Both the position numbers and the translations under genes were made by a program. Below are positions 1 to 56,683 of a stretch of 56,683 nt of DNA, in pieces. This DNA comes from Hadesarchaea archaeon (GTDB lineage Archaea; Hadarchaeota; Hadarchaeia; Hadarchaeales; JAGGTB01). The DNA is taken from positions 1-56,683 of the forward strand of contig JAGGTB010000028.1 of the NCBI GenBank assembly GCA_021163965.1. Direction: 5' to 3'. Under the pieces are notes generated by a model, which had not been told where the DNA came from, did no database searches, and saw only the letters and a program-made list of their open reading frames with translations. Positions within the stretch are counted from its first letter, which is position 1; each line of letters starts with the position of its first letter.

Positions 1-1223
1 AAGTGCTCCAGCCTTCTTTGCTCTCGCAATTCTCGTAGCAGGCCGGACTTGATCATCCACCGATTTCTCGGAACCTTAAAACTGCGCCCCATCTCCTCGA
101 GCGCTTCCTCCACGCTACCGAAGCGCCTCGGTGGCGAGGATAAAGCCCGGCGCGCCGTTTCTCGCACCACCCACACGCCGAGCGGGGCCCAGTACTTGGA
201 GGAAATCTCCCGTACGGCCAGCACAGACGCTCGCCTTCTGATTTTTGCTAGATACTCCAACACCGCAAGCCTCGTCGCATAGTATCCGCCGCCCAGAGGG
301 GAATATTCCGATTTCGGCCACCGGCCCTCTCTGTCTGCCACTATCTGCGCTGATCCGCTTTCAACCCAAACGGAGCGAGGCAACCACATCTCGATGAGCT
401 CGAAGGAGTAAGCCCCAGGAATCAAGAGGATCTCGAAGTGATTGCCCAAATACTCAGCGGAGAACAGGAGGATCTCGGAGAGCTCTTGGTGGTGAACCAC
501 CTCGGGGAGGATGTAGTTTCCAACGTTGGAGTCGACGGCGGTTATGGCCCACCGCGTGGGGACAAGCTTGCGGTCTTTCTTTATCCCCAGTAATCCGGCA
601 GACAGCAATCTCGTCGCTTGATAGACGTCGATGCCACGGGTGTAAAGCTCCCAAAGGGCCTCAGAAGCCAGAGCATCGTAATCGGAAACCACGTACTCCA
701 CGTCTTTGTGAACGCTTGGATTCTCCGCGAGCTTGGCGTCCCTTATGATTCCGCTTGGACCCATAGGTGAGAGGACGCCATCGTAGTGTAACCTTAGCAC
801 CGGCGGTTTTTTGAGCCATACCTCTGTGTCGATGGGTTTTGATGACATCGCGAGTTCTTGGGTGAGGTCGAGCAACTTGTCTGGTCGTCTCGCGCTCCGG
901 ACTTCCACTCTGAAACTAGACCGCACCAGCTTGGAACGCAAAGCAATAATATCCTCGATGCTCTTGCCGTACCAACTCGCTGGGTCGTCTAGGACATGGC
1001 TTTCTTCTCCCCTCACTGGGGGGACCATGGGGCCGACTAAGACCTTGGGGTATCCCCATCTCCCGACGAAAACCGCTGGGGGACTGGCCCCAAATAGGGA
1101 GGTTCTATAAAGGTCGCGGGATAGTGGGCGCATGGCGTTAATCCTCAGTTGGATTGGGCAAGTTGGTCTGCCGCAGAGCATTCTGCCTCCGCGGCATTGT
1201 AGGCACAGCGATGGAGGTGGCAT
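1..1223 (-). CDS. Nre-family DNA repair protein (NreA-like); 3' end runs off the window
   Basis: Absent from the supplied ORF track because there is no stop inside the window. My reverse-strand translation from the ATG at 1223-1221 stays open to position 1: MPPPSLCLQCRGGRMLCGRPTCPIQL...SPPAVFVGRWGYPKVLVGP...LVPTRWAITAVDSNVGNY...YWAPLGVWVVRE. The N-terminal Cys cluster plus the FVGRxGYPKV and TRWxIT motifs match what I recall for archaeal Nre_N/Nre_C proteins. Confidence 0.7.
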   Translation of the reverse strand, partial: MPPPSLCLQCRGGRMLCGRPTCPIQLRINAMRPLSRDLYRTSLFGASPPAVFVGRWGYPKVLVGPMVPPVRGEESHVLDDPASWYGKSIEDIIALRSKLVRSSFRVEVRSARRPDKLLDLTQELAMSSKPIDTEVWLKKPPVLRLHYDGVLSPMGPSGIIRDAKLAENPSVHKDVEYVVSDYDALASEALWELYTRGIDVYQATRLLSAGLLGIKKDRKLVPTRWAITAVDSNVGNYILPEVVHHQELSEILLFSAEYLGNHFEILLIPGAYSFELIEMWLPRSVWVESGSAQIVADREGRWPKSEYSPLGGGYYATRLAVLEYLAKIRRRASVLAVREISSKYWAPLGVWVVRETARRALSSPPRRFGSVEEALEEMGRSFKVPRNRWMIKSGLLRELREQRRLEH

Positions 1224-1397
1224 ACACCTGAGATATCGGCAACGTGACTTTAGACCTTTTCCTGAGAACCATGACTTGCCCGCGAGTGGGGTGACTTTCG
1301 GGTTACAAAACCCAAATGGAACTTCAGCAAAAAATGCAAGAATGCCGAGGACTAACTTTTTTAAGCCTTAGGGTAGATTTAGTCCGGAGGTCAAAAT

Positions 1398-1670
1398 TTG
1401 GGGAAGATCTTTGCGAGCAGGCTCCGCGGGCTGAGGGTTCTTACTGATAGGGGGCTACGCGTCGGCCAGATCCACGACATGCTTGTGGACGAGGCTAGCG
1501 GGAAGATACAGGCTGTCTTGGTGAGGCCTGAGTCGAAGGAGGTGGCTAAGAACCTCCCAACCGATGAAAGTGGGAACATTATGATCCCCTTCAATGCCGT
1601 CACGGCTATTAGAGACTTCGTAGTCGTAAACGAGCGAAGCTTGGCCGTGCAACAGCTTAAGGCCAGATGA
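1398..1670 (+). CDS. PRC-barrel domain protein
   Basis: 90-aa ORF with a TTG start. The pattern LRGLRVLTDRGLRVGQIHDMLVDEASGKIQAVLV ... IPFNAVTAIRDFVVV is typical of small archaeal PRC-barrel proteins. Confidence 0.65.
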   Translation: MGKIFASRLRGLRVLTDRGLRVGQIHDMLVDEASGKIQAVLVRPESKEVAKNLPTDESGNIMIPFNAVTAIRDFVVVNERSLAVQQLKAR

Positions 1671-2357
1671 TCACCAGCCCAGCTGGAGCCTAGTTGCGAG
1701 TTCGCTAGGCAGATTAGCTTCTTTTATTTTCTCTACGGCGGTGCTGATGTCGTACTTAACCCGTCGGAACTTCACCCGTGGTTCTCCCTTAAGGTGAATT
1801 ATGGCATAGCTTGCGCGGGGATCCCTGTCGCGCGGCTGGCCAACGCTTCCGGGGTTGAGCACCAGTTTTCCATAGACCATATGCTCCATAGGGAAATGCG
1901 TGTGTCCTAGGATCACTATGTCGGCGATCACATCGCGCACGATCTCAGAGAGTACCCTCTTGGGGGTCCCTGGAAAAACCGGCTCGGTGAGGTGACATCT
2001 GGGGCTCCCGTGAACGACGTATATCGATTTTCCTCCAGCTGAAAGTTTCTCTTCCTCCGGCAATTTTTTGAGGAACTTCCGATTTCTTTCCTCAAGGTTT
2101 TTCGCCGTCCAGAGCGCCGCCTCCGAGCCCACCGAACCAAGCCCGACCGTGTTTCGGGTTATCGAACTATAGTCGTGGTCTCCCTTGACGGCTAAAATTT
2201 TTTTCTCCCGGATTAGGTCGACCGTCTCGTTCGGTTGCCCTCCGTAGCCAACTAAATCCCCAGCACAAATTATTAGGTCGACGCGCGGCATGTCCTTCAA
2301 TACCGCTCTCAGGGCGGGGAGGTTCGAATGGATGTCAGCCATCACACCAATTTTCAT
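1671..2357 (-). CDS. Metallophosphoesterase (YfcE/MJ0936-type phosphodiesterase)
   Basis: MKIGVMADIHSN...ICAGDLVGYG...GDHD...VVHGSP...ILGHTH motifs. Start moved to the internal ATG at 2357 because the longer track ORF (to 2465) overlaps the ileS 3' end. Confidence 0.85.
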   Translation of the reverse strand: MKIGVMADIHSNLPALRAVLKDMPRVDLIICAGDLVGYGGQPNETVDLIREKKILAVKGDHDYSSITRNTVGLGSVGSEAALWTAKNLEERNRKFLKKLPEEEKLSAGGKSIYVVHGSPRCHLTEPVFPGTPKRVLSEIVRDVIADIVILGHTHFPMEHMVYGKLVLNPGSVGQPRDRDPRASYAIIHLKGEPRVKFRRVKYDISTAVEKIKEANLPSELATRLQLGW

Positions 2358-2413
2358 TTCAATCACCAGCCCCCACGGATCGCACAGACCCCCGAAACGG
2401 CGACCGCGCTCTC

Positions 2414-5400
2414 TTATCTGAGACGTCTCAGAAGAAGCTTGAACCTCTCGCCCTCGATGTTCCACTCCTTGGTGTAGCCTTCTTCTCCTACTTCCTCCAC
2501 GCGGACGACTCTCAGTTCCTTTATCCTAACTTCGCGTTTCAGATATTCCTCCTGGGTCTTTAGAAGCCGAAGGTCCCTTTCGCTGTCGGTGCCGATCACT
2601 ACATCCACGCGTTCTTCCATTTCCAAGTCCATATCCTTCCGCATCATTTGAAGTCTCCTCACGATTTCCCTGGCCAAGCGTTCCGCCATCAGCTCGTCGG
2701 TCAACGTCGTGTCCACTATCACTTCCCCAAACTCCGTATTCGCCACTACGTATTCCTCGGGGAATTGGTCGAGCTTCAGATCTTCCGCCTGAACTTGGAT
2801 TTGTTGTCCCTCTATCTGGAGCCCCACGAAGCCCATACGTTCCACTTCCCCGCGAACGCTTTCGACTCTCATACGTCTTAGGACGTCCCTGATCCTAGGT
2901 GCGAGATTCCCGAACTTCCTAGATATCGAGTCGAGATTCACCTCACACACGGGGCGCAATTCCTCGTCTTTCTCCCCGGGGGCAAGTGCCCTGAGCTCCT
3001 TTGCGTTCAGTTGGTGTTTAAGTACGTGCTCCAGCCTCAGCACCGCTTTCTTCGCCCGCTCCGAGGATGCCCTAATAAAGACTCTGCGGACTGGCCACCT
3101 GAGCCTGAGCCCCGCCTTCTGACGTGCTGTTGCTCCTCCCTCGAAGAGCGCACGCACTATCTTCATATCTTCCTCAAGCTGCTTGTCTATCCATTTTTCA
3201 TCAACTTCTGGCCACCGGTGGAGATGCACGCTCTCGGGTTCAGACGGGTCCGCCGCTCTTATTAGGCCTAGATACATTGCCTCCGTGATGTGCGGCATCA
3301 CGGGGGCGAGGAGCCTAAGGAGGACGTGCAGGACCCGGTACAAAGCCGCGTAGGCCGCCTTTTTCTTCAGATTCTCACTCTCGATCCAAGTTCTAGGCCG
3401 CACGAGCTTCACGTACCACCTGCTTAGATCCTCCAGCACGAACGACTGGAGGGCGCGCGTCGCAACGTGTAAGTTCAGCCCCTCAAAGGCGGTCGTGACC
3501 TCTTTCGTCAGGGTATTTGCGCGGGAGATTATCCACCTATCCTCGGGCTCTAAGCTATCGCGAAGTTCCTCCAGACTGGCCGCGGTGGGGTCGAATTTGT
3601 CGAGGGACATGTAGGTTGTTGCAAACACGTAGACGTTCCACAGGACGTTGAGCATGCGGTTTACGACCTCCACTTCCTTCCAGTTGAACCTCAGGTCCTC
3701 CCACACTGGGTTCGCCGAGAGCAAGTAGAATCTCAGAACGTCGGCGCCGTATTTTTCCACGACTTCGAGCGGGTCGACGACGTTCCCGAGGGATTTCGAC
3801 ATCTTCCTACCCTCGGAATCCAGCGTAAACCCGTGCATTAGCACGCATCTGTAGGGAACCTCATCAAATGCTATTATCGACGTGACCTGTTGACCGTAGA
3901 ACCACTTGGTCACCTGGTCCTCGCCCTCGGTGATGAAGTCACTTGGCCAAAGGCGCTCGAACCTGTCTCGTCTCATCGGATACCCTAGGCTCGCCCAGGA
4001 GCAGACCCCGGAGTCGAACCAAACGTCAAGCACATCCGGTATTCGCCTCATCTCGCCTCCACACTTCGGACAACGCAATTTGACCTTGTCAATATTTGGT
4101 CTGTGAAGGTCCTCCTCCGGAATCTCGCCGATAGCCAAGTCCGCTAGCTCTCTCCTACTGCCGATGACTACTTCGTGAGCACAGGTGCTACAAACCCATA
4201 TCGGTAGCGGTATACCCCAGTATCTCTGTCTGGAGATGCACCAGTCCCCCGTGGACTCCACACCATTCTGGTAGCGCTCCGCTACCCAGCCCGGAACCCA
4301 CTTCACGTTCGCGGAGTTCTTCTCCAGAATCCTGGGTTTGATTTTCGAGACCTGCAGGAACCACTGCTCTGTCGCGCGGAAAAGGAGGGGAGTCTTGCAA
4401 CGCCAGCAGTGGGGGTAGGAGTGGTGGATGGTTCCCTCCTTCATGAGCACCCCTTTTGCCTTTAGATCCTCCAAAATCACACGATCTGCGTCCTTCACGA
4501 ACATTCCCGAGTACTTTCCAGCCTCGGGGGTAAACCTCCCGTCTGGGCCTACGGGGCTAAAGACCGGCAGGTTGTAGGCTTTCCCGACCTCGAAGTCCTC
4601 CTCCCCATGTCCGGGAGCGGTGTGAACGCAACCGGTTCCTTCCTCCAGCGTCACGTGTTCACCGCAGATGATCCGGTGGTGATCTCTGAACTCCATTTGC
4701 TTGGGAACCTCCTGAAGCAATGGGTGCTCATAGCGGAGTCCCTCCAGCTCCTTTCCCTTCACTAGGTCAACTATTCGATAGTCGCGGATGTCCAGCTCCT
4801 CCATAACTCTCGAAACCAAGGCCTCCGCCATTATGTAGACATCGTCCCCGACCGCTACCTTCGCATAGTAGAACTCCGGGTGGACGCATACGGCAATGTT
4901 CGCTGGCAGAGTCCATGGAGTTGTCGTCCATATCAGGATGTACTCATTCGGCGATTGTTCAAGCTTGAATCTAGCATAAAGCGAGGGGTCGCTCACGTCG
5001 CGGTACTCGCCGCGGACTTCGTGCTCGGCCAGTGCGGTTTCGCAGCGCGGACACCACTGTATGACCCGGAGATCCTTCTGCATCAGTCCCCTCTCATGGG
5101 CCCGCTTCAGCGTCCACCAGACGGATTCAATGTAGTCATCGGTGAGGGTGAGGTAGGGCTTATCCCAATCCATCCAAACCCCCAATCGCTTGAACTGATT
5201 GGTCATCATCTCGACGTGGGTTAGGGCCCAGCGCTTGCACTCGCCGATGAAGCGGTCGATCCCTATCTCCTGCTCGATGTCCTTCTTCGTCCTGATCCCG
5301 AGGCTCTCCTCCACCTTGACCTCGATTGGTAGTCCGTGGCAGTCCCACCCCGGCTGACGGTGCACGTTAAAGCCGCACATGCTTTTGTACCGCAGGATCG

Positions 5401-5599
5401 CGTCCTTGATCACTTTGTTCCACGCCGTCCCTAGATGGATCGCACCGCTCGCATAAGGTGGGCCATCTAAGAAAAACCAGTCGGGGTCTTGGGAGTGAAG
5501 CTCCTTAACCTTTTCATAGGTCCCCTCAGCTTCCCACTTTCTCTGGATCTCCTCCTCGAATCGTCTGGCATCGTACTTTCTCGGCGCCTGTTCGATCAT
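2414..5599 (-). CDS. ileS: Isoleucyl-tRNA synthetase
   Basis: 1061-aa ORF with PPYASGAIHLGTAWNK (HIGH region), KMSKS, a CP1 editing-domain-sized insertion and zinc-binding Cys pairs. Archaeal-type length. Confidence 0.96.
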   Translation of the reverse strand: MIEQAPRKYDARRFEEEIQRKWEAEGTYEKVKELHSQDPDWFFLDGPPYASGAIHLGTAWNKVIKDAILRYKSMCGFNVHRQPGWDCHGLPIEVKVEESLGIRTKKDIEQEIGIDRFIGECKRWALTHVEMMTNQFKRLGVWMDWDKPYLTLTDDYIESVWWTLKRAHERGLMQKDLRVIQWCPRCETALAEHEVRGEYRDVSDPSLYARFKLEQSPNEYILIWTTTPWTLPANIAVCVHPEFYYAKVAVGDDVYIMAEALVSRVMEELDIRDYRIVDLVKGKELEGLRYEHPLLQEVPKQMEFRDHHRIICGEHVTLEEGTGCVHTAPGHGEEDFEVGKAYNLPVFSPVGPDGRFTPEAGKYSGMFVKDADRVILEDLKAKGVLMKEGTIHHSYPHCWRCKTPLLFRATEQWFLQVSKIKPRILEKNSANVKWVPGWVAERYQNGVESTGDWCISRQRYWGIPLPIWVCSTCAHEVVIGSRRELADLAIGEIPEEDLHRPNIDKVKLRCPKCGGEMRRIPDVLDVWFDSGVCSWASLGYPMRRDRFERLWPSDFITEGEDQVTKWFYGQQVTSIIAFDEVPYRCVLMHGFTLDSEGRKMSKSLGNVVDPLEVVEKYGADVLRFYLLSANPVWEDLRFNWKEVEVVNRMLNVLWNVYVFATTYMSLDKFDPTAASLEELRDSLEPEDRWIISRANTLTKEVTTAFEGLNLHVATRALQSFVLEDLSRWYVKLVRPRTWIESENLKKKAAYAALYRVLHVLLRLLAPVMPHITEAMYLGLIRAADPSEPESVHLHRWPEVDEKWIDKQLEEDMKIVRALFEGGATARQKAGLRLRWPVRRVFIRASSERAKKAVLRLEHVLKHQLNAKELRALAPGEKDEELRPVCEVNLDSISRKFGNLAPRIRDVLRRMRVESVRGEVERMGFVGLQIEGQQIQVQAEDLKLDQFPEEYVVANTEFGEVIVDTTLTDELMAERLAREIVRRLQMMRKDMDLEMEERVDVVIGTDSERDLRLLKTQEEYLKREVRIKELRVVRVEEVGEEGYTKEWNIEGERFKLLLRRLR

Positions 5600-5716
5600 G
5601 TTGCTCTCACCAATGACTTTTACCTTACTTCAATTCCCGTAACCATATAAGAAAATAGTTGGAGTCTTAAGAGGTAATCTTATTTTTGCTCATTCCATGA
5701 GGTGGTGGGGAGACAA

Positions 5717-6142
5717 ATGGCATGGGTCATCGCCCTCATAATTGGGGTGATAGTGGGTGCCCTTCTGACCTACGTCTGCTTGAGGGAGCGGATGGTAGTA
5801 GAGCTTCACCGATGGAAGGCCGAGTTCGAGGAACGAATCAGGAGAGATGTGCTCGAGCGAAGTAGGGCGGCGCTCAAGGGAAGGATTGGTGAGCAACTCA
5901 CCCCCCTACTGCCCATGTTCAAGCACGAGCCCGCAGACGCGAGGTTCATAGGTTCCCCAGTAGATTACGTGATCTTCGACGGACACAGCGAAGGAGAGCC
6001 TAGGCGAGTAATCTTCGTGGACGTGAAAACGGGGAAGTCAGCCGCCCTGAGCCCTATCCAGCGAAAGCTCAAGCAAGTGATCGAGCAGAAACGGGTACAG
6101 TGGGAGACCATTCACATAGGCGCGCTGGATGGTGAGAGCTAG
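5717..6142 (+). CDS. Membrane-anchored endonuclease related to archaeal Holliday junction resolvase (COG4741-like)
   Basis: N-terminal TM helix (MAWVIALIIGVIVGALLTYVCL), a coiled region, then ADARFIGSPVDYVIFDG...VIFVDVKTGKSALSPIQRKLKQVIE. This resembles the Endonuc_Holl family as I recall it. Start set at the ATG at 5717. Confidence 0.55.
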   Translation: MAWVIALIIGVIVGALLTYVCLRERMVVELHRWKAEFEERIRRDVLERSRAALKGRIGEQLTPLLPMFKHEPADARFIGSPVDYVIFDGHSEGEPRRVIFVDVKTGKSAALSPIQRKLKQVIEQKRVQWETIHIGALDGES

Positions 6143-6275
6143 CGTCGCTGATGTTACATAATTTTTCGCGACCAAGGCCGAGGGCTTTTGGGGTCCGCAT
6201 GGGAAGCCATAAATGTATTGGGCCCCGGCGGTAAAGTTAAACCCACGTTCCTCAAATTAGAAACAAGGTGGTGAG

Positions 6276-7244
6276 TTGGTCGCCCAGGAGATTTGGGTTG
6301 AAAAATACCGTCCGAAGAAGCTGGCCGACATCGTCGGACAAACGGAGATCACGGAACGTTTAAGGATCTTCGTCAAGGAAAAATCGCTACCACACCTTCT
6401 ATTTGCTGGTCCCGCAGGGACGGGAAAAACCACAGCTGCCCTCTGCATAGCCCGCGAACTCTTCGGAGAAGGATGGCATCAAAATTTCTTGGAACTGAAT
6501 GCGAGCGATGAGCGGGGGATTAACACCATCCGAACGAAAGTCAAGGATTACGCTAGAACTATGGCGATAGGCGACGTACCTTATAAAATAATTTACCTTG
6601 ACGAGGCAGATGCGTTAACTCCAGAGGCACAACACGCCCTCCGCAGGACTATGGAGATGTACTCGCAGACGTGTAGGTTTATCCTAGGTTGCAACTACTC
6701 GAGCAAAATCATCGAACCCATCCAATCGCGGTGCGCCGTCTTCCGCTTCAGACGCTTAGGCAAGAAGGACATCGCCAACGTGCTCAAGAAAATAGCCAAG
6801 AGCGAAAACTTGAGGTTGACCGATGGGGCGATAGATGCGATAGTGTACATCTCAGAGGGGGATATGCGCAGGGCCATCAACATCCTCCAAGCTGCCTCCG
6901 CCACCGCGAAGGAGATCACGGAGAAGACGATATACGATGTGAGCGCCACGGCACATCCGGAGGAGGTCAAGGAGATGATAAAGCTCGCTCTAGATGGGAA
7001 GTTTGAAGAGGCTCGGGAGAGGCTCTTGAACCTCCTGATAGGTCGGGGACTCGCGGGGGATGATATCCTTATGCAGATCCACCGCCAGATACTTGACCTG
7101 GACCTTCCCGAGCTGGTGAAGGTAAAGCTCGTCGACCGGATGGGGGAGTTTGACTTTAGGCTCACGGAAGGGGCGAACGAGAGGATTCAGCTCGAGGCCG
7201 CGCTGGCTCATCTCACCTTGCTCGGAAGTAGGCTCAGGAGCTAG
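6276..7244 (+). CDS. rfcS: Replication factor C small subunit
   Basis: WVEKYRPKKLADIVGQ, Walker A GPAGTGKTT, DEAD-like LDEADALT, and SRC motif (IQSRCAVFRF). TTG start preceded by a GGTGGTGAG SD-like sequence. Confidence 0.95.
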   Translation: MVAQEIWVEKYRPKKLADIVGQTEITERLRIFVKEKSLPHLLFAGPAGTGKTTAALCIARELFGEGWHQNFLELNASDERGINTIRTKVKDYARTMAIGDVPYKIIYLDEADALTPEAQHALRRTMEMYSQTCRFILGCNYSSKIIEPIQSRCAVFRFRRLGKKDIANVLKKIAKSENLRLTDGAIDAIVYISEGDMRRAINILQAASATAKEITEKTIYDVSATAHPEEVKEMIKLALDGKFEEARERLLNLLIGRGLAGDDILMQIHRQILDLDLPELVKVKLVDRMGEFDFRLTEGANERIQLEAALAHLTLLGSRLRS

Positions 7245-7326
7245 TCGCCGAGGATTTCTCACAAAAAGACGTCAGATTGAATCTGAAACTTTTAATCCGA
7301 CGGCGAGAGATACTCATCTGGTCGGG

Positions 7327-9741
7327 ATGCGCGGATTCCTCATAGACAGCGATTACGTAAAGGGGGGTGAATTCCCCCATGCGCGCTTGTTCGTGAAGAG
7401 GGGAAAAGAGGTAATTACTTGCATAGACCCAAATTTCAGACCCTACTTCTACGTGATTGCCGATAGACCATCGCGCGTGGCCAAGGCGATAAGTAAACTC
7501 GAAGTTGAGAAGGGTGGAAAAACCGTTAGGGCCAGATCGGTTGAAGTGGTGAAGCGCGCGTTGCTCGGCAAGGAGATCCAGGCTATTAAAGTAACTTTCG
7601 ATCATCCAAATGATGTTGCCCCGCTGAGGCACGAGATCGGGGACTTCCACGAGGTCCAAGGGATATATGAGTTCGATATCCCGCTGGAGAGACGCTATCT
7701 CATAGATCATGGGCTAGTTCCGATGAGTGGGATCGAGATCCGGGGGGAGCCCCAAGACGGGAAAATCATCGTCCGAGAAGCCCCCGCTCACGTCGAGGTA
7801 CCGGAGCCGGAACTGAATGTGATGAGCTTCGACATAGAGGTCTACAACCCTACTGGAAATCCGCGTCCAGAGAAAGATCCGATAATAATGATAAGTTTGG
7901 CAGATAACCGCGGGCTGAGAAAGGTCCTGACTTGGAAGGATTTCGGCTTGAATTTGGACTACGTCGAGGTGGTCAAAGACGAGCGCGAGATGCTTTGCCG
8001 CTTCATCCAGCTGGTGGAAAAGCGCGACGTAGACGTGTTGCTCGGCTACAATACCGACCTCTTCGATTTTCCCTACATTCGCGAAAGGGCTGGGAAGCTG
8101 GGAGTGAAGCTAAAGCTCGGGCGCGACGGCTCGGAAATTTCCGTCAAAAAGAGGAGGTTCGCCACTGTTACCAGAATCCCAGGCAGAGTCCACATTGACC
8201 TTTACGCTGCTGTGAACTTCCTTGCGACGATAGGTGCGATAAAGCTGATAAACTACACCTTGGAGAACGTTTACAAGCACGTAACTGGCAAGAAGAAACC
8301 AGACGTTGAGTTCTCGGACTTCTGTGAGGCTTGGGAGGGGGGAGGGGAGAAGGCCAAGAGATTACTCGAGTACTCGATGTCCGACGCCGACGCGACCTTG
8401 GAACTCGGGCTAGAATTCCTCCCCCTGCTTTTCGAACTCAGCCGGACGGTAAAGCAGTCCCTCTTTGACATCAGCAGGATGACCTCAGGGCAACTTGTGG
8501 AGTGGCTCTTGATCTATGAGGCCCACAAGAGGGGGGAGCTCGTTCCCCCGAGACCCGTCGGCGGGGAGTACTTGGAACGCCGAAAGGACACTTACGTGGG
8601 CGCATATGTCATGGAGCCTGTAAGGGGGCTTCATGAGAACCTCGTTGTGTTCGACTTCAGGTCGCTGTATCCCTCGATCATAGTAACCCACAACATTGAT
8701 CCCTCCACCCTCAACTGCAGCTGTTGCAAGCCCGAGGAGGCCACGGAGGTTCCAGGTTTACCCCACCGCTTCTGCGCGAAGAAGAGGGGATTCATCCCCG
8801 CGATCCTCGAGCGACTCATCACCGACAGGGCGAAGCTAAAGGGAGAGATGAAAAAGCTCGACGAGGGGAGCAGAGAGTACCGCTCGATCTACAACCGGCA
8901 GTGGGCGCTTAAAATTATCGCGAACTCTTTCTACGGGATGTTAGGATATCCGCGAGCACGGTGGTACTCTAAGAAGTGCGCTGAGTCCGTTACGAGCTTC
9001 GGCAGGCGCTACATCAAGGACACGATCGAGATGGCGAGGAGGGAGGGCTTTGAGGTAGTTTACTCTGACACCGACAGTCTCTACTGCAAGCTCAACGGGA
9101 AGACCCGCGAGGATGCCCTTAGGTTCCTCGATCGAGTAAACGAAGCAATGCCCGGAGTAATAGAGCTAGAACTCGAGGATTTCTACAAGCGCGGTATTTT
9201 CGTCAGTAAGAAGCGCTATGCGGTGATAGACGATAGAAATAAAATTCTCGTGAAAGGACTGGAGTTCGTACGCAGGGATTGGGCGACCATTGCAAAGAAG
9301 ACCCAAGAGGCGGTGTTGGAAGCGATCCTGCGAGATGGGTCCCCAGAGAAGGCTGCGAGGATCGTGCGGAGTGTTACGAAAAGTATTATCGAGGGAAAAG
9401 TCGATCTGGAAGATCTAGTTATCTACACCCAGCTGAAGAAGTCCATTGGTGACTATCTGTCCATCGGCCCTCATGTCGCCGTCGCCAAGCGGCTGAGGGA
9501 GATGGGAAGAGTAGTGGAACCGGGGATGCTCGTCGCCTATGTAGTCGTCAAGGGGTCCGGGAGCGTGAGCGACCGCGCGGTTCCTGTGGAGGAACTCAGA
9601 GGAAAGGATTACGATGCGGGATACTACATAGGACATCAGGTCTTGCCTGCGGTGATGAGGATTATGGAGGTTCTCGGTTACGGGGAAGACGACTTACGGT
9701 ACGGGCGGGCGAAACAGACGAAGCTCGGAAAGTTTATATGA
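7327..9741 (+). CDS. polB: Family B DNA polymerase
   Basis: Exo I FDIEV, DFRSLYPSII (motif A), KIIANSFYGMLGY (motif B), YSDTDS (motif C). No intein-sized insertion. Start moved to the ATG at 7327 (MRGFLIDSDYV) because the track ORF start at 7150 lies inside rfcS. Confidence 0.95.
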   Translation: MRGFLIDSDYVKGGEFPHARLFVKRGKEVITCIDPNFRPYFYVIADRPSRVAKAISKLEVEKGGKTVRARSVEVVKRALLGKEIQAIKVTFDHPNDVAPLRHEIGDFHEVQGIYEFDIPLERRYLIDHGLVPMSGIEIRGEPQDGKIIVREAPAHVEVPEPELNVMSFDIEVYNPTGNPRPEKDPIIMISLADNRGLRKVLTWKDFGLNLDYVEVVKDEREMLCRFIQLVEKRDVDVLLGYNTDLFDFPYIRERAGKLGVKLKLGRDGSEISVKKRRFATVTRIPGRVHIDLYAAVNFLATIGAIKLINYTLENVYKHVTGKKKPDVEFSDFCEAWEGGGEKAKRLLEYSMSDADATLELGLEFLPLLFELSRTVKQSLFDISRMTSGQLVEWLLIYEAHKRGELVPPRPVGGEYLERRKDTYVGAYVMEPVRGLHENLVVFDFRSLYPSIIVTHNIDPSTLNCSCCKPEEATEVPGLPHRFCAKKRGFIPAILERLITDRAKLKGEMKKLDEGSREYRSIYNRQWALKIIANSFYGMLGYPRARWYSKKCAESVTSFGRRYIKDTIEMARREGFEVVYSDTDSLYCKLNGKTREDALRFLDRVNEAMPGVIELELEDFYKRGIFVSKKRYAVIDDRNKILVKGLEFVRRDWATIAKKTQEAVLEAILRDGSPEKAARIVRSVTKSIIEGKVDLEDLVIYTQLKKSIGDYLSIGPHVAVAKRLREMGRVVEPGMLVAYVVVKGSGSVSDRAVPVEELRGKDYDAGYYIGHQVLPAVMRIMEVLGYGEDDLRYGRAKQTKLGKFI

Positions 9742-9890
9742 GGATGGGAGATATCGGTTTGACCCAGAGCGCGTTCATGCTAAGACTTCGCTATTTTCAG
9801 GGGATTCTCAATCAGTTCTCGGACTAGGAGGCGCGCGCGTCTATCGATAGAATTAAATTGGCATTTTCTAAACAACTTTCGTCGATTTGC

Positions 9891-10787
9891 ATGCTGAGCG
9901 AGAAGGAACTCGAAATCTACAGAAGGGTTGGGAGGATTGCGGCGGAGGTTCGAGAGGAAGTACGCCGGATGGTGAAACCGGGTGAACTACTCCTGAATAT
10001 CGCCGAAACCGCCGAGGAGCTCATCAGGAGTAAGGGGGCACAGCCGGCATTCCCCTGCAACGTCTCTGTCAATGCAGTTGCCGCCCACTACAGTCCCCCA
10101 GCCGACGATAAGAGCAGAATCCAAGAAGGGGACGTAGTAAAAGTTGATATTGGCGCTCACATCGATGGATACATAGCGGATACCGCCTTTACCGTCGCGG
10201 TGGGGGGTAAGAACCAGGAGATAGCGGAGGCTGTTGAGCAAGTACTGGAAAAAGCCATTGGCATGGTGAAGCCCGGCGTTAATGTCGGAGAGATCGGCGC
10301 CACAATTGAAGAGGCCGCAAAGGTTGCAGGATTCAGGCCAATTGAAAATCTAACGGGTCATGAACTAGCTAGGTGGGACCTCCATGCGGGAATCACAATT
10401 CCAAATGTCAAAGAGGAGTCCGAGCAGACGGTCAAGGAGGGAGACGTTTTGGCGCTCGAGCCGTTTATAACGAACGGTGCAGGGGAAGTGGAGGACCAGC
10501 CGGAAACCTACATCTTCAGGTTCATCGGAGTTAGGCCCGTACAGAGGCGCATGTCCCTAAAAGTGCTTCAAGATATCAGCAGGCTATATCGAAGTCTTCC
10601 TTTCGCCGAGCGCTGGTTGGCCAAAAGGATGTCGAGGATTAGGTTGCAACTTACCTTGCGGGATCTTATAAACGCTGGAGCGATTCGCCCCTACCACGTC
10701 CTGAAGGAGAGAGAAGACGGTTTGGTGGCGCAAGCCGAGCACACGTTGATAGTGACGAAAGATGGTTGCGAGGTAACGACTCGATAA
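9891..10787 (+). CDS. map: Methionine aminopeptidase, type 2
   Basis: ~298 aa from the internal ATG at 9891. The FPCNVSVNAVAAHYSP, VKVDIGAHIDGYIADTA, GHELARWDLH and AQAEHTLIV metal-ligand context matches archaeal type-2 MetAP. Confidence 0.92.
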   Translation: MLSEKELEIYRRVGRIAAEVREEVRRMVKPGELLLNIAETAEELIRSKGAQPAFPCNVSVNAVAAHYSPPADDKSRIQEGDVVKVDIGAHIDGYIADTAFTVAVGGKNQEIAEAVEQVLEKAIGMVKPGVNVGEIGATIEEAAKVAGFRPIENLTGHELARWDLHAGITIPNVKEESEQTVKEGDVLALEPFITNGAGEVEDQPETYIFRFIGVRPVQRRMSLKVLQDISRLYRSLPFAERWLAKRMSRIRLQLTLRDLINAGAIRPYHVLKEREDGLVAQAEHTLIVTKDGCEVTTR

Positions 10788-10793
10788 CGAACA

Positions 10794-11477
10794 CTATTTT
10801 TTCCGAGCCAGGATCATCGCGTGGTCCTTTGCATAGGGTTCGAGAATCCGGGAATCCACTATCTCGAGTTCCCGCTCGAGCTTCCCTATTTCATCTCTGA
10901 AGATCTCACGTGGCTCCTTCGTGACATCGATGCTCCTAGCTTTAAGAGCGAGAAACGCATACCCTTTGTTCTTTAGGAAAATGCGCGCGTTCTCAAGCAA
11001 AATGTTTGTCTGCTCCGGTTGGGCAACATCCTGGTATATGACATCCACCTGCTCGACTATCATGTGGTACTGATTTGGCCGGGATGCATCGGCCAAGATC
11101 GGGATCATGTTCTGTCTCCTCTCGCACACGGCCAAAAGATCCCGCATCGGGCGGGGGGAAATCTCCACACAGTAGATAGTACCCTCTCGGCCCACTATAT
11201 CTGAGATGTGGCTGGCGGTGGTTCCGCTCGCCGCCCCCAAGTACAGAACTCTTGATCCCCCGGCGATCGGTATCGGACTAAGACCCCGCAAAATGGCAGC
11301 AGCGAGTTTACTGCGATATGGGTCCCAGATGCGGTATTCGATCCCCTCCGCGCTGACTACTTGCTCACCGTATACCTTCGTCCCCGGAGAGAAGTTCACA
11401 GTCGCCAGCCTGTTCAGGCCCCTTTCTAATTCGACCCAGTAAATATGCTCAAACTTTTCATGCGCGCGTATCCTCAT
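10794..11477 (-). CDS. flpA: Fibrillarin-like rRNA/tRNA 2'-O-methyltransferase
   Basis: 227 aa with VYGEQVV, RIWDPYRSKLAAAI, and the SAM motif VLYLGAASGTTASHISD. Overlaps the 3' end of nop5 as in the conserved archaeal operon. Confidence 0.95.
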   Translation of the reverse strand: MRIRAHEKFEHIYWVELERGLNRLATVNFSPGTKVYGEQVVSAEGIEYRIWDPYRSKLAAAILRGLSPIPIAGGSRVLYLGAASGTTASHISDIVGREGTIYCVEISPRPMRDLLAVCERRQNMIPILADASRPNQYHMIVEQVDVIYQDVAQPEQTNILLENARIFLKNKGYAFLALKARSIDVTKEPREIFRDEIGKLERELEIVDSRILEPYAKDHAMILARKK

Positions 11478-12630
11478 TTTGCCTCTCTCCTTTTGCTCTC
11501 CTCTCTATGTTTGCTATCCTAGAGTCAAGTTCAGCCCTTAACCTGTCGCCGACGAACTCCCCGGACATGGCATCCACCCGCGCGGCTATCGAAAGCTTCC
11601 CGGCGAGAGCCCTAGCTATCTTTCCGCGCAACTTTTTTGGCGACCTGTGTATCTTGGGGTACTGGTAGATAACTCCGTGCTTTGGCGGCTTCCCCCGCTT
11701 ATGCAGAGCCCTAAACAGAGCTTTTTCAGCCCCGAGAACCTGAATTGTGCTTGCCGGCATCCTTGCTAATTCTTTGAGTCCACCGGCTATGGAGACGAGT
11801 CTAGCTCCTATTGAACTTCCAACCACCGCCCTAATGTTTGGAGCTACCTGGGCCATTAACTCGTCCACGTATCTGGACACCCTCTCTCTAGCCTCGCACA
11901 ACTTCCTAATCCCCTCGACGCAATCCCGCACGACCTGGATATCCATCTGATCGAAGTCCGCACCTACCGAATCCCGGGATGCTTGGGTAATCGTCTCTGC
12001 ATCCTTCTCAGACAGCTTGGTCACCCTCATGACCGCCTCTTTGGAAAAATTCTCCCGTGCCCCGAGCTCGGAGACCAATTTGAAGTAGTCTTTGTGGTCT
12101 GGAACTAACCTATCCAACTCCGGGAAGTGAACGGAATACCACTCCCGAAGCTTCCCGTAAAGGGCATTAGCGGTCCTGTCGAGTTCGTCCATTGTGTCGA
12201 TTGCCTGGATCACTATTCTGTCTCTTTCCTCCGCGGCCCTGCGCAACTCCTCGCGGGTCAGGAGGATGTTCACGCGCCTGATAATTTCATCTACGTCTCG
12301 AACCTTCATACGAGGTGCCATCTCCCGCAGGGACCCCCTGAGGATTTCCCCCGCCCTGTTTGGTAGCTTTACCTCAAATTTCGCTTCTGGGAACTCCTCT
12401 CTAAGCCTTGCCACGAGCCCTTGTGATTCTATTGAAAATCTCCTGTGTCCTCGATCTATCAACTTCGTGAGGAGCTCGAGGTGCTCGCTTGTGGGCTCCC
12501 CTCTTCTGATCAGCAACAGTTTGGCGAATATGCTCTCGGCGTCCCTCGGGAAAGCCTCAGAGCCGATTAATTTTCCATCCTCGCTAAACGCGAAAACTCC
12601 TAAGATGCATTCGCCGATGTGGATCGTCAT
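11458..12630 (-). CDS. nop5: C/D box sRNP protein Nop5 (Nop56/58)
   Basis: 390 aa with a coiled-coil middle and a Nop domain (GSSIGARLVSIAGGLKELARMPASTIQVLGAEKALFRAL...PKHGVIYQ). Directly upstream of flpA. Confidence 0.93.
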   Translation of the reverse strand: MTIHIGECILGVFAFSEDGKLIGSEAFPRDAESIFAKLLLIRRGEPTSEHLELLTKLIDRGHRRFSIESQGLVARLREEFPEAKFEVKLPNRAGEILRGSLREMAPRMKVRDVDEIIRRVNILLTREELRRAAEERDRIVIQAIDTMDELDRTANALYGKLREWYSVHFPELDRLVPDHKDYFKLVSELGARENFSKEAVMRVTKLSEKDAETITQASRDSVGADFDQMDIQVVRDCVEGIRKLCEARERVSRYVDELMAQVAPNIRAVVGSSIGARLVSIAGGLKELARMPASTIQVLGAEKALFRALHKRGKPPKHGVIYQYPKIHRSPKKLRGKIARALAGKLSIAARVDAMSGEFVGDRLRAELDSRIANIERRAKGERQNEDTRA

Positions 12631-12696
12631 CCAATCCCTCCTGAAAGCAATTATTGTCGCGAAGGGTTAAAGGGCTACGCATGTCCCGTGATACAT

Positions 12697-13839
12697 TTAG
12701 ATCACCAGCCAAGGGTTTCCCACCCTTACTTTCTCGAGCCCCTCCTTTCTACACACATCTAGGAATCTTTCGACATCTCTCTTCTTCACGTATGGCATGT
12801 CCTTCATGTAATACAAAGGATGAAACGCGAGCAATGAGTACGGGATTGATGGATCCACGCTCGCAATGAAAGAGGCAATGCCGCGAATTTCCTCCTCATC
12901 CACATAACCGGGGACAAGAAGCGTGCTCGCTCTGGCGAACGGGACCTCAGGGCGCTCCTGCTGACGCCTTCCAATGAGCTTGAAATTCTCGAACGCGACG
13001 CGGTGATCGACTCCCGAGAGGGCGTACAGTATTTCGGAGGACCAACATTTCAGGTCAGCTTTTATCCCGCCACCGCTCTCCATCGAAAGCTCCGCGAACT
13101 TCTTCAAGCTCCAGCGATCCATGCTCAGATTAGTCTCCATGCATACTCTGAGGAGCCTTCCTTCCCGCTCCGCCCTCTCCCTCGCGATTTTCGCCGATCT
13201 TATCACGAAGGGCATCTGGCTCGCCGGATCTCCTCCGAAATAGCATATGCAGCTCACGTTCTCGGTGGCTTTCGATGCCAATTCCTCGGCGCTCATCGTC
13301 GGCGCTCCTTTGACTGTAAGTTCCCTGAAACTGAAGTTCTGGCAGTAAAGACAGTTGTAGGTGCAACTGCCTATGAAGACTGATAGGTTGTTGAAACCTA
13401 TGTCGCCGCGGGGGGAGTAGCACCACTTCGGATATCCTGCACCGCTTGATCCGGCACAACACCACGCTGGGACGCAGTTGGTCGGGATCGGATCGTAGTA
13501 CCAGCTTAAGAGCCCCCGCTCCGGGGTCCCGAACTCTCTGACGAGCTTTCCCCCAACGTTTTTGACCACACCGCAGAGCCCCCTTCCGCCCTCGGGTATT
13601 CGGCAGTTGTTGCCACACATGCTGCAACGGACGCCGTTTGGATTCCTCGGGGCGGTCCTAGGCAGACCGTAGCGCTCCCTGATCTCTGCGTGGGCAGCGT
13701 CTATGAAGGGCTTGGCTTCTTCGAACCTTTCGCGGATGCATTCGGCGCAAACCCTAAGGGTGGCGGAGATGTCTGCGGAGCTTCTCCCACAGACTTCACA
13801 TGTTACCTCTGTCCCTAACGGAGAGCTGCTGATGTGCAT
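12697..13839 (-). CDS. Radical SAM protein (PflA / AmmeMemoRadiSam-like) with N-terminal Cys-rich region
   Basis: CxxxCxxC cluster in GSCTYNCLYCQNFSF. The N-terminus has CEVCGR...CAECI and further Cys pairs. Substrate is not inferable. Confidence 0.75.
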   Translation of the reverse strand: MHISSSPLGTEVTCEVCGRSSADISATLRVCAECIRERFEEAKPFIDAAHAEIRERYGLPRTAPRNPNGVRCSMCGNNCRIPEGGRGLCGVVKNVGGKLVREFGTPERGLLSWYYDPIPTNCVPAWCCAGSSGAGYPKWCYSPRGDIGFNNLSVFIGSCTYNCLYCQNFSFRELTVKGAPTMSAEELASKATENVSCICYFGGDPASQMPFVIRSAKIARERAEREGRLLRVCMETNLSMDRWSLKKFAELSMESGGGIKADLKCWSSEILYALSGVDHRVAFENFKLIGRRQQERPEVPFARASTLLVPGYVDEEEIRGIASFIASVDPSIPYSLLAFHPLYYMKDMPYVKKRDVERFLDVCRKEGLEKVRVGNPWLVI

Positions 13840-13948
13840 GCAACCATATTCTGAATAACAAGACAGGACATTAGGCTTTAGTTGCTTCTGAAAATGGGAA
13901 ACCCGAAAGGATAATTTATCACAATAGAATTACCAAAGGGGTGCTCGA

Positions 13949-14161
13949 TTGGGAAGAATTCTCGAAATAAAGGTTGTTCCGAATTCCCGAGTCGAGAAGG
14001 TAATTAAGGAAGAGCCGATAATAGTGAAAGTGAGGGATCCCCCGGAAAAAGGAAAAGCGAACAAAGCCGTCATTAAGCTACTGTCAAAGTATTTCGGCTC
14101 CAAGGTGAGGCTCATCGCGGGGAAAAGGTGCAGGAAGAAACTCGTAGAAATTGTCGAATGA
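13949..14161 (+). CDS. DUF167 / YggU-like (UPF0235) protein
   Basis: 70 aa. LEIKVVPNSRVEKV...VKVRDPPEKGKANKAVIKLLSKYFGSKVRLIAGKRCRKK fits the GKAN-containing DUF167 pattern. Confidence 0.7.
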   Translation: MGRILEIKVVPNSRVEKVIKEEPIIVKVRDPPEKGKANKAVIKLLSKYFGSKVRLIAGKRCRKKLVEIVE

Positions 14162-14176
14162 TGGATCCTCGGTAGA

Positions 14177-14434
14177 GGTGACCTCCTCCCCACGCTTTCG
14201 CACGGGGCTTCCGACTTTTCCTTCCGTTACCCCCACATCGCCTCGCTTCGGGGAACGTTTTGCCGGAAGCCTCTGGGAGCTTCCTGCTTCATCCACCGGA
14301 CTCGATCCCCGACGCGCGGGTCATCGGTTTCTCACAGGCGTTCGGTTCGGGGTGGCCGAAGAAATCGGCATGGAGGGAAATATACGGTTTTCGGCCCTCA
14401 TCCCCGCCCTCACGGAAGGGGACTCCCCGCCGAC
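14177..14434 (-). ncRNA. Unclassified structured RNA candidate, copy 1 (paralogue of 32182-32414)
   Basis: Homologous to a second locus in three collinear blocks separated by hairpin-forming expansions. One stem shows a compensatory change. GNRA-capped hairpins and G-U pairs appear only on the minus strand. A conserved TTTAAC lies just upstream (14435-14443 on the plus strand). Weaker similarity extends to about 14161. Confidence 0.5.
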
Positions 14435-14492
14435 AAAGTTAAAAACTATGGGGTAATCTAAACATTGACTATAAAGTTCAGTTGGTGTTAAC

Positions 14493-15401
14493 ATGCAGCG
14501 CAGAACCGAAGAAATCTTTGCAAAATGCGGAACTGAGCGGTTGAAGCGCAGTTTTGCCAAGGTGGAAAAGGGCGGCGTGATAATGGACGTCACTACCCCC
14601 GAAGAAGCCAGAATTGCGGAGGAAGCGGGAGCCGTCGCCGTTATGGCCCTACATGCCGTGCCAGCTGACATCAGAAAGGCCGGCGGAGTCGCGAGAATGG
14701 CCGACCCAGCGAAGATCAAGGAGATAATGGACGCGGTCACCATCCCCGTCATGGCGAAGTGTAGGATCGGGCACTTTGCGGAGGCCCAAATCCTCGAGGA
14801 GCTGGGAGTCGACATGGTCGATGAATCTGAGGTCCTGACCCCAGCGGATAGGGAATTCCACGTAGACAAGCACAAGTTCAGGGTTCCATTCGTGTGTGGC
14901 GCTAGGGATCTGGGCGAGGCACTCAGACGTATCAATGAGGGGGCTGCAATGATACGAACAAAAGGTGAGGCTGGCACCGGAAATATCGTGGAGGCCGTGA
15001 AGCACATTAGGTTAACCCTCAAGCAGATTAGGGAACTCCAAGATCTCGGGAAGAGGGGGCTCGAGGAGAAGGCCCGGGAGTACAGGGTTCCGGTGGAACT
15101 CGTCGAGGAGGTGGCGAGACTCCAGAGGCTTCCTGTAATCTGGTTCTGCGCCGGTGGGATAGCTACTCCGGCAGACAGTGCTTTGGTGATGCAATTCGGC
15201 GTGGATGGGGTATTTGTGGGGTCCGGGATTTTCAAATCTGAGGATCCTCCAAGGATGGCGAGGGCAATTGTGGAAGCCACTAGACACTACGATGATCCCA
15301 AGGTGCTGCTCGAGGTAAGCAAGAACCTACCGGAGCCCATGCGCGGGATAGATGTAGACTCCCTCAGGCCCGAGGAGCGAATGCAGACGCGAGGCGTGTA
15401 G
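14493..15401 (+). CDS. pdxS: Pyridoxal 5'-phosphate synthase subunit PdxS
   Basis: 302 aa with [41 protein letters not shown] ... [10 protein letters not shown] ... [14 protein letters not shown], a textbook PdxS/SNZ sequence. No pdxT is adjacent. Confidence 0.95.
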
Positions 15402-15611
15402 TTAGTCATTGGAAACTGGGGCTTGCAAAAAACACATAGAAAGTACCAGTCGCGAGGTTTATAGACGTAAAGGTGACAGCAGTATTCCTATTCGGATCGG
15501 TCGGACATGAGGGAATGCGTGAGTACTTCTTGTAGCTGTGTCAGAAGTCGAAAGGGGTTCAGGCTGGGGGGGAACAATAGGTATTTGACTTTCTCTCCAA
15601 GCTTTCTATTA

Positions 15612-17291
15612 ATGAAGTTTCGTGAAATCGCCGAACTGTGCGAGAAGCTCGAGAAAACTGGAAAGCGCAATAAGATGGTCGAGCTGTGTGCGGACTTCTT
15701 GAAGCGGTTGAATCCGAGTGAGATAGGGTCGGTAGTTTGCATACTTCTAGGGAGACCCTTTCCCCGCGGAAGCTGGGAGAAGTTGGAAATCAACTGGATG
15801 ATCCTCCGCGACCCAATCCTTCGCGTCATTAAGGCAAGGCCCGAGGATATGGAAACGGCCATCGGGAAGACGGGAGACCTCGGGGCGGCGACCTATCTGC
15901 TCTTCAAGTCTAGGCAGAAGCCTCAGCGGCTGTTTATCGAATCCCCTCTTGAGATACTCGAGGTTCGCGATATCTTCCTAAAGATAGCAAGAGTGAAAGG
16001 ACCAAGGGCGAGGGAGAGGAAAGAGAGGTTTCTGGAGGGCCTCTTTGCTCGTAGCGGACCGCTTGAGGCCAAGTACCTAGTGAAAATAATCACCGGAGAG
16101 ATGCGTACGGGTTTCCGGGAGGGGCTAATGAGGCTCGCTATTGCCAAGGCCTTTGGTCTACCTGAGGAAGCTGTCATGCGCGCATGCATGTTCGCTGGGG
16201 ACATCTCCCGCGTTGCAGAGATCGCGGCAAAAAGGGGAGAAGCTGGAATTCGATCTTTGAAGCCGTTCCCCTTTAGGCCCATCCAGCCGATGCTCGCCAA
16301 AGTAGCGGAAAGCGTGGAGGAGGCGATAAATCTCCACGAGGGGACGACTGCTCTAGAGTACAAGCTGGACGGAGCAAGAGTCCAAGTTCACAAGTCGGGA
16401 GGTAAAGTCAGGATTTTCAGTCGTAACTTGACGGATGTGACGGGAAGCATGCCCGAGATATCGAACCAGATTTCGCGGGAGCTTGCCGGGAGGAGGGCGA
16501 TCGCTGAGGGGGAGGTCATCGCGGTCGGGAGAGACGGGTTCCCGTTGCCTTTTCAATACCTCTTACAACGCTTCAGGCGAGAGCGTAAGATCCGCGAGAT
16601 GATGCGCGAAGTCCCGCTTGAACTCCAGCTCTTCGATCTCCTTTACTTAAATGGGAGGTCCCTAGTGGATCTCCCGTATACCCAACGAAGAGGTTTACTC
16701 GAGGAGATCGCTGGAGGGGTGAAACTTACCGAACAACTCATCGTACACGACCCTCAGGGGGGAGAAAGGTTCCTCAATCAAGCCATCCGAGGCGGGCACG
16801 AGGGGGTCATCGCGAAGAAGCCCGATAGTCCGTACATCCCCGGAGCGAGGGAGAACGCATGGCTGAAGATCAAACCTACACTAGAGCCACTTGACCTCGT
16901 GATAGTAGGAGCGGAGTTTGGGTATGGGAGGCGACACAAGTGGCTTTCAGACTATTACTTGGCGGCGAGGGATGAAAAGACAGGTAAGTACGAGATCGTT
17001 GGGAAGACCTTCAAGGGACTAACGGACGCCGAGCTTCAGGAGATGACGGACAAGCTGAAGGAGCTGGGGGTGAGACGAGAAGGGAGGCGGGTCTGGGTTC
17101 AACCCAGCATCGTCGTCGAGGTCGCCTATAACGAAATCCAAAGGAGTTCAAAATATCCCTGTGGGATGGCCCTTCGGTTTGCGAGGATAACCAGAATCCG
17201 CAACGACAAAAGCCCACAGGATGCCGATACCGTCGAGAGGGTTGGGGAAATCTATGCAAAACAGGCGAAGAGGAGGGTTCGCAACCGATGA
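15612..17291 (+). CDS. lig: ATP-dependent DNA ligase
   Basis: Active-site KLDGAR (EYKLDGARVQVH), the EGVIAK motif and a C-terminal OB domain (LRFARITRIRNDK). Start moved to the ATG at 15612 (MKFREIAELCEKLE). Confidence 0.95.
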   Translation: MKFREIAELCEKLEKTGKRNKMVELCADFLKRLNPSEIGSVVCILLGRPFPRGSWEKLEINWMILRDPILRVIKARPEDMETAIGKTGDLGAATYLLFKSRQKPQRLFIESPLEILEVRDIFLKIARVKGPRARERKERFLEGLFARSGPLEAKYLVKIITGEMRTGFREGLMRLAIAKAFGLPEEAVMRACMFAGDISRVAEIAAKRGEAGIRSLKPFPFRPIQPMLAKVAESVEEAINLHEGTTALEYKLDGARVQVHKSGGKVRIFSRNLTDVTGSMPEISNQISRELAGRRAIAEGEVIAVGRDGFPLPFQYLLQRFRRERKIREMMREVPLELQLFDLLYLNGRSLVDLPYTQRRGLLEEIAGGVKLTEQLIVHDPQGGERFLNQAIRGGHEGVIAKKPDSPYIPGARENAWLKIKPTLEPLDLVIVGAEFGYGRRHKWLSDYYLAARDEKTGKYEIVGKTFKGLTDAELQEMTDKLKELGVRREGRRVWVQPSIVVEVAYNEIQRSSKYPCGMALRFARITRIRNDKSPQDADTVERVGEIYAKQAKRRVRNR

Positions 17292-17514
17292 TGTCCCAGA
17301 CAAAGTCGCATGGAGGAGAATAAATTTGAACACGGGAAATTTTGCTATTGTGGATATGGGTATCCATTAAAAAAACACTCCAGTAGCCCCACTTCCAGAT
17401 TAGAAATCTTGAGAATCCTTCCAACCACCAGTTAAAGATTGGCGGAATCTTTCTTTTAACAGGTTTAGAGGAAACCCACGACAATGTCCATGTTACTCTA
17501 AACAGCAAAGGAGT

Positions 17515-18282
17515 TTAACGTCGCGAGGAACTTTGTTTTTTTATCTTACCCAAAAGTCTTGGTGAATTTATCTTCCACCAGAGTTTAAGTACTTGGGTTA
17601 TCATGTCGATTGAATCCCTAAGTAAATTCACCTTTGTTTCGCCTGTATGTCTCCACTCAACAGGGAATTCCTTTATCGTGTAACCTCTTTTGGACGCTCT
17701 GACCAAAAGTTCCGTGTCCCAAAACCAGTGATCAGCCTTCACATCATCAAGAACCGAGAGGAGCGCGCTTCTACGAAAAGATTTGAATCCGCACTGATGA
17801 TCTCTGATTCCAGTTCTGAAGAAGAGCCTCACCATAAGGTTGTACACACTGGAGGCAATTGCTCTGGAAATCGTCCTCTCGGCTTTACTTTCGGGAAGCA
17901 TCCTAGAACCCATAGCAAAGTCGTAACCATCCCTTATCGTTTGTATGAGTTCCTTTAGGTGCTTTATGTCAGTCGCCAGATCAACATCCATAAAGGCTAT
18001 GATTCTTCCTTTACACTTCTTTGATGCTCTCTTGATTGCTCCCCCTTTTCCGAGCCGTTTGTCACTATGAAAGTGCCTGACGGATGAATACTTCTCTGAG
18101 AGTCTAGACGCAATTTTATCTGTTCCATCAGTGCTTCCGTCTTCAGCAATTATTATTTCGTAGGAGCGCGTGATATTCTTAAGGGCCTCAATTGCTCTCC
18201 TCACGGCCCATTCTATTTTTTCAGCCTCATTGTGCGCGGGAAAAATCAGGGAGACTTCCACCCCCCTGCTGTTTTCATCCAT
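17515..18282 (-). CDS. Family 2 glycosyltransferase (dolichyl-phosphate sugar synthase-like)
   Basis: VSLIFPAHNEAEKI, IIAEDGSTDGT, AFMDVDLATD and the QCGFKSF motif. Confidence 0.85.
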   Translation of the reverse strand: MDENSRGVEVSLIFPAHNEAEKIEWAVRRAIEALKNITRSYEIIIAEDGSTDGTDKIASRLSEKYSSVRHFHSDKRLGKGGAIKRASKKCKGRIIAFMDVDLATDIKHLKELIQTIRDGYDFAMGSRMLPESKAERTISRAIASSVYNLMVRLFFRTGIRDHQCGFKSFRRSALLSVLDDVKADHWFWDTELLVRASKRGYTIKEFPVEWRHTGETKVNLLRDSIDMITQVLKLWWKINSPRLLGKIKKQSSSRR

Positions 18283-18292
18283 TTGTACACCC

Positions 18293-20092
18293 CTAGAATA
18301 TCCAGCTGTTGAACCACCTCAAGTTCTCTCTCCACCCTGCGGAAACTGGGACTCCAGATATAACTGGGTAAAACAACGAGAAAAGGACTACCACCACGGC
18401 AAGGTACGCCAACACGATTAGTTTCCCATGTTTCTTTCTCCAAAGCTTGTTCAGGAAATAGGTGATAGCTAGGATTAGGATGGGAACATTGGGATAAAAG
18501 TGGTACAGGAAGACGCATCTCGAGATGAGCACATATGGGAGCCACTGAAAAAGAAAGATGACGGTGATGAATAAGCAGGCGAAATCCACCTTCGCGTTTT
18601 TGCCCGTGACAGAGACCCCACGCTTTGATAGGGCACCTGTGCCAACCAGAGAATGTGAGAGACTTGGTTTTGCGCTTATTATTTTTAGGGTAATGAGTGC
18701 AGTGATGGAAAATATGCAAAGTGTGCCGACCCACCAGATGGCGGGGTTCCCCATGCAGGTTATGGTTGAGACCATCCCGTCGGGGAGGTATGAGACAAAC
18801 AGCCACACTGGCGTTTTGATCAGAGGCCAACTCCACCATGGTGAGGCAAAGGGATGGGTAGCTTTCAACGTGGAGTGATAACTATACATAGACCACTGCA
18901 TGTTATAGACATCCCCTAGCGAATGACCGACCATCATGTAGGGGACAAAGGTCAACAGGTAGATAACCGCAGCGATTCCGATGAAGGCGACCAACTGTGA
19001 AAAAGGGCCTTGAAGAAACGCTCTACTCCGCCGAATTCCTCTATTGGTTGGCGAAAGCTTCCCCCAGCTAAGCAGGGCGAAGAGGAAGAGTTCCCCCAAG
19101 AACCCAAAGAGAACTATCCACTTCGTCGAGAAGCCCAACGCGAAAAACAGGACTGCCAAAAACAGAAAGTGGGTGGAAGATTTCTTCTGCAATAGTCCCT
19201 GAAAATAGGTGAAGAAGAGGAGGTGTGAGGTGAGCAAAAAGAAGGCGACGAATGTATCGGTCGTTCCTATTCTTCCCATGGTAAAATGCATAAACTCAAA
19301 AACCAAAAGGAAAGAGGCAATGAAAGCGGCAACTCGAGTTCCAAACATCCTCTTACCAAAAATATACATCACTGGTATCATGAGGGTGGCAAATATCACT
19401 CCCATGATCCGCCAGCCGAAGGGACTGTAACCGAAAGTCAAAATCCCTGTGGCGATGATAAGCTTGCCCAGTGGAGGGTGGACACATTCGTATGGTTCCT
19501 CAAGATTTACGTACTCCTCTGCTGTTCTCACGAAGTAAATTTCATCGAAGTATGTTTGGGACATATACGTCGGGGGGTACTCGATCTTCTCCTGCTCATC
19601 GATCAGGTTCCTTATGGCCTCGTCATCACCATCCACGCTGACAATATTTTCAATTGAAATTTTCCTGCCATTCTCCCCCATTACCACTATCTCGGCTATT
19701 TTACCAACTGGATGTTCGAAAACAAATTTTAGGTATTGAGTTTCACGATGAATACTGATTTCTTTCCAGCAGTAATAATCCTCGTGGGAACTTGAAGTGG
19801 CGACATCTATTTTTCCTGTCCAATTGCTAGGAGAGCCGCTATATACCTCAAATTTGCTCGCTGCATTCACTTTCTTAAGCAAAACATTGATCGAGCTAAC
19901 TTTTTCAATATTCCCTAAGTCAAGGTAGAAGCTTTCACCTCCAGAAGCTTGCCAACTGGTTGTTGGGACATTTCTCATACCTAGATCCGAAACAGCCACC
20001 GCAAAGAAGACAAGAGACAGTACAGCTATAATTATCATATCGCGTCTTGTAATCTGCATTTTGGCCTCACGAATCTTCAATGTGGATCCCAA
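18293..20092 (-). CDS. PMT/GT39-like lipid-carrier-dependent glycosyltransferase with N-terminal extracytoplasmic beta-rich domain
   Basis: 599 aa, multi-TM. HPPLGKLIIATGILTFGYSPFGWRIMGVIFATLMIPVMYIFGKRMFG is PMT_2-like. The ~170-aa N-terminal region after the first TM looks like a carbohydrate-binding or discoidin-type domain; that part is an inference. Confidence 0.75.
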   Translation of the reverse strand: MGSTLKIREAKMQITRRDMIIIAVLSLVFFAVAVSDLGMRNVPTTSWQASGGESFYLDLGNIEKVSSINVLLKKVNAASKFEVYSGSPSNWTGKIDVATSSSHEDYYCWKEISIHRETQYLKFVFEHPVGKIAEIVVMGENGRKISIENIVSVDGDDEAIRNLIDEQEKIEYPPTYMSQTYFDEIYFVRTAEEYVNLEEPYECVHPPLGKLIIATGILTFGYSPFGWRIMGVIFATLMIPVMYIFGKRMFGTRVAAFIASFLLVFEFMHFTMGRIGTTDTFVAFFLLTSHLLFFTYFQGLLQKKSSTHFLFLAVLFFALGFSTKWIVLFGFLGELFLFALLSWGKLSPTNRGIRRSRAFLQGPFSQLVAFIGIAAVIYLLTFVPYMMVGHSLGDVYNMQWSMYSYHSTLKATHPFASPWWSWPLIKTPVWLFVSYLPDGMVSTITCMGNPAIWWVGTLCIFSITALITLKIISAKPSLSHSLVGTGALSKRGVSVTGKNAKVDFACLFITVIFLFQWLPYVLISRCVFLYHFYPNVPILILAITYFLNKLWRKKHGKLIVLAYLAVVVVLFSLFYPVISGVPVSAGWRENLRWFNSWIF

Positions 20093-20419
20093 TCTAAAGC
20101 GTATGGTTCTAGATTAATAAAGAACTGGAGGGCATTTTCTTCATCTTATTGGGAGTCATCTTCATCTTATTAGTAGTCACACTTATTGTTGCAGGAGCTG
20201 GGCAACTGTTGATGCAGTTTCAACTCTTGGATTATGATTCATTTGTTGATATTTCTTATTTCTTTTTTGAGGAGGAGGGCCTCGAAGATAGGGAAGTCCC
20301 TCAAGTGAGTGAACGGTGAGTTTATTTTGTCCCATCCTCTGGTAAAAAGTTGAGTTTACTCTAATAAAGCAGCTCCCCTGCGAGGGTAAGCCGCCCCGAA
20401 GGGTTACAACAATCGAAGT

Positions 20420-20770
20420 TTATCCGCCTCGCTGCGCGACGATAAGTGTGACTCCCAGCAGAATAAAGAAGATACCTATCCAGTTAGTTATGTGTACTTT
20501 CTCGCCGAGGAATGTTCCTGCGAATAGTGTTGCCCAGATGTAGGATGTAGCAATTACGGGATAGAGCACCGACAGCGGACCCTTGCTCAAAGCGTAAATG
20601 TAGAGAACAGTAGATATAGCATATATCGCGAGCCCGATGAGCAGATGGTGATTTGTGAGCAGCGCCTTAATATCAAACTCGAGAATATTCGCCCCCAGTT
20701 TAAATTCCAGTTGCCCAACGCCCCCCATAAAAGCGGCCAGCGCGGTTAGTAAGATGATTTTCCAATCCAT
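20420..20770 (-). CDS. Small EamA/SMR-like 4-TM transporter (ArnE/F-like flippase candidate)
   Basis: 116 aa with four predicted TM helices and a single EamA-type repeat. Lies next to the glycosyltransferase genes. Confidence 0.6.
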   Translation of the reverse strand: MDWKIILLTALAAFMGGVGQLEFKLGANILEFDIKALLTNHHLLIGLAIYAISTVLYIYALSKGPLSVLYPVIATSYIWATLFAGTFLGEKVHITNWIGIFFILLGVTLIVAQRGG

Positions 20771-21473
20771 CCATAAACCCTTCTGCCCCTCTGCATTAAA
20801 GCTCTACCGGCTGTTCAATTCTCATCGGTAAAAACCTTGCGTTTGTGCAAAGAAAACTCTCTAAGTAACCACTTAGCTTTATTAAGTTGCCGATTGTTTG
20901 AGCCAGGTTTCTAGGAAGTCTATGAAGTCTTGCTTCTTGAGTTTTGCATTCCTCCGGCATGCTCCCCAGAATATCGTGTTTCTTTGCGCCGTTCAGAGAT
21001 CGATGACAACGATGATCTTCCTGAGCACTACGTAGGGTTGCAAAGCCTTCAGCTCCGTTGTTTGTGCTCTTGACCTCCGGATATCAAGCGAAAGTGAACC
21101 ACTCTCCCCCAGGCTTGGTTTTAGGAGGTACCTCTGCCAACCGCCCTGTAGCTCTAGAGGACGCTACCAAGCTCGACAGAGATAGCAAATGTGCCTATGC
21201 TTAACGTCTAGTCCCAATTGCCGACCTGGGTCATATCCCAAGGACCGGACAGAATTTCCAGACAGAAGAGGCGAAGAAGCCTATGACCAAACGATTCACT
21301 GTTTAGCGTAGCGTCGCCATCGTAGTTTAGATATGCATCAGTTGATATCCACGCATCGATGTCGGATTCCGGTCTTTTCTAGATCTTATGGAGACCTCCC
21401 TTTTGCATTAAAAATCGGGGCAACGAGCAATTTTTAAACAGCTTTTAGCCCCTTTTTAACTTAAGGTGTTCTC

Positions 21474-22697
21474 TTGCACCCCTCTAAGGACATCGTATGT
21501 GCAAGGGGCGACGAGCTGTCTGGGCGGAGGATCGCCCTGTGCATCACGGGAAGTGTTGCGGCGGTCAAGTGCCCAGAGCTCGCGAGGGAGCTAATGCGTC
21601 ACGGGGCTGAGGTCAGGACGGTGATGTCCCGTAGCGCGAGCGAGCTCATATCCCCTCGGCTGATGCACTGGGCGACCGGGGAGGAGGTAGTGACCGAGCT
21701 GACCGGCCGAATCGAGCACGTGGATCTGGCTCAGTGGGCGGATCTAGTTCTCGTGGCTCCCGCTACGGCGAATACCTTGAGTAAAATAGCGAACGCAATT
21801 GACGATACGCCCGTGACCTCCGTGGTTTCCGTTGCGTTTGGCTTAGGGAAGCCCGTGGTCTTGGTCCCAGCGATGCACGCGTCGATGTACAGGCACAAGC
21901 TGCTACAGGAGAATTTAGAGAAACTTAGAAAAGCTGGGGCACACGTTCTGAGGCCCAAGCTGGAGGAGGGCAAAGCCAAAATTTTACCTCCGGATGAGAT
22001 ATTGGATTTCATCATCGCAATTCTCCGCCCCAAGGATCTAAAGGGTAGGCGCGTTCTGGTCACAGCCGGCCCGACGGTTGAACCGCTGGACCCGGTTAAG
22101 ATAATTACCAACAGGAGTTCTGGCAAAATGGGGATTGCTGTCGCCAGAGCCGCAGCTGCTCGTGGGGCTGAGGTCGTCCTAGTCTACGGGCCAGGAACTG
22201 AGATCCCCCCGCCAAACGTTCGCACGGTGAGGGTGGAGAGAACTGCCGAGATGCGTGAGGCCGTCATCGAGGAGCTCAAGAGGGGATGTGACATTGTCAT
22301 CGGGGCGGCGGCTCCGCAGGATTTCGTCGTCGAGAACACCTTTGGGGAGAAACTTAGGCATTCCCAGGCCGTGGAAATAAAACTGGTTCCTGCCCCCAGG
22401 GTGCTCGACGGGGTTCGCGAGTTGGTTCCGAACGCTTTTATAGTGGGATTCAAGGCCGAGGTCGGTGTTTCTGATGAGAAACTTGTGGAGGTCGCAAAGG
22501 AGAAGATGAAAGAGGGTCAATTTGATATGGTTGTGGCGAACGACGTGGGGCGTCCAGGTGCCGGATTCGGCGTAGAAACCAATGAGGTCATAATTCTCAC
22601 ACCTTTCGGGAGCAAGAAGGTTAAGGCGTCCAAAATGGAAATTGCCAACATCATCTTGGATGCGGCTGTCGATAAACTACGAGGGCAAGGGCAATGA
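21474..22697 (+). CDS. coaBC: Bifunctional phosphopantothenoylcysteine decarboxylase / phosphopantothenate-cysteine ligase
   Basis: 407 aa. N-terminal flavoprotein domain (IALCITGSVAAVKCPEL...PATANTLSKIANAIDD) plus a DFP C-terminal domain (VLVTAGPTVEPLDPVKIITNRSSGKMG). TTG start. Confidence 0.92.
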   Translation: MHPSKDIVCARGDELSGRRIALCITGSVAAVKCPELARELMRHGAEVRTVMSRSASELISPRLMHWATGEEVVTELTGRIEHVDLAQWADLVLVAPATANTLSKIANAIDDTPVTSVVSVAFGLGKPVVLVPAMHASMYRHKLLQENLEKLRKAGAHVLRPKLEEGKAKILPPDEILDFIIAILRPKDLKGRRVLVTAGPTVEPLDPVKIITNRSSGKMGIAVARAAAARGAEVVLVYGPGTEIPPPNVRTVRVERTAEMREAVIEELKRGCDIVIGAAAPQDFVVENTFGEKLRHSQAVEIKLVPAPRVLDGVRELVPNAFIVGFKAEVGVSDEKLVEVAKEKMKEGQFDMVVANDVGRPGAGFGVETNEVIILTPFGSKKVKASKMEIANIILDAAVDKLRGQGQ

Positions 22698-23602
22698 TCA
22701 AGGCCTCGGCTTTTGTTCCCGGCCACGTCTCCGGATTTTTCCAAGTTTGCGATGAATCTGAAGATCTCGTCCGTAGAGGATCGAGGAACTGTGGCCCCTG
22801 CATTACTGCTGGAGTGAGGACCGACGTTTTCGTGAGACCTCGTCCCCAAAGCTCCGTGATGGTTTTCATAGACGGAAAGGAAGCTCCCGAGGCCAGGACA
22901 TCGACGAGAGCAGTTGAGATGGTGCTGGAGACGGTGGGGACCTCGCTAGATGTGACCGTCCAGCATAACACCCATGCCCCCATAGGTGCAGGTTATGGTC
23001 TCAGCGGTGCTGGAGCTCTCGGCGCCGTTCTAGCCCTCTCCAAGGCGCTGGGTTTGGGACTCGGGCGCAACGAGGCAGCGTCGGTTGCACACGTGGCCGA
23101 GGTCTCTTGTGGTACGGGGCTCGGGGACGTAGGTGCTCAAGTAATCGGCGGATTGGTAATCGGCTTGGAACCGGGTGCTCCCCCATACGGAAAGTGGGAG
23201 AGAATCGAGGTTCCCGAGGATCTAGTGGTAGTCTGTGGTACCCTCGGGCCGCTAAGGACGGAACGATTCCTGCGGGATCTGGAGTTCAAGCGGCGTTCGA
23301 AGGAACTGGGGGGGAAGGCTCTTGCATCGCTCATGAAGTCGCCAACGCTTCAGAATTTCATGCGGGTGTCCGAGCATTTCTCTCGGGAGGTGGGAATTCT
23401 GGAGGGTGAGCTCTTGGAAATAATTGGAGAGATCTCGAAGTCGACCCCCTTCGGCGCCAGCGCAGTGATGCTCGGGAGGGCAGTATTCGCCCCGGCTAGG
23501 AGGTCGGAGCTTGATCGGGTGAAGGAGATATTCCTGGAATTCTTTGAGCCGGACTCCATTTTCACGGCCGATGTGGACTTCGAGGGAGCTAGGTTGATTT
23601 AG
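22694..23602 (+). CDS. Pantoate kinase (archaeal GHMP-family, COG1829)
   Basis: FVPGHVSGFF start and the GHMP motif PIGAGYGLSGAGALG. Overlaps the coaBC stop by 4 nt (ATGA), so it sits in a CoA-pathway context. Confidence 0.8.
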   Translation: MIKASAFVPGHVSGFFQVCDESEDLVRRGSRNCGPCITAGVRTDVFVRPRPQSSVMVFIDGKEAPEARTSTRAVEMVLETVGTSLDVTVQHNTHAPIGAGYGLSGAGALGAVLALSKALGLGLGRNEAASVAHVAEVSCGTGLGDVGAQVIGGLVIGLEPGAPPYGKWERIEVPEDLVVVCGTLGPLRTERFLRDLEFKRRSKELGGKALASLMKSPTLQNFMRVSEHFSREVGILEGELLEIIGEISKSTPFGASAVMLGRAVFAPARRSELDRVKEIFLEFFEPDSIFTADVDFEGARLI

Positions 23603-24147
23603 AAGCTGTTCCTGTGGACAATCTTTTCCAGCGGGAGTCTTGGTGGCGGAGCGGGCGATTCGGCGGGTTTTCCCAAGGGGATTATCGCTACGGGTTTGAT
23701 CTCCTCTGGGGAGCCGATCACTTTCGAGACTTCCTCATCGTCGAATGCCCCGACCCAGCACGTGCCGTATCCAAGCGCAAAGGCGGCGAGGTGGATGTTC
23801 TGAGCTGCTGCTGCGGTATCTTGGATCGCATACAGGTTCGCCCCACGCCTGCCGTATCGACTTGAGGTGCGGGGGATGTTCGCGCAGACGACTATCACTA
23901 CTGGGGCTTCTGCTACGAATTGCTGACCGAGGGCAGCTCTGGCCAAGCGCTGTTTTGTTGCGGGATCTTTGACGACCACGAACTCCCATGGCTGACAATT
24001 TCCCGCGCTGGGGGCTTTGGTCGCGCTGTCTAATATTCTCATTAAATCGCCATCGGGCACGTCTTCGCTTGTGAATTGTCGAATACTCCTCCTGCCGTTT
24101 ATGGCTTCAAACACGTCCATGGGATCACCTGATGTCAATTTTTCCAC
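23599..24147 (-). CDS. Nitroreductase family protein
   Basis: INGRRSIRQFTSEDVP...ATKAPSAGNCQPWEFVVV...QNIHLAAFALGYGTCWVGAF. Confidence 0.85.
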   Translation of the reverse strand: MEKLTSGDPMDVFEAINGRRSIRQFTSEDVPDGDLMRILDSATKAPSAGNCQPWEFVVVKDPATKQRLARAALGQQFVAEAPVVIVVCANIPRTSSRYGRRGANLYAIQDTAAAAQNIHLAAFALGYGTCWVGAFDDEEVSKVIGSPEEIKPVAIIPLGKPAESPAPPPRLPLEKIVHRNSF

Positions 24148-24206
24148 ACTCTAATATCTTGGTTTTTATAGAAGTGGTCTCGTAAATAGATAGGCTGGGT
24201 GAACAG

Positions 24207-24455
24207 ATGGATCCGCAGGAATTGGACTGGATCGTTCAGAAGGCATCGGAACTTCTCGTCGACAAAGTGAGAGAAGCCCCTATCACCGAGGGGGATATAA
24301 AGCTGGCATTCGACATATTCGCCGAGCCGAGGCTGAAGAAGATCGCCAGCTCCTTCGAGAGCGAGGAGGAGTACACCGAAGCGGTCAATTACGTCAGGGT
24401 GAAGCTTCACGAAGTTGCACAAAAGTTGAACTCGGAAAATTGGCCGGAAGGTTGA
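24207..24455 (+). CDS. Hypothetical small acidic protein
   Basis: 82-aa ORF with an ATG start and protein-like composition. No recognisable motif. Confidence 0.4.
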   Translation: MDPQELDWIVQKASELLVDKVREAPITEGDIKLAFDIFAEPRLKKIASSFESEEEYTEAVNYVRVKLHEVAQKLNSENWPEG

Positions 24456-24501
24456 GTGCGCTATCGTTTCTAAGTTTCTTGGAAGTCGACGGTTGGAGCA
24501 A

Positions 24502-24705
24502 CTAGAGAGGTATCGGCAATTCTAGGATGAGCCAGTAGAAGAGATACGCGCAGATGGCGGCGATGGCGAGCAGCCCGGCGCCCCACTTTCTGGCTTGAGC
24601 CCTCCAAGCTATGTATCCAAATATGCCCGTTCCGAGGATGATTAATATCAGCAGGGCACCGAATATTATTTTGAGTGCCCACATCCACCATTCCATTAGT
24701 TTCAC
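24502..24705 (-). CDS. Hypothetical small membrane protein (2 TM)
   Basis: 67 aa with two hydrophobic helices separated by WRAQARKWG. Confidence 0.45.
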   Translation of the reverse strand: MKLMEWWMWALKIIFGALLILIILGTGIFGYIAWRAQARKWGAGLLAIAAICAYLFYWLILELPIPL

Positions 24706-25094
24706 CCGTTTTTGGGTATCTAATCAAATATAAAAAATTAACTCATGTGTGGACTATTAGCTCGAAATAAGCAGAATTTCCCTTACGGGCGACTTGTCGA
24801 GCCAGAGAGACCCGCTGGACAGTGGCATAAGTTGTCACTGCGGGAGTTCCTACGTGGCAAGCGCTTTACCTATCGCGGCATCGATGTCTTGGGCCTTCGC
24901 GGGCCCATTCACCTTTAGCGCGCGACATCGTCAGCTTCCCCGCTATTGTGGTGATTGGGCATGGCATACGTGTATCATATGCGCATATCACTCTCCGGGC
25001 GCCAATCGAAGACACCCTCTAGAGGAGCGCAGAATCCGGAACGATTAGCTTTTTATCCGGATTTTCGGAGAGAAAGTGTCGGAAGGATGGGCAT

Positions 25095-25361
25095 ATGGGC
25101 GTCAGAGAAGATATCAGGTGGTTAAGGGATAACAAGGATAGGGCCGGAGTATTCGCGACGATAGCCAGGCGGGCTCCGTGCGGGATGAGGGAGATTAAGG
25201 CCCACCTCAACTTTTCTGATTGGTGGCCTGCCAAGTGCCACGTGGAGGATTTAATTAGCCACGATTTAGTCGCCGAGTCGGAGGGTAAGTACAGACTAAC
25301 GGAAGCCGGAAAGAAGGCGTTTGAGTCCCTGAAGACGGTTCTCGATCTGAGTAGCGTCTAG
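25095..25361 (+). CDS. Winged-helix DNA-binding protein (putative regulator)
   Basis: 88 aa. ...MREIKAHLNFSDWWPAKCHVEDLISHDLVAESEGKYRLTEAGKKAF fits a recognition-helix plus wing pattern. Confidence 0.5.
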   Translation: MGVREDIRWLRDNKDRAGVFATIARRAPCGMREIKAHLNFSDWWPAKCHVEDLISHDLVAESEGKYRLTEAGKKAFESLKTVLDLSSV

Positions 25362-25579
25362 AGAGTTATGGCACGTATGTTTCCGCCTTTTGTGACCACT
25401 ATCTTGTGGCGGGCAACGAGTTTTCCGTCTTGGAGTTCCTCCACGTTCTCGAGTAGGAGGTTCATGTAGTCGTCGAGTTGCTTCAGAATTCCTCGAAACA
25501 CTCTGCCGTCTTTCGCCTGCACTAGTATTTTTTTATTCAGGAGCTCTCGAAGGTCAACAGGTGGTGGTTTTTCCATCAT
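25358..25579 (-). CDS. Sm-like (LSm) archaeal protein
   Basis: 73 aa. LLNKKILVQAKDGRVFRGILKQLDDYMNLLLENVEE...VVTKGGNIRAI matches the Sm1 and Sm2 motifs. Confidence 0.85.
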   Translation of the reverse strand: MMEKPPPVDLRELLNKKILVQAKDGRVFRGILKQLDDYMNLLLENVEELQDGKLVARHKIVVTKGGNIRAITL

Positions 25580-25726
25580 GGATTATCAAAAGATAGTGGC
25601 TCCCCGCGAGGTTTATAACTTTTGCTTTTAGGGTTTTTGGACCATTGACGGTATGAATAATCGATAGTTGATTTTCTCCCATTACTTTCACTCATCTCTC
25701 TCTGAGAAATTCACTTAAAGCGGGGG

Positions 25727-26683
25727 ATGAAGGGAGTCGTGGTGAATGGTGTGGAGGAAATAGAAAAGTTACAGGGAATCGGGCCGGCAATCGCGGAAAA
25801 GCTTCGTTCTTCCGGTTACGACACGCTTGAGAGCATAGCTGTCGCGACTCCTGTGGAGCTAAGCGAGGCGGCCGAAATCGGGGCAAAAACGGCAATACAG
25901 ATAATAAGAGCCGCTCGGGAGCAGGCGGATATGGGGTATGAGAAGGCGACGGAAATCATGGAGCGGCGCAAGAGTGTTGGTCACATCTCGACGGGAAGCA
26001 ATAATCTCGATGAGGTTCTCGGTGGAGGGGTGGAGACCCAAGCGATAACTGAAATCTTCGGGGAGTTCGGGTCCGGGAAGACCCAACTTGCGCACCAGCT
26101 CAGCGTCAACGTGCAGTTGCCCGAGGAGAAAGGAGGTCTCGGTGGAAAAGTGCTCTACATAGATACGGAGAATACCTTCAGGCCTGAGCGGATAGGTCAA
26201 ATGGCTAGGGCAGTCGGTTTGGACCCTGGGGACGCGCTGGAGAATATATATGTGGCACGAGCTTACACGACCGATCATCAGATGCTCTTGGCCGAAAAGG
26301 CGGGGGAGTTGGTCAAGGAGAATTTTGTGAAACTGATTGTCGTCGATGCGTTGATGTCGCTCTTCCGAACGGAGTACTGTGGTCGCGGGGAGCTTGCGGA
26401 GAGGCAACAGAAGCTCGGAAGACACCTCGCGACGTTGCACAAGCTTGCGGAGTTGCATAACCTAGCGGTTTTTGTGACGAATCACGTACAGTCTAAGCCA
26501 GATGTATTCTTCGGGGATCCAACCCGCCCGGTAGGGGGGCACGTGCTCGGACACTCGGCGACAGCTAGGATATACCTGCGGAAGAGCGAGAAAGGCTCGA
26601 GAGTTGCAAAACTTATAGATCATCCGGCACTACCTCCAGAGAGCGCTAGGTTCTACATTTGCAAGGAAGGGATTCGCGACTAG
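25727..26683 (+). CDS. radA: RadA recombinase, paralogue 1
   Basis: 318 aa. N-terminal HhH domain ([26 protein letters not shown]), Walker [10 protein letters not shown], Walker [17 protein letters not shown] is present, but NHVQSKPD replaces the usual NQV. Confidence 0.92.
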
Positions 26684-27277
26684 TTACGGTAGATTGAAAG
26701 TCACGAGAACGTTGTAAAGAGTGTGGCTTAGGATGGCTCCCCCCAATCCGCTCAAGAGATAGCACACCCCGAGAACAATTCCAGAGACAGTCATCGGAAG
26801 AGCTAGCGCAGGATATGCGCCGGGGTTTGAAAGGTGGAATGCGCCGAAGATGATCGAAGAGATAATGAGAGCTATCAGCTTCGAGCGTGTTCTCCGCATT
26901 ATCTCTTCTAGCAGAACTCCCCGGAAGATCCATTCCTCCGCGATTGGCAAGGTGGTGGAGATGATGACGGTCAAGGGAGGGAGAGGTTCTGGCGGCGGAG
27001 GTCTCTGAAATGGGTAGTTTTCCGCACGGGTCTCCACTTTTACTTCCTCTCGGAGCACATCCTCAACTGCGTTTACCAAGTACATGGCGGCGAAGGTGCA
27101 AGCCCCCACGACTATTATCAGCCTGAGCCAGTCCGTCCAGCCCATTTCCTTGAGTTTGGGAACCCAAGACCGCGGAAGAATCCTTCTGAGGTAGTAGGGA
27201 TTCCTCACTATGAGCTCTGCGATCACTATTCCCAAAATAACTCCCGGCGTTAGGAACCTGACGACATCGAGCCACAT
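26684..27277 (-). CDS. CPBP family intramembrane metalloprotease (CAAX protease-like)
   Basis: Multi-TM, with the EEWIFRG motif and FGAFH. Confidence 0.8.
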   Translation of the reverse strand: MWLDVVRFLTPGVILGIVIAELIVRNPYYLRRILPRSWVPKLKEMGWTDWLRLIIVVGACTFAAMYLVNAVEDVLREEVKVETRAENYPFQRPPPPEPLPPLTVIISTTLPIAEEWIFRGVLLEEIMRRTRSKLIALIISSIIFGAFHLSNPGAYPALALPMTVSGIVLGVCYLLSGLGGAILSHTLYNVLVTFNLP

Positions 27278-27282
27278 GGTAA

Positions 27283-27516
27283 TTACATGTGAGGTTTCTT
27301 GGATAACTTCTCATAGCGCTCCTCGATGGGTCTGCTCACCTTGATAGTCCATCGGATCTCCTTCCCAATCCTCCTTTCTACCTTCCCCTCTTCCATCAAG
27401 CGGAAAAGGTCAACTCTCAATCTGGCAATTGGTGCGTCGGTCTTCTCGGATATTTCGTCGATGCTTAGTGGTTCCTCCGCCTGCTTTAGGACCTCCAGTA
27501 TTTTTCTCTTGTACAA
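27283..27516 (-). CDS. Small winged-helix protein
   Basis: 77 aa. ILEVLKQAEEPLSIDEISEKTDAPIARLRVDLFRLMEEGKVER fits the wHTH pattern. Confidence 0.5.
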   Translation of the reverse strand: MYKRKILEVLKQAEEPLSIDEISEKTDAPIARLRVDLFRLMEEGKVERRIGKEIRWTIKVSRPIEERYEKLSKKPHM

Positions 27517-27520
27517 TTTT

Positions 27521-27862
27521 TCACCCCGATTTAATTTCTCCCAATATCTCCAAAATTAACTTCATCGGTTCTAAGATTTCGCACATCGCGCGCGGGCTCG
27601 TCTCCTTTTCGAGCTGGGCAACGAGTTGTCCCAACTTCCGTAGGAGTGGGCGCTCCATCTTGGAAATTGATATCTCCTCCAGCGCTCCTCTTTTTTCTTC
27701 TTCTTTACCTGGGCCTTGGATTTCTTTGTCACACACCGGGCATGTGGGTTTTCCCCCGAGTTCAAACAGAGGGGCCCCACACTTTGGACAATGGGTGGCC
27801 AGCATTTTTCCGCCGGCGAGGAGGACTTCCGCCATCTTCGATATCTTTTTATCTTCCTCCAA
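27521..27862 (-). CDS. UPF0148 zinc-ribbon protein (autoantigen p27 family)
   Basis: MAEVLLAGGKMLATHCPKCGAPLFELGGKPTCPVCD matches the family signature as I recall it. Confidence 0.7.
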   Translation of the reverse strand: MEEDKKISKMAEVLLAGGKMLATHCPKCGAPLFELGGKPTCPVCDKEIQGPGKEEEKRGALEEISISKMERPLLRKLGQLVAQLEKETSPRAMCEILEPMKLILEILGEIKSG

Positions 27863-27920
27863 GAGAACCCCTAACTTTTATGAAGTTTTTCCCCTTAAAA
27901 CTACTGGATTACCGCGTAGT

Positions 27921-28190
27921 ATGGGTGAAAACATGGCATCAACTGAAAAACTTCAGCAGGTTGCAGAGATTATAGCCCGCGTGGCGGATGATACCTCCGT
28001 ACCCCGAAATATACGCAGGGCTGCAAACGAGGCTAGGGAAATCCTCCTCAAAGGGGAGGGTGATCCAGTGGTGAGAGCGGCTTCGGCGATATCGATCTTA
28101 GATGAGATAAGCAATGATCCGAACATGCCGGTTCACGCTAGAACAACGATATGGAACGCGTTGAGCATTTTGGAGACGATACACGAATGA
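27921..28190 (+). CDS. UPF0147 family protein
   Basis: Only the last ~89 codons of the 253-aa track ORF look real. They contain DDTSVPRNIRRAANEA...RAASAISILDEISNDPNMPVHARTTIW, the conserved UPF0147 core. The ATGs are at 27921 and 27933. Confidence 0.75.
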   Translation: MGENMASTEKLQQVAEIIARVADDTSVPRNIRRAANEAREILLKGEGDPVVRAASAISILDEISNDPNMPVHARTTIWNALSILETIHE

Positions 28191-28317
28191 AAAACACGAC
28201 ACTCTTCCGACCACTGGATTCTTCCGTCGCGAGGGCATTTCGGCCGGCAGGTCAGTTGACTTTAGCGACCCCACGTTCTCCTAAGGTGCTCTGGATAACG
28301 ATCGAGGTGGGGATGAA

Positions 28318-28716
28318 GTGGAACGAGGGGTAAAGACCTTCGCCGAGGCCTTGTGGGGAAAGAAGATAAAGGCGGCGAGAAAAAAAGCTGAGCGCATCGT
28401 CAAGCGATTGAACGCAGGAGGAGAATACCAGAGGGGTTACGCTCAGGCTTTGCGCGGAATGGTTGCGGCACTCGAGTCGGATGATGATCTTGCGCTTCTC
28501 AGGCGGATAATCGATGGCGAGAATCCCGAGAGACTCATTCGGAGGCACTTGGAAGAGTTCAAGGTAAGGGCATCTCAGGACTTCCGGCCCGAGGACGAGC
28601 GGGGGTATTACGCTGCTTGGGTCGACGTTTTGCAAATTTTCTCCGGAAAAGTTGGAAAGTCGAAGGAGAGTCAGACAGACGCAGCCGGAGGTGCCGAGTT
28701 AACTGGAGGAAAGTAG
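28318..28716 (+). CDS. Hypothetical protein upstream of trkH
   Basis: 132-aa ORF with a GTG start, helical and charged composition. Its stop lies 2 nt before the trkH ATG. No motif recognised. Confidence 0.4.
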   Translation: MERGVKTFAEALWGKKIKAARKKAERIVKRLNAGGEYQRGYAQALRGMVAALESDDDLALLRRIIDGENPERLIRRHLEEFKVRASQDFRPEDERGYYAAWVDVLQIFSGKVGKSKESQTDAAGGAELTGGK

Positions 28717-28718
28717 GG

Positions 28719-30161
28719 ATGCTGTACTTCTTGGGCATAATCTTCGTAATCAGCGGGCTGGTCATGGCGATACCAATACCCGTCGCCTTTATCCTTGGGG
28801 AGGGATACCTCACCCCGTATTTCGCAATCCCCTCCGGCGCGATTGTGCTCATCGGACTGCTGATGTGGCGGAAGTTCAAGCGCACGGATCTCACCTTGGG
28901 CAAGGCGATGGTTCTCGTAACGCTGGCATGGGCACTGGTCGCTCTGTTCGGGTCGATCCCATACATCTTCGGGAACAACATGAGCTTCCTTGACTCATAC
29001 TTCGAGAGCATGTCTGGTTTCACCGCCACGGGGTTGACAAGGATTCAGGGACCAACTGATGTCGCTGCCTTTTCTCCAAATGGCTGGTTAGGGGGGGCAA
29101 AGCCCCCAGATACGATCCTATTCTGGCGGAGTCTCACCGAGTGGGTCGGGGGATTGGGAGTAGTGGTTCTCTTCCTCGCGGCCGTGCTCGGCGCTGGGCG
29201 TGCCGGTCGGAAGCTGTACGTAGCGGAGGCACGAACGGATCGAATTGAGCCCAGCATAAGGGAAACCGCTAGGTCAATTTGGAAGATCTATTTCCTCCTA
29301 ACTCTCGCCGGGGTGGTGGGTCTCTTCTTAGCCGGGGTAGACCTATTCACAGCCGTGAACCACGCCATGACGGGCATTGCCACCGGTGGCTTTACCGTCA
29401 CCCCTGAGAGCTACTCCCCATATGGGGTTCCGGTCCTCGCCGTGACCATAGTTATAATGATAGCTGGGGCGACGAGTTTCGCCGTCCACAGGAGGGTATT
29501 GGGTGGCGATTGGCGGGAAATATTTAGGAATGTCGAGGTCAGGCTAATGGTAGTACTCATAGTTCTCGCCACCTTGGGTCTGGTGTGGAAAGTGGGATTC
29601 GGCGACACTCTCTTCCAGTCCGTCTCTGCCCTCACGGGGACTGGTTTTTCCAGTACTGGCGTGATCCCCCCGGAATGGGGAGATTTCGAAAAGGGGGTAT
29701 TAATAACCCTGATGGTCACCGGTGGCGGATATGGTTCTACTTCGGGTGCTATCAAGCTAGTTCGGATCGCCATCATCATAGGTGCAGTGTATTGGGTGAT
29801 TAAACGAAGCTTTCTTCCCGAGCGCGCCGTGGTACCGATGAAGATGGGCGGAAGGATATATTCCGAACGCGATGTGATGGAGACGGCAATTTATGCATTT
29901 ATCTACATCTTGGTCTTGGTCGTAGGGGCGCTCATCACGATGGGGGAGATGCCGGAGTGGAGCGGGATAGACGCCGCATTCGAGTCGGCTTCGGCGCAGG
30001 GTAATGTCGGGCTGACGGTGGGAATAACGGCCGTTGCCCCTCCCTTGGTAAGAGTAGTGTTCATAATCCAGATGCTAGTCGGTCGCCTGGAGATCCTGCC
30101 GGTCGTTGCGTTCATCGGCTATATCGTCTCGAAAGTTCCCCGCCGCCGCCGCGCCATCTAG
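28719..30161 (+). CDS. trkH: TrkH/KtrB-family potassium uptake membrane protein
   Basis: ~480 aa from the ATG at 28719. Multi-TM with repeated selectivity-filter-like GFTATG, ATGGFT and TGTGFS motifs. Confidence 0.88.
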   Translation: MLYFLGIIFVISGLVMAIPIPVAFILGEGYLTPYFAIPSGAIVLIGLLMWRKFKRTDLTLGKAMVLVTLAWALVALFGSIPYIFGNNMSFLDSYFESMSGFTATGLTRIQGPTDVAAFSPNGWLGGAKPPDTILFWRSLTEWVGGLGVVVLFLAAVLGAGRAGRKLYVAEARTDRIEPSIRETARSIWKIYFLLTLAGVVGLFLAGVDLFTAVNHAMTGIATGGFTVTPESYSPYGVPVLAVTIVIMIAGATSFAVHRRVLGGDWREIFRNVEVRLMVVLIVLATLGLVWKVGFGDTLFQSVSALTGTGFSSTGVIPPEWGDFEKGVLITLMVTGGGYGSTSGAIKLVRIAIIIGAVYWVIKRSFLPERAVVPMKMGGRIYSERDVMETAIYAFIYILVLVVGALITMGEMPEWSGIDAAFESASAQGNVGLTVGITAVAPPLVRVVFIIQMLVGRLEILPVVAFIGYIVSKVPRRRRAI

Positions 30162-30735
30162 GCCTATGTTCCCTTGCTGGCGGTCTAACGAAGATGGAGT
30201 ACTTGTCGGCTCCCCGTAGTTCCACTTCTATCCGTTTGGCTATCATCTCCCTTGGGTCGGGGATGGTCTTCAATCGCTTCTTTAGATCTTCGAAGCTCTC
30301 GAAGGGTTTCTTCTCCCGCTCTTCCAGAATGGTCCACATGAGCTTCTTCCCGATCCCGGGGATAAGTTCGAGCTGATGAAACCGCGAGGTTACTGGCCCA
30401 GCCTTGTTGAAGAACTCTAGGAATCTCTCGGGGTTCTCGTCGACTATCTCACGGATCGCTGGGAGAAGTTCGGATTTCGCGGCGGAAGTCAGCTCGCTGT
30501 AGCTTATCCTGCGCTTGACCCTATCTACCTGTGCCCTGTCTTCCCTCTTGATAGACACGCGATCGTGAGGGGATAGCTTGACGCCCTCCTTTGGGACTAT
30601 TTCGAGGAGGGTGAAGAAGGAATCCCCGAGGATTTGGGCGATCGGCTCGCGGAGATGAATGGGCCGGGGGTCGTCCGGGCGGCCCTGAGGTAAAAAATCT
30701 AGTACTATTCCGTTATCCTCGTACTTCTTTCTCAC
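30112..30735 (-). CDS. DUF655 / COG1491 putative RNA-binding protein
   Basis: YEDNGIVLDFLPQG...FTLLEIVPK...HQLELIPGIGKKLMWTILEER (HhH). Occupies the conserved position downstream of L21e-RpoF. Confidence 0.78.
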   Translation of the reverse strand: MRKKYEDNGIVLDFLPQGRPDDPRPIHLREPIAQILGDSFFTLLEIVPKEGVKLSPHDRVSIKREDRAQVDRVKRRISYSELTSAAKSELLPAIREIVDENPERFLEFFNKAGPVTSRFHQLELIPGIGKKLMWTILEEREKKPFESFEDLKKRLKTIPDPREMIAKRIEVELRGADKYSIFVRPPAREHRPRWRGGGGELSRRYSR

Positions 30736-30760
30736 GTTGACGCACCATCCGAAAAAAAGC

Positions 30761-31099
30761 CTATTTCTTGTACTTTCTGACTATCTCCAGTATCCGCCCG
30801 ATATCCTCGTCATCGAGAGGGGTTCTCTCCTTGGCAAAAATAAGTCTAACGTCCTCTTCCGTCTCGGGCATCAGGTCTATTATGGAGACAGCCTGATGCT
30901 CCCTTATTTTCCCCAACTCCAATAACTCTTTCATCAAATTCTCCGCCTTCTTCGGGCTGAGGGATTTGAATTTCTGCGCGTAGTCATACGCGAGTCGCTG
31001 CTCATATCCTAACTCGCCGATTTTCTTCCTCTCCCTGAGGATTTTATAAACTTCCGTTAGGGAAACGGGCTTCTCCTTCTCCACTCCTTTTCCTATCAA
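30761..31099 (-). CDS. rpoF: DNA-directed RNA polymerase subunit F (Rpo4)
   Basis: 112 aa. PVSLTEVYKILRER...YEQRLAYDYAQKF...AENLMKELLELG...HQAVSIIDLMP. Conserved L21e-RpoF synteny. Confidence 0.85.
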   Translation of the reverse strand: MIGKGVEKEKPVSLTEVYKILRERKKIGELGYEQRLAYDYAQKFKSLSPKKAENLMKELLELGKIREHQAVSIIDLMPETEEDVRLIFAKERTPLDDEDIGRILEIVRKYKK

Positions 31100-31102
31100 G
31101 TT

Positions 31103-31420
31103 TTACACCACCTTGAGGTGCTCCGGCCTTGAAATAACTTTTTTGGTCATCCCTCCGTTCCTTATTTGAAGAACGTATGCCCGACCGCGACGCTCGACGA
31201 CGACCCCAATTTTTCCATGATACCTTGGATGCGGTTGCCCCTTTGGGACGCTGGGGTCTATATCCACGATGACTCTTGAGTTCGGAGGAAACTCCTGAAT
31301 GACTCTGCTTGGACGTGGAACTCCCCGCTCCCTTATGTGCTTTCTCAGCTTTTTCCGGGTACGACTTCGCAGTCCCTTCGGCTTGCGCCCCACAGCCCAC
31401 ACCCTCGCAAAAGTTGACAT
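31103..31420 (-). CDS. rpl21e: 50S ribosomal protein L21e
   Basis: GLRSRTRKKL...VIVDIDPSVPKGQPHPRYHGKIGVVVERRGRAYVLQI. Confidence 0.92.
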   Translation of the reverse strand: MSTFARVWAVGRKPKGLRSRTRKKLRKHIRERGVPRPSRVIQEFPPNSRVIVDIDPSVPKGQPHPRYHGKIGVVVERRGRAYVLQIRNGGMTKKVISRPEHLKVV

Positions 31421-31588
31421 TGGAGTCGCTTTCGCTCGTTTTTTAGGGGACTTTCTGTCCTATTTAACTTTACCACAAGAACGGTAATTTGCTACTCTTT
31501 ACCCTGTTACTAATTTCAGACCCCTTTTCCATTGATACGGCGGATACGGTTTTTCCATACATCTATACCTGAGAATCCGGCCGGGGAA

Positions 31589-31963
31589 TTGTTATATATA
31601 TAACAACGATTTCGTCCAGCGCCAAAATTTTTCATCGATGCTGCAGCGACTGATTTACACATCTCGGAAATCGATCCCTCGAAATCGCTGTTAAACAAAT
31701 CCTGTTGGGGTTCAAACCTCTCGTCCAGCCCCCGCCACGTGGATTCGAAACCCCCGCGTTAGTAGTTCCTCAATCGTTGTTATATATCCAATCGCCAATC
31801 GTTGTTATATATATAACAAACGTCGCCCGCATAGCCCCCTTTATTTTGTTACACGTGTAACAAAAAGTTCCGGATTGGAAATTCCACCGGCGCCCCACCT
31901 CCCGAACCGTCAATCCGAATCGCAGATATCCGTGATGCCGTGGATTTGTTATATATATAACAA
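31589..31963. repeat. Array of TTGTTA-N6-TAACAA palindromes in a gene-free region
   Basis: Perfect 18-bp TTGTTATATATATAACAA occurs at 31589-31606, 31802-31819 and 31946-31963. TTGTTACACGTGTAACAA occurs at 31846-31863. A half-site TTGTTATATAT lies at 31777-31787 inside a tandem CAATCGTTGTTATATAT duplication. Confidence 0.9.
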
Positions 31964-32181
31964 ATGCCCACGGACTGTTCTTCTTTTAGGCTGGAAAAAA
32001 TAAGAACGGAAATCGAAACGGTCCAATCTTTTTCTTTTTTTGACTCTAGGAAGCATAGCACCGCATTATGGTACCTAAGATTTGAAAAATGTTGAAAGAC
32101 TGGACAAATATTGGGAGCGCATGGTGGGAACATAAAAGACGGAAATCGCTGAAATGTTCTAGATGATCCGTCATCGATAAG

Positions 32182-32414
32182 GGTGACCTCCTCCTCATGC
32201 TTCCGCACGGGGCTTCCGACTTTTTTCCCTGTTACTCCCACATCGCCTCCGCTTCGGGGAGCGTTTTGCCGGGAGCCTCTGGGAGCTCCCTGCTTCATCC
32301 ACCGGACTCGATCCCGCCCCCCTTCGGGCGGTTACGGAGGTCCGATGTCCAGCCTACCCGCGCCGCGCAGGTCATCGGTTTCCCACAGGCGACGGACGGG
32401 GACTTCCCGCCGAC
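32182..32414 (-). ncRNA. Unclassified structured RNA candidate, copy 2 (paralogue of 14177-14434)
   Basis: Same three conserved blocks as copy 1, with a ~48-nt expansion at a different site. Terminal hairpin CCCCGUGC-GGAA-GCAUGAGG on the minus strand. The same TTTAAC lies immediately upstream (32415-32423 on the plus strand). Confidence 0.5.
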
Positions 32415-32465
32415 AAAGTTAAATTATCTCCCGCCATCGACTTCTCTGAAAACGGAGGAGGCGGA

Positions 32466-33734
32466 ATGAGGACATCTCGGATTCCCGGGTTTTACAAGCT
32501 GAGCGTTGATGAGAGGCTTGAGAGGGTGAAGGAGTTCGCTGGGCTTACGGATGAGGAGGTCGAGCTGCTCCGCAGGACCGGGGCATTGGAAATCGAGCAG
32601 GCGAACCGCATGGTAGAGAACGTGGTGGGAACCACGGAGCTACCTCTTGGAATCGCGACCAACTTTCTCATCAATGGTAGGGACTATCTCGTGCCCATGG
32701 CGATAGAGGAGCCCTCGGTAATCGCCGCGGCATCTAACGCCGCTAAGATGGCGCGAGAGAGGGGAGGGTTCCAAGCGGAGAGCACGGATCCGATAATGAT
32801 AGGACAGATCCAGCTCCTGGGAGTAAGGGACCCATACAAGGCGGAGGAGGTCATCCTCTCGAACAAAGAGGAGATAATCAAAATAGCGAACGAGCAGGAT
32901 CCCCTTCTAGCTAAGCTGGGAGGAGGGGCAAGGGACGTCGAGGTAAGGATCCTTGACTCCCCTGCGGGCCGGATGATCGTGGTTCACCTGCTAGTCGACA
33001 CGAGAGATGCTATGGGTGCGAACATCGTCAATACGATGGTGGAGGCGGTAAGTCCATTTATTGAGCGGATAGCTGGCGGGGATGCGCACTTCAGAATAGT
33101 CTCCAACCTCGCCACCCGAAGGCTCGCCAGGGCGCGGGCAGTCTTCGCCAAGGAGGCAATAGGGGGGGAGGAGGTCGTTGACGGGATACTCCAGGGATAT
33201 GCGTTCGCCGTCGCCGACCCCTATCGTTGCGCGACGCATAACAAAGGGGTGATGAACGGGGTGGTTGCTGTTGCCTTAGCAACGGGCAACGACAGCCGTG
33301 CGCTGGAAGCTGGAGCTCATGCTTATGCCGCCCGCAGCGGGAGATACCAGCCGCTTACACGTTGGGAGAAGAACGAGGATGGGGATCTTGTGGGGGAGAT
33401 CGAGCTCCCGGTTGCCGTTGGCATAATAGGTGGGGCAACGGGGGCACATCCAGTTGCCAAGGTGAGTCTTAAGATCCTCGGGGTAAAAACCGCTCGGGAA
33501 CTCGGGGAGGTCATGGCCGCTGTCGGGCTGGCGCAGAACTTCGCGGCGATGAGGGCAATTGCAGTAGAAGGGATCCAGCGAGGGCACATGAAGCTTCACG
33601 CCCGAAATATAGCCGCTATGGTGGGCGCCAGGGGGGAGACGATCGATAGAGTCGCGGAGCAACTGGTTAGGGAGGGAAGGATAAGAGCCGACCGAGCGAA
33701 GGAGATCCTCGAGGAGCTACAACGCCGAGGGTAG
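32466..33734 (+). CDS. hmgA: HMG-CoA reductase, class II-like
   Basis: 422 aa, soluble. [13 protein letters not shown]...[41 protein letters not shown]...[10 protein letters not shown]...[10 protein letters not shown] resembles the class II (Pseudomonas/Archaeoglobus-type) enzyme rather than the usual archaeal class I enzyme. Confidence 0.9.
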
Positions 33735-33787
33735 GTGGATAGTTCGTATTACTTTCGCCTATCTCTCTCATCAAAAGTTCTTTTAAC

Positions 33788-35878
33788 GTGCTTGCGGAAT
33801 ATCCATCGGGGCTTGGGTTGAGCACGAATTTTGACGATATCGTGCGGAAAATTCTGGAGAAAACGGGCTTGGATCGCAACGAACTTATGGCCCGCATACG
33901 CAGGAAACAGGAAGAACTCAGCGGCTTTATTACCCCGGAGGGCGCAGCGGCGATAGTGGCGCGCGAGTTTGGTATAGTCCCAGAGAGGAAGATTCCCGAG
34001 GTTCGGAAGCTGACGATCAGCGACTTGAGCCCGGGAATGTCAAACGTCGATATAGTAGCCCGCGTTGTTCGGGTCTATGAGCCTAGAGAATTCGAGCGCA
34101 GGGATGGGTCTAAAGGACAAGTCGCTAGCGTGATTCTCCAAGATTCCACCGGTCAAATCCGGGGGGTTCTCTGGGACAAGCACGTGTCTCTAATAAAAGA
34201 AAATAAAATCCGGAAAGGGGTGTCGATACGCGTTTGCGGTGCCTATGTGAAGCATCGGCAGAATGGGCCCCCAGAACTCAACCTAGGTCTAAGAAGTTCC
34301 ATAGAGATTAACCCGGATGATCCCCGAGTGGAGGAGCTCCCGGAACTCCCAGAGAGTAAGGCTAAAATAGCCGATCTGAAGCCGGATTTGAGCGATGTCG
34401 ATGTAGTCGGGCGCGTGACCGCGGTCTCTGGGCCCAAAACCTTTGAGCGTCCAGATGGATCCATTGGAAAGGTAGCGAGCGTGATGCTCATAGACGGAAG
34501 CGGTCAAACGCGCGTTTCACTTTGGGATGAGAAAGCCGAGGTAGTTGGAAAAATCAAGCCCGGCGACGCTGTGAAGCTTGAGAACGCGTACGTTAGGAGC
34601 GGATGGCAGGACAAACCAGAACTTCACGTCGGGCGCCGTGGTCGCATCATATTGAACCCCGAGGATCCGGAAGTCAACGAGCTTCCGAAGGTCGAAAGGC
34701 GCCTGTTGAAGGTTGGGGAAATTGAAGTAGATATGCCGACGCTCGATGTCGCGGCGAAAGTGGCTCAGAAGTTTCAGCCCCAAGAATTCAGCCGCGATGA
34801 TGGCTCATCTGGAAAGGTGATGAATGTAATTCTGGCCGACGAAACAGGTTCGATTCGCGCGTCCTTCTGGGATGATATGGTCGACGAGGCCCAGAAGTTA
34901 CGGGTCGGCGATGTTGTTCTACTGAGGAATGCGAGATCGCGCGAGGGCTTGGGTGGACAACCGGAAATCCGGGTTGGTCGGGGCACTGATGTCCAAGTAA
35001 ACCCCGAAGGAATTAGCGTTGGGGAGCCTAGGCCAAGTTTGGTTGAGATCTCCGAACTCGAGCCAGGGATGAATGCATTCCAGGTATTGGGGAGGGTCAT
35101 CGAAGTCTCAGGGTCGAGGGATTTCACAAGGTCTGACGGGAGCAAGGGACGGGTGGCCTCCATGGTTCTGGCAGACCGAACCGGATCCACTAGGGTTTCG
35201 CTGTGGCATGATAAGGCCGGTTTGGTTGACGGGGTCAAGGTTGGCGACGTTATTAGACTGAGCAATTGTTATAGCACGGCGGGGCTCTTCGGCGAAGTTG
35301 AGGTGCACCTCGGAAGGCAGGGCGAGATGGAAGTGAATCCACAAGTCGAAGTGGAGTTGCCACCTGTGGACGTGTTGAAGGCCTTGGCTAGGCCAGAGCA
35401 GGTGGAGATAGGTTCCATCAAAGAGGAGGGAAAGAACGTCCGAGTACGTGGTACCATAGTGAAGGTATTCCAGAGGCGCCCGATATTTGATGTTTGCCCA
35501 GAGTGCGGCAGGAACCTTGGAAGCGTCGATTCGAACCTTCTCTGCGAGGAATGCGGGAAGGTGGTCACTCCGGAGCACAGGGTGGTACTAAGTTTCACGA
35601 TCGACGACGGGACGGGGAACATCCGCGCTATATTGTTTGGGAAAGTTGGGGAGCAACTCCTAGGAATGGGTGCGCAAGAGGTCTTCGAGAAGTTCAGGGG
35701 AGCTTCGAGCTTGTCGGAACTCTATGAAGAGTTCGACCTTCTCGGGCGGGAAATAGTTCTTATCGGGATAACCCGCCGAAACAGGCTATTGGGCGAGCTC
35801 GAGATAGTGGTTCGGGAGGTCGCGATCCCGAATCCCAAGGAGGAAGCCATGAGGTTGTTGGGAAAAATTAAAGCGTAA
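33788..35878 (+). CDS. rpa: Replication protein A (single-stranded DNA-binding), four OB folds plus zinc ribbon
   Basis: 696 aa. Contains four repeats of the pattern V..V....R.F.R.DGS.G.VASV.L.D.TG..R..LWD and a C-terminal CPECGRNLG...CEECG. The start is uncertain (GTG at 33788 or TTG at about 33818). Confidence 0.85.
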
Positions 35879-35879
35879 T

Positions 35880-36854
35880 GTGCAGAAAGTAGAGGTGGAG
35901 ACGGAGTTGTCCGAAGAATTTCGGCGGCTGCTGAGCTTGCCCGGCGTGGGGGAGGCCACAGCTGAGAGGCTCCGGGAAGCGGGATATGAAACAGTCGAGT
36001 CTGTCGCTGTTGCGAGTGTGGATGAGATTTGTGAGGCGGTTGAGATAGGCAAGATGCAAGCCAGGCGCATAATTGAGGCCGCCCGGAAGGCCGCGGAAAT
36101 AGAGGACTTCGTGACGGCTGATAAAGTTCTCGAGAAGAGAAAAAATGTGGGCTGGATCACTACGGGCAGTAGCCAGCTCGATTCCCTCTTTGGTGGGGGG
36201 GTGCAGACTCAAGCGGTTACCGAGGTATTTGGGGAGTTCGGATCTGGGAAGACCCAACTCGCGCACCAGCTCAGCGTCAACGTGCAGTTGCCCGAGGAGG
36301 AAGGGGGACTCAATGGTAAGGCCATCTTCGTTGACACGGAGAACACTTTCAGACCCCGCAGGATAATAAGTATGGCTAAGGCCCGCGGGCTTGATCCGAG
36401 CGAGGCGCTTCGCAATATATTTGTCGCCAGAGCTCGCACTACTGACCGTCAGCTGCTGATAGCCGAAAAGGCCCAGGAAGTGGTGGAGAAGGAGAACGTG
36501 CGCCTGTTGGTGTTTGACACCTTGACTTCACTTTTTAGAGCGGAATTTATAGGAAGGGAGACGCTAGCTGCACGCCAGCAAAAGCTCGCTAGGCATCTCT
36601 TGACCCTCCACAGGATAGCTGATCTTTACAACGTGGCGGTCTTCGTCACAAATCAGGTGCAGGCTAGGCCTGATTTGTTCTTCGGAGATGCTACGCGTCC
36701 CATTGGTGGGCATGTGCTCGGACACTCAGCGACCACGAGGATTTACTTTAGGAAGTCTAGGGGAAATAAGCGCATCGCGCGGGTAGTCGATAGTCCCGAG
36801 TTGCCGGAGGGTGAGTCGGTATTTGTAATCACGGAAGAGGGGATTAGAGACTAA
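35880..36854 (+). CDS. radA: RadA recombinase, paralogue 2
   Basis: 324 aa. The GTG start lies 1 nt after the rpa stop. HhH domain ([26 protein letters not shown]), Walker [10 protein letters not shown], Walker [24 protein letters not shown] replaces the usual ARAYxxxHQ. Confidence 0.9.
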
Positions 36855-36954
36855 CTTGGGTGGAAGGACTTGGTCGCGCGTGACGAAGACGCGGATGGAG
36901 CGATGACTTATTGTTAAAAGGTTGGGACTTCACCGCCGTTGAAGCTTAAGGGGG

Positions 36955-37176
36955 TCAAGTCCCTGTTGGTTTTTTTCTTTTGCCAAGAAGTTTTCTGGCG
37001 AGGGTCTTAAAAGCCTTGGCGCTCGATGAGCTCGCTTTCCTTACCATTATTGGCTCTCCCATCGCGATTGACTTGCGGATTTCTGGGTCCTCCGGGATTT
37101 TTGCAAGTATCGGTAGCTCCAACACCTGGTCACCGAAATCTAACATATCTTCACGCGAAGACATGGTAGGTCGGTT
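36955..37176 (-). pseudogene. C-terminal remnant of a MinD/ParA-family P-loop ATPase
   Basis: ...SREDMLDFGDQVLELPILAKIPEDPEIRKSIAMGEPIMV...SSSAKAFKTLARKLLG aligns by eye with the C-terminal ~65 residues of MinD (E. coli SRGDMLSMEDVLEILRIKLVGVIPED...). No Walker A or N-terminal ~200 aa is found on either side of the adjacent insertion. Confidence 0.6.
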
Positions 37177-38423
37177 TTCAAGCTCCGCGGGAAGCGGAGC
37201 CCCCGGATACCAGGGATTTCCGGGTAGCCTCCGCCGCGCGAGGCGGCCTCATCGTGCACCAGACCATCGGCCTGGTGCAGGGCGGTAAGCCCGCTTCCCG
37301 CGCTTAGCCTACGCCTCGGACTTCCATCGCCTTCATCCGACGCGACACCGCGCGGGATCCCATCTGGAGATGAGCGCAAAGCCTTGAACGCCCCGTAGTC
37401 GAGAACCTTGAGGGCGAACGCGGCGGCGGAGCACTTGTGCACGTCCAAACCGACGAGATGCGAGAGGCACACGCCGAGCTTGGTCGTGTAAGCCTCGCTC
37501 CGGGGCTCCGCGCCGCACTTGTACTCGAGGATCGAGCCGAGCTTGCGGTGGGGGATGCGCTTGACCCTCCGGTTCGCCCCGCGATTCCCCCTGAACTTCG
37601 CCGTGCTGAGCCTGCCGTACACGACCCTAGCGCCGTGGTGCCGGGCGATGTCGCGGATCTTGTTCGCGGTCGCGTGGAGCAGGTTGTCCGTCTTATTCGA
37701 CGAGGCGTGCTGGACCTCGTGGCAGTTTATTCTACCCGTTGCCACTACGCGCTCGCGCTCCGCAACCGCGAAGTCGACGTGGCCGGCGTTAACATCGAGA
37801 GCCATCACGCGCTTCGGCTCTGGCTTCGGTTCCTCCGGAACCTCGACCACGATCCGCACGTCGTGCCCCCCGTCCTCCCGCCGCTTGATCGTCACGGTGT
37901 AGGGCCTGCCCCCGTCGAGCAGGTGGCCGTAGCGCCGGAGGTACTTCCCGGGGATGAAAAGCTCGGGGTAGATCCAGCGCTCGCTCACGCCGGCTCCGGG
38001 CGGCACGTTGATGCGGAGCATTAGCTTACCGTCCACCCGGACGATCCGAGCGTTCAGGTTGCCCTTTTTGGTCCGGTCGCCGCGCGAGACGATCAGCGAG
38101 TCGCGCCGCCTGCGGTACTCCTCGCGCGATATTTCCCCCCGCTCGCGCAGGCGCTGGAGCTTGAGCCCCCCGAAGGTCACGTGAGGGGGCAGATCCTTGA
38201 TCGAGTGGTAGGCATCCTTGACGTAGCGGGAGTTGAGCCCCAGCTGTTCCTGCAGGATCCGCTCGACCTCGGCCTTCGGGATGCCGCGTTGCTTGAGCGT
38301 ATACGCCCGCCGCCTGGCGTTGTCGAAGCGGCGGTAGAGTTCTTCTAGGCGGGCCTCGTCGCGCGGGTCGATGCGCGCGAGCGTGGCGGGGATCGCGAGC
38401 TTGGGCAAAGACTCACCCTCCAA
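37140..38423 (-). CDS. IS200/IS605-type accessory protein (TnpB/OrfB-like), no TnpA nearby
   Basis: 427 aa. RuvC-I-like MALDVNAGHVDFAV, then ...ILEYKCGAEPRSEAYTTKLG... (the YTSK-like motif) and HKCSAAAFALKVL (NAAxNI-like). No CxxC pairs are present. Composition is visibly more GC-rich than the flanks. TTG start with TTATAATTTA about 20 nt upstream. Confidence 0.75.
   Translation of the reverse strand: MEGESLPKLAIPATLARIDPRDEARLEELYRRFDNARRRAYTLKQRGIPKAEVERILQEQLGLNSRYVKDAYHSIKDLPPHVTFGGLKLQRLRERGEISREEYRRRRDSLIVSRGDRTKKGNLNARIVRVDGKLMLRINVPPGAGVSERWIYPELFIPGKYLRRYGHLLDGGRPYTVTIKRREDGGHDVRIVVEVPEEPKPEPKRVMALDVNAGHVDFAVAERERVVATGRINCHEVQHASSNKTDNLLHATANKIRDIARHHGARVVYGRLSTAKFRGNRGANRRVKRIPHRKLGSILEYKCGAEPRSEAYTTKLGVCLSHLVGLDVHKCSAAAFALKVLDYGAFKALRSSPDGIPRGVASDEGDGSPRRRLSAGSGLTALHQADGLVHDEAASRGGGYPEIPGIRGLRFPRSLKTDLPCLRVKIC
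37178..37400 (-). ncRNA. Hairpin-dense 3' tail of the TnpB-like element (omega/reRNA-like candidate)
   Basis: Consecutive perfect stems on the minus strand: GCACCAG-N9-CUGGUGC, CCGCC-N6-GGCGG, CCCGGA-N11-UCCGGG and GCUCCGC-UUCC-GCGGAGC. They overlap the last ~80 low-complexity codons of the ORF and end at the junction with the MinD remnant. Confidence 0.4.
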
Positions 38424-38646
38424 GCGGGTCTCTCTCTGAAGCTAAATTATAAGTCGCTTTGGGGGAGAGGTGCCCGAAAGTAATCCCTCGGTTTTATTAG
38501 GATTTATGAAATTATGTTGGGTCATTGACAACTGTCACTCATCTCCTCTATTTCCTTCCGCCCCATGAAGACCAAGAAAAAGAGGAGTTACAAACAGTTT
38601 AACTTTACCGTCCGGGGGCCCCCTCTGCTGAGATAGATGGCCGGAG

Positions 38647-41097
38647 CTAGTGCCCGGAGGGGTTCACGTTAAAAGTATTTCTCGCACTTTCCGTCTCCCA
38701 GACTTCAGCCACAGTCACCTGCTTGATTCGCGTTGGCTCGTCCTTGTTTTTGTCACGGTAGAATCTGTAGAGGTACCCACTGACTGCCGCCTCGAGGCGC
38801 TCCTCGTGAGTGATTAGGAGCAATTGCTGGACGATTTGTGGAATTCTCTCCCGGAGGACTACCGCAAGTTCCCTGATCCCATCGGCATCGAGATTGTGTG
38901 TTGGTTCATCGAGGACGAGCCAGCTCAGAGCAGGAGCCAAGACTACCGCGAATGCGACCCTCAGGGCCAGGCAGGCGCACGTTCTCTCCCCTCCGCTCGT
39001 TACCCCTTCGACGGGGACCCAGTTCCCAGCGCGGTCTCTCAGTTGCAGGACGTAGTCTCCGCCGCGCTCCCCCCCTTCAACTGAGAGGCGGATATCTACA
39101 TAATCCCCGTAGGGGTATATCTCCTTCCAGAGCTCGCTCATGGTGCCGTTCACGGCTTCGATGAAATGCCGTCTTAGGGAGGTCTGAGTTCGTGCCAGTG
39201 CCACCTGCATTTTCTGAAGCTCTCCGATTGCTCGTTTGAAATATTTGCTCTCTGCGCGGTATTTCTCGAGAGCAGTTTTTTTACTTCTCGCACTTTTTAT
39301 TAGTTTTTCTTTCTCAGTGATGAGCGTACCCTTGTTGGAGATTTGTGTTTTCAGCCGCTCCTGTGCACGGATCAAGCGGTCGTATTTTTCCCTGAGATTC
39401 TTCGCCTCCTCTTCATCGTACTTCTCTTGCATGCTCCAGAGGTCCTTCTGAATTCGGAAGTGTTTCGCCATTTTTCGATCGATTTCTTCCCTTACCCGAT
39501 CCAAATCTTGGCGAAGGGTAAACTTCTGCCGTAGGTTATTCACTCGCTCTCTCTCGCTTTCGACCCTTTCGCGCAGGTCTTTGACCTTCAGTTGGATTTC
39601 TCCCACGACTTTTCTGAGATTTTCGAGCCTCAGCCTCGATTCGCGCAACGTTTCTTCCACGCGCGATCGTTCTAGCTCTAGCTCCTCCAGCTTCCCAGCC
39701 TCCACCTGTAGAAGGTCCGCGCGTTTGCAGACTTCGGTTACTCTTTGGAGTTCAGCATCTAACTCGGTTCTTCTTGTCTCTAGATCTAAGATCCTTTCTT
39801 GGTACTCCTTGAGTTTCCTCTCCCGCTGTAGTAATAGAGCCCGCTTTTTCTCATCCCCCAGTGGGCTCTCGCATACTGGACAAGTAGATCCAGCCATCCT
39901 TAACTCTTCCAGCGCTTGCTTGAGGTCCTCAACTTTGGTACGCAGAGCTATTACTTCGTTTTGAGTATTCTGTTGCATCGTCTGCAGTCTTTCTAGGCGT
40001 TTTTTCAGTTTTGGGAGCTTCAGCTCGTCTAGTTCTTTCTTCGACTTTCGTGCCCGCTGGATGTCTGAGGAGATTTCGTTGAGACGCTTTTGGTTCATTT
40101 GGATCTCCGCCTCAAGCCCGCTGATCTCCGAATTCCTCGCGGAGAGCTCGGAACTCAAGGCATCGAACTCCTGGGCAACGTTTTCGTAGTTCCTCTGGGC
40201 ATTTTCCATCTCCCGCTCGATGTCCGCCAGGCTCCTTCCCGCGATCGCGCCAAGTTTTCCCGTTATTTCTTTTGCTTGGGATCTCAGTGCACTGAGTTCC
40301 CCTCTCAACTCCCTAGATGTCTTATCTAGGCGAGCCAGTTCCTCCTGCAATCTCTGCATTTTTTCGAGCTCCTTTTTGTTCGACTCGAGCTCACGACAAA
40401 CGTTATTGAGTTCCTTTTGGTCCTCCATTCTCGATTTTCTCAGCTCCTCCAGCTCCTGTTCCAAAATTGGGAGCGAAGCAATCGCCTCATCCTGCTCAAG
40501 TTCGCCAATAAGTTGCTCGCGGTCCCTTGTCAGGTCTCGGATTCTGTTTATGAGAGTGCTCATATTCTTGCGCGCGAGTTCCAGTTTGTTGATGCCGAGG
40601 AGTTCATCCGTTTTTCTCATCCGCTCGCCCCGCCTGAGGTTCAAGAAGTAATCCAGTCGATTTTGCTCTGAGTACACGGCGCGCTCGAAAAGGTCATAGT
40701 CTAATTTCAAGAGGGAGCAGACGAGCTCGGTGACTCTGCTCGAGTGAGGTCCCTCTAGAAGTCTCCCGCCCTCTTCCTCCCTGATTTCGGAGAAGGTAGT
40801 TCCCTTTCCGCGTTCTATCACGCGCCTTACGTAGTACCTCGCTCCGTTTGGAGCGGTGAAGGAGACCTCGACCTCGGCAGATTCTGCAGGCTTCGGGCGA
40901 TTTCTTATAAGGTCGTCGAGTTTGATCGTGCGGTTCTGCACGGCCGGAATGGTTCCGAATAGGGCGTAGGTTATCGCATCTAGCACGGCACTTTTTCCAC
41001 TCCCCATGATTCCTATGAGTACGTTTGTTCCGTCTCCAAATCTAAGCTCGGTTTTCTCATGGGATTTCCAGTTCCTAAGCCTCACGCGAGTTATCAT
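38647..41097 (-). CDS. rad50: Rad50 ATPase
   Basis: N-terminal Walker A (GIMGSGKSAVLDAI), a long coiled coil with the zinc hook CPVC (GSTCPVCESPLG), the signature SGGE and Walker B LVLDEPT. Start set at the ATG at 41097 (MITRVRLRNWKSH), overlapping the mre11 stop. Confidence 0.93.
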   Translation of the reverse strand: MITRVRLRNWKSHEKTELRFGDGTNVLIGIMGSGKSAVLDAITYALFGTIPAVQNRTIKLDDLIRNRPKPAESAEVEVSFTAPNGARYYVRRVIERGKGTTFSEIREEEGGRLLEGPHSSRVTELVCSLLKLDYDLFERAVYSEQNRLDYFLNLRRGERMRKTDELLGINKLELARKNMSTLINRIRDLTRDREQLIGELEQDEAIASLPILEQELEELRKSRMEDQKELNNVCRELESNKKELEKMQRLQEELARLDKTSRELRGELSALRSQAKEITGKLGAIAGRSLADIEREMENAQRNYENVAQEFDALSSELSARNSEISGLEAEIQMNQKRLNEISSDIQRARKSKKELDELKLPKLKKRLERLQTMQQNTQNEVIALRTKVEDLKQALEELRMAGSTCPVCESPLGDEKKRALLLQRERKLKEYQERILDLETRRTELDAELQRVTEVCKRADLLQVEAGKLEELELERSRVEETLRESRLRLENLRKVVGEIQLKVKDLRERVESERERVNNLRQKFTLRQDLDRVREEIDRKMAKHFRIQKDLWSMQEKYDEEEAKNLREKYDRLIRAQERLKTQISNKGTLITEKEKLIKSARSKKTALEKYRAESKYFKRAIGELQKMQVALARTQTSLRRHFIEAVNGTMSELWKEIYPYGDYVDIRLSVEGGERGGDYVLQLRDRAGNWVPVEGVTSGGERTCACLALRVAFAVVLAPALSWLVLDEPTHNLDADGIRELAVVLRERIPQIVQQLLLITHEERLEAAVSGYLYRFYRDKNKDEPTRIKQVTVAEVWETESARNTFNVNPSGH

Positions 41098-42385
41098 TTT
41101 CCTTCCCCTCGGGCACATATCCGGAGAGCTTTTTGACGATCTCTACGACGACGCTCATCGCATCATCGATTTTGTTCTCGGTGAGGAGTCCGTATATTGC
41201 CCTGGCATCGAACAATTGTTCGTACCCTATTTCAGCTAGGTTGGAGTCTAACAGCTCCATGGCCATATCCTCGAGCGACATTTGTTGCCCCCGGAGGTCG
41301 CGCAGAAACTTTATCTTTGCTTCTAAACCGGGGGAGGTTAGCTCACCCTTGCTAATACTTAGTATCGCCTTGCCTTGAAACTCCTCTTCGAGCATCCTCG
41401 TGTCGAGCTCGCTACGGGAGGCTCTTTTTGCGAGAGTTCCCCGCAACCTGAAGCGGATTATGGGAGCCTTAGCGGGGTTTCTCCTAGGCTTCTTCAGTAG
41501 ATCCCGCGTTCTGGATCGTATCCAATCGTAGATCTCCGGGATTTCGACCCCGTTGAAGCTCTTCTCCTCGTAATAGAAATCCCGCGGGGACCTGAGTTCT
41601 ACGAATTCGTAGCTCACTCCCCCGTTCATCTTTATCAAGTAGAACCCCTTTGCTAGTTTGGATTCTATCGGCAACAATTGGGTTCGGATGGTGCTACCCG
41701 GAAACAGCAGAGGTCTCCCGTGGATGCTGCTTTCGGCGTGGTAATGCATGTGGCCACACACGTAGAGATCAAACCCTGGGGGAAGGTCTGCAACGTCTAT
41801 CGTCGGACGCTCTTCCTCGGAGAACCTGTAGCTACCGAGCGATTGGTGTAGCATTAGGATGTTGATCGAGTCGCTAACCGGTTTGGGGTTCCACGTGTTG
41901 AGGACGTCTCGGGCGTAGCGCTCGGGGACGTTACTCATGCCGTGGATTGCCACCCTCCCGATTGGGGTCTCCAAGATAACCGCGTTGTGGTGGAGGTGTA
42001 TCAACAGCCCCGCGGATTCCAGCGCTTGGATGGGGTTCACAAGCCCCGCGCTACGTCTTTCGTGATTTCCATGTAGCGCAATCACAGGAATTCCACGAAA
42101 TACTAGGGGGGAAATATCATCGGGTTTTTTGTCGATAGTGCCAGCGAGTTTCACCTCTCCCCCGTCCGTAGCCAGCGGCAGGGAGAGGATTCGCATGGCC
42201 TTTGCCCACATCTCTTGGCGGGGGATCCGGAACTCGAAGATATCCCCCGGGACTAAGATGAGTTGGGCACCGAGCTGAATGGCACGCTCGAAAGCCTCAC
42301 GCGCTTGATCGAATGAGTCCTCCTCCCGCTCCGTCCCCCATTTCGCTCCTAGATGCAGATCTGAAATAGCGGCTATTTTCAACAA
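41075..42385 (-). CDS. mre11: Mre11 nuclease
   Basis: Phosphoesterase motifs ISDLHLG, VPGDIFE, GNHE, MLHQ and CGHMH. Directly upstream of rad50. Confidence 0.93.
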   Translation of the reverse strand: MLKIAAISDLHLGAKWGTEREEDSFDQAREAFERAIQLGAQLILVPGDIFEFRIPRQEMWAKAMRILSLPLATDGGEVKLAGTIDKKPDDISPLVFRGIPVIALHGNHERRSAGLVNPIQALESAGLLIHLHHNAVILETPIGRVAIHGMSNVPERYARDVLNTWNPKPVSDSINILMLHQSLGSYRFSEEERPTIDVADLPPGFDLYVCGHMHYHAESSIHGRPLLFPGSTIRTQLLPIESKLAKGFYLIKMNGGVSYEFVELRSPRDFYYEEKSFNGVEIPEIYDWIRSRTRDLLKKPRRNPAKAPIIRFRLRGTLAKRASRSELDTRMLEEEFQGKAILSISKGELTSPGLEAKIKFLRDLRGQQMSLEDMAMELLDSNLAEIGYEQLFDARAIYGLLTENKIDDAMSVVVEIVKKLSGYVPEGKENDNSREA

Positions 42386-42434
42386 TCGGATTCCCGTTGT
42401 TAGTTCGCGACCATCGTCTAAATAATTTTCAGGG

Positions 42435-44516
42435 CTACTGAGGTTTGTTTTTTCGGGGGTTCCCCCAGTTTGCCTTGGTCACGCAGTCGGGATTCAGACA
42501 CATCCTATATGGTCTGCTCCCCATGCGGTTCACTTGGATCATTGGTGCTCCACATTCCGGGCAAGTTTTGCCGAGGGGCACGATTTTTCCACGCTGGGGC
42601 AGGGGGTATGAATAGTTGCATTTTGGGTAGTTCGAGCACCCCGCAAAGCGCTTTTTTGTTCTACGCGAGACAATTATCCTAAGCTCTCCGTGGCATTTTG
42701 GACATTCTCCGAGCACTTTTTGCGCGCGCCTAGTCTTTCTGTAGGCTTCTCCGAGCACCTTTCCTATTTCGACCTCGTGTTTACGGAATTTCTCCAAAAT
42801 TTTGTTAAGCTTCTCCTTCGCATCCTCGAGCACCTTTTCCTTGTCGCTCTGACCGTTCTGGATTTTTTCCATTTCTCTCTCGAAGTGCGCTGTAAGTTCC
42901 TCGCTAGCAATTTCCGGGCAGTATCCAAGTAGGGCCTCAATGGTCTTTTCTCCGAGCTCCGTGACCTCGATCTGATTGCCCGTGATGTAGTTTCGATCGT
43001 AAATGTTCTGTAAGATTATTGCTCTGGTGGCCTTAGTGCCGAGGTTCCTCGCCTCCATCTCCTTGATAATTGATGAGGGATTGTATCGTGGAGGTGGCTG
43101 CGTTTCCTTCTCTTCAAAAACGAGTTCCGTTGGCATTAGTTCTTGACCCTCCTTGAACTCGGGTAGAAGCACCTCCTCCGTCGCGCCGTACGGACCGTAG
43201 AACTCCAACCATCCCTTCTCCATAATGCGGCGTCCCCGGAAATAGAACGGTTGCCCTGCCACGTCGAGATCTATACGAATGCTTTGTTTGACGGCGGGAT
43301 CGGCGAAAGTAGAGAGAAAGCGTCTGACTATCAAATCGTAGAGCCTCCTCCTGGGCCCCGTAAGCCCCTTTGGCGACTCTCCCGTTGGATGAATTGCGGG
43401 GTGGGCGGGGTCCGTCTTTTTCCCCTCATGAGGTTTCAGCTCCTCTCGACCAAGGAGCTTCTCGACGAGTTCCCCATACTCGCGGATTTCCCCGATGCGC
43501 GACAAAATCTCAGCGTATCCTATCTCGGGCGGAAGCTTTTGCGAACTCGTGCGCGGATAGGAAATGAGAGCATTGTCATAGAGGCTCTGGGCCAGCTGCT
43601 GGGTCCTAGCCGGCGTGTATCCGAAACAACGGTAGGCTTCGGATTGTAGTTGACCAAGGTCGAAAGGTGGTGGGGGAGCAGTCCGGTACTCCCTAACTGT
43701 GATTTTGGCCACTCTAGCTGGCTTGTTTCTACATATTTCGTGAACTTTTTCCGCCTCGCTCTTGTCAAAAAATTTTTCTTTTTTGTGCAGTGCCTCTATT
43801 CTTTGTCCCCCAACTTCGAAAATCGCCTTGATGACCCAATATGGTTCTGGGACAAATGCCCTGATTTCCTTCTCCCGCTCAAATAGGATCTTTAGGGTCG
43901 GAGTTTGAACCCTCCCCGCTGAGAGTTTCACAAACCGCTTGTGAGCCGCTTCCACGGCCGAACTCATGGCCTTGCTGACGTTTATCCCCCAGTACCAATC
44001 GAGCAGGTGGCGTGCTAGTCCGGAGTTGACGAGCCCGATGTCCAGCGTCGGTAGTAAGTTCTCGTAAGCTTTTCGAAGTTCCTTGGCGGTGAGGGTTGAA
44101 AACTTCATGCGCTTTGCTCTTTTCGGGGCGTCTGGGCCGCAGAGATATCTTAGAATGTTGTATCCGATAGTGCTACCTTCGATGTCGTAGTCGCACGCAT
44201 TTATGAATTCATCTGCGTCCTTTGCCATCTCAGCGATCGCTTCCACAAATGGTTTTGAACGTGCTGCGCGCCTGTCTGCTTCGTAGGCGGGAACCCACCT
44301 AACGTCATAGACTGGGTAATCGCGAAGAGGCTTCACGTTTTTGAGCGTGAAGAGATGTCCTAAAGCGGGGACGACGACTATTTTTTTTCCATCCTGTTCA
44401 AGTTCGTAATATGGGACGCTCTTGAACTCCCGTCTTCTTGGTTTCCCATCAGCTATGGCTGCAGCTATTTTTCCGGCGGCATTCGGTTTCTCGCATATGA
44501 TGAGAGTTTTTTTCAT
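42435..44516 (-). CDS. topA: Type IA DNA topoisomerase with C-terminal zinc ribbons
   Basis: TOPRIM domain (LIICEKPNAAGKIA...ACDYDIEGS), active-site region ISYPRTSSQKL, C-terminal CPKCHG...CSNYPKC and CPECGA...C. Start moved to the ATG at 44516. Confidence 0.92.
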   Translation of the reverse strand: MKKTLIICEKPNAAGKIAAAIADGKPRRREFKSVPYYELEQDGKKIVVVPALGHLFTLKNVKPLRDYPVYDVRWVPAYEADRRAARSKPFVEAIAEMAKDADEFINACDYDIEGSTIGYNILRYLCGPDAPKRAKRMKFSTLTAKELRKAYENLLPTLDIGLVNSGLARHLLDWYWGINVSKAMSSAVEAAHKRFVKLSAGRVQTPTLKILFEREKEIRAFVPEPYWVIKAIFEVGGQRIEALHKKEKFFDKSEAEKVHEICRNKPARVAKITVREYRTAPPPPFDLGQLQSEAYRCFGYTPARTQQLAQSLYDNALISYPRTSSQKLPPEIGYAEILSRIGEIREYGELVEKLLGREELKPHEGKKTDPAHPAIHPTGESPKGLTGPRRRLYDLIVRRFLSTFADPAVKQSIRIDLDVAGQPFYFRGRRIMEKGWLEFYGPYGATEEVLLPEFKEGQELMPTELVFEEKETQPPPRYNPSSIIKEMEARNLGTKATRAIILQNIYDRNYITGNQIEVTELGEKTIEALLGYCPEIASEELTAHFEREMEKIQNGQSDKEKVLEDAKEKLNKILEKFRKHEVEIGKVLGEAYRKTRRAQKVLGECPKCHGELRIIVSRRTKKRFAGCSNYPKCNYSYPLPQRGKIVPLGKTCPECGAPMIQVNRMGSRPYRMCLNPDCVTKANWGNPRKNKPQ

Positions 44517-44616
44517 CTGCCCGCCCTCGCCGGTGTATTTAGAATTGACTACTATATAAGATACATGAACGCCAAATTTTTGAGCGTTAGATTGAAAATT
44601 ATATGCAGGTAATTCA

Positions 44617-45867
44617 ATGGACGTAAAGATGTACTGGAGGTACCTATTAGGTTTGCCCGTCTTTATCCTCTTGTTTTGCAGTTTCACATCCGCTGGGGCC
44701 GAGGTTCAGAACTCGAAGAATTTCGTCTACACGGTCAGTATTGATGGTGACATCTACGAAGGGACTTCAACATACATTTCGGATGCAATTAACGAGGCAG
44801 AGAGCCACAACGTTCCGCTGATAATTGAGTTGAATACTCCAGGGGGTCTGGTCTCCTCAACAAGAAAGATAGTTGAGGGCATCATGGAGACAGATGTGGA
44901 GGTAGTGGTTTGGGTTACTCCTCCCGGGGCTTGGGCTTATTCGGCTGGCACATATATCTTAATGGCTTCTCACATTGCGGCGATGGATGTTAACACGGCA
45001 GTTGGGGCGGCGGAGCCACGCCCCAGCGATAACAAGACGGTCTCGGCGATGGCCGGGTGGATGAGGGAGATAGCAGCCGCTCGTGGGCGTCCTGCCGAAA
45101 TTGCTGAGAGGTTTGTTACCCAAAATCGGGTCGTGGGGCCCGAGAATGCGTTGGAGGAAAACCTCATAGATTTGATAGCTACAGACGAGCAGGACATTTT
45201 GGAACGTCTCGGAATCCCGGGGGCGGATATCAGGCACATTAGTGCCAGCCCCTTGAGTACATTGCTCGATATCCTAAGCAATCCCCAAGTGGTTATCATC
45301 TTATTCATTGCAGGATTAGTGGGGATAATTGCCGAGATAACGACTCCCGGAGTAGGCCTCCCCGGTGTCGCTGGAGCAATTTGCCTTCTGCTTTCCCTGT
45401 GGGGCCTCAACGTGATAGAGGTGGGGCTTCTCGGCTTAGCCCTTTTAGCTTTAGGCGCTGTCCTCTTGGTGACCGAGATATTCGTTCCAGGGTTCGGGGT
45501 ATTCGGGATCGGAGGAGTGGTCTCAGTTCTTCTCGGTCTCTTAATGATCGGGAAAGAGCCATGGGTCGAGCTAGGTAATGTGGTTATCGGCGTGGCAATG
45601 GGTCTGGTAGTATTGCTTGGACTGTTCGTTTTCTTTGCTAGGAAGGCTCTCAGGCGCTTACCAAGGGGAGGAATAGAGGACATGGTGGGGGAAATCGGAG
45701 TCGTTACTAAAACCGTGGATCCGTTGGGAGTGGTGAGGGTAAGAGGGGAGCTGTGGGAAGCTACATCGGAGGAACGCATAGAGAGGGGTGAGGAAGTCTT
45801 GGTTGAGTCGATTGGCACCGAGGGAGGACGCACTAGGTTGATCGTCAAGAAGCGCCGAAGTGCTTAG
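44617..45867 (+). CDS. nfeD: NfeD-family membrane-bound ClpP-class serine protease
   Basis: Signal peptide, a ClpP-like N-domain (ELNTPGGLVSSTRKIV...YSAGTYILMASHIAAM), a TM bundle and a C-terminal OB-like NfeD domain (VVRVRGELWEATS). Confidence 0.87.
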   Translation: MDVKMYWRYLLGLPVFILLFCSFTSAGAEVQNSKNFVYTVSIDGDIYEGTSTYISDAINEAESHNVPLIIELNTPGGLVSSTRKIVEGIMETDVEVVVWVTPPGAWAYSAGTYILMASHIAAMDVNTAVGAAEPRPSDNKTVSAMAGWMREIAAARGRPAEIAERFVTQNRVVGPENALEENLIDLIATDEQDILERLGIPGADIRHISASPLSTLLDILSNPQVVIILFIAGLVGIIAEITTPGVGLPGVAGAICLLLSLWGLNVIEVGLLGLALLALGAVLLVTEIFVPGFGVFGIGGVVSVLLGLLMIGKEPWVELGNVVIGVAMGLVVLLGLFVFFARKALRRLPRGGIEDMVGEIGVVTKTVDPLGVVRVRGELWEATSEERIERGEEVLVESIGTEGGRTRLIVKKRRSA

Positions 45868-45875
45868 TGAGCCTG

Positions 45876-46673
45876 CTACTTTTTGGTGACCTTTCTCCGC
45901 TGCTTCTCGATTCCCGAGAGCAATCCAGCTATTCCACCTATAGTGCTCCCGAGTTCCGAGGGGCTGATTACTACCATGTTGCCTTCCCTCGCGACCTCCA
46001 CGAGGGTCTGCAGCTCCCTCAGCCTCATAGCAGCGGGATTTTTCTCGTATAACTTCGCTGCTTCTGCCATTCGTCTGGAGGCCTGATATTCTCCCTCTGC
46101 CATGATTACCCTCGACCTGCGCTCACGTTCTGCCTCAGCCTGTTTTGCTATCGCTCTGACCATCTCCTCGGGTAGGGATACGTCCCGTATAGTCACGTTA
46201 GTAACCTTGACTCCCCACGGGTCGGTCTGTTCATCGAGTATTTTTCTTATCTTTTCACTGAGTTCTTCGCGCTTGGTCAGCAGGTCGTCTAGGTCCACTT
46301 GCCCCAGCACATCCCTCAGGGTGGTCTGGGCGAGCATGCTCGTGGCTCTGTAATAGTGCTCTACTCTCAAGATCGCGTTCTCCGGGTTGAAGACCCTCAT
46401 GTAGACTACCGCATCAACGTCCGTGCTTACGTTGTCCTTCGTCACGACTCTTTGTTTTGGCACATCTATGTCCATCACTCGCAGGTCCACTTTGGTCAGC
46501 TTGTCGACGAATGGAATTATCAGAAAGAGGCCAGGCCCCTTGACCCCGATAAATCTGCCGAGTCGGAAGTGGACAGCTCGCTCGTACTCTCGGAGGACTT
46601 TTATCGAATAGGGCAACAGGCAGATCACGATGAATACCAAAAACATCAGCAGTCCGAGGAGCCAGTCTGACAT
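45876..46673 (-). CDS. Stomatin/SPFH (band 7) family protein
   Basis: N-terminal TM, then VLREYERAVHFRLGRF...DIDVPKQRVVTKDNV...TLRDVLGQVDLDDLL...AEAERERR. Confidence 0.92.
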   Translation of the reverse strand: MSDWLLGLLMFLVFIVICLLPYSIKVLREYERAVHFRLGRFIGVKGPGLFLIIPFVDKLTKVDLRVMDIDVPKQRVVTKDNVSTDVDAVVYMRVFNPENAILRVEHYYRATSMLAQTTLRDVLGQVDLDDLLTKREELSEKIRKILDEQTDPWGVKVTNVTIRDVSLPEEMVRAIAKQAEAERERRSRVIMAEGEYQASRRMAEAAKLYEKNPAAMRLRELQTLVEVAREGNMVVISPSELGSTIGGIAGLLSGIEKQRRKVTKK

Positions 46674-46786
46674 CTTTTCACCCCCTCTGTTAGTCTCTTG
46701 TGAGAGTATTTAAAGTGTTGGATGGTGCCGAAACTTGATAAGTATACTTAATAGCCTTGGGTTTCCCAATATCCAGTTGGATCGGC

Positions 46787-48004
46787 ATGTCGGTAAGCCT
46801 AACGGACTATCGCGATTTTGTGGACGAATCCAAGATATCCGAGATTTACAGGAAAGGCAGTAGGATCTCTAGGAGGCACATTCTGCACATTAGCTCCACC
46901 TATTACGGAGGTGGAGTCGCCGAAATACTGAGGAGCTTGGTCCCCCTCCTGAACGATGTGGGCATAGACGTTGGCTGGCGCACAGTAGTTGGGTCTCCTG
47001 ACTTCTTCAGGGTAACGAAGAAGTTCCACAATGCCCTCCAGGGAGACAAGATTGCGCTGACGAAAATGAAGAAAAAGGTATACGAGGAGACAAATGAGAT
47101 TTTTTCAAAGTTCACGCACGTGGAGCACGACTTAGTTGTCGTCCACGACCCTCAGCCCCTTCCACTCATAAAATTTTACAAAAAGAAGCAACCTTGGATC
47201 TGGAGGTGTCACATAGATCTCTCAAACCCCAATGAGAAATTGTGGGATTACCTGAAATCTTTTGTGATTCCGTACGATCTGGTGGTTTACCACACGGAGG
47301 AATTTGCGATGAGAGGTTTCTCGGAGAACTACCGAGTCATAAAGCCTTCAATTGATCCCCTATCGATCAAAAATATAGACCTCCCGGGGGAGACGGTTAA
47401 AAAGTATTTAAAGAAGGCGGGGGTTGTCGAAGGTAAGCCCCTCATCTCCCAAGTTTCCAGGTTTGACAAGTGGAAAGACCCCATAGGGGTCCTGAAAGTT
47501 TTCGACTTGGTAAGGCGAGAGATGGACTGCCAGCTCTTCCTAGTGGGCGATATAGCGATCGATGATCCCGAGGGTCAAAAAATGCACGAAAGGGTTCTCT
47601 CCGAGGTTAAGGGGAGAAGGGACGTGAGACTGATACTCGGCGCCCACGACATCCTCGTAAATGCAATCCAGAGGGCCTCCGATGTAGTCCTGCAGAAGTC
47701 GATCAGGGAGGGCTTCGGTCTATCGGTTTCCGAGGCCTTGTGGAAGAAAACCCCGGTGGTAGCGTCGAACGTTGGCGGGCTCCCAACCCAGGTCATAGAT
47801 GGGGAAACCGGTTACTTGGTGGACCCGATGGATTACGAGGCTGCCGCCAAGAAAGTGATGGATCTCCTCTCGGATCCTACCCTCAGGGAAAAGATGGGGG
47901 AGAAGGGTAGGGAGCATGTGAAGAAAAACTTCCTCATCACTCGCCATATCGAGGACTGGATTGATCTCTGGACGGAAATTCTCGAAGAAAATGGCGGCGA
48001 CTGA
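46787..48004 (+). CDS. treT: GT4 glycosyltransferase, trehalose synthase (TreT)-like
   Basis: HISSTYYGGGVAEILRSLVPLLNDVGIDVGWRTVVGSPDFFRVTKKFHNALQG resembles TreT of Thermococcales and Thermoproteus. The C-terminal GT1/GT4 motif is EGFGLSVSEALWK. The start is either the ATG at 46787 or the TTG at 46757. Confidence 0.75.
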   Translation: MSVSLTDYRDFVDESKISEIYRKGSRISRRHILHISSTYYGGGVAEILRSLVPLLNDVGIDVGWRTVVGSPDFFRVTKKFHNALQGDKIALTKMKKKVYEETNEIFSKFTHVEHDLVVVHDPQPLPLIKFYKKKQPWIWRCHIDLSNPNEKLWDYLKSFVIPYDLVVYHTEEFAMRGFSENYRVIKPSIDPLSIKNIDLPGETVKKYLKKAGVVEGKPLISQVSRFDKWKDPIGVLKVFDLVRREMDCQLFLVGDIAIDDPEGQKMHERVLSEVKGRRDVRLILGAHDILVNAIQRASDVVLQKSIREGFGLSVSEALWKKTPVVASNVGGLPTQVIDGETGYLVDPMDYEAAAKKVMDLLSDPTLREKMGEKGREHVKKNFLITRHIEDWIDLWTEILEENGGD

Positions 48005-48052
48005 GACGTAGAGTTATCCATAAATAGCTTCCATGTAAACTTCAAAATACGT

Positions 48053-48124
48053 GGCCAGGGTGGTGTAATGGTAACATTCGGGCCTGTGGAGCCCGCGTCC
48101 CGGGTTCGAATCCCGGCCCTGGCC
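48053..48124 (+). tRNA. tRNA-His (GUG) with encoded G-1, no encoded CCA
   Basis: Hand-folded cloverleaf. Acceptor GCCAGGG/CCCUGGC with an extra 5' G opposite discriminator C. D stem GUGU/ACAU. Anticodon stem CGGGC/GCCCG with loop CUGUGGA. T arm CCGGG-UUCGAAU-CCCGG. Confidence 0.9.
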
Positions 48125-48166
48125 CTTGGCTCGAATCTTGTTGAGTTCTTCCCCGCCCCTGAAACT

Positions 48167-49321
48167 TTATCGGCATCGCCCTATGATCGCAATTGTTGCC
48201 GCTACCGCTACGATGGCCGCTATTCCCGTGCCAATCCAAATCCATGGTAGTCCCTCCTCACCAGCACCGGTCCCCGAGAAATTTACCTGGGGGGCAAATT
48301 GGCCCTCGAGCAGTGCTTCAACAGCCTCTGTGGCACTAGCACCGCTCCAAGTGTAAGTTCCATCAGCGTACTCTGGGTTTCCGGGTAGCCCAGTTACCTC
48401 CGCATCTTCCGGAACCTCGAGCGCGAACGTTAGGTTTACCCCCTCCATTGTTCTGACTAAGTCTTCTTGGCTAAGAGATTTTTGGATCTCCGGTGGGAGT
48501 TGGAAGGTATAGGACCCATCTTCTCCAACATGTAGCTCTCCCTGGACGGTTATGGACATGTCCATATTCACTAGATTGTCGGCGACAGTGAGACTAAGCT
48601 CTAAGCTAGATTCGGCAGTTGCACTGCTACCGTCGATCGAGAAGTTCAGCGAATCTTCACTTCCCTTCAGCGAGGCGGTTATTGTTGCCGGTAGGGAAGC
48701 GCACCACTCCTCATTTTCGAACCCACTACTTGAAAGCAACACATTGAAGCCAACGGCTAGTGTTGGTTCTTCCCAAGAGAATTCCGTGCAGTTAACGTTT
48801 TCCAATATTATCTCGTCCCCGATCCCCGGCGACATTGAAATTCCCTTCCCATAAGGAAGCGCTTGGTTCCCGCCGAAGATCTCCGAGAGCGGTTTTCCCT
48901 CGATGCCAGCAATTTCAATGTAGCTGTTGATCATCTCGGCGCTCGCCAAGCCAAGGAACATCTTAAGATTCTCTGGAAGCTCGGCTATGGCAGCCTCTGA
49001 AAGGACGGCCTTCCCACTTAAATTTATCTGAAGTTGTCCCGGGGTGGGTGAAGATATTTCGACCAGCACGTCTGCCGAAGGTATCTGAGAAAGAGTTGGG
49101 GGTTGCTCTAATTCTTCCCTAGGCATCGTGGCATCGACGGAGGCCGTGAACGTGAAGTTGCCGTCTGATTGAAGTTTGAGGCGAGCATTTACATTCGCTT
49201 GTTCTTCTTGCGCGCAGGTGTTTGCAACCGAAGTCAGCAAAAGGACACCAAGGATCAGAGCACTCAAAGAAGCTAACCTCATCTTATCATCTATTTTTAT
49301 GACCTCCTGGGTATTTAACAC
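48167..49321 (-). CDS. Secreted, C-terminally anchored surface protein (hypothetical)
   Basis: 384 aa. N-terminal signal-like helix, an acidic Ser/Thr-rich body, and a C-terminal TM helix followed by RCR. Confidence 0.5.
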   Translation of the reverse strand: MLNTQEVIKIDDKMRLASLSALILGVLLLTSVANTCAQEEQANVNARLKLQSDGNFTFTASVDATMPREELEQPPTLSQIPSADVLVEISSPTPGQLQINLSGKAVLSEAAIAELPENLKMFLGLASAEMINSYIEIAGIEGKPLSEIFGGNQALPYGKGISMSPGIGDEIILENVNCTEFSWEEPTLAVGFNVLLSSSGFENEEWCASLPATITASLKGSEDSLNFSIDGSSATAESSLELSLTVADNLVNMDMSITVQGELHVGEDGSYTFQLPPEIQKSLSQEDLVRTMEGVNLTFALEVPEDAEVTGLPGNPEYADGTYTWSGASATEAVEALLEGQFAPQVNFSGTGAGEEGLPWIWIGTGIAAIVAVAATIAIIGRCR

Positions 49322-49651
49322 TATTGCTGATTACACATGAGCGAATTCTCTGGTTAGTAGGCGGATCCCAAAATAGGCAGATGTGGATGCATAAAAGGAG
49401 GTAATTCGAGGGGTGACCAGGAGGAAAAATCTTAAGTATAGGGTTCTCGCAATTATTAATTGCCCCACACGCTGTAGTGTGGGAAGGCGTTGATCCGAGT
49501 TTGGGACAATCGGTCCCGCGATGACGGATTACTATCCTAGTGTGGGGTCAATATGTGGGCCTGAACAAGCCGGGCTACCGGAGAGCTCGGGTCCGAGATA
49601 AGTCCGACACTCCCATTACCGCCTAGAAATCAGCCTGCGGCCAAGGCCCAA

Positions 49652-51119
<1,468 letters not shown>

Positions 51120-51149
51120 TCGAAGCTTTGGGGGTGTCGGACTCTCGGA

Positions 51150-51224
51150 GGGCCTGTAGCTCAGCGGTAGAGCGTCGGCTTTGCAAGCCGAAGGTCTCGG
51201 GTTCAAATCCCGACAGGTCCACCA
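51150..51224 (+). tRNA. tRNA-Ala (UGC) in the 16S-23S spacer, CCA encoded
   Basis: GGGCCUGUAGCUCAGCGGUAGAGCGUCGGCUUUGCAAGCCGAAGGUCUCGGGUUCAAAUCCCGACAGGUCCACCA. The G3:U70 identity pair is present. Confidence 0.95.
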
Positions 51225-53379
51225 CACTTCCAGCCTGCAAAGCTTTACTTTGCAGGTGTCGGGCAAAATTGCACGTTTGGTGCAAGATGATTGCCATGCA
51301 TAGGTCCATCCTCCAGCGCCAGCCGAACTAGGGATCAGTAGGAACTGGCACGCTAAGCCACTTGGGGGATGGCTCGGCTCGGGCGCCGAGGAAGGTCGTG
51401 ACAAGCTGCGATAAGCCCGGGCGAGGTGCACGTAGCCTTTGAACCCGGGATCGCTGAATGGGACTTCCTGGCGCGATAAAATCGCGTCGTTCGCGGTAGC
51501 GAACGGGAACCCCGGGAACTGAAACATCTTAGTACCGGGAGGAAAAGAAAGCAAATGCGATGCCCTGAGTAGCGGCGAGCGAAAAGGGCACAGGGCAAAC
51601 CGAACCTGGTGGGGAAACCCACTGGGGATGTGGGGTTGCAGGACCCGATCGCCATCTCCCCAGGGAAGCCGAAGTCCCCTGGAAAGGGGCGCCATAGAGG
51701 GTGATAGCCCCGTAGGCGCAACCTGGGAGGTGTTGGATCGGGTATCCTGAGTACCGTGCCTTGGTATTGGCGCGGGAAGCTGGGAGGCACCAACTCCCAA
51801 CCCTAAATACGTCCCGAGACCGATAGCGAACGCAGTACCGTGAGGGAAAGCTGAAAAGTACCCCGAAAGGGGGGTGAAAAGAGCCTGAAACCAAGTGGCG
51901 ACAGTTGGACATGGCTCGAAAGAAATGATTCTCCCCAAAGGAAACCACGGCGACGTGGAAGTACGAGGGGAGAGGATCGGGGTCATGTCGTCCGTTTAGA
52001 AACACGGGCCAGGGAGTTCACTGCCGTGGCGAGGTTAAGGAGTTCACCTCCGGAGCCGCAGCGAAAGCGACATGCCCACAGCCCCGTATGGGGTGAGGGG
52101 CGGGGTGTGAAAGCGCCCGAAGTCACGGCAGTGAGACCCGAAGCCGGGGCGATCTAGCCCGGGGCAGGGTGAAGCCGACCTCCGGGTCGGTGGAGGCCCG
52201 AACCGGTCTTGATGTGCAATTCAGTCGGATGACCCTGGGCTAGTGGCGAAAGACCAATCAAGCCCGGCGATAGCTGGTTCCCCCCGAAGCTGGCCGCAGT
52301 CAGGCCCAGCGCGAGGTTGCCAGCGGTGTAGAGCACTGATTGGTGAGTGCGGGGGGAAACCCTCGGCTCACCTGTCAAACTCCGAAGCCGCTGGCGCTGT
52401 AGACCGCTGGAGTTAGGGTGCGGGGGGTAAGCTCCCGCCCCGAGAGGGGAACAACCCAGACCAAGGTTAAGGCCCCTAAATGCCGGCTAAGTGTCAAACC
52501 AAAGGGCGTCTTCGTCCTTAGACAGCGGGGAGGTAGGCTTAGAAGCAGCCATCCTTTAAACAACGCGTAAAAGCGGACCCGTCGAGGGCGAAGGCCCCGA
52601 AAATGGACGGGGCTTAAGCCGGCTGCCGAGACCTTGGGGCAGGCGAAGTTTAGTAGCCTGATCCGGTAGGGGGGCGTCCTGCGAGGGCAGAAGCGCGGCC
52701 GTGAGGTCGCGTGGACCTCGTAGGAATGAAGATCCTGGCGGTAGTAGCAGCGAAGTGGGGTGAGAATCCCCACCGCCGAAGGGGCCCGGGTTCCTCGACG
52801 ATGTTCATCAGTCGAGGGTTAGTCGGTCCTAAGGCTACCCTCAACCAGAGGTAGCCGAAAGGGAAACCGGTTAATATTCCGGTACCGCCCAAGTACCTGC
52901 GGCAACGCAAGCTCGGCTCCTGACGCTCAGGGGTACGCCGAGCAGGGCCGTCGCCCTGTCTAACCGTGCAAGCCCGGGGAGTGCCGTAATGGCGAGAACC
53001 GGGTGAACGCGGGAATGGCTCGCCTAAGGCGAGTTCGGCGGAGCCCTAGAGCCCGTGAAAAGGGAGCCGAGAATTGGGATCTTGGGCGACCGTACCTAGA
53101 TCCGACACAGGTGCCCCTAGGTGAGTAGCCTAAGGCGTGCCGGGGGATCCCAGGCTAGGGAAATCGGCAAACTGGCCCCGTGCCTTCGGTCGAAGGGGTG
53201 CCTGCCATGCGGATGGCAGGTCGCAGTGACCAGGGGGGGCCGACTGTTTAATAAAAACGTAGTTAACCGCTAGCCCGAAAGGGTGTGTACGGTTAATGAA
53301 TCCTGCCCAGTGGAGGTACGTGAAGCTGGAGTCCAATCCAGCGAAGCGCCTCTAAACGGCGGGGGTAACTATAACCCTC

Positions 53380-54232
53380 GAGTAGGGGGTTGTAAAACCC
53401 GGCTGTATGCGGGGAAGAGTTGAAAATGCGGGCTACCCTTTGGGTAACAAAGCCCGCGTTTGGTGATCTCGACCCGCAGGAAACCCCGGAGAGCTAGAAA
53501 AGCATAATTTAGCAAAGCGTAACAAAGTCCCTCTTAAGGGAACAGAATGTCGCTGGCTTACTTGGTGGGCGTCATGCTGGGTGACGGTGGCGTCTACGGA
53601 AACACGTATACAGTTTTCTGTAGGGACGGGGACAAAAGGTTCGTGCAGTGGTGTGCGGAGAGGGTCAGGGAAATCTTTGGGATCCAACCGAGAATTCACA
53701 AAGCAGCCCCGAACTGTTGGGCCGTCAGCACGAACAGGGCGGAGATTCACCAATTTATGTGCAAGCTCGGATATCCAAAAGGACGAAAATCGACCGCTGC
53801 CAGGATCCCAGAGATTTTTCTGAGGAGTAGAAGTGACAGGATCGATGTCGTCAAGGGGCTATTCGATGCCGAGGGGTATTGTGGAATTGACAGGCAAAAA
53901 CACGGGAACAAGGTCTATCGGTATCCCTACGTGGGCATTGATATGATAGCGAAGCCAGTAATTAAAGAAGTAAGAAAAATTCTTGGAGAACTTGGCATCA
54001 GTTGTAGCCTTCAAGTCAAGAAACCTCGCGCGTGGGGAAAAAATCCGCAGTGGTCCTTGGTGGTCAAAGGACACGGCGGAGTAGCAGAGTTCGAGAAAAA
54101 AGTGGGGTTCAGGCATCCAGCGAAATCAGCGCGTTTAGAAGAGCTCGTTGAAGGGGGATCCTCAGAGACCATACGCTGGGCGCCCTAGATAGGGCGATGA
54201 TATGGTCCACCCTTCTCCAATGAGGAGGGAGC
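53380..54232 (+). mobile_element. Archaeal-type rRNA intron in 23S domain IV carrying a homing endonuclease gene
   Basis: Removing 53380-54232 restores the universal AACCCUC|UUAAGGUAGCG. The exon-1 end CCCUC can pair with GAGGG at the intron 3' end, as expected for a bulge-helix-bulge site. Boundaries are accurate to about 1 nt. Confidence 0.85.
53547..54188 (+). CDS. LAGLIDADG homing endonuclease (double-motif, monomeric type)
   Basis: 213 aa with two dodecapeptide motifs, LAYLVGVMLGDGGV and VVKGLFDAEGYCG. Lies entirely within the 23S intron. Confidence 0.9.
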   Translation: MSLAYLVGVMLGDGGVYGNTYTVFCRDGDKRFVQWCAERVREIFGIQPRIHKAAPNCWAVSTNRAEIHQFMCKLGYPKGRKSTAARIPEIFLRSRSDRIDVVKGLFDAEGYCGIDRQKHGNKVYRYPYVGIDMIAKPVIKEVRKILGELGISCSLQVKKPRAWGKNPQWSLVVKGHGGVAEFEKKVGFRHPAKSARLEELVEGGSSETIRWAP

Positions 54233-54865
54233 TTAAGGTAGCGAAATGCCTTGCCGCTTAATTGGCGGCTCGCATGAATGGATCAACGAGCCCCCCGCTG
54301 TCCCAGCCTGGGTCCCGGTGAACCCACTGGCTGGCGCACATGCCAGGGACCCCCGAAGGGAAGCGAAGACCCCGTGGAGCTTTACTGCAGCCTGTCGTTG
54401 GAGTGCGGCTGTGGGTGTAGAGCGTAGGCGGGAGCCTTGGAAGCCGGGTCGCCAGGCCCGGTGGAGGCGCCAATGTAACACCGCCCTCCCGTAGCTGTGC
54501 TTCTAACCGCTTCGGCGGGACAGCGGCAGGTGGGCAGTTTCGCTGGGGCGGCAGCCTCTCGAAAAAATATCGAGAGGGCCCAAAGGTCGGCTTAGGCGGG
54601 TCAGAAATCCGCCGTCAAGGGCAAGGCCAGAAGCCGGCCTGACTGCGTCCTCACCAACGGAGGACGCAGGGGCGAAAGCCGGGCCTAGCGAACCTCGGTG
54701 TCCCTCTTGGTGAGGGCCCGAGATGACAGAAAAGCTACCCCGGGGATAACAGAGTGGTAGCCTGCGAGAGCCCATATCGACCAGGCTGCTTGCTACCTCG
54801 ATGTCGGTTCTCCCTATCCTGGCCGTGCAGCAGCGGCCAAGGGTGGGGTTGTTCGCCCATTAAAA

Positions 54866-54904
<39 letters not shown>

Positions 54905-55397
54905 AGATGCTATCTTTCGGGGGTGTTGGGTGCCTGAGGGGAAGGTGGCCTTAGTACGAGAGGAACAGGCCGCCGGCGCCTCTGGTGTACCGGTTGTCCG
55001 ACAGGGCAGAGCCGGGCAGCTACGCGCTAGCCGATAAGGCCTGAAAGCATCTAAGGCCGAAGCGGCTCCCGAAAATAGGCACCCATTCCCGACATGCCGA
55101 AAGGCACCGGGACCGGTGACGGTCACGGTTGTCGGGACGAGGACCGAGGCCAGAAGACCTCGTTGATAGGCCGGGGGTGTAAGCACGGAGCTTCGGCGAC
55201 GTGTTCAGCCCGCCGGTACTAATCGTCCGAGGTGCCAGTTCCCAAAGTCCCTAGCTCGGGCGATTCTGGGGATGGACCTATGCATGGTTTTCTTTTTTGT
55301 GTTGTTGGGGCGCAACGATGCCCAACTTTCCCACCGGCGAAAAGCGGAGCGGGATTCCAAAATCGTTAAGAGGTTTTAAGATTGGGATTAGAATGGT

Positions 55398-55508
55398 GGG
55401 CCCATAGCTCAGCGGTAGATTGGGTCTAAACCCAAGCCGAAAGCGCCGCCTTCGCATGCGCTCCGGAAAAGGCGGAGGTCGCGGGTTCAAATCCCGCTGG
55501 GTCCACCA
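55398..55508 (+). tRNA. tRNA-Ala (CGC) with two introns, CCA encoded
   Basis: Hand fold. Acceptor GGGCCCA/UGGGUCC with G3:U70. The D arm is interrupted after GCUC-AGCGGUA-GA by 23 nt (55420-55442). Anticodon stem CCGCC/GGCGG has loop UUCGCA + A, interrupted by 13 nt at the canonical 37/38 site (55457-55469). T arm GCGGG-UUCAAAU-CCCGC. Confidence 0.8.
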
Positions 55509-55584
55509 CTTTTCTTTTTAGCATCTGAATGGACCTCCAGAGGAAAATATTAGTAAACCAACATTCAACAACTGAATGGTTTAG

Positions 55585-56100
55585 ATGGTGCGAAAGGGCG
55601 TCGAATCTATTCCTCAACCGAGATTCAGGGGAGTCATCTCGAAGTTGGTCCAGATCCTGCGCAAGCGCGTGCCCCGCCTCAGATCTATTGTGCTCTTTGG
55701 ATCCATAGCCAGAGGGGACGCTGGGCCAAGCACAGACGTCGATTTGATAGTGGTTTCCGACTCGTTTCCCAAATCCCCTTCAAAATCCGCCGACATAATT
55801 ATCGAGGCCTTTGAAGCGCTGAAGGAAACGGATGAGTATGATAGGTTGCGCAGTGCCGGTATCTTTCTAAACATCGACCCAATAGGTTATCGGGCGGCGG
55901 ACCTAGGGGGGGTTCCTCCCCTCATGTTGGATGTCGCTCACGAGGGGATACTTTTGTTCGACGATGGGTTCATGGAAAAAGTCCTAGATGAAGTCTCGGC
56001 AAGACTAAAGAGGCTGGGGGCGAGGAGGGTGAGGACCAAGAGCGGCTGGTATTGGGATTTGAAGCCAGATTACAAGTTTGGGGAAGCGGTGGAGATATGA
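55585..56100 (+). CDS. Nucleotidyltransferase (MNT-type) domain protein
   Basis: LFGSIARGDAGPSTDVDLIVV is the minimal NTase GS...D.D motif. Its stop overlaps the start of the HEPN gene (ATGA). Confidence 0.85.
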   Translation: MVRKGVESIPQPRFRGVISKLVQILRKRVPRLRSIVLFGSIARGDAGPSTDVDLIVVSDSFPKSPSKSADIIIEAFEALKETDEYDRLRSAGIFLNIDPIGYRAADLGGVPPLMLDVAHEGILLFDDGFMEKVLDEVSARLKRLGARRVRTKSGWYWDLKPDYKFGEAVEI

Positions 56101-56540
56101 GAAACCGAGACATGGCGGCCGACTACCTCCAAGAAGCGGAGGTCTCTCTGAAGCAGGCGGAACTGGCGCTGGAGCTCAGAAGATACAACACGGCCGTCAG
56201 AAGGGCGCAGGATTGCTTGGAATTCTCCATCAAGGCGGCGCTTCGACTTGTGGGCATAGAGTATCCGAAAGAGCACGAGGTAAGCGATGTGCTGAGATCC
56301 GCAAGTGAAAGATTTCCGAAGTGGTTTCGAGCGGAAATAGATCGAATAGCGAGAGCGAGCGCGACCTTGATTCCGAAAAGGGGGCTAGCGACGTACGGAG
56401 ACGAGCGGAGGTTCACGCCGGCCGGGGAGCTGTTTGATCGCGACGATGCCCTCGAGGCGATGGACGATGCTAGAAAAAGTTTCGAAAAAGTTAAGCTCTT
56501 GCTTCGGTCGTTCGAGAAAGCGAGCAAAAAGCAACGCTAA
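56097..56540 (+). CDS. HEPN domain protein (partner of the MNT gene)
   Basis: ~147 aa, helical. AADYLQEAEVSLKQAELALELRRYNTAVRRAQDCLEFSIKAALRLVGIEYPKEHEVSDVL fits PF05168-type HEPN proteins. Confidence 0.8.
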   Translation: MRNRDMAADYLQEAEVSLKQAELALELRRYNTAVRRAQDCLEFSIKAALRLVGIEYPKEHEVSDVLRSASERFPKWFRAEIDRIARASATLIPKRGLATYGDERRFTPAGELFDRDDALEAMDDARKSFEKVKLLLRSFEKASKKQR

Positions 56541-56683
56541 GGTGAATCGTTCTGGGCCCAAAAGCAACAACTTGAAGTTCGCTTCTCCCCCCGATTTTTT
56601 CGGAGTTGTCCCTAGCCGTGCCCTCTCAGCCGCGATGCCTAATTATTGGGCCCGTTGAGCCTACTGTGTCACGATGAGGGAGG

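Follow-up and report, generated by a model that had tools for sequence, protein, structure and literature searches.

Two intergenic loci of a Hadesarchaea genome are probably damaged, gene-less IS200/IS605 derivatives carrying a TnpB ωRNA scaffold

What are the two similar stretches of DNA that lie 44–50 nt upstream of two housekeeping genes, pdxS and the gene for HMG-CoA reductase, in a Hadesarchaea genome? The initial annotation read them as two paralogues of a host-encoded, unclassified structured noncoding RNA, each with its own TATA box (TTTAAC). We examined both loci within the window, by which we mean the whole 56.7-kb stretch of DNA analyzed, and compared them with related loci from other genomes and metagenomes. 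The reading that we prefer, with a probability of roughly 0.85, is that both loci are damaged, miniature, gene-less (PATE/MITE-like) derivatives of IS200/IS605 elements of the tnpB-only (IS1341) type and that they carry a TnpB ωRNA scaffold.

Results

Two copies of one element with different internal deletions

The loci at 14178–14443 and 32183–32423, both on the minus strand, are similar far above chance. They share the exact 21-mer GAGTCCGGTGGATGAAGCAGG, for which shuffled sequences give an expectation of 0. BLAST of the window against itself aligns 14139–14309 with 32143–32315 (85% identity, E = 1.6e-47) and 14412–14443 with 32392–32423 (94% identity). R1, a covariance model built on the 3′ half of the element family, scores 120.8 bits at copy 1 (14178–14308) and 115.4 bits at copy 2 (32183–32314), and a search with this model found no third copy in the window. 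The 21-mer, the self-BLAST and the R1 scores thus bear out the proposed homology. An earlier hand alignment into three blocks was also approximately right; on recounting, the 3′ block comprises ~131 nt with 7 substitutions and 2 small indels, the middle block 31 nt with 3 substitutions and the 5′ block 31 nt with 2 substitutions.

The sequence private to each copy (71 nt in copy 1 and 45 nt in copy 2) had been ascribed to expansion sites. Comparison with nine further members reveals instead two different internal deletions: the full consensus of the family is ~330 nt, and copies 1 and 2 are internally deleted members. Copy 1 keeps both ends and a promoter-like box and is missing a 45-nt internal segment. 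Copy 2 keeps the entire ωRNA core, including helices Hc, Hx and Hy, but not the 3′ half of H1 (the left-end hairpin), the candidate promoter or the pre-core hairpin. With H1 incomplete and the candidate promoter gone, copy 2 is almost certainly immobile. The features of the two copies are as follows.

14178..14437, minus strand: copy 1, probable gene-less IS200/IS605-type element, 260 nt with both ends included (in alignment A2, together with 8 further members; R1 120.8 bits)
14438..14443, minus strand: TTTAAC adjoining the left end of copy 1, candidate insertion target or TnpB TAM (TTAAC before 10/10 readable left ends)
14402..14421, minus strand: H1, left-end subterminal hairpin CCCCUUCC-GUGA-GGGCGGGG (covaries across members; resembles the right hairpin)
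14378..14393, minus strand: CGAAAACCGTATATTT, candidate internal archaeal BRE/TATA promoter (A/T-rich block, A2 columns ~52–70)
14319..14341, minus strand: ωRNA core motif 1, ACGCCUGUGAGAAACCGAUGACC (GCCTGTGG enrichment; present in L136/L137)
14283..14308, minus strand: GGAUCGAGUCC hairpin and ωRNA core motif 2 GGAUGAAGCAGG, with the CCUGU/GCAGG long-range helix (AAGCAGGAA enrichment)
14229..14283, minus strand: helices Hd (GAAGC/GCUUC) and He (GUUCCC/GGGGGU) (compensatory substitutions, seen both between the two copies and among family members)
14178..14207, minus strand: right-end terminal hairpin CCCCGUGC-GAAA-GCGUGGGG and tail AGGAGGUCAC (motif in at least 118 loci; TnpB ORFs end just upstream)
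14158..14177, minus strand: 3′ flank of copy 1, CUCUACCGAGGAUCCAUCAU, the putative guide position by analogy with TnpB ωRNA (PMC10055086)
32183..32417, minus strand: copy 2, the same element with a different internal deletion, 235 nt (A2; R1 115.4 bits)
32418..32423, minus strand: TTTAAC adjoining the left end of copy 2
32183..32212, minus strand: right-end terminal hairpin CCCCGUGC-GGAA-GCAUGAGG and tail AGGAGGUCAC
32118..32182, minus strand: 3′ flank of copy 2, with weak homology to its counterpart in copy 1 and to the C terminus of DUF167

Covariation supports a minus-strand structure

All of the pairings that had been picked out by eye were found: the hairpins GCCGA-UUUCU-UCGGC and CCGCCC-N6-GGGCGG, the stem that reads GGAAGC/GCUUCC in one copy and GGGAGC/GCUCCC in the other, and the 8-bp terminal hairpin with GAAA or GGAA (GNRA) loops on the minus strand. 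Those helices that show compensatory changes are genuine. In the model-based alignment, 93.9% of cells are paired versus 86.4% in shuffles, none of 500 of which reaches the covariation score; pairing falls to 39–59% when helix partners are slid, and double changes occur in six pairs. In the terminal hairpin, 91% of the inner stem is paired, compared with 48% after shuffling. Covariation and the GNRA loops support the minus strand as the structured one, as first proposed. The CCUGU/GCAGG long-range helix and a proposed GACCUCC/GGAGGUC pseudoknot are invariant or ambiguous in 14 sequences, and the single-sequence minimum free energies of both copies are no better than those of shuffles (z of −1.0/−0.8 on the minus strand and ~0 on the plus strand).

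The element holds no conserved ORFs. Codon-like 3-nt conservation, which would have spoken against a structured RNA, is absent: 171 of 213 relative indels are not a multiple of 3 and substitutions have no 3-nt phase. A blastx comparison of both copies with TnpB proteins found nothing significant as a relic of the TnpB C terminus.

The only Rfam signal is HgcC

At gathering scores, Rfam models found only rRNA and tRNA in the whole window, and no curated family reaches its threshold at either copy. Permissive filters returned weak HgcC matches and noise at both loci, with no match to SRP RNA, RNase P RNA or sotRNA; the resemblance to SRP RNA suggested initially was therefore not upheld, since no match appeared even at E ≤ 10. 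HgcC (RF00062) is the only Rfam signal in both copies, on the minus strand, at 16.8 bits (E = 0.15) and 13.6 bits (E = 1.1) against a gathering threshold of 50 bits. HgcC was earlier tied to the right ends of IS1341/tnpB elements and to PATE RNAs (PMC4615843).

Could the two loci be divergent members of the HgcC family, or archaeal SRP RNAs? The HgcC match spans three helices and the GGAGGAGGUCA tail and is the best that Rfam offers in both copies, but its scores stay below the gathering score, and SRP RNA gives no match. We also considered whether HgcC might equal TnpB ωRNA at large and rejected this, as the Rfam HgcC model gave no match on 18 archaeal loci with the same terminus. This failure indicates that HgcC proper is a narrower family and that only the terminal module is common. 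Membership of either family is thus extremely unlikely.

The right end is common to TnpB-linked loci of many phyla

A genome scan with the terminal motif found the 3′ hairpin and GGAGGAGGUCA tail in at least 118 bacterial and archaeal loci from many phyla, often at contig ends, among which similarity stops right after GGTCA. The ORFs that end just upstream of this motif are TnpB (PF01385, PF07282, PF12323). The core motifs are enriched in the same setting: GCCTGTGG occurs in 10 and AAGCAGGAA in 14 of 82 regions upstream of the terminal hairpin in other lineages, and each in 0 of 75 controls. Both lie at fixed distances upstream of the terminus in TnpB-linked loci and in the intact TnpB relatives L136–L138. 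Canonical GAUGAAGCAGGAA is found in L067 and L136–L138 together with the canonical ωRNA layout, and R1 matches the tnpB-linked locus L055 over its full length (44.9 bits). Judged by these comparisons, the core motifs GCCUGUGG and GAUGAAGCAGGAA are conserved TnpB-tail/ωRNA motifs.

The description of the RNA as unclassified can therefore be replaced, since its terminus and core motifs are common to genuine TnpB-linked loci and its only Rfam signal had already been connected with IS1341/tnpB right ends. On sequence grounds, the RNA can be assigned to the TnpB ωRNA/IS200-IS605 right-end class. Copies 1 and 2 do not form a new RNA family but belong to an already known type of element, encountered here in Hadesarchaea. 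As tblastn with TnpB proteins found no tnpB in the window, from which tnpA is likewise absent, a TnpB partner acting in trans is assumed. Viral contigs scanned with the core and terminal patterns gave no matches.

A constant TTAAC precedes the left end

TTAAC lies 5′ of all ten readable left ends, which come from Hadesarchaea, a Methanomethylicaceae MAG and metagenomes, and the sequence further upstream is unrelated. L012, L052 and L119–L124 all start after TTAAC and end at GGTCAC, between unrelated flanks. The initial annotation correctly placed TTTAAC directly 5′ of both copies; a TATA box is the less likely interpretation. Since TTAAC recurs before every readable left end amid otherwise unrelated upstream sequence, TTTAAC is more likely a transposon target site or TAM. 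TTAAC could formally also be the first bases of the element rather than flanking target. No direct repeat flanks the elements, and the exact empty site was not recovered. A better candidate for a promoter than TTTAAC is the BRE/TATA-like box inside the element, an A/T-rich block that is kept at the same position in all full-length members and deleted in copy 2. From there, transcription would start just 5′ of the ωRNA core.

The two ends of the element resemble each other in their subterminal hairpins and have no terminal inverted repeats. H1 (GGAAGU-CCCC...GGGG-AUGAG) is similar to the right-end hairpin Hf (GGAAG-CCCC...GGGG-AGGAG), and both covary. The terminal-hairpin part of R1 also matches H1 in L012 and L121, so the left and right hairpins are alike. 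Under the IS608-style rule, in which each hairpin has a tetranucleotide on its 5′ side that base-pairs to the cleavage site, GUGG/UCAC fits the right end; at the left end, we found no convincing partner for TTAAC.

The family occurs in multiple copies: six copies or copy ends in the Methanomethylicaceae MAG, several of them at contig ends, three copies in metagenome Ga0190286 and two in the window. One locus, L123, has TTTAAC and the left end, then a degraded tnpB (RuvC-III motif DRDVNAAKNIL, with an internal stop), and then the family body and GGAGGAGGTCAC. The intact relatives of its TnpB have a canonical compact ωRNA that ends in GUAGUUCAC or GGUAGUUCAC and does not include the 3′ module of copies 1 and 2. 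Since these relatives end in GGUAGUUCAC with no extra 3′ module, L123 may be a composite or nested arrangement. Among homologues of the L123 TnpB, we found no clean autonomous parent with the exact body and end, and no cognate TnpA or intact TnpB turned up.

These findings bear on the initial reading of two paralogues of a host-encoded RNA with TATA boxes of their own. That no Rfam family reaches threshold, that covariation and GNRA loops mark the minus strand, and that the core is far better conserved between the copies (~8% divergence) than the adjoining flank are all compatible with such a gene pair. However, right ends of TnpB-linked transposons from many phyla have the same terminus and core motifs. 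The ends are built like those of IS200/IS605 elements, always with TTAAC, and in L123 they enclose a decaying tnpB; multiple copies occur in the Methanomethylicaceae MAG, which belongs to another phylum, and lie there at contig ends. Copies 1 and 2 also differ in their large internal deletions, and related species have no element at the syntenic site (below). We therefore consider a host-encoded RNA family very unlikely.

Related species do not have the element at the syntenic site, and the 3′ flank was probably copied with it

In related Hadarchaeales, the element is absent from the syntenic spacer between the radical-SAM gene and pdxS. Because of this absence, copies 1 and 2 behave as mobile-element copies and not as a conserved pair of paralogous RNA genes. 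Contigs of the same species from several samples all carry copy 1. In a search for the empty site through identical and 83–87% identical PdxS contexts, the related species were found to have neither the element nor DUF167, which makes the exact junction unreadable.

The flanks of the two copies had been called unrelated. This is not so of the 3′ flank, which is weakly homologous for ~40–65 nt beyond the 3′ terminus, reaching the 3′ end of DUF167. When anchored at the end of the scaffold, the first 20 nt are identical at 13 of 20 positions (P ~ 3e-4); local alignment extends over ~65 nt (P ~ 0.01), with ...KRRKSL... set against ...KRCRKKL.... In copy 1, this flank (CUCUACCGAGGAUCCAUCAU) shares bases with the stop codon of DUF167, which is encoded on the opposite strand. 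Between copies, the 3′ half of the element differs by ~8%, versus ~35–40% for the co-duplicated flank. The 3′ flank of copy 2 is, by its sequence, probably DNA that travelled with the element when it was duplicated; the copy 1 locus was probably the template for copy 2, the left end being precise and some DUF167 3′ sequence being included. Homology past the right end fits poorly with simple independent insertions of the two copies.

Might the similar 3′ segments instead represent a fixed guide, as in a domesticated ωRNA-derived guide or regulatory RNA that acts with TnpB or a nuclease-dead TldR-type protein encoded elsewhere? The identity just after the scaffold, the conservation of the core relative to the flank and the position of both copies upstream of pdxS and HMG-CoA reductase are what such an RNA would lead one to expect. 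Yet 13/20 is too diverged for a common guide, and the sequences at the guide position are wholly different in all other family members. Moreover, since the similarity runs for ~65 nt and resembles the tail of the DUF167 gene, it points to carried-along DNA and not to a guide. The would-be guides have no targets in the window other than the donor sites, and no TAM-adjacent target there; no TnpB-like gene is nearby, and related species do not have the element. We judge a domesticated guide highly improbable.

The difference between core (~8%) and co-duplicated flank (~35–40%) also raises the possibility of purifying selection. A stand-alone ωRNA gene with its own promoter and an enlarged, two-module scaffold might program TnpB, or a nuclease-dead TnpB-like protein, encoded elsewhere and act beside the pdxS and HMG-CoA reductase promoters. 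This seems very unlikely to us; were it true, the gene would be a natural trans-acting "orphan guide RNA" system in Hadesarchaea.

A further question is whether the copies do anything at all. Both could be dead debris, neither mobilized nor used as RNA, in which the apparent conservation of structure reflects recent common ancestry. Both have suffered internal deletions, which in copy 2 took away the 3′ half of the left hairpin and the candidate promoter; tnpB and tnpA are absent from the window, the single tnpB seen between such ends is a pseudogene, and folding energy is unexceptional. Against this, the 3′ half has diverged much less than the flank by changes that keep pairing (G-C to A-U, C-G to U-G), copy 1 still has both ends and the promoter-like box, and it is retained in same-species contigs from several samples. 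That both are pure fossils is possible, although we doubt it.

Discussion

If copies 1 and 2 are gene-less IS200/IS605 derivatives, they have counterparts in other prokaryotes. Gene-less PATEs "often encode ωRNAs", which TnpB uses in trans, as for the Geobacillus elements (Meers et al., 2023; PMC10055086), and a Halobacterium PATE gives rise to RNA VNG_R0052 (Gomes-Filho et al., 2015; PMC4615843). Like PATEs, the elements described here encode no protein, join a left end to a right end with similar subterminal hairpins in each, have a short motif conserved at their left boundary and occur in multiple copies, and their right end corresponds to a TnpB ωRNA that would need TnpB in trans. Unlike known PATEs, they reside in Hadesarchaea and Methanomethylicaceae, have an unusually long body (~330-nt consensus) with extra hairpins and an apparent second terminal module, and carry GNRA loops where known PATEs have a UUCA/UUUA tetraloop.

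The RNA itself follows the order of TnpB ωRNA/reRNA from IS200/IS605 and IS1341 elements: GCCUGUGG comes first, GAUGAAGCAGGAA next, and a terminal hairpin with a short tail lies last, at the transposon boundary. Its strand matches the tnpB sense strand, and by analogy the flanking DNA would be the guide. In contrast to these ωRNAs, the copies overlap no tnpB ORF and have insertions between the conserved motifs. The sotRNAs of haloarchaeal IS1341 tnpB (RF02656/RF02657), transcripts from the tnpB 3′ end/right end that are now called ωRNAs (PMC12558985), belong to the same biological class, although their models give no match at E ≤ 10. HgcC RNA, for which an "RE-like tetraloop" was noted earlier, shares the terminal hairpin, the GGAGGAGGUCA tail and upstream helices, and both are RNAs of high GC content from thermophilic archaea. 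The RNA described here is roughly double the length of HgcC and differs from it in the loop and the internal helices.

Our analysis reveals no new mechanism. Its value lies in annotation: an apparent new structured RNA family becomes an identifiable class, and high-GC structured intergenic repeats of thermophilic archaea, including the orphan family HgcC, become recognizable as ωRNA or IS200/IS605 right-end derivatives by a simple signature, the succession of GCCUGUGG, GAUGAAGCAGGAA, a hairpin and GGAGGAGGUCA. The hosts of gene-less ωRNA-bearing elements now include Hadesarchaea and a Methanomethylicaceae MAG. The long, hairpin-rich thermophilic scaffold variant and its candidate TAM (TTAAC/TTTAAC) may be of use in mining for TnpB systems.

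How might such elements have moved and persisted? Each copy appears to consist of a left end (16 nt and the subterminal hairpin) fused to a right-end region that corresponds to an expanded TnpB ωRNA scaffold. The order of this scaffold would be ACGCCUGUGG, variable hairpins, GGAUGAAGCAGGAA, two helices, the terminal hairpin and, at the transposon boundary, the tail AGGAGGUCAC. We envision that the elements moved as single-stranded DNA with a Y1 TnpA supplied in trans and inserted 3′ of TTAAC. Transcription, possibly from the BRE/TATA-like box after the left hairpin, would yield an ωRNA whose guide is the ~16–20 nt of flanking DNA after GGUCAC. Together with TnpB made elsewhere, this ωRNA could cut the TTAAC-adjacent empty site, with recombination restoring the element, as in the peel-and-paste/homing model of Meers et al. 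An empty site would be expected to read TTTAAC directly followed by CTCTACCGAGG, and an excision circle would join GGTCAC to TTTGTCGG.

Gene-less derivatives of IS200/IS605 elements

The two homologous minus-strand loci in the window are gene-less, ωRNA-bearing IS200/IS605 derivatives, an already known class, where ωRNA is the guide RNA of the TnpB nuclease. The initial annotation had recognized the pair; its reading of them as an unclassified structured RNA is supported only in part.

14178-14437, minus strand: copy 1, with TTTAAC at its left end
13949-14161: DUF167, beside copy 1
14493-15401: pdxS, beside copy 1
32183-32417, minus strand: copy 2, with TTTAAC at its left end
32466-33734: HMG-CoA reductase, beside copy 2

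Homology is borne out by a 21-mer identical in both copies (chance expectation, none), by self-comparison of the window (14139-14309 with 32143-32315, 85% identity, E=1.6e-47; second match, 14412-14443 with 32392-32423) and by a covariance model, which detects these two copies and no others in the window (120.8 bits for copy 1, 115.4 bits for copy 2). Pairwise alignment recovered the three collinear blocks first aligned by hand, and 71 nt are private to copy 1 and 45 nt to copy 2; all the hairpins then quoted are found in the window sequence, and DUF167 and pdxS are confirmed as flanking copy 1. L21e and a 760-nt gap lie on the other side of copy 2. This gap (31421-32182; no genes, 43% GC versus 54% window-wide) contains three exact copies (31589, 31802, 31946; 0 expected) of an 18-bp palindrome, TTGTTATATATATAACAA, and a variant, TTGTTACACGTGTAACAA; a replication-origin-like or regulatory role is possible.

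By BLAST, the closest relatives among the matches listed lie in one Methanomethylicaceae MAG, with six copies or copy ends (L001, L012, L027, L052, L086, L102), and in another Methanomethylicota MAG, with one (L063); no adjacent tnpB was found at any of these loci. The ORF at L052 is an unrelated DUF790 gene rather than TnpB (Pfam). Scanning metagenomes with the subfamily core brought in L119/L123, L120, L121, L122 and L124, and the family was absent from the viral contigs scanned. All readable left ends start directly 3′ of TTAAC (mostly TTTAAC), right ends are GGTCAC in all copies but L124, and flanks are unrelated on both sides among the family copies compared. In an alignment of both copies with other members, the consensus is ~330 nt; copy 1 is missing a 45-nt internal segment, a deletion that, judged from the L124 variant, sits between two ACCCGC repeats, and copy 2 is missing ~95 columns, so that its first hairpin has no 3′ half. 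Since the copies lack different consensus segments, what had been called expansion sites are instead two independent deletions.

Copy 1 is retained in same-species contigs from several samples. In related Hadarchaeales (PdxS 83-87% identical), the order fibrillarin-Nop5-radical SAM-pdxS is kept, the spacers are only 35-155 nt, and neither DUF167 nor the element is present at the syntenic site. The element is not a conserved host gene, and neither tnpB nor tnpA occurs within the window. DUF167 (13949-14161) lies between radical SAM and pdxS in this species only; since the two genes nearly abut in the relatives (L131, L133-L135), DUF167 and the element were apparently acquired at this position within this lineage.

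RNA structure and Rfam searches

Single-sequence folding of the copies was uninformative. Several helices covary across family members.

Covariation of helices across family members
H1 (left-end hairpin): GUCC/GGGC, UUCC/GGAA
Hc (inner helix): CCCGC/GCGGG, CUGGC/GCCAG, CCUUC/GAAGG
Hd (inner helix): GAAGC/GCUUC, GGAGC/GCUCC
He (inner helix): U-A versus G-C at position 3
Hf (right-end terminal hairpin): at least 5 stem variants

The loops are GNRA on the minus strand, as initially proposed for the 3′-terminal hairpin. Fourteen distinct sequences were aligned with the model, which biases the alignment toward the model's structure; 93.9% of its cells pair, versus 86.4% in shuffles (none of 500 as high) and 39-59% with slid partners, the covariation score was 0.253 versus 0.121 (0/500), and six pairs show double changes. 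A candidate CCUGU/GCAGG long-range helix is invariant across members and hence without covariation. No coding signal was found: most indel lengths are not divisible by three, and substitutions show no phase.

At gathering score, Rfam identified only rRNA and tRNA in the whole window. With permissive filters, HgcC (RF00062) was the one family to hit both copies (minus strand; 16.8 and 13.6 bits; threshold 50), and its match takes in the tail GGAGGAGGUCA along with three helices. Models for SRP, RNase P and sotRNA matched neither copy, and thus the suggested SRP resemblance is not borne out. HgcC was previously noted with the "RE-like tetraloop" of IS1341-type tnpB 3′-end transcripts, which also occurs in a PATE-derived RNA of Halobacterium (PMC4615843); these transcripts are now named ωRNAs (PMC12558985). 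The curated HgcC model stayed below threshold at 18 archaeal loci that have the right-end terminus; HgcC proper is thus a narrower family having only the terminal module in common with these loci.

Element ends and the link to TnpB

IS200/IS605 elements have similar subterminal hairpins at both ends and a short constant left-boundary motif, without terminal inverted repeats or target duplication (PMC10055086). The window family likewise has similar end hairpins and a constant TTAAC at the left boundary, with neither terminal inverted repeats nor a flanking direct repeat. The terminal-hairpin part of R1, a covariance model of the family 3′ half, also matches H1 (L012 2561-2592, L121 3528-3561), and, on visual comparison, GGAAGU-CCCC...GGGG-AUGAG of the left end is similar to GGAAG-CCCC...GGGG-AGGAG of the right end. 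In the model-derived structure, GUGG 5′ of the terminal hairpin pairs with the terminal UCAC.

When one genome per species was scanned for GGAANCCCC-N10-14-GRGGAGGAGGTCA, at least 118 stretches matched (~5 estimated by chance); those listed come from Actinomycetota, Cyanobacteria, Patescibacteria, Pseudomonadota, Halobacteria, Thermoproteota, DPANN and other groups, many at contig ends. Among the matches listed, similarity in oriented matches always breaks off just past GGTCA, and in 40/119 an ORF 250 aa or longer terminates just upstream of the terminus. Seven such ORFs were scanned with Pfam and six are TnpB, all with PF07282 and most with PF01385 and PF12323; the seventh is the DUF790 gene at L052. 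In the terminal hairpin, the four free base pairs are 91% paired, versus 48% in shuffles (maximum 57%), and the loop is mostly UUCA or UUUA. The 3′ module of the window RNAs is a TnpB/IS right-end terminus.

The minus strand of L123 carries, in order, TTTAAC with the family left end and H1 (~8003), tnpB, the family body, and GGAGGAGGTCAC at 6317. This tnpB is decaying (N-terminal truncation, one in-frame stop) with its RuvC-III motif, DRDVNAAKNIL, intact. In intact homologues (65-72% identity), for example from Hydrothermarchaeales, the 3′ end is compact and canonical (ACGCCUGUGGAG-hairpin-GAUGAAGCAGGAA-hairpin-GGUAGUUCAC), and its two core motifs are present in the window RNAs in unchanged order; left-end hairpins resembling H1 occur at L137 and L138. 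TnpB-linked loci from several phyla show enrichment of GCCTGTGG (10/82 versus 0/75 controls) and AAGCAGGAA (14/82 versus 0/75), each lying a fixed distance 5′ of the terminal hairpin. The motifs translate as "ACG" and "KQEP" in TnpB tails, and the tnpB-linked L055 matches R1 over its full length (44.9 bits). Motif order, enrichment and this match argue that the window RNA body is an expanded ωRNA core, beyond a common tail.

The window type has an extra ~85-nt module (He, Hf) terminating in GGAGGAGGUCAC. Since intact relatives of L123 TnpB lack it, L123 may be a composite; no clean autonomous parent was found among the homologues of L123 TnpB examined. L124 is a short gene-less element with terminus GUAGUUCAC. 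Five nt past the GGAGGAGGTCAC end, L123 has GTAGTTCAC (6303-6316), the terminus type of related compact tnpB elements, and a tRNA gene lies ~130 nt downstream of the GUAGUUCAC end (L124 1640-1690). These ends suggest nested or tandem insertions, which would account for the two modules in the 3′ part of the window type.

Archaeoglobaceae have their own ~250-nt gene-less elements (L099 1600-1884, L046 3922-4180), whose bodies resemble the ωRNA region within intact tnpB of Ca. Alkanophaga (L055 7400-7697) and which represent a second, independent instance of ωRNA-bearing derivatives that lack tnpB. A CRISPR array in an uncultured archaeon (L090 ~3580-3980, CAZJBU010000032.1; repeat GTTTAAAGCAGACATGAGATGGATTGAAAG) holds a 37-nt spacer, GTGGAAGCCCCTTGCGATAGCGAGGGGAGGAGGTCAC, that nearly matches the terminal 37 nt of the present element subfamily, with two loop bases differing from L052; its end coincides exactly with the transposon terminus. 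This near-match indicates that a CRISPR system has captured the subfamily's right end.

Probable origin of copy 2 and proposed mechanism

The two copies had been described as flanked by unrelated genes. Their 5′ flanks are unrelated; the 3′ flanks are homologous past GGTCAC (first 20 nt 13/20 identical, P ~3e-4; local alignment ~65 nt, P ~0.01), and the translated copy 2 flank, ...EHKRRKSLKCSR*, can be set against the DUF167 tail, ...GKRCRKKLVEIVE*. In other family members, divergence sets in at GGTCAC itself. Most simply, copy 2 was probably copied from the copy 1 locus, with a precise left end and right-end read-through. Flank divergence is ~35-40%, versus ~8% for the element 3′ half, suggesting core constraint or gene conversion.

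By analogy with characterized IS200/IS605 elements and PATEs (PMC10055086), TnpA acting in trans would mobilize the element as single-stranded DNA and insert it 3′ of TTAAC. Transcription would yield an ωRNA with the flank after GGUCAC as guide, which TnpB made elsewhere could use to re-cut the empty donor site. Transcription may start just before the ωRNA core, driven by the following box.

14378-14393: candidate BRE/TATA-like box, CGAAAACC-GTATATTT, conserved after H1 in full-length members

Copy 2 has lost this box and so is most probably a fossil that no longer moves; copy 1 may still be mobilizable and expressed.

Other features of the window

The 23S rRNA match (51341-55242) covers 3,902 nt versus a 2,987-position model and so contains ~900 nt of insertions, possibly intron(s). 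It is flanked by inverted repeats (51294-51351/55232-55287) that look like a processing stem. The length of a 108-nt tRNA match (55398-55505) implies an intron. Finally, a 567-nt direct repeat (26021-26584 versus 36192-36755, 70% identity) presumably represents paralogous genes, the second copy lying just beyond an OB-fold-rich ORF (33788-35878).

Follow-up and report, generated by a model that had tools for sequence, protein, structure and literature searches.

A probable gene-less derivative of an IS200/IS605-family element, encoding an omega-RNA scaffold, upstream of hmgA in a Hadesarchaea archaeon

The stretch of DNA analysed here (the window, 56,683 nt in length) is a contig of archaeal origin and carries an rRNA operon (49652-55242). 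Upstream of hmgA, the gene for HMG-CoA reductase, its minus strand carries a short element at 32183-32418 that is in all likelihood (probability about 0.93) a palindrome-associated transposable element (PATE), i.e., a non-autonomous, internally deleted derivative of the IS200/IS605 family (tnpB-only, IS1341-type) that encodes an omega-RNA scaffold. In a PATE, the two ends of an IS200/IS605 element are joined without a gene between them, the core having been deleted; such elements were first described from Haloquadratum walsbyi (PMC3119063). The element is present in multiple copies, has its ends in common with tnpB elements, adjoins a target motif that is not duplicated, and has a conserved RNA fold. 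An earlier note had described it and a second sequence in the window as paralogous stand-alone RNAs with helix insertions; the data presented below point instead to a gene-less tnpB derivative whose copies have undergone differing internal deletions. The features are listed in Table 1.

Table 1. Features of the element, its relatives and its surroundings (window positions unless another contig is named)
Feature	Position	Strand	Length	Basis or remark
Copy 2, whole element	32183-32418	minus	236 nt	
Transposon-adjacent motif (TAM) 5'-TTTAA-3', the insertion target, adjoining the left end on its 5' side	32419-32423	minus		logo of 30 copies
Left-end (LE) remnant	32393-32418	minus	26 nt	alignment with full-length copies on C6 and C8 and with copy 1
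Right-end module, "type II"	32183-32392	minus	210 nt	covariance model R1, covariation
Right-end subterminal hairpin, CCCCGUGC-GGAA-GCAUGAGG	32193-32212	minus		read directly from the sequence
3' flank outside copy 2	32138-32182	minus		similar to the copy 1 flank over ~45 nt
Copy 1, same element	14178-14438	minus		TAM at 14439-14443
Terminal block recurring in the genome			~50 nt	end always ...AAGTTAA on the window plus strand
Second recurring block	32281-32391		~110 nt	
Third recurring block	32182-32283		~100 nt	
Type I element			~250 nt	start GTGAACTACCCC (plus orientation), end ...GTTAA
Type II element			~330 nt	start GTGACCTCCTCC (plus orientation), end ...GTTAA
hmgA (HMG-CoA reductase)	32466-33734	plus		ATG 43 nt beyond TTAA; element against the likely TATA box
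Palindrome sites	31589-31963; C9:11119-12475; C10:5543-5768; C17:16619-16830; C43, C18, C5			

The element and its copies

The host assembly (780,365 bases in 56 contigs, 85.6% complete, 53.6% G+C) was searched with the element, which gave 59 matches, and three blocks were found to recur independently of each other. A pattern search located 30 copies of the left terminus, with 84-95% identity, and a covariance model (CM R1, built from nine type I cores) located about 22 copies of the RNA module, in modular forms. The two diverged copies reported in the earlier note are thus both real, but they make up only part of the family. Coverage profiles and an alignment of 15 copies defined two length classes with sharp common boundaries, type II being type I plus ~78 nt bracketed by a GGAAGC repeat. 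In type II copies from four genomes, the similarity stops exactly at GTGACC. Several copies are truncated, in different ways, and many are found at contig ends, as expected of repeats that break an assembly.

Between an L21e-like ORF (ending at 31420) and the hmgA ATG at 32466 there are 1045 nt free of genes, and copy 2 occupies the edge nearer to hmgA. It had previously been placed at 32162-32425, a range that includes the element together with flanking DNA (32162-32182) and the target motif (32419-32423). At 236 nt, it is too short to encode a transposase. Of the LE subterminal hairpin, its left end has kept no more than the 5' half, as seen by alignment; the 3' half and the TATA-like box (TTTATAG or TATATTT) that lies ~70 nt inside the left end of full copies have both been deleted. 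The remnant is 83-94% identical to the left end upstream of the tnpB gene on contig C33 (see below). The right-end module is retained at its full type II length and is made up of what remains of the tnpB C-terminal codons (..TPV..stop) and then the omega-RNA scaffold, which extends to the ...GGUCAC boundary; the tnpB remnant stops after ..TPV(G/E)NR. CM R1 scored 105.7 bits for copy 2 at 32261-32392. The right-end hairpin is separated from the end of the element by 10 nt. With the 3' half of the LE hairpin and the TATA-like box lost, copy 2 is most likely a fossil, probably immobile and without a promoter of its own, from which RNA would be made by read-through, if at all.

In copy 1, the LE hairpin and the internal TATA-like box are intact, while ~45 nt of the scaffold core present in copy 2 is missing, and CM R1 scored just 42.7 bits. 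Conversely, ~71 nt of copy 1 (14341-14411) is missing from copy 2. A BLAST comparison within the window matched 32143-32315 to 14139-14309 with 85% identity over 175 nt, plus two short blocks at 90-94%, bearing out the conserved structured core claimed for the two copies, and AAAGTTAAA was indeed found on the plus strand in both. Judging from these alignments, what had been seen as a variable arm at different junctions is the product of two different internal deletions from a common type II ancestor.

The similarity between the copies continues beyond the GGUCAC end into the flanks, as noted earlier, although over a longer distance than the ~20 nt then claimed: 32138-32182 (the 3' flank of copy 2, CCTTATCGATGACGG) and 14133-14177 are alike over ~45 nt (z ~6, 0 of 1000 shuffles). 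The copy 1 flank is the 3' end of a DUF167 gene. This likeness possibly reflects a duplication, or a transposition that carried flanking DNA along. However, conservation is ~67% in the flank versus 85-91% in the element, which a simple duplication does not explain.

The earlier note had suggested comparing the length of the spacer upstream of hmgA in relatives. In 52 loci, the gap upstream of hmgA did not exceed 506 nt and had a median of 97 nt, compared to 1045 nt here. Since L21e was never found beside hmgA in the relatives, this comparison is one of length only. The closest hmgA loci in 24 related genomes and a metagenome collection had at most 80% protein identity; no close relative is present in these collections, and no empty site was found in them. 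The excess in the hmgA spacer consists of the PATE and a palindrome array, which belongs to a second repeat family. These TTGTTA-N6-TAACAA palindromes, with TATATA or CACGTG cores, occur 42 times in the genome in clusters with recurring flanks, and lie directly against PATE left ends at C5:30594, C18:3678, C43:4874 and C15:1713.

Two further observations were made elsewhere in the window. The 23S rRNA match at 51341-55242 is 3902 nt long, compared to a model of 2987 positions, suggesting that ~900 nt (an intron or other sequence) is inserted. A tRNA match at 55398-55505 is 108 nt long, compared to a model of 71 positions, and probably represents an intron-containing tRNA.

Target motif and kinship with tnpB elements

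Among the 30 left ends, the bases immediately 5' of the element in the RNA sense are T (23/30), T (30/30), T (29/30), A (28/30) and A (30/30), which gives TTTAA; the background frequency of T and A is 23%. The TTTAAC sequence that had been considered as a possible promoter is this target motif plus the first base of the left end, and the TATA-like box of full copies is deleted in copy 2. A head-to-head pair of elements on contig C13 (C13:20347-20416) has one palindromic TTAA common to both, which places the TTAA outside the element. This site and a second one at C43:4945, where two elements also meet head to head at one TTAA, are cases in which one palindromic target received an insertion on each strand. 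In the window, TTTAACTTTACCGTCCGGGGGCCCCC at 38598-38630 (plus strand) resembles the TAM and left-end start of the same element family, and may be a solo left-end remnant beside a rad50-like gene.

No target-site duplication was found: the flanks at the right ends all differ, and none has TTAA at its start or any other duplication. Nor are there terminal inverted repeats, the termini CTTTGTCGG... and ...GGAGGTCAC not being complementary. Instead, full copies have a 9-bp hairpin at the left end (UCCCCUUCC-GNRA-GGGAGGGGA), half of which is deleted in copy 2, and an 8-bp hairpin that lies 8-10 nt before the right end and has GAAA or GGAA as its loop. Hairpins near both ends, in combination with a lack of inverted repeats and target duplications, are defining features of IS200/IS605 elements and of gene-less PATEs (PMC3119063). 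The earlier note had named many scattered, near-identical copies and target-site duplications as the marks of a mobile repeat; scattered copies were found in quantity (30 termini, 84-95% identity), and duplications are absent, as expected for the IS200/IS605 family.

A search of the genome with the Pfam model PF07282 identified three tnpB-like places. At C33:5883-7031, the order in the RNA sense is TTAA, left end, a 383-aa ORF and right end. The left end is 84-94% identical to the terminal block of the repeat, and the ORF matched OrfB_IS605 (2.3e-28), HTH_OrfB_IS605 (3e-10) and the first half of the TNB domain (8.4e-11). The right end, ...GAAGCAGGAAGCCCCCCGCGAAAGCTGGGAGCAGTTCAC (also ...GCAGTTCAC), is 84-86% identical to the type I end. 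The start of the RNA module and internal block, ACGCCTGTGGA (ACGCCUGUGGA), encodes TPVE of the TnpB C-terminus in C33. A Hadesarchaea metagenome-assembled genome (MAG) contains a locus, L026, with the same left end, a tnpB gene at 81-83% protein identity and the same right end, and the right end of the repeat, over its last ~35-50 nt, matches those that flank tnpB on C33 and at L026 with 81-86% identity. Because its ends are held in common with these tnpB elements, the repeat corresponds to a tnpB element with the core deleted and the left end fused to the right end. Fragments of tnpB are also found at the ends of contigs C14, C42 and C50, and the Pfam search found another tnpB-like fragment, separate from these, where C28 begins.

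CM R1 also matched the last ~110 nt of full-length tnpB genes in relatives, at no fewer than 14 loci. There is no tnpB adjacent to either copy in the window, and their position at a tnpB 3' end is established by homology. The longer variant of the scaffold (119-135 nt core) was found in gene-less copies only, in four genomes, the tnpB-linked matches being the shorter 110-nt version. The Y1 transposase TnpA (PF01797) had no match in the 780-kb, 85.6% complete assembly, which leaves present mobility unsupported, but has no bearing on the origin of the element.

The TnpB proteins of the clade that shares its ends with the elements (C33:5883-7031, L072-L075, L073 and L093) lack a zinc ribbon, ~21 residues including CxxC...CxxC being replaced by 4-5 residues. 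In six genomes these proteins are encoded by intact ORFs, for the most part with the RuvC D, E and D residues in place. A sister clade (L076-L080) has kept the zinc ribbon. A 427-aa ORF in the window (37140-38423, minus strand), considered as a TnpB candidate, has no Pfam TnpB domain; its BLASTP similarity to the C33 TnpB is collinear, but weak (E = 0.005 and 0.014).

Strand, fold and distribution of the RNA

GNRA loops (GAAA, GCAA, GGAA and GUGA) are present on the minus strand of the window only, and the helices contain many G-U pairs that fit only that strand. The folding energy was -102.4 kcal/mol for the minus strand versus -85.3 kcal/mol for the plus strand. In single-sequence folding, neither strand did better than shuffled sequences (z -0.96), and the claim of structure therefore rests on covariation. 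In an alignment of 31 sequences, which was fitted to the model and contains related sequences, 95.3% of cells were paired, compared to 85.5% in shuffles, and 16 of 35 pairs changed on both sides, compared to 8.4 ± 1.5 in shuffles; 0 of 500 shuffles came up to the observed values. Controls in which the positions were slid gave 33-52% pairing. Helix 6 of the model is the right-end hairpin, and six of its eight pairs have changes on both sides. On the evidence of the GNRA loops, the G-U pairs, the covariation and the orientation of tnpB, all of which agree, the RNA sense is the minus strand, directed away from hmgA, as the earlier note had held.

A conserved, covarying fold located at the 3' end of tnpB is as expected for a TnpB omega-RNA scaffold (PMC8612924; PMC10055086). 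An Rfam search of the region gave nothing at the gathering threshold. The sole notable match on the RNA-sense strand, in E-value mode, was to HgcC (RF00062), at 13.6 bits compared to a gathering score of 50 (E = 2.6). By the Rfam criterion, the element is not a member of this family; still, the HgcC family has been linked to a motif resembling the IS1341 right end (PMC4615843), which fits this far sub-threshold match.

The distribution of the RNA is patchy. CM R1 found 22 places in the host genome. Across the order, 22 of 65 genomes gave matches, the largest number in a single genome being 17, and the eight genomes of the same family gave none. The left-end motif was present in MAGs labelled Methanomethylicaceae, Hadesarchaea, Heimdallarchaeota, Borrarchaeota, Sifarchaeum, Thermoplasmata, Methanosarcinales and Aenigmatarchaeota, and with MAGs of several archaeal phyla represented, the element family is widespread among archaea.

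Alternatives, proposed mechanism and significance

We considered the possibility that the copies constitute an independent, host-encoded family of structured RNA genes, in which paralogues tolerate arm insertions and serve a cellular function apart from transposons. The conserved fold with compensatory changes would fit such a family, as would the restriction of the longer scaffold to gene-less copies in four genomes and the divergence of the copies, which are not near-identical (84-95%). However, the family has its ends in common with tnpB elements, shows the TTTAA target and boundaries of an IS605-type element, and comprises 30 copies, several of them variously truncated. The RNA is moreover absent from all eight genomes of the same family and scattered in the order, and has no Rfam counterpart apart from the sub-threshold HgcC match, and we regard this explanation as very unlikely. 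A classical MITE, moved by a DDE transposase and possessing terminal inverted repeats and a TTAA duplication, would likewise be short, non-coding, multi-copy and intergenic, with TTAA at one end. A MITE is effectively ruled out by the lack of a duplication, the other end having no TTAA, and by termini that are not inverted repeats; the ends moreover match those of a tnpB element.

The location of the copies suggested yet another role, that of a domesticated promoter module, in which the LE, by lying against TATA boxes, provides a BRE-like ACAAAG and has been kept for driving hmgA, pdxS and other genes. The distance from the TTAA to the downstream ATG is 43 nt for hmgA and 50 nt for pdxS, the same layout is seen for several other copies and two tRNA genes, and the flank beyond the TAM is AT-rich. 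When left ends and intergenic TTAAA sites were compared by one ORF rule, however, an outward ORF start within 90 nt was found for 10 of 29 left ends and for 115 of 331 TTAAA sites (35%; p = 0.58), and about one third of the copies face the 3' ends of genes or sit far from genes. In the absence of enrichment over intergenic TTAAA, the layout follows from the target motif in AT-rich promoter DNA, without need for a special role, and a promoter module appears highly improbable.

The PATE interpretation suggests the following sequence of events. The ancestor of copy 2 would have entered the AT-rich promoter region of hmgA on the 3' side of a TTTAA, and would since have been reduced to 26 nt of its left end, fused to a complete right-end module. 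In full elements, the last codons of tnpB lie within this module, which encodes the omega-RNA scaffold. By analogy with known systems, transcription of an active element would begin at the left end, cross the scaffold and continue into the 3' flank, the first 16-20 nt of which would become the guide of a read-through omega-RNA; copy 2 would have CCUUAUCGAUGACGG... as its guide, read downward from window position 32182. A TnpB acting in trans may then bind the scaffold and cut empty sites adjacent to TTTAA, with recombination restoring the element (PMC10055086). The 3' half of the LE hairpin, which the TnpA transposase would need, is gone from copy 2. A search for trans targets of the flank-derived guides, allowing up to three mismatches in 16 nt, gave chance-level matches only, none of them adjoining TTTAA, and the right-end pattern was too loose. 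The long scaffold, with its core of 119-135 nt and the type II extension of 78 nt, has kept its fold across at least four genomes. It is conceivable, if rather unlikely, that such orphan omega-RNAs, each with a guide taken from its own flank, are working guides in trans with zinc-ribbon-less TnpB, either for homing or for TldR-like regulation of their neighbours.

The element resembles previously described PATEs in its lack of inverted repeats and target duplications, its hairpins near both ends, its lack of room for a gene, its tnpB-element ends, its origin by core deletion, and in the heterogeneity of its partly deleted copies. It differs from them in its Hadesarchaea-type host lineage, in the length of the retained right end (130-210 nt, in two length classes) and in the halved LE hairpin of copy 2. 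PATE-borne omega-RNAs are known to act with TnpB in trans (PMC10055086), and both RNAs from the 3' ends of archaeal tnpB genes (sotRNAs) and a PATE-derived RNA, VNG_R0052, have been described (PMC4615843). As in the TnpB omega-RNA or reRNA (PMC8612924), the RNA runs over the 3' end of tnpB as far as the right-end boundary and folds into a conserved structure; its guide would come from the flank, and the insertion target doubles as the TAM. Unlike that RNA, it has no adjacent tnpB, its expression and its binding by TnpB are putative, its scaffold variant was found in gene-less elements only, and it has no curated Rfam match. A parallel in target is with SisTnpB1 of Sulfolobus islandicus, a TnpB tested in vitro whose TAM is TTTAA (PMC10640517). 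Both are archaeal IS200/IS605 elements with a 5'-TTTAA TAM beside the left end and an omega-RNA at the tnpB 3' end, but they differ in lineage and sequence, and the tnpB clade with the ends described here has no zinc ribbon.

The two "unclassified RNAs" of the window thus reduce to one family of relics of TnpB transposons, which removes a false lead, and the family accounts for many of the contig breaks in the assembly. Annotators of Hadesarchaea-type MAGs can draw on defined element boundaries, on TTTAA as the target motif and on a covariance model with which about 22 RNA-module loci are labelled per genome. While no new mechanism is involved, one archaeal lineage is added to the range of PATE-borne omega-RNAs.

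Follow-up and report, generated by a model that had tools for sequence, protein, structure and literature searches.

In our assessment, the 427-codon open reading frame on the reverse strand of the window (the whole 56,683-nucleotide stretch of DNA analyzed here, from a Hadesarchaea archaeon) quite probably encodes a TnpB of a zinc-finger-less clade with a rearranged RuvC site, carried on an IS607 element that has an omega-RNA and lacks a transposase. On this reading the element, a solo-tnpB member of an IS607-family insertion sequence acquired horizontally by a Hadarchaeota archaeon, is a rather common sort of mobile element and does not represent a novel kind of repressor. The assignment draws on direct observations of family membership, fold, residue conservation, RNA structure, element ends, an IS607 link in relatives, and mini-copies in the genome. 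The absence of the canonical TnpB catalytic residues does not imply a dead, repurposed protein, and the rearranged RuvC site rather likely still cuts DNA. The features on which this reading rests are listed in Table 1.

Table 1. Features of the element and of its adjoining host flank, with positions in the window and the basis of each assignment.
Feature	Position	Strand	Basis or remark
minD-like C-terminal ~57 codons, truncated at the element right end	36955..37124	(-)	TIGR01969 positions 183-236 of 251
Flank 3' of the right end, TGTTGGAGCTACCGATACTT	37105..37124	(-)	putative guide segment of the omega-RNA transcript
Whole non-autonomous IS607-family element: left end, tnpB, omega-RNA/right end, no tnpA	37125..38548	(-)	C25 similarity, shared right end, GC rise
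Predicted omega-RNA (reRNA) scaffold	37125..37378	(-)	codons ~346-427 plus 15 nt past the stop; ends GACCAGG (37125-37131)
tnpB ORF	37140..38423	(-)	427 aa, likely 422 aa from TTG 38408; ORF list and homologues
D327-V-H329	37437..37445	(-)	hhalign: H329 on second Asp of DRD, D327 on first
E310, relocated ("alternative") Glu in SEAYTTK, β5	37494..37496	(-)	invariant; Pro position of DPxYTS
G270, Gly at the canonical RuvC-II Glu (VVYGRL)	37614..37616	(-)	on Glu of AVENL (hhalign)
D210, RuvC-I Asp (ALDVNAGH)	37794..37796	(-)	invariant in alignments A1 and A2; on Asp of GIDVG in canonical TnpB
Left-end interior with TATA-like boxes CATAAATC (38501-38508) and CTTATAATTT (38444-38453)	38444..38508	(-)	equivalents in related loci
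Left-end terminal motif GAGGAGATGAGTGACAGT	38531..38548	(-)	family consensus GGAGG-N5-8-AACAGT; second GG here = GA

The open reading frame is uninterrupted over all of its listed 427 codons, while several homologous loci carry frameshifts or stops. Translation more likely begins at 38408, with the second TTG, because the resulting 422-residue product begins MPKLAIP, in agreement with the N-termini of the homologues and with the 422-aa database protein P0002, and is closely preceded by GGAGGGTGA. An earlier note on this DNA had described the open reading frame as more GC-rich than its surroundings, and had called this consistent with recent acquisition. We obtain a GC content of 0.66–0.68 for the open reading frame against 0.50–0.56 in both flanks (~0.53), and a GC3 of 0.89 for the tnpB core against 0.61–0.65 in the neighboring radA, rad50, mre11, and RPA genes. 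The composition of tnpB is foreign to the genome, and base composition thus also supports the suggestion of recent acquisition. The identity by codon position in the tnpB core (0.635/0.742/0.361) points to purifying selection on this part of the protein.

The protein belongs to a family with 310 full-length homologues (45–100% identity, 99% coverage), whose hosts are thermophilic archaea and a few bacteria. Its precomputed family label is PF27229, which is mentioned in no paper of the literature searched. With the protein sequence, Pfam-A gave no TnpB match (sub-threshold SHOCT and GvpG on residues 88–111 only), the TnpB matches in NCBIfam were weak and sub-threshold, and a profile search against PDB sequences yielded nothing meaningful, with no sequence-level likeness to any solved Fanzor or TnpB. 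The folded core (residues ~6–350) comprises WED, REC, and RuvC, and a Foldseek search with an AF2 model of the tnpB product (pLDDT 72) returned AsCas12f with a probability of 1.00 and an E value of 2.4e-10. VIA-align gave a Z of 16.7 against Cas12f (303 residues aligned, rmsd 10.2), 11.9 against ISDra2 TnpB (274 aligned, rmsd 10.9), and 11.3 against Fanzor2. Cas12f, TnpB, and Fanzor are the top structural matches of the model, in which the WED-REC-RuvC bilobed fold is present. The element occurs in 8 of 41 related genomes in a patchy pattern, with many right-end-only copies in one of them, and no family member was found in the viral contigs searched.

The motifs quoted in the earlier note (ALDVNAGHVDF, ARVVYGRLS, YTTK, and LDVHKCSAAAFALKV) can all be read in the translation, the third of them within AYTTK. 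We based the catalytic register on an hhalign profile–profile alignment to canonical TnpB (95% probability), which retains D210 as the RuvC-I Asp, places G270 at the position of the canonical β4 RuvC-II Glu, and replaces the canonical RuvC-III Asp (D-x-N-A-A) by H329, with an invariant Asp (D327) two residues upstream. The same alignment sets E310-A-Y-T-T-K-L-G317 over D-P-R-G-T-S-Q-E-G, such that E310 lies seven residues before the expected first zinc-finger Cys, in the published E_alt register (ExxxxxxC on β5; PMC10711439). No CxxC is present in the protein, as the note had observed, or in 127 of 129 close homologues; the spacing from YTTK to GLDVHK is only ~12 residues, and the C4 zinc finger that normally separates RuvC-II from RuvC-III is absent. 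RuvC-I reads LDVNAG, and the pro-Fanzor DPG motif and the zinc finger are both missing. The suspected loss of the RuvC-II Glu and the RuvC-III Asp is thus confirmed by the alignment to canonical TnpB, in which no intact D-E-D triad emerges and the two residues are genuinely replaced and not misaligned. Of the note's other proposal, a divergent OrfB subfamily with catalytic residues misaligned by eye, the divergent subfamily essentially stands and the misalignment does not.

The replacement residues are themselves strongly conserved. D210, E310, D327, and H329 are kept throughout the homologue family; the His at position 329 is common to the wider zinc-finger-less clade, and D327 is fixed in this family only. 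Gly270 is invariant within the family, and distant relatives have Glu at this position. Across 200 relatives, 128 show the combination D/G/E/D/H and ~60 show D/E/P(A)/x/H, mixed states being practically absent, such that Gly270 is paired with Glu310 in 129 of the 200, to the exclusion of Glu270/Pro310. On a tree of the wider relatives, the E_alt state needs only two changes. From the sequence register and published models, we infer that D210, E310, D327, and H329 cluster in space.

Each half of this rearrangement has a published counterpart. The RIIIr-4 TnpB clade, in which the RuvC-III Asp has become His and the C4 zinc finger is lost, is predicted to be active since the substitution is conserved (Altae-Tran et al. 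2023, PNAS, PMC10691335), and the window family, matched to it by description, shares the His for Asp, the lack of a zinc finger, and the common occurrence in archaeal or thermophilic hosts; relatives at 25–35% identity (H.AAA.VIARRG, canonical Glu, no CxxC) likewise fit the RIIIr-4 description. The window family differs, however, in that its RuvC-II Glu has also become Gly, a β5 Glu has been gained, an Asp is fixed at −2 from the His, and an RHH/MazE partner is lacking. A Gly at RuvC-II with a compensating β5 Glu is in turn a published rearrangement that is also predicted to be active (PMC10691335), and these E_alt/RIIr proteins (RIIr-5, PMC10691335; pro-Fanzors, PMC10711439) resemble the window protein in their β4 Gly, in a Glu two residues before the Y of YTS, and in their linkage to IS607 serine transposases. 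In contrast to the window protein, they retain both the RuvC-III Asp and a CxxC...CxxC zinc finger, and the pro-Fanzor RuvC-I has DPG where the window protein has DVN. The ISDra2 and ISFba1 TnpBs (PDB 8EXA, 8H1J, 8IAZ) are similar in their WED-REC-RuvC architecture (Z 11.6–11.9 over ~270–283 residues) and in having a 3'-encoded guide-RNA scaffold at the gene/right end that overlaps the open reading frame. They belong, however, to IS200/IS605 (Y1) elements and possess a zinc finger as well as the canonical D-E-D residues, whereas the scaffold in the window (~230–255 nt) lies essentially within the open reading frame of an element of IS607 type.

It is conceivable, although we regard it as doubtful, that D210/E310/D327-x-H329 in a zinc-finger-less core of ~345 residues constitutes a previously uncharacterized active-site solution. 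If so, two rearrangements hitherto described only separately would be combined in one protein, the chemistry of which might differ from that of the D-E-D TnpBs (in metal preference, nicking, or a lack of collateral cleavage), and which would act at the temperatures of hydrothermal systems, together with an omega-RNA of ~250 nt that is outside Rfam. The family is in any case a reasonable candidate for study of how far the TnpB/Cas12 RuvC site can be rebuilt, and for biochemical work in particular because it is compact, thermophilic, and zinc-finger-less, with a well-defined covarying scaffold.

This scaffold is a conserved structured RNA of ~255 nt that lies mostly within the open reading frame, such that the last ~82 codons of tnpB read through it. 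Its region has a folding z-score of −4.86, and RNAalifold gives 58 pairs, 45 of them with compensatory changes; the fraction of paired cells is 95.9%, compared to 36–46% when the structure is slid along the alignment, and none of 500 shuffles reaches this value. The helices are intact in the window copy, the scaffold is kept in gene-less copies, and in the Borrarchaeum copies the RNA motif runs on past an earlier stop codon. As this conserved structured RNA ends at the invariant GACCWGG right end, we read it as a predicted omega-RNA. No Rfam family matches the right-end RNA. Over the same tail, identity by codon position is flat and the translated product is modeled as disordered. A frameshift or pseudogene origin of this odd C-terminal tail was considered and rejected, because conservation extends to both the tail and its stop codon, and the overlapping RNA accounts for the oddity. 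The DNA that directly adjoins the right end on its 3' side would, by analogy with known TnpBs, supply the guide portion of the transcript, and no second match to this guide-like flank was found in the genome.

The proposed mechanism would combine a protein and an RNA encoded by one element. In the protein, the RuvC-I Asp is kept (D210), the RuvC-II Glu has moved from β4 (G270) to β5 (E310), and the RuvC-III Asp has given way to H329, with D327 two residues before it. The last ~255 nt of the element fold as the predicted omega-RNA scaffold, and a transcript that continues beyond GACCAGG at the right end would acquire a guide from the adjacent DNA. The TnpB/omega-RNA complex would then recognize the empty or excised site beside a left-flank motif and cut it, so that retention of the element is favored. 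This is the mechanism of known TnpBs, and is expected here as well.

The loss of the canonical acids in both RuvC-II and RuvC-III and of the zinc finger, together with a genome that has no transposase, would also be expected of a nuclease-dead RNA-guided DNA binder (TldR-like or Cas12k/m-like) that keeps its omega-RNA and target binding and serves as a repressor or recruiter, and a nuclease-inactive derivative analogous to TldR-type repressors is one of the two possibilities that the earlier note had raised. We consider this quite improbable, as the substitutions are the conserved ones described as a rearrangement, with the invariant E310 of the E_alt register in perfect covariation with the missing canonical Glu, and as a RuvC-III His combined with the lack of a zinc finger corresponds to the RIIIr-4 pattern, which is predicted to be active (PMC10691335). 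The gene, moreover, lies within a bounded mobile element with conserved ends, an omega-RNA, mini-copies, and relatives that carry an IS607 tnpA, and its distribution is patchy and multi-copy. TldRs likewise lack canonical catalytic residues, but they are immobile and lie beside a fixed host gene (fliC, opp), with guides to the promoter of that gene. The window family, in contrast, has neither a fixed host gene nor a promoter-matching guide: its flanks differ at every homologous locus, no conserved neighbor gene was seen, and this genome offers the flank-derived guides no second target. The strict Gly270/Glu310 coupling and the mobile-element context instead argue for a working, if rearranged, nuclease, as predicted above.

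The boundaries of the element are defined by comparison with its copies. The stretch that resembles the mini-copy on contig C25 runs from ~38546 to 37125, and the right-end boundary is common to 25 homologous loci, in all of which conservation stops exactly at the position of 37125. All 25 loci share GACCWGG as their right end (GACCAGG in the window copy). IS607 elements have a GG dinucleotide at both recombination ends; the candidate counterparts here are the CCWGG in which right ends finish in 25 of 25 loci and the GGWGG with which left ends begin (GGAGA in the window), and upstream no conservation extends beyond this GGWGG. The left-end motif was found by eye and by pattern, as a BLAST comparison of this end with related loci matched only the in-genome copy. 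It heads solo copies in at least 12 loci, is also present in the C25 and C5 mini-copies, and, in loci that carry an IS607 tnpA, precedes that gene by ~55 nt (intact in L016, L018, and L020, frameshifted in L008). Use of the left-end pattern as a genome-wide copy counter was rejected, as it mostly returned Shine-Dalgarno-like GGAGGTGA sites. Related loci have TATAAATC, TATAACC, and CTTAAA boxes that are spaced from the left-end motif as the boxes of the window copy are, and the two TATA-like boxes of the window copy are presumed to be the archaeal promoter(s) from which tnpB and the omega-RNA are transcribed.

In the three loci with an intact tnpA, the IS607 transposase (NF033518, 202.8 bits against a cut-off of 110), a serine recombinase type with a MerR-like HTH and a resolvase domain, is encoded upstream of tnpB. 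The earlier note had reported no Y1 or serine recombinase gene nearby, and this holds for the whole 780-kb assembly (85.6% complete), in which neither a serine recombinase (PF00239) nor a Y1 transposase (PF01797) was found. As relatives carry the IS607 tnpA behind the same left-end motif, the window copy is a non-autonomous derivative that is currently without the power to move by itself. Two gene-less mini-copies are present in the genome, on contigs C25 and C5, in which the left end (with its TATA-like box) is fused straight to the omega-RNA/right end; they are similar to the PATE/MITE-like gene-less derivatives of TnpB elements, although their parent is of IS607 and not IS200/IS605 type and there are only two of them in the genome. 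An unrelated family of mini-elements, in comparison, is present there in dozens of copies.

It could be argued that the family works elsewhere and that this copy is an inert relic, stranded with an intact open reading frame that has merely not yet decayed. The absence of a tnpA of either class would fit such a copy, as would the G-to-A change in the left-end core and a single mismatch in the right-end stem (TAGA vs TAGG), which together suggest some decay of the ends. The mini-copies, in addition, are 6–12% diverged, and mobilization is therefore not very recent, and the loss of the N-terminal two-thirds of minD implies a rearrangement at the left end. Nevertheless, we judge this reading to be unlikely: the 427 codons are intact where several homologous loci are broken, the catalytic and RNA-binding motifs are all preserved along with the RNA helices, and a transposase could have been missed because the assembly is only 85.6% complete.

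On the host side, no empty site could be traced in relatives, whose gene order differs and whose divergence is too great, and the N-terminal part of minD was not found beyond the left end, which implies that the left flank has been rearranged. The listed open reading frame at 36955–37164 takes its first 12 codons from the element. For the annotation of this genome, the element explains the GC-rich island, the truncated minD, and two orphan structured-RNA loci. A full-length MinD of 264 aa is found near radA in the relative G011.

The earlier note described a GC-rich TnpB/OrfB-like gene, and every TnpB motif that it quoted is found in the 427-codon ORF, which is indeed richer in GC (0.66–0.68) than both flanks (0.50–0.56), with the assembly at 0.536 overall. 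Third-position GC is 0.89 in the folded part of the gene and 0.61–0.65 in the neighboring RPA-like, radA, rad50 and mre11 genes. Translation more likely starts at the second TTG (38408), as the N-terminus is then MPKLAIP as in homologues, the 422-aa product equals the database version of the protein, and GGAGGGTGA lies just upstream.

Features of the element and its insertion site
Feature	Position	Strand	Description
Non-autonomous IS607-type element	about 37125–38548	(-)	no tnpA; assigned from its ends and the IS607 transposase of relatives
tnpB ORF	37140–38423	(-)	427 codons from TTG, uninterrupted
Truncated minD paralogue in ORF	36955–37164	(-)	TIGR01969 ~183–236 of 251

The modeled fold indicates that the window protein is a TnpB. 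In the profile searches suggested in the earlier note, our local copy of Pfam yielded no TnpB match and NCBIfam only weak ones; profile–profile alignment to the canonical TnpB of the same genome (contig C33) reached 95% probability. The AlphaFold model, for which 24 family members served as input, has a pLDDT of 72, with residues ~6–350 confident and the tail (353–427) below 50. Foldseek placed Cas12f on top (E 2.4e-10), ahead of Cas12k and the TnpBs of ISFba1 and ISDra2, and VIA-align gave Z 16.7 against AsCas12f (303 aligned, rmsd 10.2), Z 11.9 for the proposed superposition on ISDra2 TnpB (274 aligned), Z 11.3 for Fanzor2, and Z about 13 for the RuvC domain by itself against IscB/IsrB. We note also a SHOCT-like match at residues 88–111 (window ~38091–38162) on GEISREEYRRRRDSL, which at 22.4 bits is under the cut-off of 27; this segment, kept throughout the wider clade as G.IS.EE..RR.S, is presumably part of the REC/WED RNA-binding surface.

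The protein belongs to a family of 310 members at E<=1e-3, many of them 45–80% identical across 99% of their length, from Hadarchaeota, Asgard lineages, Hydrothermarchaeales, Alkanophagales, ANME-1, Archaeoglobaceae, Bathyarchaeia and a few thermophilic bacteria. Among the residues invariant in this family are D210 (ALDVNAGH), G270 (VVxGKL), S309-E310 (SEAYTTK) and G325-L-D327-V-H329-K; CxxC pairs are absent from the whole window protein, as had been stated. In the alignment to the C33 TnpB, D210 is the RuvC-I Asp, G270 takes the position of the RuvC-II Glu, E310 falls on the Pro of DPxxTS, D327 matches the first Asp of DRD and H329 its catalytic second Asp. This register confirms that the RuvC-II Glu and RuvC-III Asp are replaced and that the motifs had not been misaligned by eye, as the earlier note had feared; its suggestion of a divergent TnpB/OrfB subfamily is borne out.

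Relatives at 25–35% identity (Aquificae, Caldanaerobacter, Carboxydothermus and others) have the His and lack CxxC, and keep the canonical Glu (GxVxExL) together with an NPAYTS motif. Among 200 full-length relatives, the residue states are D/G/E/D/H in 128 and D/E/P(A)/x/H in about 60, with essentially no mixed cases; two changes suffice for the Glu-position state on a FastTree tree of the core region, and D327 is fixed in the relocated-Glu family only. Such strict coupling of G270 and E310 is the pattern expected if a catalytic residue was relocated, and is not expected from inactivation: the RuvC-II Glu would have moved from the G270 position to E310, with H329 replacing the RuvC-III Asp in an active site whose geometry around the relocated Glu we infer from sequence. 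Nucleases with the RNase H fold can use His as a ligand in catalysis; Argonaute PIWI domains, with their DEDH tetrad, are an example. Both rearrangements have published counterparts: Altae-Tran et al. described TnpB clades in which a RuvC-II Glu-to-Gly change is compensated by a beta-5 Glu, and a RIIIr-4 clade with RuvC-III Asp-to-His and no C4 zinc finger, and argued from conservation that rearranged TnpBs stay active (PMC10691335). The alternative Glu of Yoon et al. lies six residues ahead of the first zinc-finger Cys (ExxxxxxC), exactly the register of E310-AYTTKL-G317 here (PMC10711439).

The last ~82 codons of tnpB encode a low-complexity peptide, disordered in the model, and by its anatomy this region is predicted to be the TnpB omega-RNA (reRNA); a search of Rfam matched no family. 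The 3' region (37105–37400, 296 nt) folds with z -4.86 relative to shuffles, and the RNAalifold consensus of a 25-locus alignment has 58 pairs, 45 of them with compensatory double changes. On this structure 95.9% of cells are paired, vs 36–46% with partners slid by 1–3 columns, and 0/500 shuffles attained the observed values. Identity by codon position is 0.635/0.742/0.361 in the core and 0.634/0.649/0.557 in the tail, and the synonymous share of codon differences is 44% and 21.5%, respectively. Three Borrarchaeum copies have an earlier stop codon in the ORF, and the GAAGATATG...GACCWGG motif of the RNA runs on beyond it. GACCWGG is invariant (25/25 loci); conservation is cut off sharply there, 15–17 nt past the stop, and the sequence beyond differs at each of the 25 loci. 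The guide portion would be copied from this DNA flanking the right end.

The left end opens with GGAGG-N5-8-AACAGT, after which come TATA-like boxes, and solo copies in a dozen further genomes begin with this motif too. At loci L016, L018, L020 and L008 it lies ~55 nt upstream of the gene that precedes tnpB, an IS607-family serine transposase (NF033518, 202.8 bits, cut-off 110; Resolvase and HTH_17 domains), of which further loci have only remnants. The host is a Hadarchaeota archaeon, and its assembly (56 contigs, 780 kb, 85.6% complete) contains no resolvase-domain or Y1 transposase gene, so that the lack of either recombinase near tnpB, already remarked upon, extends to the entire assembly. 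Taken with the left-end motif common to IS607 loci, this makes the window copy a non-autonomous IS607-type element. As to copy number, nhmmer with the RNA alignment found exactly three loci in this genome: the window copy and two gene-less mini-copies, one on contig C25 (~100 bp matching 38445–38546 joined to 254 bp matching 37125–37378) and a more deleted one on C5. It could well be that the window copy is stranded: the genome lacks a transposase, the left-end core carries a G-to-A change, one stem base of the right end is mismatched, and the mini-copies are 6–12% diverged. Any match occurs in 8 of 41 genomes of the same order (one has 11, chiefly right-end-only fragments), a patchy, mobile-element distribution; searched viral contigs held no member of the tnpB family. 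On C25, the 16-mer GAGGTGAGAAACAGTC (1115–1130) has the same sequence as that with which the left end of the C5 mini-copy starts. It lies 64 bp downstream from the mini-copy of C25, shortly before an ATG, and may be what is left of a solo left end or only a Shine-Dalgarno-like coincidence.

The earlier note also raised a nuclease-inactive, TldR-like repressor. A domesticated role of this kind does not fit the data: for none of the three copies does the putative guide, taken from the flank, match a second site in the genome, the flanks are unlike at every locus, and no neighboring gene is conserved. These observations fit the selfish homing and retention role of transposon TnpBs. The gene reads as an IS607-associated TnpB of known kinds, with His-type RuvC-III, no zinc finger and a relocated Glu, and with predicted nuclease activity. 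As we know of no experimental characterization of both rearrangements in one family, or of its omega-RNA, we give a modest probability to D210/E310/D327-x-H329 being a new active-site solution.

The right end of the element adjoins what remains of an archaeal minD-like gene, its final ~57 codons, and the resulting 69-aa ORF is a chimera that owes its apparent start codon and its first 12 codons to the right end of the element. A relative has a full-length MinD (264 aa) near radA. The N-terminal two thirds were not found past the left end, where ~100 bp separate the element from the rad50 stop, which points to deletion or rearrangement during or after insertion; the genome has several more MinD/ParA-like genes and fragments.

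The surrounding recombination/repair cluster (33788–42385) comprises an RPA-like gene (696 aa, four OB-fold repeats, C-terminal Cys cluster), radA, then convergent rad50-mre11; gene order near radA varies among relatives, and a second radA paralogue (25760–26680) is 62% identical to that of the cluster. The sole other tnpB of the genome (C33:5853-7061(-), equivalent to L095:1273-2481; NF040570, 268 bits) shows the D, E and DRD motifs in canonical form and also lacks the zinc finger (TSQEGDQSLDRD, no CxxC from YTS to DRD), and its C-terminal ~60 residues suggest translation through a GC-rich RNA, as in the window gene. A separate, very abundant mini-element family, unrelated by nhmmer to the right-end RNA studied here, occurs at 14161–14445 and 32171–32423 in the window and, outside it, at dozens of sites spread over more than 25 further contigs; by BLAST, copies or fragments lie on most contigs, one adjoining the C33 tnpB.
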